Source: Fonticula alba ATCC 38817 | Taxonomy: Eukaryota > Protista > Nucleariida | Direction: 5' to 3' (one strand) | Assembly (NCBI GenBank): GCA_000388065.2 | Contig: KB932201.1 | DNA: 30,266 nt | In this document: piece by piece, positions 1-30,266 of the stretch | Position numbering within the stretch: the stretch's first letter is position 1 | Layout of the letters: each line of letters starts with the position of its first letter | Translations under genes and position numbers: made by a program | The notes under the pieces: model-generated | The model's database searches: none | What the model saw: the letters and a program-made list of their open reading frames with translations, nothing else | Told to the model about the DNA's origin: nothing

Positions 1-1142
1 GAGCCAAGCTTGATCAGAGGGAGAGTGCTGACAGCGCGATTCTTGTCTGTACGCACGTGTGTACGTGCGTGCGTGCGTGCGTGTGTGTGTGTGTGAATTG
101 GAGGCAATAGACAGGTCAGGCCATTGGAGGCTGGAGGTCAAGGCAATAGGGGATTTCCATGAGGCAGGCTGCCGGAGGGGGGCAAAAAGAGAGGCAGAGA
201 GGCAGAGAGGCAGAGAGGCAGAGAGGCAGAGAGAGGCAAAAGGACAGAGGCAGACAAGCACGCACTCAGCACCATGGCCCCATGGGAGAGAGAATAGAGG
301 TTGCTCTGGACCAGGAGCAGGTCGCCGGTGCCCTTGACCGGCAGGAAGCGCGAGCGCGGAACCGAAAGGCCGATGCCATTCTTGAAGAAGCGAATGGCCG
401 CGCCAGCGGCGGTCTCCAGCTGGACAACCTTCTCCCCGGTCTCGGGGATGGTCTTCGGGTTGACGATGAGCTCCAGCTCCAGGGTACGCTCAGCCACCAC
501 ACGGTACACCGCGTCCAGGCGCATCCACAGGTTGTTGGTGTTGAAGCTGCGGAACTTGGAGATGGACTTGAACTCGTCGACATGCTGCGGCGGCACCTGG
601 GCCAGCTCCAGCAGGCGCAGGCAGCCATGGTGGTCGACCAGGGTGCCGCCCTTGACATCGGCACGGGTCTTGTCCGTCACCTCCATGACAAACTCCGAGG
701 CCGATTGCAGGATGTGCTGCAGGATGGCCAGGTCAACCGTGGCCCCGAGGTTGTCGACGTTCGACACGAACATCAGCTCCCGGCCCTGGTCCAGCATCTC
801 CTGCAGGAGGCCGGACCGGGCAAAGCTGTCATACAGATCACCATGCCCGGGGGGGAACCACATGCGCTTGTCGGAGTCGAAGCTGTTCGGGCAGGGGGCA
901 TTGCTCTCGTGGTTGAAGCGCGGGTAGCGGCTCTGGTTGAAGGTGAGGATGCGCACGTCGTGGCTCTTGTACTTCTGGATGATCTTGGCCGTGTCGTCGG
1001 TGGTGTTGAAGGAGTTCATCAGGATCAGGGGCACGTCGCAGCCGTAGGTCTGGTTGAGGAACTGTGCGCCGGGTGGGGCGCCATGGCGAGGCAGGGCGGG
1101 GCAGAGCAGGGCAAGAGGGGCGGATGATCAGTATGCGTGTGT

Positions 1143-1184
<42 letters not shown>

Positions 1185-1922
1185 CTAAAACCACAGCCCC
1201 CCCCCCTCCCCCCCCAAAAAAAAGACAGCACAGGGAGACGCACCTCAATCTGCCGGACGGTCAGGTCCAGGAAGGTCATCTGCGAGCGGACCTCGATGGC
1301 AGACTTCGGGCCGACGCAGCCCATCGTCGTGCCGAGGCCGCCATTGAGCTTAAGGACAACCAGCTTGTTGAGCATGGCACGCGCGGCATCGATGTTGTCG
1401 GTCGGCTGGGCAAGGACGTCGTATTGGAGGATCTGCGGTGCAGAGGGAGAGGGGCCACAGGAGAAGCGTGTCCGTTGGTGTTTGTGTGTGTGCCAGTATG
1501 CGCGGGGAGGAACGGGACAGAAGTCAGTGACCGGCAGTGGGGGGGGGGGGGACGGGCGGGACGGGAGGAGACTGTGACGGAAGGTCCCCGGCGGGCGTGT
1601 ACCTGATTCGGGCGTGGGGTGTGAATCTCCATCCAGTTGATGGCTCCCTTGCCGGAGGCACGCTCAGAGTGGTAGCGCGTGAAGAGCTCCGTGAAGCCCT
1701 CCATCTCCTGGGCAAAGGCCAGGCGCTTGGACTCGGGGGCCGTGGCGATCAGGACCTCCAGCTCCCGACGCATGGCTTCGGTCATGGCGGAGTACACCTG
1801 CGGGGGAGTGGGCGATGGAGAGATGACATCGGTGAGGGTGGCCGTGGAGGCGGACGCGGTGAGTGTCTCGATGGCAGGCGCGGGAGCGGGCTCCGGCTTG
1901 GGTGCCAGAGAGGGAGTGCCGG

Positions 1923-1953
<31 letters not shown>

Positions 1954-2061
1954 TGAGGGGGCGCCGCCTCGCCCAAGAGCGGCGTTCTTCTGCGAGATCA
2001 GCAGATTAGCAGCCGACTCGTCGTGAGGACTGACGGGGGCGGTGCTTGAGTTCTGTGACAT
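1..2061 (-). CDS. UGP1: UTP--glucose-1-phosphate uridylyltransferase (UDP-glucose pyrophosphorylase), 3'-partial
   Basis: Exons (minus): 2061-1603, 1432-1244, 1061-266, 46-<1, with GT-AG introns and consistent phases 0,0,1. Contains the hallmark motifs [64 protein letters not shown] and [10 protein letters not shown]; the spliced junction reads [21 protein letters not shown]. The start ATG (MSQNSS) is inferred. Confidence 0.97.
189..238. repeat. 8-nt tandem repeat (GAGAGGCA) x~6 in UGP intron 3
   Basis: Read directly from the sequence. Confidence 0.9.
1145..1183. repeat. (GT)19 microsatellite in UGP intron 2
   Basis: Read directly from the sequence. Confidence 0.95.
1924..1953 (-). repeat. 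CAG/CAA repeat encoding poly-Gln (Q10) in the UGP N-terminal extension
   Basis: Translates as [15 protein letters not shown] in the UGP exon 1 frame. Confidence 0.85.
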
Positions 2062-2345
2062 GGCGACTTTCGAAACGTGCTCGAGCGGATACGGAGCGGG
2101 AGGAGGGGAAAAGGGGAGGAAGGAGGTGGAGAGGTGTGCGCAAGGAGGGAGGGATGGGGGGCTGAGAGGACAGCCACTTGGGTGGATGCGCCTGGACCAA
2201 GCAGGTGGCGACCGGAAGAAGGGTAGAGGGAGGGAAAAGGCGTCGACAGACAGGTGTGCGGTGGGATGTGCCATCTGGCCACACCAAGGTTGCGTCTATA
2301 CCGCTGACATGTCGCGACATGGAGCGGGGAGGATGGGGGCGGGGG

Positions 2346-2530
2346 NNNNNNNNNNNNNNNNNNNNNNNNNNNNNNNNNNNNNNNNNNNNNNNNNNNNNNN
2401 NNNNNNNNNNNNNNNNNNNNNNNNNNNNNNNNNNNNNNNNNNNNNNNNNNNNNNNNNNNNNNNNNNNNNNNNNNNNNNNNNNNNNNNNNNNNNNNNNNNN
2501 NNNNNNNNNNNNNNNNNNNNNNNNNNNNNN
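2346..2530. other. Assembly gap (N run) flanked by G tracts
   Basis: N run. The other gaps are at 4654-4923, 7557-7749, 10698-10842, 19832-19867, 24912-24967, 25658-25992, 26986-27238 and 29688-29697; most abut G/C homopolymers or dinucleotide repeats. Confidence 1.
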
Positions 2531-4287
2531 GGGGGGGGGCGGGGGAGGGCACAAGGAGGCAAGCGCGCTGCTCAAGCAGAGGATGGCACACCCCACAGAG
2601 GCCGAGGCAGGCACCACTCCCGGAGGTGAGGGGAACCAAATGTGGACATGTGTGGATGGAGGGTGGAAACGCCTATCACACTGCCCGTCAGGGCTGGTCT
2701 CTGGTGAGACCCGAGGGACAGTTGGGAGACATAATCGCGACCCCCCCCCCCCCCGTCTGGGGGCGCTGTCCCCCACACATGCGAGGGAATCCCGCATCCT
2801 CGATCCAGGACAGGGCCGGTCCGCGAACGCAATTGTGAACACAGGTGTGGCTCAGGCGAAATGCCGACCAGGACGTGCTTGGGTCGGGTGAGCTCGCCGT
2901 ATTTCTCCTGAGGGGGCGGGCGCAAATAAACACGCCCCAGGACAACACCCATCATTCACATGAGTCTACTGCATCATGAGTGAGGGGCAGAGGCGCATGT
3001 GTGTCCCATATTTGCATCGAAGGGGGGGGGGGGGGGCAGGACCAACAAAATGGATTTTACAGGGAACACCCCCGGACTTCCGAACATGCACAACAGTCGC
3101 CCGGGCGGGTGTCGGGCAAAGACGCACCCGCACCCACGTCCACACCGACACACTTGTAAATACGCCGGCAAGGGGAGACAGCGGATGGAGATCACCACTA
3201 AAGGCACACAACCATTGGCAGGTGTCCACCGCCAGGTCCCCGGGGGGCCGGGGTGGAGCCGAGAGAAACCCATCACCGAACATTGAGACAGCTGTCGAGA
3301 AGGGCCTCCGGAAGGGGACCGCCGTGTCAATGTACACCTTTCCAAAGGGGGGGCTGGGCTGCTGGCGAACCATGCACGCCCCCGCCCCCCCCCCCCGCGG
3401 GCGAGTGAGAAATGCACGACCTGCGGGGGTGGGCAGGTGGGCGGGGAAAAAAACAACAATAGGCACGCCCAGGCCACCGAGGGGGGGGCGTATTACTGGC
3501 CCCCGCGGAAATTGGGGGGCGCCCAGCTCCCAACGGTGTGGCCCCTTTTAGGACGGGAAATGTTGCCCGCCACAGGCACCCTTTTCCCTGGCCTCTGCGC
3601 CGTGCCGTGTGCACAAGAGAGGTGGCAAGCGGGGCGCGGAACATCGATCTGCAGAAGGATCCCCCCGGCCCCCAGCTGGGAAGACTCGCTCACAGGAGGG
3701 CACACCATCCGGAGTGCAGGCCGATCGATCGGAGGAACTGACCGTGGTGGGTGCCTGGACATGAACTCAAAAGAGGGAGAGCCGGGCCAAATGCATGGTC
3801 ATGGCTGAAGAGGTCGGCAGAGGAAGGTGCCCCCCGCCCAGGGTACATACTCAAGGAAAAGGATGCCCGAGTGAGGGCATGAGTAAGAGGAGAAGGATAC
3901 GAGGCCGGACATGGTACAAGGCAGCTGGGTGGGCGAGGGAAAAAGACACAGGAGCCGTGGATGGAGGCCCGGAGGTCGGACCGGCCATTCTTCGGATATG
4001 GCGGCAGCGGCGGCGAAGGCAAAGGCAAGACCCGGAAGGAGTAGCCACTGTGGCAAAAAAGAAAAAAGAGGCAACAGCCCCACCGCAATGCCATGAGCGC
4101 CAATGGAGCCAGGGGCTCCTGAGAAGGAGGAGGGCTCCTTCGCAGAGGTGTCCCCCGAGACAGGCAGTGCCACAGGAGCCGGGGCACTGGTAGCGGTGGT
4201 CGTTGCGTGACGGCAGCAGAGACAGACACTGGAGGCAAAGAGCAAAAGCGCCATCCTTTCCGAGGGCGAAAGGCGCAGATGGCGATT

Positions 4288-4335
<48 letters not shown>
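4288..4335. repeat. (GCA)16 / (CTG)16 trinucleotide repeat
   Basis: Read directly. Coding status is unresolved (could read as poly-Ala, poly-Ser, poly-Leu or poly-Cys depending on strand and frame). Confidence 0.95.
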
Positions 4336-4337
<2 letters not shown>

Positions 4338-4461
4338 GAAAGTAATTGCAATGATCGCAGCAAGGACAGCGGCATTGCTGGCAGATACGACTATTGCGGT
4401 GGCGGGGAGTGCCACAGGGGTGGAGGCATCAACGTGCGGCAAGGCACAAGAAAGGACGCAC

Positions 4462-4512
4462 CTGACTCTCGAACTTGACAAGCGAGGCGTTGCGAATCAT
4501 GGTGGAGACGGC
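4462..4512 (-). other. Candidate coding exon (AVST)MIRNASLVKFESQ of an unresolved minus-strand gene
   Basis: Preceded by ccacctag (acceptor-like), followed by the locus-typical GTGCGT donor, CCACCATG context at 4500, GC3-rich codons. No homology recognised. Confidence 0.3.
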
Positions 4513-5779
4513 CTAGGTGGTAGGTCCGCGATGGGGACCGGTGTGTGGGAGGAAGGCAGGAGGGCAAGAGGCAGCCGCTATGTGGTCAGCGACACGGACG
4601 ATCAGGCGAGGTGGCAGCAGACGCGCAGGGCCAATGCCCGAGGGACATAAGCGNNNNNNNNNNNNNNNNNNNNNNNNNNNNNNNNNNNNNNNNNNNNNNN
4701 NNNNNNNNNNNNNNNNNNNNNNNNNNNNNNNNNNNNNNNNNNNNNNNNNNNNNNNNNNNNNNNNNNNNNNNNNNNNNNNNNNNNNNNNNNNNNNNNNNNN
4801 NNNNNNNNNNNNNNNNNNNNNNNNNNNNNNNNNNNNNNNNNNNNNNNNNNNNNNNNNNNNNNNNNNNNNNNNNNNNNNNNNNNNNNNNNNNNNNNNNNNN
4901 NNNNNNNNNNNNNNNNNNNNNNNGGGGGGGGGGGCGGGAACGGGGCGACGCATGCCTTCCAACATCCGGCGTCCCAAGCCACCCGGGATACTTCTTGCTG
5001 TGCGGGGCCCCCGGGACAGAGCATGTGCACGCGAACACGCATGCGCGAGACAAATAAAAGAGAGCGCGAGCGAGAACCGAGGCCGAGAGGCCCCACGCAC
5101 CCCCGCGGGCCGAGCGCCGGAAGAGACTGGCCAGGGCGCGCGCGCCGGCGCACGATCGTACATGGGCGCCGGCCCGGGCGAAATGCATTCTTTTTCCGGC
5201 CCGGAGCCGAGGGGGGGGGGGGCCAGACGAGCGCATATGAGCCCATTGGCAGTTGCGCGTGCGTGATCGGCTCCCCTGGGACTGATGCATCGCGTGATAG
5301 TCGAGCGTCGATCATTGTCGGCGCTCCGCGGACACGTTTTCACGGACTCCCCGACCATCCGTTCCGCATTTCCCCGTCCCTGGTGTTCTCCGGGATCTCT
5401 CCGCACAGCCCATGCTTGTCCATATGTCGGCCGGGTGCCCCCCCCACTCGCCCCGATCCCAGTGCGTAGGCTCTCGGCCCAGGCCCCGGGGACCGTGCGT
5501 CACGAGAAATTTACGGGAGCAGCAAAGGGGGTCCCCCCGCCCCGCCCCGGTGGACGCGGCAACGCCAGCGATCTAGGATTTTAGATCCTCAGCCGGAAAG
5601 CAGATATGCCAAAGGGGACACTCGCTGGCTTGTCAGCACGAAACGTGCCCCGTCCGATCGAGGAAACCGGGGAGCATGTGCGCGCATATGCTTTGGTTGT
5701 GGCCCCCGGCCGCCGGCCGCCACCCCCGCCCTTGACCGGTTACGGGGATGGTGTGCTTCGTGCTACACTTGACTTGGTT

Positions 5780-5780
<1 letters not shown>

Positions 5781-5810
<30 letters not shown>
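5781..5810. repeat. (GGC)10 trinucleotide repeat about 400 nt upstream of the Mpv17-family ATG
   Basis: Read directly from the sequence. Confidence 0.95.
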
Positions 5811-5816
<6 letters not shown>

Positions 5817-6206
5817 GGCGGAAGCCCACCAGTGCGCTGTCTCCCAGATCACAAGCCCTCGGAGATGCACGATGGCTCGCCATCTTGAACGAGCAAGGAT
5901 GACTCCCTCGCTCGCCCCGCCTCTGTCCGATGATCAAACATGACTGGAACTTGGGCATGCCGGCGGCCTTCAGCCCATTCGCCTCTCAACTCGCGAGCGG
6001 TGGCCATCTAACTCGCCCACCTGCTCACCCACCCACCCACCCACCAAGGACCTTGGGCGCCACAGGACATATTTCAGGAGCGATGCTTGAAGTGCTTCCC
6101 CAGAGTGCTAAATGTTCCGGCCAAGCCTTCCTTCCGCCGCCCCCCCCCCCCTCCCCCCCTCTCCTCCTCCCCCTCCCACGCCCCGGGCCACCAAGAGCCA
6201 CGCATA

Positions 6207-6923
6207 ATGGCTGCAATTGCTCGCGCCCTGCAACGCACCATGCAGAGCTACGCCGAAGCCAATGCCCAGCATCCCCTGCTGGTCAAGGCCCTCACCTCTG
6301 GGGTGATGTTTGGCGCTGGCGATTGCATCGCCCAGACGTTGGTTCCCCCGCCGAAGGGCGATCCCCAGGTGTACGATTGGCGCCGGACACTGGCATTTGC
6401 CTCGTTTGGGCTGCTGCTAGCCGGGCCGACCTTCCACGTGTGGTATGGCCGCCTGGACCACCTGCCGAAGGCCATCGCGCGAGTGCGGAATGCCGCCACC
6501 CTACGCGCCCCGGCGGGTGCGGTCACTGCCACCACGGCCGGCCCATCCGGAGGGTCGCTGCTGGCGGCGCGCATGAGCCTCCTACGTCAGCCGGCCTCCC
6601 CGGCCGAAGTGGCCGCCGTGCCGACGCGCTATGTCATCGCCACCAAGGTCGCCTGCGACCAGTTGATCTTCGCCCCGGTTTTCCTTCCGGTTTTCGTTTT
6701 CTACACCGGCGCCTTCCGCGGTGGATCGGTGGCCGACTCGGCCGCCACCTTGCGGCAGACCTTCTGGCCGACCTACCGCATGGACTGGTGCGTCTGGCCC
6801 GCGGCGCAGACACTGAACTTCACCTTTGTCCCGGTTCCCCTGCAGCCGCTCATGGTGAATGTGGTCAGCCTCGGCTGGAACACCTTCCTCTCGTGGTTCA
6901 TCGGCGGCAAGCAACAGTCTTGA
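6207..6923 (+). CDS. Mpv17/PMP22 (SYM1-like) four-TM membrane protein, 238 aa
   Basis: Single ORF with the family motifs HPLLVKALTSGVMFGAGDCIAQ, YDWRRTLAFASFG, GPTFHVWY, TKVACDQLIFAP and WCVWPAAQTLNFTFVPVPLQPLMVNVVSLGWNTFLS. The subfamily (Mpv17, Mpv17L2 or PXMP2) cannot be resolved by eye. Confidence 0.95.
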   Translation: MAAIARALQRTMQSYAEANAQHPLLVKALTSGVMFGAGDCIAQTLVPPPKGDPQVYDWRRTLAFASFGLLLAGPTFHVWYGRLDHLPKAIARVRNAATLRAPAGAVTATTAGPSGGSLLAARMSLLRQPASPAEVAAVPTRYVIATKVACDQLIFAPVFLPVFVFYTGAFRGGSVADSAATLRQTFWPTYRMDWCVWPAAQTLNFTFVPVPLQPLMVNVVSLGWNTFLSWFIGGKQQS

Positions 6924-7829
6924 TGATGGCGCATGCGCGCATGCACACCGAGCATCTCTCGGTACACCCGTCCTTGTTTTCGCTCAGTCCCCCCTCCCTC
7001 CCGGCCGGTGTTTCCTGGCTGTTGCGGGCCTCCGCGCCCCGTGAGATGTCCCCCCCCCCCCCCCCGACCGGGAGTATGCGCGCCACGCCGCAACACCACA
7101 CACCACCACACACTGATACTTCTCCACCAGTGTGCCGTGGACGAGCCGTGTTTCCCCAGTTGCCATCCTTTCCCTGGGACACGTCACGTGATGTAGCCAC
7201 AGCCCCCATTACCAATATTATTCCCTTGCCCTTTGTGCGGTGCCATGTTTCCCCCCCAACCGCGCTTGTGTCTCCCCGCCCGTGCCCCCTCCTCGTTGAG
7301 TCCTTTTTCTTGTCGACCACGGTCCCCAGGGTGAACAGAGGGAGAGAGCGAGGGCGAGGGCGAGGGCGATAGACGCGGGATAGACGGCCGCCCCGGGGGT
7401 GCGTGGGGCAAGTATGGGCGTGGCCCGGGTGCTTGTCGCCCAGGCGCCGCCTGGAAAAGGCACGGAGAGAGAGCACCGAACCGGCAAAGCGTCGCCGGCT
7501 CGTCTTGCGAGGTTATTTTTGGATTGCTGGCTCTTGCTCGCCCCCCCCCCCCCCCCNNNNNNNNNNNNNNNNNNNNNNNNNNNNNNNNNNNNNNNNNNNN
7601 NNNNNNNNNNNNNNNNNNNNNNNNNNNNNNNNNNNNNNNNNNNNNNNNNNNNNNNNNNNNNNNNNNNNNNNNNNNNNNNNNNNNNNNNNNNNNNNNNNNN
7701 NNNNNNNNNNNNNNNNNNNNNNNNNNNNNNNNNNNNNNNNNNNNNNNNNCCTCTCCCTCTCCCCTCCTCCTCCACAGGCCGCTTGCTCCTTCCCCTCCCC
7801 CACACTTGACTTTTCCCTCCCGGTCCGCC

Positions 7830-9733
7830 ATGGGTCGCCGGTCACCGGTATCGCCGGGAGCTGGCCCGCGCCCCCATCGGGCCGCTAGCGTCATGGGCAT
7901 CCTTCTGTTGCTTGCACTGGCGACAATGGCCGCAATGATTGGCCCAGTCACGGCTGCCTTCTCGGGCTCGACTTCTGCCTCCTCGCCGGATGCCCCCTCG
8001 GGGCCTGATTCCGGCTCCATCCCCGCCGATTCATCGGCCTCATCTTCGGCTCCGGCTTCCTCGCCGGGCTCTTCTTCGGGCTCGGCTCCGGCCTCTTCGT
8101 CCGGGTCCGTCTCCACCTCGACTTCGGGCTCGATGTCCACCTCAACCTCGGGCTCGATGTCCACCTCAACCTCGGGCTCGATGTCCACCTCAACCTCGGG
8201 CTCGGTGTCCACTTCAACTTCGGACTCGGCCTCCTCCTCTTCCTCCGGGAGTCCTCCTCCGAGCCAGGACCTTGCCTGGGCGGACTTCCACATCTCCGAG
8301 GAGCTAAAGAAGCCCCTTTACCATATCACCGACATGCCGCTGATCATTCACGCGGTGGGCATCCCCTTCAATGCCTTCCCTCAGCAGTGCGCGCCCCCCC
8401 CCCCCCTCCGACTCCCATCCTTGCTTCCTCCTTGGCCCTTCTGCTAATCCCCCTCGTCCGGCTTGCACTCACCGTGGGCTTCCCTTCGCCCTTTCCCCCA
8501 CACAGAGAGTGCCCGGATGCCTCTCTCACTTGCGCGGCGGCGGTCTTCCTTAAGATCGAACAAATCGAGTGCCCGAACCAAAAGGCCGACCCTGTGGCTC
8601 TCCTGTCCGGGGAGGCGGCCACCTGCAGCCCGATCATCTTCCACCTCTTCGGTCTGCGCTATTGCCAGCCATTGGGCGAGTAGTGCGTGGTCTTTGCTCT
8701 TTTCTCACCTTTTTTTTCCTCCACGTACATGTGTCCATGTGTATTGGACCCCTTCTCACATTCCCCCCCCCCCCCCTCACATGCGCGCGTGTGCTCGCCA
8801 CAGCTACCGGTGCATTGTCCACAAGTCGGATCTTCACTCGCCAGACACCCCGACTCCGACCCCGCCGACTCCGACCCCGCCGACAGCCGCGACGATGCTT
8901 GCCACCTCCCCTCCGCCCAGCACTCAGGCTGCCTGTCTGCCGGGCGCCAACGACTGTGTGCTGACTCGCGCTGCTACCCTTCGGATTGTTGTCCCCGCGT
9001 ACGTCAACGTCCCTCCTTCTCTCGACCTCTTTCTCCCTTCACTTGGACACTCACACCCGGGCTCCCCTCCTTGCTCTCGCTGCTTCTCGCGGCTGGCGCA
9101 TACATCGGGACAGTCATGACGTGCCCCGGCACATTGGCAAGTTCCTCATCTCGGCTGCCGTGTCGCCGGATCCCACCCAGTTGCCTGATCCGAATAACCC
9201 CTTCCCTCCCAAGGGCGAGCCGATGGATGAGCGCATCGCCACCTTCACGGCCAACTTTGTGGATGTCTACAACTTCCCGGTCGAGTTTGAGTACTTTGTG
9301 GAGAAGTGCGTGGCAGCCGGGCACAGCAGCACCCCCCTACTCTCCGCTCTTGCGGCATTCTTCCTGTTCTCGTTCACTAACACCCCCCCCCCCACACACA
9401 CACACACACATCCACACATCCACACACATCCACTTTATGGCCTGGCTCTCTCCGGTCCGCCTGCCCGACTCTTTCCCCCTTGCAGCCCCCGGTCGTATGA
9501 CGCAATCATCCGCATCACCAACATCGTTTCTTGGATTGGTATCGCGGTCAGCTTCATTCCTCTCATCTTCTTTGTCCTTGTCTTGTGCGTACCTTGCCAT
9601 TGCCGGTTTCGAGGCCTGCCTGTTTGTTTGTTCGTTCGTTGGCGCCTCGCCTTGTGCTCACTCGCTGCCCATTACGTCGCGTACAAAACCCCGTAGCTAT
9701 TTCGACGTTCGGCTGCCGCTCGGGCTGGAATGA
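7830..9733 (+). CDS. Uncharacterised type I membrane protein (signal peptide, Ser/Thr-rich stalk-like region, Cys-containing ectodomain, C-terminal TM, short tail), about 418 aa
   Basis: Exons 7830-8386, 8506-8682, 8804-8998, 9114-9305, 9486-9584, 9697-9733; all five introns are GT-AG and phase 2, and the frame joins cleanly. Signal-like MGILLLLALATMAAMIGPVTA-A (alternative ATG at 7893), 8 ectodomain Cys, TM ITNIVSWIGIAVSFIPLIFFVLVF, tail YFDVRLPLGLE*. Confidence 0.85.
8112..8228 (+). repeat. Coding 24-nt minisatellite x~5 encoding STSTSGS(M/V)
   Basis: Unit TCCACCTCAACCTCGGGCTCGATG, in frame with the membrane-protein CDS. Confidence 0.95.
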
Positions 9734-10018
9734 ATTGCGCTCCTGGTCGTGAAGGACAGGCGAATGATCGGTGGGGGCATTTTCCTCGGACTGGCATCCT
9801 GCCGTCTGGCCTGTCCTCCTCCCTTTTCCTTCTTTCTCTCTTTTCTTCTTTGCTTTTAGCTTCCCCCCTTCCCTCCCCTTTCTCTCTGCCAGCCGGAAGG
9901 GGTCGGCCCCAATAATAGAACGTCCTCCCACGGTCTCCGCTTTCTTGGTGGTGGATGGGCGTGTATGTGTTCGCGGGACCTCAGCTGTATCTGTGTGTGG
10001 GTGTGTGGATGTGCACTT

Positions 10019-10097
10019 GTGCGTGTACGCATGTACACCTGTGCGTGTACGCATGTACACCTGTGCGTGTACGCATGTACACCTGTGCGTGTACGCA
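10019..10097. repeat. 22-nt minisatellite GTGCGTGTACGCATGTACACCT x3.5
   Basis: Three perfect units at 10019, 10041 and 10063 plus a partial fourth; intergenic or 3'UTR. Confidence 0.95.
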
Positions 10098-10466
10098 AGA
10101 GCACATATTTACGAGGGTGCCAGATAGGGCAGAAAGGGAGAGAGGAGGAAAAATATAGGAACACAAGGGGGCTGCCACGGAGGCAGGACAAGGTCGCGCC
10201 GCGAAGGGAGGCCGAGAGGGAGCGCGCATAAAAAAAAAAGAGCATCCAACCTAGGGAGCCCCAAGTATGGGGGACGGAAAAATGGCCCGGCTCCCGTGCC
10301 AGAACTCGGCATGCCCGCCCGGGAGCGAGAGGACGTTTCAGCGGATGGGAGAAAATGCTGACCTCGCCAGAGTGCCATGTTCTGGACCGTTAGTTTTATT
10401 TAATTTTTTTACTTGTGCAGATAGCCGACCTTCTTGTCGGGCATCCGCACTCGCACCCCGCATCCG

Positions 10467-10522
<56 letters not shown>
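10467..10522. repeat. C56 homopolymer (G56 on minus; G-quadruplex potential)
   Basis: Read directly; the length may be inexact in the assembly. Confidence 0.9.
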
Positions 10523-11114
10523 AGTGAAAGTCTCGCAATTTGCGTCAGGTGGCATCTTCCGCCCCTCCCCGGCCCGCACACCTCTTCTGCTTGGCTGGCC
10601 TGAAGGGTCCTTCGGATACCGGAGCACGTCCCGACCCCACTTTGACGTACTGCCCCCCTTCTCCCTTGCCTCCTCCCCCCCCCCTCTCCCGTCGACCNNN
10701 NNNNNNNNNNNNNNNNNNNNNNNNNNNNNNNNNNNNNNNNNNNNNNNNNNNNNNNNNNNNNNNNNNNNNNNNNNNNNNNNNNNNNNNNNNNNNNNNNNNN
10801 NNNNNNNNNNNNNNNNNNNNNNNNNNNNNNNNNNNNNNNNNNCCCCCCCCCCCTCTCTCTGGGCCCTGTTCGTACCGCGCCTGCGTGCGGGTGTCTGCCT
10901 TGCTCTCGCCAGCTGCGCAATCTACTCTGAGTGCTACCTGACGACCTCGGTTGCTGGCAAGGTGCGTTCCATTTGCGACGCTGGTTCCCAATTGTGTCTT
11001 TGCTTCTGCCCCTCTGCCCGATCTGACACTTGGTACAGCTCCGGAAGCCGTGCCACTCCACTCGTCGCGAAGCTGCCTCCCTCTCGATTGCCGCCCCGGT
11101 CTCCGCGCCTCGCC

Positions 11115-14100
11115 ATGGCCCAGGAGCCGGCGGGTCCGCCGGCGAACGAATCGCTCGCCAGCGATGGTAACGACGCCCCGACGCCCAACGCGTCCGGCGC
11201 CTCGCCCCCCTCGCGTGGGAGTCCCCCGGAACTTGCCAAACTCTTCCTCGGTGGCAGCGGCAATGCGAGCCCCTCGCCGCAGCAGCCTCTCATGCTGAAG
11301 TTTTCCATTAGCCCGAGTTCCTCGGCTTCGGCTTCCCCGCACGTGCCCTCAAGTAGCGCACTTCCCTCCGGCCCGTCGCCCTCCTTGCCGGGTACATCCG
11401 CCACTTGCTGTGCTCTTCGTCGCGTCTCCTCCTCCCCATTAACTCGACGTCCTCTCTCTCTCTCTCTGGCCAAAGCCTCCGCAACCACCGCGCCCAGCTC
11501 GACGGAAACTTCGCCCGCCCTGGCCCCGACGCGGATTCTCTCCTCGCGTGCCGCCCGAGCGCAGGCTCGCGAGGCCATGCTCTTGGCTGCAGCCGGTCCG
11601 GCCCCTCGACAGGCCACTCCCATCCTTGCGGACAGCGGGGCCCCTTTGCCGGTGGTTGTCCCGGCAGAACGGGCCTCTTCCCCGGTGACCGCTCCGGACT
11701 CCGGGGCTGCCTCTGCCCCCGAGCCGGCACCCGGCCCGGCTTCCATGCCGGAGCACCCCACTCGAGCTACCCCGCCGGCCCAGACCCTTCCCGTGGCAGA
11801 AGCGGCCAATGCCCCCGCTGCGGTGGTCTCCGTGACGAATGTCGCCTCCCGGCCGGGAACTCCTCGTGCCACACGCCGGCGTATCATCCTGCCAGACCCC
11901 ACCTCGCCGCGGAATGCCTCTCCCACGCGTGCGTCCTTCCGGCTACGCCACCAGCGCCCGGGTAGCGATGCCGCCAATGGGGCCACTTCTGCCGACACCC
12001 CCGGGCCGGGCCCAGGTGGCATCTCCTCAATGGCTGGCGGGTCTGCCGGACCTGCTGCCCCGTCGGCAATGGCGGCCGGGGCGCCTGCCGCAACCACCGG
12101 CCCGGGTGCCGAGGTGGCCGCCCCTTTCTCCCCTCACATGTCCCTCTCATCTTCGGGCTTGAGTTTGCCCGTGGGGGGGGCCTCGGCCTCGGTGGCCTTT
12201 TCGGCGATCGCCCGGCTGGCTGGCCTGGACTCGGCCACCGGGCCGGCTGGCTCCATCGATCCCTCCACGCTTAATACCACTGAACAGCTGGCCACCGCAC
12301 TGAAGGCCATCTCCTCCGGGTCCTTTAGTACGGTGCCCGATCCGCATGTTGTAGCCACCACGGTGGCGGCGGCCATGGCATGCGCCGGGTCCGGGATTGG
12401 CGACTCGGCCGCCGCCGCCACCCCTGCCGGCGGGGTTGACCTCTTCCATCCGGCGCCGCTGAATTCCGTGGGTCGGAATGATCTTCGCCGGCTGCGCCAG
12501 CTGTGCGAGTCGCCGCAGTTGATTGGCTCCTTCTTGAGCACATTGTCCCTGGACCCGACTGTTGACCCGGCGCTTCGGATCTACCGTGACAGTGCCGAGG
12601 TCCGGCGAATCCTGGCGGAGAATGCCCCATCCGACACCTCGCGGGCGCTTGCGGCAGCGGACACCACTGCCGACGTGGCTGGTGCCCGGCGGCGCACCAG
12701 CAGCCGGGCCACCTCCGCTCTCATCCAGACACCGGCATCTTCCGACTCGGACTCCGACGATCACCATGTACATGCCTCGCGTCGTTCCTGCCTCTCCACC
12801 TGCCCCCACCCCACCCCACCCCACCCGAGCTTGTCCATTTGTTTGGCGCATGCCCGCTGCCTGCGCCGAACTTTTCTAACGCCACTCGGTCCATGTGGCC
12901 CTTTGCCGGTGGTAGTCCATGAATAATGAGTATTGTGACTGCTGCCGTGGTCCGGGGACATTCCTTTGTTGTGACCGCTGTCCCCGGTCTTTCCACTTTG
13001 TGTGTGCCAACCCGCCAGTCGAGCAAAGCGAAATCCCCGAGGGAAACTGGTATTGCAATGCCTGCCTCGCCGAAATGGTACACATGCCGGAGCCAAGGGC
13101 ACACCCATTCAGCATGACACCATGCTAATTTTCTCCTCCTCCCCCCCCCCCTCCTTCCCCCTCCTTCGTCGGTAGTTCCCTTTGCCAAAGCAACCACGCC
13201 CCGACCGCTTTGGCTTCATCAAGATGATCGAGCGAATTTACCCGCAAAACCCGACACCCTACTCGCTGCCAGACGGCATTAAGTTCTTCTACTGCGGTGG
13301 TTCGTCGCTCCATCAGGCCCATTTGTGTTTGCTCTTTTCTCTCTTTCTCTCTTCCTTTTTTGCTGGACGCCTCTTCGACGCACCCGTGCATTCGGCCTGA
13401 CCTTGGACCGCGCGCCCACCCGCCTCCCGTTGCCGAATCATCCCACAGTCAATGTGGACCCCTTGAGCGGGGCCTTCCGGGATGACTATGACCGGAAGGG
13501 GAATTTCCGGTGCGTGTCCTGCTCTTCCTCCCGGCTGCTGGCTCCTCCCCTCCTTGCAAATACCCTTTCGCGCGCAGATTTTCTCACTCTCTCTCACACA
13601 CACACACACACACGCGCGCGATTGCAAACGCGCACATACGCTCCTCCCGGCTGCCCATGCTCTCCCCCCCTTCCATTTCCGCCTCGTTCTTCCTTCTCTC
13701 CTTCTCTCGCCCCCTCGCCCCCTCGCTCTCTTTCTCGATCTTTGGCAGAAATGGCGAGTGGATTTCGCCAGATGCATCGTATAACAACACAATTGTCGTC
13801 GGGTCGGCGACACCTGCCGGGCAATCGGCTGCCCGCGGGTCCGGCTACCTGACCACCTACTCCAGCCGGTCCTACGATGCGGACCCCTCGTCCGGAGCGC
13901 CGTCATTGCTACATGTGGCGCATCCTTCGCCCGCGCTGCCATCTACTGGCGACCGGCACCCCGAGCAGCCGGATCCCAGCTCGCCGGAACTGGCCCCCGG
14001 GGCCGGGGACGGCTCTTCAGACTCGGGCCTGTCGTCCAGCGGTGGCCTCTCCTCCGCTGCCACCACCACCTACATCCAGAGCCTGACCGGGGCGGCGTCA

Positions 14101-15258
14101 CACAGTGGGAATGTCGGCCTGGCCTTTGGGCCCTCATATACCCGGTCGGCCGGGTATCCATGCTACGCATGTCGGGATTTCCGGCCGGACCGCTTGCATT
14201 TGGTTTGCGATGCCTGCGGTAGCCGCTGGCATGCCGAGTGTCTGCCCCCGTTGGCAACCCTGCCCTCTGACACGACGCGCTGGCGCTGTCCACTCCATGC
14301 AGCCACGGTGCTCTTGGCGTCGGAGGATTCCGGCGGCCACGCCGGCGGCGCCGGATCGTCCGTGGTCGTGCACAACACCAGCACCTATCGACCTCGCAAC
14401 CGCCTTTGTCCCCCGATCGAGGGGTTCATCGTGGTCCGGGGCGGCGGCAGTGGTGCCTCTGCCGCCGGGACGGGCGTCGGTCGAGCAGGCGCCGCACGCG
14501 AGCGTGCCATCTCTCGCTGGTCACTTCCCTCCGGGGGGCCGGTGGTGGCGGCTGGCTTGGCCGCACGGGCTGGTCTCGGCGGCGGGTGCACCATCGGCGA
14601 GCCGGCCTATGGACTGGAGATCATTCAAGATCTTCCGGCTGCCACGGCGGCCATGTTTGACGGCCTCGATCCTGGGCCCCTGGCCTTCTATAATCCCACT
14701 GGTGGGGGGAGCTCCGGGCGGCAACGGCGCCGTGGCTCCGGTCTGGCCACCCAGCACCTTACCTACTCGCAGGATCTGCGCGTGCACCGACTGGCCGAGA
14801 GTGACATCCGCATGGCCTTCTTGGAGACATTGCTGCGACGGTACGTGGCCATCCTTGTCGTCCTGGCCTTTCTCCCTCCTGGCTATTCCGCCAATCACCC
14901 CCGGCACGCGCTGACATCCTCCCCGCCCCTTTGTCGCTCTCCCTCTCGCATGCTTTTCAGTGAATCCGCGCGCCAGGAAATCCACTCGTCTCTGGGCCGG
15001 GCAAAGCGCCCGGCCACCCAGGACCTCGGGTGTTTGGTTGTGCCGAGGGCCGTTTTCCGGTTGTACGAGCAAGCCAGAAAACGCCAACGCACCAGAGCCG
15101 CCGATTTGGTTGCCGGAGAGGCGCCCGTCGCATCTCCACCCGGTTCAAATACCGACGGGGGGGAAGACATCCTAGAGTCCCTGCTGGAGCTTCACGCAAG
15201 CGGCAACCCGTCCCCTCCCTCACCAAACCAAGAACCAGCTGGCGCCCCGGACGCGTAG
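11115..15258 (+). CDS. RCO1: Two-PHD-finger Rco1/Cph1-Cph2/PHF12-like subunit of the Rpd3S/Sin3B HDAC complex, about 1129 aa
   Basis: Exons 11115-12767, 12916-13077, 13176-13299, 13449-13509, 13749-14840, 14961-15258; phases are consistent. PHD1 NNEYCDCCRGPGTFLCCDRCPRSFHFVCANPP...WYCNAC closely follows the recalled Rco1/Cph PHD1 pattern and is followed by NPTPYSLPDGIKFFYCGV (NPxxFxLP-type motif). PHD2 CYAC...CDACGSRWHAECL...WRCPLH has the family-typical CPLH end, and RLAESDIRMAFL matches the R.PE..I.LDF motif. A probable 5'UTR intron lies at 10962-11038. Confidence 0.85.
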
Positions 15259-15334
15259 TGGCACCTCCTTCCCCCCACGTGCGAGGTCCAGCTTCAACGC
15301 CAACTCCCCCGACTGTCGAACAATATACACAAAC

Positions 15335-15340
<6 letters not shown>

Positions 15341-15400
<60 letters not shown>
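15341..15400. repeat. (AC)30 microsatellite extending into an alternating purine-pyrimidine tract
   Basis: Read directly; lies between the Rco1-like stop and the VOC gene. Confidence 0.95.
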
Positions 15401-15403
<3 letters not shown>

Positions 15404-15737
15404 CACATGCACATGCGCGCATGCGCATACACAGGCTCTCGCCCTCTCAGAGCTCCGGGCATGATCCCTCGCGCAGGTCGTCCCCGCCCACAGCCCAAAG
15501 GACGGACGCCTGGCGGGGAACTGCGTTGGCATCTGGAGGGGTATTTTTCCACGCCCACAGCTGGTCCTGGTGTGGTGCTCCAGCCCACGAGAGATCATGG
15601 CCTGTAGATTTCCCTCGTTGCCACGCTAGCCCCTCCCTCCTCCCCCCCCCGAGCCCCCCCCGCCGCCCAGCCCCGCCGCCTCCCACTCCCTCGTCCCTTG
15701 CTCCCCTTCCCCCTCTGGACCCCTGTTTCTCTTGAAG

Positions 15738-16019
15738 ATGGCCTTCCAGGCGGCGCGCTCTACTCTTCGGCACGTTATGCTTCTCTCCCGCGACGTGCCG
15801 ACGTCTGTGCATTTCTACCAATCGGTTCTCGGGCTGCGGGTGGTTGCCGAGACCCGGGAAGCTGGCGGTTGGGCCGAACTCGACGCTGGCTCCTCAACCG
15901 GTGGGCCGGGCATCAGCATCGTCATCTCGGCAGCCGAAAAGTGCGTGGATGATCTCTATGCCTGAAGCTCTATGCCCGCCAAGCTGACAGTCCTGTGTGT
16001 CCGTGTGTGTGTGTGTGTG

Positions 16020-16058
<39 letters not shown>

Positions 16059-16423
16059 ATATTTACACTTGTCCATGTGCGTGTGTTGACGCATCTCCGC
16101 CCTCCAGCGAGGCTGCCGCTACTGCCGGGTATAGCACCTTTCTCAACTTCACCGTGCCAGACATGGACCATGCAGTTCAACAGGCTATGATGCTTGGCGG
16201 TCGGATGGATGGTCCCATCAAGTATCCAATCACCGGTCGAGTGCGTATTCCCCCTTTCCTCGGGCCCAGCACCTCACGCCTCTAATGTTGGCTTTGTGCT
16301 TCCCCCTTACCTCCCCCCTCGCCGAACCCCAAGGTGGCCGCGATTCGCTCGCCCGATGGACACATGATTGGCCTTTTTGAGCCAGCCTCGAGTGCCATCA
16401 CCCAACAACTTGACAGGCAGTAG
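15738..16423 (+). CDS. VOC (glyoxalase/bleomycin-resistance fold) family protein, 141 aa
   Basis: Exons 15738-15940, 16108-16240, 16334-16423. LRHVMLLSRDVPTSVHFYQSVLGLRV...WAELD...GYSTFLNFTVPDMDHAVQQAMMLGGRMDGPIKYPITGRVAAIRSPDGHMIGLFEP fits the paired beta-alpha-beta-beta-beta VOC pattern. Confidence 0.92.
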
Positions 16424-16719
16424 ATGCCGACCGGCTTGGCGTCAGCCTGGAATCCACCCGCTGCCCACCTTCCACACGAGTGCATCCTGCCTGTTGCTTG
16501 CGTAAACACGTGTCCCTGCTGAGGCGTGAAAGGAGGAGGGGAGTGTATTAATGTTGGAAGGGGAGAAAACAAGGGGAGGGCTGAAGAAGGGGGGGTGGGA
16601 GGTGCGCGCAAGCCGCCGGGGCAAGGACAAGAGGGGCGGAGCACAGACACCCAGAAAGCGAAGATGCGAGCAGGCGACAGCAGGGAAGGATGACCACCTG
16701 CGGCCTATGGGCCTCATGC

Positions 16720-19700
16720 TCAGTCCAGGATCTCCATCAGGCCGAGCGGGCGACCGGCCAGAGAAAATTGGCCAATGTGGCCGGACGAATGTTCCCGGAC
16801 CCAGAGGAGCCAAAGGACCAGGGTCTGGAAAATGTTGGCCGAGCCAATCGGCGTGGGCCACACCCGACCAGCCACCACCAGAACATAGTGCGGGGCCAGG
16901 ACACGCTGCTTGGTGGCCAGAGACCCGGCGGTGGTGGTGGAGGATTTGCCCGAGCGGCTGTACCGGGCAAAATGCTCGCCCCCGGCCGGGGCCGTGTGCT
17001 GCGACGACAGCTGCGAGGCCGAGACACCATGCTGGAAGGAGTGACCACCATTGGACAAGGTGGAATAGGCACCGAGACCCGGATAACCGGTCCCGTGGTT
17101 GAGAGACTGCCGGCCGGAAGTGCCATACATCTGGGACTGCTGCTGAGGGTGATGCTGCTGGTACAGGTCTTGCGGCTGGTAGGGGCTGCCGGAGCCGGCG
17201 GTGTAGCCAGCGGCCGCCGGCGTCGGGGCCGACTCGGTCGTGGCCTTCGATGACAGGGGGACCACAAAGCGACGGACCATGAAGATACGCGCCGGCGAGG
17301 GAAGGACCGAGGGGGTGCCGGCATCTGGCGTGTCAAGCCCGGCCGCACGAGCCGCCTGCTGCTGCTGCTGCCCGGCTTCCGGGAGCAAAGCCGACACCGA
17401 AGTGCTGCACAGCCCGGCCGGAGTGGCCGCGGCACTGAGAGTGTGCGCAACAATGTCATGCGGGGTCCAGCTGTCCGGAGTGACGAATCGCGCCGAGAAG
17501 CCGAGACGCTTCTCAACCACAGTGGGCAGTTGCGGCTGCGACTGTGTGCCCCCGAAGCCGACGCCACCAAAGGAGGAGCCCGAGCCGGCGACTGACGAAC
17601 CACCGAAGCTTGATCCGGCAGTGGAGGAACCGCCGCCGAAGGTCGATCCAGCGGTGGAACCACCGCCGAAGGTCGACCCGGCACCGGTGAAGCCGGAGGC
17701 ATTGACCGAATTGAAGCCGGAGCCGGTGGATGCGGTGGTGGCCATGGTCGGCGACCGACCGAGCAGACCGCCGCCGGCCACGCCGAGAAGCGGGGCCGGG
17801 GCGGTGGCCGAGCCAAGCGCCGGCACCGAGGCCGAGGCCGAGGCCGAGTAGCCGTGCACAGCCAGCGGCGGGAGCGTGTCGTCGATGAGCGTGGCGAAGA
17901 TGTGAAGGACAATCTGGGGAAAGGGACATGGATGGTGAGTGGGGGCGGGGGGGGGGGGGGAGGGGGGGCTGATCAGGAAGGCGCAAAGCAGGATGGGACT
18001 AATGGCAGGCAGCCAGGAAGCCGTGAGCACGCACTTCCGCATCGGAGGGGAACCACTCGGGCGGCGTCTCAATGCTGGTACCCTGGCGACCACGACCGGC
18101 CGAAGAGTCACCGGCATCGGATCCGGCAGACGAGCCAAACCAAGAGGCAATGCCACTGCCAAAGGAGGCGGACAAAAGCTGGCTGCGTTGGTTGGTGCCG
18201 CCGGACGTGCCGCCGGTAGCAGCGCTAGCGGTTGCAATTGACGAGTGGAAATTCCCGGCACCAGGCGCCAGGTCGGCCGCCTGGCCCGGACGCCGAGGCG
18301 AGTCATGGTGGATGAACTCCGACAAAACGCTGCCCTGAGCCATGCGAAGGATCCGATCGACCACATACTTGCGGTAGGCCGTGCGGGCGAGGGCCGCCGA
18401 CCGGGCCTTCGGGTTGCCACCGCCACCGCGAGAGCCGCCGCCGCTGCCGGGGAGTCGCGTCCCCTCGGCACCGAGCCCATCACCAATCCCGGCGTCCGAG
18501 CCAGCCGCATAGAGATCCATGAACTTGCTGAAGGCCGGGAGAGATGCATGGGCACCGAACCCCACGGCCAGGTAACGCTCGATGGTCAGGCGGTCCTGCA
18601 TCCAGGGCTGCGCATAGTAGGGAGCCAAATCGGCGAAACGGAGCTGGAGCAAATCCTCCGAGCGCTCGGGCAGGGGCGGAAGCAGAGCCGATCGGATGGC
18701 AGCCACGGCGGCCTGGTGGCCGGGGCTGGGCCGGGACCCGGGCGCAATGGCCAGGTGGCCGAGACCCAGGTGGAGGAAAATGGAATCAATCTCGGCAATA
18801 CGCTTTGCCAGTGGGATGAAGGCATATTCGGCCAGCCAGCGGCGCATGCGCTGTGTCCAAATGGGCAGCTGGGTATCGACTCCGGACAGGGAAAGCCATT
18901 CGGAGGAAAGCTGCGGGTCCAGGGCGGCGGTCGGAAGGCAGGAGGCCAGCGAACGGATGGCCTGCGACAGGCGCCGGGCGGCCACCTGCGGGTCGGTGTT
19001 GTCCTCCTGCAGAATGAGCGACAGGTAGTCCGTGGACTCGAGGCCATCGATGGCAGGGTCGCGCGCGGCGGCGGCGGCCTGCGCCGCGGCGGCGGCCTGC
19101 GCCGCATCACGCTCCCCGGTCGGCAGGCTATCCTCGCGTGTGGAGGTGCGATATTGCGACACCGGCTGGAAGAGGGGGAAGAAGCTGAGACGCCCGGCAG
19201 GGGTGGCCCCGGTGGGCGAGTCACCCGGGTGATGACCCTCCATGCCGCCCAGCGGGAGGGAACCGGCGTCCCCCGGGACCGGGCCACCGGAGAAGGTGTG
19301 CTCGGCTCCGGCGGCAAAGAGGGACGACTGCAAGGCCGAATGGCTGGGTGGCAGGAGACCCGGGCCGGAGCCGGCGACCGCCATCGACGGGCGGCGCTGG
19401 AAGGAGGCGCCCGGCGCCGGGGCGGCGGCCGCGGTCGACAGGACGCCCGCCCGGCTGAGTGCCGGCAGGAGCTGTGAACCCCCGAGAAGGGTGCCCTCAA
19501 GCAGGGAGTAGCCAGTGGGCGAATTGAGGTCCAGCAGGGCAGGAGCACCGGCGACGGCAGCACCGGCGACGGCAGCACCGGCACCGGCAGCACCGGCATC
19601 GGTGGCCGTCCGACCAGGAAGCAGGCCAGTGCTGAGCAGTCCGCGATGATCGAGCCCAGCAGCGGTGGAGGTGGCCGGCGTGGCCTGGTCAGTTGCGCGC

Positions 19701-20780
19701 ATGCGCAGCGGCGGGGCCACAGCCGACAGAGCAAAGTCATCCTCGCCCGAGGGATTCAGCAGGAAGAGAATGGCCGACAGGGAGGCATTCAAAGCGAAGT
19801 ACGCCATTGGCAGGTAAACTGGGGGGGGGGGNNNNNNNNNNNNNNNNNNNNNNNNNNNNNNNNNNNNGGCAGAGGAGGGAAGAGCAGCTTCGGGTGAGGA
19901 GGGGAAGATATCCGAGAAGGGGAGGGGGGGCAAAGGGGAGGCAGAGACAGGGCTATGGGATTCGGCACGCACCGACATAGTCGAAGGTGTCGGGCTGGAT
20001 GCCGGACCGGATGGCCAGACGTTCGCAGAAGTGCCGCCAGCCCAGAGACAGGTAGACTGCCAGCAGGGCCAGGGCCACAAGGGCATTGGAGAAGAAAACC
20101 CAAGGGGAGGGTCGGTGCGAGAGGTACTGCGACCGGAGGCGACGCAGGCGTTCAAGCAGAGCGGCCAGCCCGGTCGCCGGGGCCGAGCGCGTGCCCTTGG
20201 TCGCGAAGCCGGCACTACGGCCTGCGCCAGGGCGCGCAGGCCCGATGCCACTGTTCCCGAGGGAGGCCGCCGCCGCTGGGGGAAGATATGTGGTGTCTTG
20301 TGGGAGAGTGCGAGCAAGGGGCTGCAGGTGGGGTTGTGAGGGGGGCTGCAGCTGGGTCTGCTGGGTCCAGGCATGTGGGGCGGGTGCCGTGGAACGCCCC
20401 AAAGGGCCGAGGCTATCGCCGGCGAGGGCCGCGGCAGAGAGGCCGAACGACCCGGCGGCCTGGGCGCCGGGGATGGTGGAAGAGCCGGCTGCCGGCCCCG
20501 GGGCCGGTGCCGACGATCCTGTGGCCAGGGTCGCCGACGCGGAACCAGCACGCGCACCACGGAACAGGAGCCCGCCGGCCGCGGGAGCCGGGGTGCCAAA
20601 GAGGGCAGAAAAGCCCAGGTTGGCTGCCGGGCGCCGGGCTTCCCCGCCAGGAGTGGCCGGCAGGAGAGAGGCATACGGGTCGGCCGAATGAAGGAGACTG
20701 CTGGAGAGCGGAACCGGGCCGGTGGCGTCCGCGCCTGGCGGGGCCCCGCCGGGGCGGGTCGACAACGGCGCGAAGGACAT
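16720..20780 (-). CDS. TMEM209: TMEM209-like (Pom34/PNET1-related) nuclear-envelope transmembrane protein, about 1261 aa, with low-complexity and FG-repeat insertions
   Basis: Exons (minus) 20780-19973, 19818-18035, 17913-16720. Two N-terminal hydrophobic segments are followed by blocks colinear with recalled human TMEM209: WTQRMRRWLAEYAFIPLAKRI ([21 protein letters not shown]), KYVVDRILRMAQGSVLSEF (EYLFERIKELSQGGCMSSF), FPSDAEIVLHIFATLIDDTLPP ([22 protein letters not shown]) and PHYVLVVAGRVWPTPIGSANIFQTLVLWL ([29 protein letters not shown]). The start ATG is inferred, and intron 1 contains a small gap. Confidence 0.9.
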
Positions 20781-21696
20781 CGAGCTACGCGCGCGGTGGG
20801 CCGACGAGGGGACAGAGGCCGGGGGACAGAGGGAGGGACAGGGAGGGGGGGGGAGGAGCGTGCGACGGCCGGTCGTCGAGAGGGAGGCAAAGAGGGGCGA
20901 GGGGAAGGGGAGCGGCGTGGGGCGGCGGTTGCTTCCCCACCCCGGCCTCCAGGCCAGCGAGGCTGAGGCCTTTTGTCCGTGCGAGCAAAGGGGGAAATGC
21001 AGGACGCGGGACGGGGACATGGCGATCCGGCGCCCGTGGGCCAGCCCTGGCCCGGCGAAACTAGACACAAATGCGCGGAGGACGGTGGCGAGCGCATGCC
21101 CGCGGCCCCATGGTCCCTGGTGCCCCCCCCCCTCCCCTCCGTCCCGCGAACCACTCGCCCGGGCCCAGGAGGAGGTGTCTCAAGACGAGGCGCCGCTCTC
21201 CACTGGCACCACACGAGCTACCTCTCTCTCCGGCCGCGCTTGCCGGGACCCCGTGCGCCGGGGGCCCTCGTGCGGTGCTGCCGTTACATGTGGACTGCTG
21301 CACCGGGTCCTGGTGAGATCTCCTCCGGCCATGGGGCTCACTCAGAGCCGAAGACAAACCCGCATGCATGGAGAAATAGCCGAGCTAAGGCACAGCGCAG
21401 GCTGACTGGAGGACGGTGACTCGGGGAGAGAGCACACAATACAGACACACACACACACATACACGCACACACGCAGGCGCTCGCGCTCACGCGCCGAAGC
21501 AATGGATGTCTGGGGGCGAGGGAGGCAGACACGGGCAGGGCGCGGGGGGCAAGGCGACGAGGGGGCGCGCGCGGGACACCGTAGTCGAGCGGGTGGAGAG
21601 ATCGACCATGTGATGACGCGTCCCAACGCATCGGAACACCATTCCGACATGCCCACGTTTTGGGATACCAGGCAGCCGGCCTGCCCACCCGCTGGC

Positions 21697-21731
21697 TCCT
21701 GGCCGCCCTGGCCGCTCTCTCCCCCCCCCCC
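21697..21731 (+). repeat. 35-nt dispersed duplicate, copy 1 (TCCTGGCCGCCCTGGCCGCTCTCT + C11)
   Basis: Identical to 25993-26027. Confidence 0.9.
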
Positions 21732-22107
21732 GCCCCCGGCCGCGATTTCCTTTCCTCGCCCTGGCTCCCCATGACGCACTCCGGCCCGCAATTCGCCGCC
21801 GACCTGACGATTTCTTGGCTCGACTTTCCTACGCGATCTGGTTGGCCGAAGCAGGCATTGGACCACAGAAAAGCACACGCCTTCCGGCTGGGCAGTCTGC
21901 TGTTGCCGTCAACGAGAAAGCGCTCCCTCTGTCACATGTACTTCTTTACTCTGTCCCCTCCTACACCCCCCCCTCCCCTCCCTCCCTCCCTGCCCGACCC
22001 CCAGCTCCGCCGTGTCTTTGCCCCCTCCTCACCCATCCCACCACTCACGTCTCGCGTGCCGTTCCATCCCTGCCGCAGCCAGCCACGCGCCACTCTTCTC
22101 CGAAACC

Positions 22108-22700
22108 ATGGTTCTCTACGAGCTCTTCTGCATTGCCCGTCCCTTCATTCCTCGTGTACGTATGCTGCCAACCTCCTGTCCTCGTGCGGTGTCTCCCGCG
22201 CAGGCACACGCGCACCATCATCAACAACAACAACAACAACAGGCCACTAACCAATTCGAGGGGGGGGGCGCAACAGCACGAGCTCCACAACCTTGTCAAG
22301 GCCACTGCCTTCATGGTTCTCGACAACAACGGTGTTGTGCGCGAGATCAACAGCCTCGGTGGCAATGTCCTTCCTTACAAGATGCGCGCCAACGCCACCA
22401 AGCCCTATGAAACCTTTGGAACGTGCGTCCCTGCGCGGCCAACTCCGGCCTCACTTCTCCCTCCCACTTGCCCTCTCTCGCTCTCCATGCATCTCGCTCT
22501 GACCTCCGTGAATCCCTTCTCCCGCCTGGCATAGCTACTACTCGGTGATGTTCGACTCTAGCCCTACCGTGGCCAATGCCCTGGCTCGCAAGCTCCGGAA
22601 TGACGACCGCCTCCTGCGGTTCACTGTCCTCAAGCAGGATGACCGCATGGCTCGCTATGGCTTCTACAACAAGCCCCAGACCGCGCTCAATGACAACTAA
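22108..22700 (+). CDS. MRPS6: Mitochondrial ribosomal protein bS6m (MRP17/MRPS6), 119 aa
   Basis: Exons 22108-22155, 22277-22422, 22535-22700. MVLYELFCIAR...VLDNNGVVREINSLG...LPYKMR...YYSVMFDSSP...LRNDDRLLRFTVLK matches the S6-family pattern; the eukaryotic MxLYEL start points to the mitochondrial form. Confidence 0.93.
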
Positions 22701-23062
22701 GAGTGCTCTCCTCCTGCCTCTTGATCCATTTTGGCCCTCTTCCCCTGCTTGCTGGCATCTCGCACTTTTGCGCAATTGTCCAAGTGACAGCAGTGTGAAT
22801 GAACTCACCCCTCGCCCCTGCCCCCAGCCAGGGGGCACGGGAACGCGGGGGAGGGGAAGGGACCTGCCCAGCTCAAATCCTCCCCTGGAGGCAGCCACAA
22901 GTCAAAGAATGCTGCCTGTCTCCTTTTTTTCTCTCCGTTTCCCCCTCCCCGACCTACGCCCAGTGACGTTGTGTCACCTCTGCCTGATCGACCGCATGTG
23001 CGCGTGTGCGCCTCACCCATAGATTTCTCCGTTTCCCCATACGTCTCTCGTAGCAAAAAAGC

Positions 23063-23073
23063 AATAAAATAAA
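23063..23073 (+). terminator. Putative polyadenylation signal (overlapping AATAAA) for the bS6m gene
   Basis: AATAAAATAAA about 360 nt after the stop, in otherwise GC-rich DNA. Confidence 0.45.
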
Positions 23074-23553
23074 AATTCCCCGACACAAGAGCCACACATC
23101 ATCGGGCAGTGGCAACCGGGAGAAGGAGAGTTGAAATGGGGCTGATGTGTAACAGGGAGGGCGCGCGGGCATGAAGATCTATGCATGTAGGCGGGCATGG
23201 AATCACCAGTGCAGAGGCGCTTTTCAAGAGGATATATTCGGGGAGAAGGAGGGAGGGAGGAAGTGAAAGGGAGTCCTCCACCTCAAGACAAGGAGGGGAA
23301 GGGGTGTTCCCAATAGAAGGAGAGGAAGGGGCGAAGGGCGACAAGAGAACAGGTGTAGCACCCGGGCCCAGTGTATGCGCACAAGATGGAGATAGAGGGA
23401 GAGAGGGGGGGGGAGTATGCGCACCACCGCAAGGAGGGGAGGAAGGGGGGGGGGGACAAGTTCAATGTGGAGTGAAAAGCGAGAGAGCGCGTGCAGGTCA
23501 TCTCGCTGAGCGGGGGGGGGGGGATCGAAAGTGAGCCCTGGGGGAGGATGCAC

Positions 23554-23727
23554 TTAGACACGGCGAGAGTACCAGCCGAGGCCGGCGCAGATCATGATGA
23601 AGAGCAGGGCCAGGCCGATCAGCAGGGCGAAGGTATCAGCAACACCGAAGGCCGCGGCGCCCGGAGCCATCAGGGGGATGGCGAGAGCCAGACCGGCGAC
23701 AACATTGCGAGTGATGGAGGTGGACAT
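23554..23727 (-). CDS. SMIM30: SMIM30-like (DUF4730) microprotein, 57 aa
   Basis: MSTSITRNVVAGLALAIPLMAPGAAAFGVADTFALLIGLALLFIMICAGLGWYSRRV*. Signal-like helix, then A-FGVAD-TFALLIG...ICAGLGWYSRR, colinear with recalled human SMIM30 (EA-VEAGD-AIALLLG...ICACLGVYARKR). ACACCATG context, with an acceptor AG 6 nt upstream. Confidence 0.85.
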   Translation of the reverse strand: MSTSITRNVVAGLALAIPLMAPGAAAFGVADTFALLIGLALLFIMICAGLGWYSRRV

Positions 23728-23888
23728 GGTGTTCTGTTGTCGGGCCGGCATGTGGGACAACGGAGGAGGGAGGAGAGAGGGAGGGTCAGTGGCGGTGAAT
23801 GAACGATGGGGGAAGCGAATGGAGATGAGAAGGACGGCGGACTGAGGGGGGGACGAAGAAGGTAATAGGAACGAGCAGGAGGAGAAAA

Positions 23889-23921
<33 letters not shown>

Positions 23922-25992
23922 GGGGGGGGGATGGTAAACGGTGGAGGAGGGGGCAGTGGGGGACAAGGGAGGGCGAGGGAGGGCGAGGGAGGGCGAAGGA
24001 GGAAGAGGCAGGGCGGCGACTTACGGAAAGAGGGGGATAGAACAGGGGGGAAGGATGCGGCAGGGAGGGAGCGCGTTTGCGGAGGGCGCATTTGCCTTGA
24101 GTCATGATCAGGCGGCAGAAAAAAGACCAGACGCGAGCCGGGGCAGGCCCGGAGCTGGGAGGCAACGAAACAGTCGTGCCGCACCTAGCCCGCGCCCCAG
24201 CGAACACACACATGCATGCGGGCCCATGCGCGTGCACGCGCGTGCACGCCAGTTCCTCGGGCGGAGCGCAGCAGCCTCCCCTGGCGGACGGGAGAACGGA
24301 GTCCGGCACGAGGGAGGTTAAAAAGAAAACAATAACAATATCCAGCTACAAGGGCAAATCGAGCCACAGGGCGTGCGTCAGCGCGTCATCACCACCACTC
24401 CACCGGCAGCACGGATCCAGTCAGGTTGGGTTGAAAAAAGCCCACCCCAGACATGGGAGACGGGCCGGCAGGGACAGAGGGCCGGGCCTTCGTCCGTGCC
24501 GGAGTTTTATCCGCCACTGGACGGGAGAAGGGGGGGGGGATGGACGAAGAAGAGCTCCCTGCCCTCGTAGGGGGACTGTCTGGAGCTCCGCCATCGGGTT
24601 TTCCTTCTCCTGCCAAAAGTCACGGTGCTAAGTCTCCCGCCCACACAAGCTGAGGGATGCAGGCGCGCCAGCACCCTCGCGCTCGGCAGACATTGGCGCC
24701 CTGCCCCGCTCCCTGTACTGGCCCCGACCGGGAAAAGGGGCAACAGCAGGGGGGGGTGCCCGCTGCCGGGAAACTGGCCGGAAGGAGGGTGCCCCAAAAG
24801 TGTGCAACCAGCCGGAGTCTCCCGGAAAGGGTGGCTCCGGCCGGAGCCTCAAGATGCACCCCTCCCTCTCCCGGCACCAGCACACACACACAGTGACGGA
24901 CACCCCCCGCANNNNNNNNNNNNNNNNNNNNNNNNNNNNNNNNNNNNNNNNNNNNNNNNNNNNNNNNCCCCCCCCCCCCCCGAAGGTGCCCGGTCTCTCT
25001 TGCCCCGCACACGACGACTTGGCGTGCGCCGGCGATAACCGCCCTCCAGGCATCCATGCACAGGTAAAGGCAAGCGCATGCTATTCGATTCCCAGCTGGC
25101 CACCAGCGGGGCACGGGCCACGCCACAGTGTCAGCGTTGCATGAAGCACACCCCCCACACCCGCGCACCTTGCCTCTCTCTGGAAGGGAGCGGAAAACCG
25201 GCTCCTCGGTCCGTCCCTAGCCGCAGCAGGAGGGCCCCTCCCGGGCGGTGGCGTGTTGTGATCACACCTTTTATTTATATGGAATATTATAAAACACACG
25301 CATGACTGGTGATAATGTGACACACAACAGGCAAACTGGTCTGAATTTGGACGGATTAGCCTGTTTCTGTTTACCCCCCCAGCCCCGGCCCGGCCCGGCC
25401 CGGCCACCCCGCCGGCACCATGTCCGCCCAACCATCCAAGGACCCGCGCCTCCTGCCGGCTGGCGTATTCGCTCGGGAAACGGAGGCCTTCACCCTCAGG
25501 CCAGCGTTGCCCACTCCCCCCCACGCGAGCATCCCTCAATCGGCCCGACCCTGCATTAGACCATCCCGCCTTGGTGGGCTTGTGGGTGGGCAAGTCCCCG
25601 ACATTGGTTGGCCGCCAGGCTCTGGCCGATGCGTGTTCTGTTCACTCTCTCTCTCCCNNNNNNNNNNNNNNNNNNNNNNNNNNNNNNNNNNNNNNNNNNN
25701 NNNNNNNNNNNNNNNNNNNNNNNNNNNNNNNNNNNNNNNNNNNNNNNNNNNNNNNNNNNNNNNNNNNNNNNNNNNNNNNNNNNNNNNNNNNNNNNNNNNN
25801 NNNNNNNNNNNNNNNNNNNNNNNNNNNNNNNNNNNNNNNNNNNNNNNNNNNNNNNNNNNNNNNNNNNNNNNNNNNNNNNNNNNNNNNNNNNNNNNNNNNN
25901 NNNNNNNNNNNNNNNNNNNNNNNNNNNNNNNNNNNNNNNNNNNNNNNNNNNNNNNNNNNNNNNNNNNNNNNNNNNNNNNNNNNNNNNNNNNN

Positions 25993-26016
25993 TCCTGGCC
26001 GCCCTGGCCGCTCTCT

Positions 26017-26027
<11 letters not shown>
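25993..26027 (+). repeat. 35-nt dispersed duplicate, copy 2, followed by a (CT)n tract
   Basis: Identical to 21697-21731; it starts exactly at a gap edge, so it may be longer. Confidence 0.85.
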
Positions 26028-26070
<43 letters not shown>

Positions 26071-26264
26071 CTCTCTCACTCCCTCCTGGAGGTGGGTGAC
26101 GCCGCACTCACCTGCCACACTTCTAAGGCTGGCAGCTTCCCACTCGGTGGGCAGATCGCTGGGCTAGATGACTCCAATCTCCTCGCTCCCCCAGCCCCTC
26201 CCCCTCGCCCGTCATCCTCACTTGCTTGCCTTCGCCTGCCTGTGTCGCCTCTATCACCAGAATC

Positions 26265-28933
26265 ATGTTCTCCATCTCGCGGTCGATTGCCCGGGGCGTC
26301 GCCCGCCCGGGCGTGTCCTCGGCCCTCTTCCGTTCGGGCTCTGCCACTGCCTTCCGGTACGTCCTCCCGTTGAAGCGCCGGATTTGCCGCGCCATGCCCG
26401 GCTCTGACCGCCCATCACCATCATGCCGTTCAATCCATCCTTGACAGCGCGTACTCTTCTCTCGACGTGTCGGCCACTCTGAAGACCAACGTCGACACCA
26501 CTTCGGACGTCTTTGCCGAGAATGATACTCGCATGCGCTCCCTCGTGGCCGATCTCAAGGCCAAGGTGGCCCAGTTTTCCCTCGGTGTGTCTTTCCTCGC
26601 CGTCCCCTGTCTTGTCCTCTTCCAATGCCCCTCTCCCCTCCTCTCCAACAGGGGGGCGGGGGATGGCGCACACGCACACACACACACGCGCACACGTACA
26701 CGCACACACTTGGCCGAGTATGTACACTGACTCGGTCCCGCCTGCTTGCCTTTGTTGTCTTGCTTCCCTGTCTTTGCGTCTCGACCAGGTGGCGGGGAGA
26801 CTTCCCGCGCTCGTCATACCTCCCGCGGCAAGCTCCTCCCTCGCGAGCGTGTTCGCCAGCTCCTGGACCCGGGCTCGCCCTTCCTGGAGTTCTCCCAGTT
26901 CGCCGGCTACCAAATGTATCCAGATGATGTTCCCTGCGCTGGCATCATCACCGGTATCGGCCGGATCAACGGGTGCGCCCCTCACNNNNNNNNNNNNNNN
27001 NNNNNNNNNNNNNNNNNNNNNNNNNNNNNNNNNNNNNNNNNNNNNNNNNNNNNNNNNNNNNNNNNNNNNNNNNNNNNNNNNNNNNNNNNNNNNNNNNNNN
27101 NNNNNNNNNNNNNNNNNNNNNNNNNNNNNNNNNNNNNNNNNNNNNNNNNNNNNNNNNNNNNNNNNNNNNNNNNNNNNNNNNNNNNNNNNNNNNNNNNNNN
27201 NNNNNNNNNNNNNNNNNNNNNNNNNNNNNNNNNNNNNNCACACACGCACACACACGCACACGCACACACATTTACGCCGATCCCCCTTTGGGATACCTTC
27301 GCGACCAACCTCACTCACATTCGCCCCTCGCGCATGTCCACAGTCGACTCCGGTGGTGCCAACCTCCCCAACCAGGCGGACGTCTTCCCCGACAAGGAGC
27401 ACTTCGGCCGGATTTTCTACAACCAGGCTACCATGTCCGCGGCCGGCATTCCGCAGATTGCCGTGGTCATGGGCTCCTGCACGGCCGGTGGTGCGTACGT
27501 CCCGGCGATGGCCGACGAGTCGATCATCGTCGCCAACCAGGGCACCATCTTCCTGGGCGGTCCGCCGCTGGTGCGCGCGGCCACTGGTGAGGTGGTCTCC
27601 GCCGAGGATCTGGGCGGTGCCGACGTGCACACCCGCGTGTCTGGTGTGGCCGACCACATGGCCGTGGACGATGCCCACGCGCTGGCCCTCACGCGCCGGC
27701 TCTTCCTGAACCTGAACCAGCGCCCGGGGGCGGACATTCGCACCCGGCTGCCGGTGCGCGAGCCGATCTACAACCCCGAGGAGATGTACGGCATTGTCGG
27801 CGACAACCTGCGCCGGCCGTTCGACGTGCGCGAGGTCATCGCCCGCATTGTCGATGGCTCGGAGTTCGACGAGTTCAAGGCCCGGTATGGCACCACCCTG
27901 GTGACTGGCTTTGCTCACCTCCATGGCTACCCGGTCGGTATTGTGGCCAACAATGGCATCCTCTTCGGCGAGTCGGCCGTCAAGGGTGCCCACTTCATCG
28001 AGCTCTGCGCCCAGCGCAAGATCCCCCTCATCTTCCTTCAGAACATCACCGGTACGCAGACGAGGACAAGGCAACTGGTGTCGGTCATGTCCCGGAGGGA
28101 GAGACCCCTGCCCCGCCTCGCCCCGCGCCCCGCCAGGAGACGCATCTATGCAGCCACCACTGACCGTGAGCATTTACTTCCCCCTCCCCCCCTCCCCCCC
28201 CCCCTGTCCTCCCTGGCCGGGCACACTTTCCAGGCTTCATGGTTGGCCAGTCCTACGAGCATGGCGGTATCGCCAAGCACGGTGCCAAGCTGGTGAATGC
28301 GGTGGCTTGCGCGAATGTGCCGAAGTTCACCGTGGTCATCGGTGGCAGCTTCGGTGCCGGCAACTACGGCATGTGCGGCCGTGCTTACGGCCCTCGGCAG
28401 ATGTGGATGTGGCCGAACTCTCGCATTTCGGTCATGGGTGGCGAGCAGGCCGCTGGCGTGTTGACCACCGTGGCCCGCGACCAAGCCGAGCGCTCTGGCA
28501 AGGAGTTCTCCACCGAGCGCGAGCGCTCCATCGCCGAGCCGATCCTTGCCCAGTACGAGCATGAGGGCCATCCTTACTTCTCCAGTGCCCGGTACGCATG
28601 GGCGAACCTTTCCCCCCCAAAAGCCTCCGCCTCTCTGTTGCCGGAATATTGCCATGCCCCCTGTGTCTCTTTTTTTTTCTTTCCCCGCCCGAGAGCCGCC
28701 CATCAGGAGGCAGGGAAGGGGATGCTGCCCCTATGTCGATGTGTCTCCGCCTTGACTAACCCCCTTCGGCTTGGCCCCTCACCCTGTGCCCAACACTGCA
28801 CCTTCGCAGCCTCTGGGACGATGGCATCATCGACCCGGTGGACACCCGCACCGTGCTTGGCCTTGGTCTGAGCGCCGCCATGAACCAGCCCTTCGACAAG
28901 GAGGATACCCGCTTCGGTGTCTTCCGCATGTAA
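26265..28933 (+). CDS. MCCC2: Methylcrotonoyl-CoA carboxylase beta subunit, mitochondrial (one internal exon hidden in an N gap)
   Basis: Exons 26265-26356, 26448-26584, 26789-26972, [missing], 27344-28051, 28234-28591, 28810-28933. Arg/Ser-rich presequence [15 protein letters not shown]; motifs [88 protein letters not shown]; C-terminus FGVFRM*. Confidence 0.98.
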
Positions 28934-29276
28934 ACGGAAGAGCCACACCAGCTGGGACGGGGGCTGGGTGGGGCCATGTCCGCCCCCGCCCCGGTCCCCT
29001 CTTTCCTCGGGAGGGTGTCGGTGCGCATGATCCGCGATATACCTTCCCCCCTCCCCCCGGTGTCGCGAATGTCGTGCCGGTGTCGGGCCTCTCTATGCAA
29101 AAACACTGCCGCTCCTTTCCCCCAACTTTCGCGCAGAGAGAGCCCTCCTCCCTCCGGCCTCTCCACTGTCCGTCGATTCCCTCCCCCTCCCCCCCCCTCT
29201 CTCTCTCCCCTTCTTCCCTTGTCTTTCCCACCGCAGTGCATGCGCACTCGCCCCCTCGCCACTTCTGTCGCCCAGA

Positions 29277-29282
29277 AATAAA
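29277..29282 (+). terminator. Putative polyadenylation signal for MCCC2
   Basis: AATAAA about 345 nt after the stop, a spacing similar to the bS6m gene. Confidence 0.4.
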
Positions 29283-30266
29283 TCCACCCTCCTGACGGGG
29301 GGGGGAGGGGAAGAGAGAGAAAGAGAAAGAGAGTGACAAACACAAATAGACACGTTGGACCGAAAAGGCATGTAGAAAGGGCCATCTACAAATCCAGAAC
29401 ATGGGCGTGATATCGGCGCACGTGCCGGCGGGGTCTGAGGCGAGTCGGTATTCGCTCCCCGGGCGGGGACGACCTGGGGCCGGGGTGACGGCGGCTGTGG
29501 CGAGAAACCGTAGGCCGTGTCGGAGCCCCTCTCCCTATTCTCTCCGGACGCCTGCCCCGCGCCCCGTCTCCCGCCCTGCTTCAGGTCTAGCTCTGGTGGA
29601 TGATCGACCGGAGTGCATGGCGCCGGGGCTCCATATGTTGGCGAGGGGAGGCGGGGGGGGGGGGGGGGGGGGGGCAGGACCAAGTTCNNNNNNNNNNGGG
29701 GGGGGGGGGGGGGGGGGGGCAGGACCAAGTTCAGCAGCTGCGACAGGCGGCCAAATGGCCGGTGTGTGGGCCTGCAAGTGGGGCTGGCTCGGGCGGGACG
29801 AGGGCCCCCGAGGGAAGCATGTGTGACAGGGCCGGGGGAACGTGGCTGTGGTTGGAGGCGAGGGCTCTGGGCCGCCCTCTGGTGAGTCTGCTAAAAGGGG
29901 GCCCGGGGGGTATCGCCAGGGGTGCTTGGAGCTGGCCATCCAGAGCTCAGGGGCCCAGGTGTGGGCCATCCGTGGCCAAATGCACCGGCGAAAAATCCGC
30001 CACCCGGCGAGTGGCTGTAGTTCCCCCATTTGGGCCGGGGGGGGGGGGCGCCCTGGCACCCTGGCCGGGGGGCGGGGGACGTTTATGCGCGTGGCATTCT
30101 TCAGGCGTCCCCGTATTGTTTATTCCAGACGGCCATTCTCTCCGGGCGGACTCTTTTTTTTTTCTTTTTTCTTGCCCGCGCGGGTCGGGGCGAAGGATGG
30201 CTGGGTGGGGGCAGGTGGCCCGGCGGGCGAGCGCCCATGCACAGCGGGGGACGGCTGGCCGGCGAG

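Follow-up and report, generated by a model that had tools for sequence, protein, structure and literature searches.

A putative TMEM209-family protein of Fonticula alba with an FG block inserted in its C-terminal domain

Introduction

TMEM209 (NET31) is the fourth transmembrane nucleoporin of humans (PMC12967149; bioRxiv 10.64898/2026.02.20.707084), and was placed in the pore only recently, as an inner-ring, membrane-anchored linker bridging two NUP62 complexes. Its N-terminus and C-terminus are both cytoplasmic/nucleoplasmic (PMC12967149). Its C-terminal domain links two NUP62 (NUP62-58-54) subcomplexes on the side of the inner ring that faces the channel, a docking that is known for the human protein only, from AF3 modelling plus cross-links (bioRxiv 10.64898/2026.02.20.707084). 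The human protein also has linker-nucleoporin properties. PNET1 of Arabidopsis, NPP-28 of C. elegans and LAP59 of T. brucei are TMEM209 orthologues with the same architecture and belong to the same family, IPR019176/PF09786. Experiments connect all three to the membrane ring of the pore, and none has been reported to carry an FG block; PNET1 and NPP-28 are regulated via phosphorylation of the disordered middle region. No FG repeats are described for TMEM209 homologues in the literature examined on the family (PMC12967149; bioRxiv 10.64898/2026.02.20.707084). Experiments in human, plant, worm and trypanosome have shown pore localization and contacts with inner-ring nucleoporins and Nup210, so the suggestion of the initial annotation, that an FG-bearing member would independently support TMEM209 as a nucleoporin, is moot.

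Here we describe a gene of Fonticula alba, a slime-mould-like amoeba, whose product resembles human TMEM209 in having two transmembrane (TM) helices close to the N-terminus, then a disordered middle region, and a putative globular PF09786 domain at the C-terminus, with both termini probably facing the pore side. The F. alba protein has 1261 residues, compared with 561 in human TMEM209, and adds an N-terminal extension of ~225 residues and large low-complexity loop insertions in the C-terminal domain, one of which holds an FG block; the similarity between the two proteins is detectable by profile methods only. The initial annotation had also called the protein 'Pom34-type'. Yeast Pom34 is likewise a two-TM pore membrane protein, the partner of Pom152 (the Nup210 counterpart). 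However, this label is contested, since Pom34 has a structure distinct from that of TMEM209/LAP59 and no structural homology with it (PMC12967149, PMC11018031), and the Pfam scans of the F. alba protein gave no Pom34 hit.

Gene model and family assignment

The gene lies on the minus strand of scaffold KB932201.1, within a stretch of 30,266 nucleotides that was analysed as a whole (the window; Table 1), and its sequence is very diverged. Its exons of 808, 1784 and 1191 nt join to 1261 codons. The NCBI annotation (GCA_000388065.2) holds a minus-strand product of 1261 residues that ends at window position 16720, and the identical product length in this independent annotation supports the model read from the sequence. 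An exact-match look-up of the long ORF that runs across exon 3 gave no recorded entry. Exon 1 encodes the N-terminal extension, which is rich in Ala, Gly, Pro and Ser and contains ALFGTP and GSFGLS, followed by TM helix 1. The C-rich intron 1 includes 36 N (19832-19867) that mark an assembly gap. Neither Rfam nor tRNA scanning gave a match anywhere in the 30 kb window. The DNA here is 65% GC, and long open frames are common in such DNA.

Table 1. Features of the F. alba gene, in window coordinates.
Feature	Position	Strand	Evidence and remarks
Whole coding region	16720..20780	-	Three exons, 1261 codons plus stop; exon/intron model read from the sequence
Exon 1	19973..20780	-	ATG at 20780; donor GTGCGT after 19973, phase 1
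TM helix 1	20043..20099	-	Best 19-residue hydropathy window, VFFSNALVALALLAVYLSL; Kyte-Doolittle 2.2
Intron 1	19819..19972	-	GTGCGT donor, C-run plus CAG acceptor; C 50%, G 14%; C-skew peak
Exon 2	18035..19818	-	GC3 0.76; TM helix 2, disordered middle region, first half of C-terminal domain
TM helix 2	19757..19813	-	LPMAYFALNASLSAILFLL; Kyte-Doolittle 1.79; ~21 residues past TM helix 1
First conserved part of putative TMEM209 C-terminal domain	18311..18925	-	hhalign, phmmer, sub-threshold Pfam
Two FG motifs, ASFGSG and SWFGSS	18134..18166	-	Exon 2 residues 552 and 560; within a Ser/Gly-rich insertion of ~85 aa, one loop earlier in the domain
Intron 2	17914..18034	-	121 nt, C-rich; GTGCGT donor, CCCCAG acceptor, phase 0; C 52%, G 16%; C-skew peak
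Conserved helix end, IVLHIFATLIDDTLPP	17866..17913	-	Corresponds to family block ILLxLFCTFxDExLPS; MAFFT A2, D and L invariant
Probable lineage-specific low-complexity insertion, ~290 aa	16996..17865	-	Family alignments; loop of 9 residues in 14 relatives
FG block	17548..17730	-	Seven Phe at spacings of 5-12 residues; 61 aa
Diverged 30-nt tandem repeat under FG block	17599..17687	-	TRF: 2.8 copies, 74% matches
FSARFV	17482..17499	-	Resembles FSGRF of P0015; equivalence to family block ambiguous
Tyr/Gln/Gly/Ser-rich stretch, same insertion	17053..17208	-	6 Tyr, 9 Gln, 2 charged residues in 52 aa
Putative conserved C-terminal end of TMEM209 domain (strands plus a helix)	16723..16995	-	Pfam, hhalign, alignment A2, secondary structure

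The two-TM architecture and three matches collinear with the family profile support membership of the TMEM209/PNET1/LAP59 family (PF09786) at the level of remote homology, in agreement with the initial identification. hhalign matches exon 2 to a 13-member family alignment (A1) with a probability of 96.3% and an E-value of 1.8e-9. The sole significant phmmer match among 1.84 billion proteins, a search in which F. alba's own annotated product was not among the matches, is P0001 (E 1e-3). P0001 matches PF09786 at 2e-29, and its pairwise BLASTP comparison with the F. alba protein gives 1e-9. Pfam was scored exon by exon, and each collinear PF09786 match alone falls below the gathering score of 27.3: profile positions 320-427 are matched at 18311..18925 with 11.5 bits (exon piece), and positions 494-571 at 16723..16995 with 16.6 bits (E 0.004). 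The end of exon 3 matches the family in hhalign with an E-value of 1e-4, and the MAFFT alignment A2 gives the same placement of the conserved blocks. The secondary-structure pattern of 16723..16995 also agrees with that of P0001 in the AF2 models. The annotated 1261-residue product has no Pfam hit on record; a family is now assigned to it.

It could be argued that the protein has no homology to TMEM209, or that the gene model is wrong through an unrecognized intron or a false join across the N gap, in which case the pore context would be spurious. The sub-threshold scores of the exon pieces, the absence of a recorded Pfam hit, the abundance of long open frames at 65% GC and the position of the gap in intron 1 all point that way. 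However, the three profile matches are independent and collinear and the two-TM architecture fits, TM helices 1 and 2 flank the gap in the expected order, the FG block behaves like an exon in composition and codon positions (see below), and the independent annotation agrees on the product length. We therefore consider this explanation very improbable.

Membrane topology

By hydropathy, the protein has two N-terminal TM helices with a short loop between them, as is characteristic of the TMEM209 family. A weaker peak (1.62) at 19532-19588 coincides with an Ala/Gly/Val repeat. A third TM helix there, which would place the FG block in the lumen, is unlikely, and we judge the peak to be low complexity. 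Since two TM helices lie upstream of the FG block and the topology of human TMEM209 has been shown (PMC12967149), it follows from homology that the block should be on the cytoplasmic/nucleoplasmic (pore) side and not in the lumen, as first proposed.

Sequence and composition of the FG block

The core of the block (17676..17548, minus strand, in the frame of the last exon) consists of 43 residues with five FGG motifs. This peptide is exactly the one first reported, and GSGFNSVNASGFTG does precede it. Two Gly-Phe sites lie directly upstream of the core. The block is an essentially uncharged Ser/Thr/Gly/Ala segment, and the 117 residues from LAVHGY to PTVV include one charged residue. The Gln-rich spacer described after the block is displaced: TQSQPQ follows directly, but the true QQQQQ run (17356-17370) lies ~60 residues further on.

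The whole protein contains 10 FG dipeptides, compared with 5.7 expected. Those listed initially outside the block (ALFGTP, GSFGLS, ASFGSG and SWFGSS) all exist, as does VGFGAH; however, these five FG among 39 Phe equal the composition expectation and are thus at chance level. In the block the situation is different. When the last exon is shuffled, at least five FG in 43 residues occur in 5e-5 of trials, and when the ~290-aa insertion is shuffled alone such a cluster occurs in 2e-4, so the cluster is not a composition effect. Inside the 61-aa block itself, five FG among seven Phe and 22 Gly are marginally unusual (p about 0.05). The six frames of the 30 kb window hold one other 43-residue stretch with three FG, which is off-frame relative to the long Ser-rich ORF there (7524-8447), and the probable coding ORFs nearby, among them low-complexity ones rich in Ser and Ala, have no FGG in ~2,900 residues.

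The pattern of FG nucleoporins is a series of FG motifs with hydrophilic, low-charge stretches between them. The block shows this pattern with a repeat number that is very low for such proteins, five FG (seven Phe) where tens are typical. Disorder is indicated by proxy, since the AF2 model of exon 3 alone, built on the shallow alignment A2, gives the block a pLDDT of 34-38 and no secondary structure. Pfam returned no Nucleoporin_FG family at E-values up to 10 for 17500-17760 or 17548-17730, searches in which the HMMER bias/composition filter may hide matches.

Insertion site in the C-terminal domain

To place the block in the fold, we compared the F. alba protein with its 15 nearest relatives found in PF09786 (P0001-P0015), in which the blocks LFCTFxDExLPS and FSGKHF and the C-terminal strands and helix flank the insertion site. 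The initial annotation had put the FG block between DDTLPP and FSARFV. DDTLPP does correspond to the conserved LDENLPS block of the family, and the FG insertion begins right after it. IVLHIFATLIDDTLPP corresponds to the helix 268-283 of the AF2 model of P0001, and the insertion point falls in a lower-confidence loop of that model, between this helix and the helix 295-298. The other boundary is ambiguous: hhalign and MAFFT both align the FSGKHFV block of the family to GGEHFARY (16960-16983), ~170 residues beyond FSARFV. With the FSGKHF block placed at GGEHFARY rather than FSARFV, the insertion is ~290 aa long, and nearly all of it has a pLDDT of 29-45 in the AF2 model of exon 3. In contrast, the loop is 9 residues long in P0001-P0014, the 14 of the 15 relatives in which it can be read.

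Each of the 15 relatives contains 0-4 FG, at most two of them within any 43 residues, which supports the FG block as a lineage-specific insertion, as judged from the alignments. Protein searches seeded with P0001 and with alignment A1 returned one clade of 14 proteins plus P0015 only, so the survey of FG clusters covers that clade and P0015. A word search for proteins homologous to the conserved region of exon 2 gave no match among candidates of 321-1020 aa, and no relatives of exon 2 were found in genome and metagenome contigs. An orthologue from a related species was likewise absent from the protein, genome-contig and metagenome-contig collections searched. The end of exon 3 had one metagenome match (L003), which lies on a bacterial contig outside any gene and was dismissed as chance. 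In the PDB, neither the A1 profile nor the FG segment found a match by sequence, and Foldseek with the P0001 model found nothing at an E-value of 0.001 or better.

The second part of the same insertion contains the Tyr/Gln/Gly/Ser-rich stretch at 17053-17208, which raises the alternative of a functional disordered region that is not of the FG type. Aromatic 'stickers', Phe in the first half and Tyr in the second, on Gly/Ser/Gln spacers would serve self-association or scaffold contacts, or the region would be a phospho-regulated Ser/Thr-rich linker. The linker-nucleoporin properties of human TMEM209 and the regulation of PNET1 and NPP-28 by phosphorylation of disordered regions are in keeping with this. 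However, we identified no specific motif, and the regulated part of the homologues is the middle region and not a loop of the C-terminal domain; we consider this alternative improbable.

Tandem-repeat origin of the block

The repeat under the block (TRF) has a period of 30 nt, so the five FG motifs are not five independent events; on this sequence evidence, the block arose by tandem duplication of a unit of ~10 residues containing FGG. Third codon positions account for 15 of the 23 differences between the repeat units; counted by codon, 14 differences are synonymous and five change the amino acid, in a comparison of three short, non-independent units covering 33 codons. Thus, the block appears to be translated and is probably constrained, which suggests that the peptide sequence of the units has been maintained. 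The GC3 of the block is 0.78 and its C-skew is exon-like, with introns and UTRs at 50% C. Composition and codon positions together speak against an intron hidden in the block, a possibility that we reject. TRF finds further repeat-derived tracts in the gene at 19544-19597, 19063-19105 and 17819-17848, and the other low-complexity tracts of the protein include AGAAV (3.6 copies), SASASAS, a Gly run and QQQQQ. F. alba proteins are rich in repeat-derived low-complexity tracts.

These observations bear on a neutral explanation, in which replication slippage expanded the 30-nt FGG unit in a tolerant surface loop and the product has no transport role, serving at most as a flexible spacer. Such an expansion would account for the tandem-repeat origin of the block and for the other repeat-derived tracts of the gene, and it agrees with the few motifs and their marginal clustering within the block (p about 0.05), with the missing Nucleoporin_FG match and with the 9-residue loop of the relatives, which implies that nothing is required there. 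However, an unconstrained peptide would not be expected to concentrate its unit differences at synonymous positions. All seven Phe are also kept at regular spacing in a nearly chargeless stretch, a second loop insertion of the same domain carries two FG, and the neighbouring low-complexity ORFs are free of FGG. Neutral expansion is a serious candidate, which we hold to be somewhat less than an even chance.

Discussion

On the best explanation of the sequence data, and by remote homology, this gene encodes an orthologue of TMEM209, the transmembrane nucleoporin of the inner ring, swollen to 1261 aa by low-complexity insertions. Since the block is placed in the domain that docks NUP62 complexes in human, its action as a functional FG element, POM121-like by analogy, is plausible, and we give it a probability of about 0.45. 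We count in favour of FG function the regular Phe spacing, the low charge, the disorder, the two FG motifs in the neighbouring loop insertion and the FGG-free neighbouring ORFs, and against it the presence of five FG only, the lack of a Nucleoporin_FG match, the repeat-rich proteome and the chance level of FG outside the two loop insertions.

If the docking of NUP62-58-54 seen in human holds here, the insertion would hang close to where the main FG domains of the channel are anchored. The block would then form a small cohesive FG element with 5-7 Phe per copy, and may add weak binding sites for transport receptors as well as contacts with the FG meshwork. In general terms, it shares with Nup62, Nup58 and Nup54 (Nsp1, Nup49 and Nup57 in yeast) the uncharged Ser/Thr/Gly/Ala-rich spacers around FG and a cohesive, low-charge flavour, a comparison that rests on the general features of these proteins. 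Those three proteins are soluble, anchored by coiled coils, and have far more repeats.

The FG region of vertebrate POM121 would be a functional analogue of the block and not a homologue, and no Pfam scan gave a POM121 family hit. POM121 crosses the membrane with a single TM helix, and its long C-terminal FG region holds many more repeats. If the FG reading holds, both proteins use TM segments to hold FG motifs at the pore membrane; the F. alba protein differs in that it has two TM helices and its FG motifs belong to a loop within a folded domain, so the likeness is one of analogy only. A wider proposal is that TMEM209 in F. alba, and perhaps in nucleariids generally, was converted to a membrane-anchored FG nucleoporin by FG repeats grafted into loops of the Nup62-docking domain; this we regard as doubtful.

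If the block is neutral, it is no more than what a repeat-rich genome commonly produces. A natural variant with FG motifs in this domain would offer a compact test case for the origins of FG domains and the evolutionary mobility of their anchor points, and the segment is short enough for expression and mutation (Phe to Ser). If the FG reading is true, what POM121 provides in vertebrates would have had an independent origin in F. alba, and simple repeat expansion could equip scaffold or membrane nucleoporins with FG domains.

Gene model and sequence context

The FG block (17730-17548, minus strand) lies in exon 3 of a TMEM209-like gene in the assembly GCA_000388065.2 (bioRxiv 10.1101/2023.12.07.570557) of Fonticula alba, a member of Rotosphaerida within Opisthokonta. 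Window positions plus 4,030,699 give the record coordinates on KB932201.1. The three-exon model comprises 1261 codons, and the public annotation holds a 1261-residue minus-strand product ending at 16720. This product, assigned here to TMEM209/PF09786 by profile evidence, has no Pfam hit on its record and is probably listed as an uncharacterized protein. Both introns start with GTGCGT, end with a C-run plus CAG and contain about 50% C, and peaks of C-skew coincide with both introns and the UTRs. The FG block is exon-like in skew (near 0), in GC3 (near 0.78) and in codon-position differences, which argues against its being spliced out. Sense-strand C-richness is extreme (about 50% C, 9% A) in introns and UTRs at 17914-18034, 19819-19972, 16575-16710 and 20850-20940 (minus strand), and the sign of GC and AT skew tracks gene direction throughout the window.

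Features of the window (minus-strand exons of the TMEM209-like gene listed 5′ to 3′)
Feature	Position	Strand	Remarks
UDP-glucose pyrophosphorylase exons	138-1034 and 1276-2274	-	annotated 496 aa, PF01704
Mpv17/PMP22-family membrane protein, 238 aa	6207-6923 (ORF 6207-6920)	+	single exon; exact match to annotated product
418-aa gene	7830-9733	+	annotation; no Pfam hit
PHD-finger protein, 1101 aa	11115-15258	+	mostly Ser/Ala/Pro-rich low complexity
Glyoxalase/VOC-family gene, 141 aa	15738-16423	+	directly downstream of TMEM209-like gene, opposite strand
TMEM209-like exon 1	20780-19973	-	read from sequence
TMEM209-like intron 1	19819-19972	-	contains 36-N gap
TMEM209-like exon 2	19818-18035	-	read from sequence
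TMEM209-like intron 2	17914-18034	-	121 nt; read from sequence
TMEM209-like exon 3	17913-16723, then stop	-	read from sequence
Methylcrotonoyl-CoA carboxylase beta-subunit-like carboxyltransferase exons	about 26746-28871	+	ORF translations judged by eye

Among the neighbouring genes, the UDP-glucose pyrophosphorylase exons find their best PDB matches in eukaryotic UGPases (E about 1e-98), whereas the Leishmania and Trypanosoma enzymes reach only 1e-44. This gene crosses several N gaps, and the window has nine such gaps in all. In the public record, a 1905-N gap directly precedes the window start (1890-3794 of L005, the stretch reaching upstream), and the window's opening bases (positions 1 to about 700) recur upstream of it (L005 1177-1889). 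This suggests a duplicated gap flank inside the UGPase gene, likely an assembly artefact. The 418-aa gene contains a 24-nt tandem repeat (8112-8228; 4.9 copies, 93% matches); one of its frames encodes a tract rich in Ser, Thr and Gly, and its complementary strand an acidic Glu/Val/Asp repeat. Numerous (CA)n/(TG)n microsatellites and homopolymer C/G runs of up to 56 nt occur between and within genes (10467-10522, 15327-15401, 15994-16057 and others); the glyoxalase/VOC span (686 nt) includes a (TG)n microsatellite, and N gaps as well as (CA)n repeats break up the carboxyltransferase exons.

Assignment to the TMEM209 family

Homology searches and folding were run on single exon pieces. The two Pfam matches, to PF09786 profile positions 320-427 in exon 2 (11.5 bits) and 494-571 at the end of exon 3 (16.6 bits), are collinear and fall below the cut-off of 27.3. 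A word-based search with exon 2 gave no match; an exhaustive search of 1.84 billion representatives returned a sole match, P0001 (E 1e-3), which itself scores as a PF09786 protein (2e-29). By hhalign, A1, a 13-member alignment of the relatives of P0001, gave a probability of 96.3% (E 1.8e-9) for exon 2 and E 1e-4 for the end of exon 3. Two hydropathy peaks (2.2 and 1.79) separated by about 21 residues correspond to the two N-terminal transmembrane helices of the family. Together these matches place the gene, with good support, in the TMEM209 family at the level of remote homology and below Pfam's own threshold, as the initial annotation had proposed. An error in the family assignment or the gene model is a minor alternative.

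Origin and composition of the FG block

Read in frame with ORF 16720-18555, the minus strand of 17548-17676 translates exactly into the 43-residue peptide with five FGG motifs that the initial annotation had quoted. Two further Phe residues lie directly upstream (GSGFNS and ASGFTG), so that 17730-17548 carries seven Phe, which lie 8, 7, 10, 11, 12 and 5 residues apart; the surrounding stretch of 117 residues has a single charged one. TRF detects a 30-nt period at 17599-17687 (2.8 copies, 74% matches); therefore, the block is a diverged tandem duplication of an FGG-containing unit of ~10 residues. Among the three clearest units, 15 of 23 differing positions are third codon positions (binomial p about 0.002, for short units and non-independent comparisons), and 14 codon differences are synonymous versus five amino-acid-changing. 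Because the differences are mostly of these kinds, the pattern argues for translation in the exon 3 frame and for maintenance of the peptide after duplication.

We compared the cluster with chance expectation. Five FG in 43 residues arose in 5e-5 of trials when the last exon was shuffled and in 2e-4 when the ~290-residue insertion alone was shuffled; given the composition of the 61-residue block itself (7 Phe, 22 Gly), five FG are only marginally unusual (p about 0.05). The whole protein has 10 FG versus 5.7 expected, and the count outside the block is at chance level, so the scattered FG dipeptides, which had been cited as support, carry no weight. A six-frame scan of the window found one other stretch with three FG per 43 residues, off-frame relative to the local long Ser-rich ORF. 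FGG is absent from nearby ORFs that are probably coding (~2,900 residues, Ser/Ala-rich low-complexity ones included), and none of the 15 nearest PF09786 relatives (P0001-P0015) exceeds two FG in 43 residues.

The main alternative, a real possibility though rather short of even odds, is neutral expansion of low-complexity sequence in a tolerant loop, in a protein of a repeat-rich genome. It is favoured by the small repeat number, by the missing FG-repeat profile match in a Pfam scan of the segment and by the lack of an orthologue to show conservation in an exhaustive protein search and in genome and metagenome contigs.

Insertion site and predicted structure

At the beginning of exon 3, IVLHIFATLIDDTLPP aligns to the conserved family block LFCTFxDExLPS. 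In P0001-P0014, the loop between this block and FSGKHF has nine residues, and by hhalign and MAFFT the F. alba counterpart of FSGKHF is GGEHFARY, ~290 residues downstream. The initial annotation had set the insertion between DDTLPP and FSARFV; the lineage-specific insertion stands, and the second anchor is ambiguous. FSARFV resembles an extra FSGRF element of P0015 and may be a genuine intermediate landmark. Whichever its equivalence, the insertion that holds the FG block is specific to this lineage.

AF2 models the C-terminal domain of P0001 with a pLDDT of ~90, and the site of the insertion falls in a loop of lower confidence joining helix 268-283 to helix 295-298. The model of exon 3 alone recovers the terminal strands and helix of the family and shows the FG block without secondary structure (pLDDT 34-38). 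A disordered region acting in another way is a further, lesser alternative. The insertion with the FG block also holds a QQQQQ run and a nearly uncharged Tyr/Gln/Gly/Ser-rich segment (17053-17208, minus strand; 6 Tyr and 9 Gln in 52 residues), so that its aromatic 'stickers' are Phe in the first half and Tyr in the second. The preceding domain loop carries another insertion of ~85 residues with two FG (ASFGSG, SWFGSS). Following the conserved HPASF block, several relatives have a single S-x-FG in a disordered loop (A1 columns about 383-390; P0001 residues about 176-185), a place where FG is lacking in the F. alba protein.

Possible role at the nuclear pore

TMEM209 is by now established as a nucleoporin, the fourth human transmembrane one, with both termini on the cytoplasm/nucleoplasm side and with Nup210 as an interactor (PMC12967149). 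The aid that the FG block was expected to give in establishing this status is thus out of date. Pore-located orthologues are plant PNET1, C. elegans NPP-28 (PMC13692120) and trypanosome LAP59 (PMC11018031). The label 'Pom34-type' is contested: PMC12967149 and PMC11018031 report no structural homology of TMEM209/LAP59 to yeast Pom34. The available portions of these three papers and of bioRxiv 10.64898/2026.02.20.707084 make no mention of FG repeats in a TMEM209 homologue. The last of these places TMEM209 in the inner ring, where its C-terminal domain (aa 325-561) links two NUP62-58-54 subcomplexes, viewed from inside the channel.

We regard as secure that the gene is the F. alba TMEM209 orthologue and that its FG block, which is exonic, disordered and derived from repeats, is a genuine insertion on the membrane's pore side. 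The initial observation is confirmed, and its interpretation is supported in part. Because the homologous human domain lies at the channel face, next to where the principal FG nucleoporins are anchored, the block may be well placed for such a role, to which we give a probability of roughly 0.45: as an uncharged segment with five to seven Phe hanging from the C-terminal domain, it would join the FG meshwork and provide weak sites for transport receptors.
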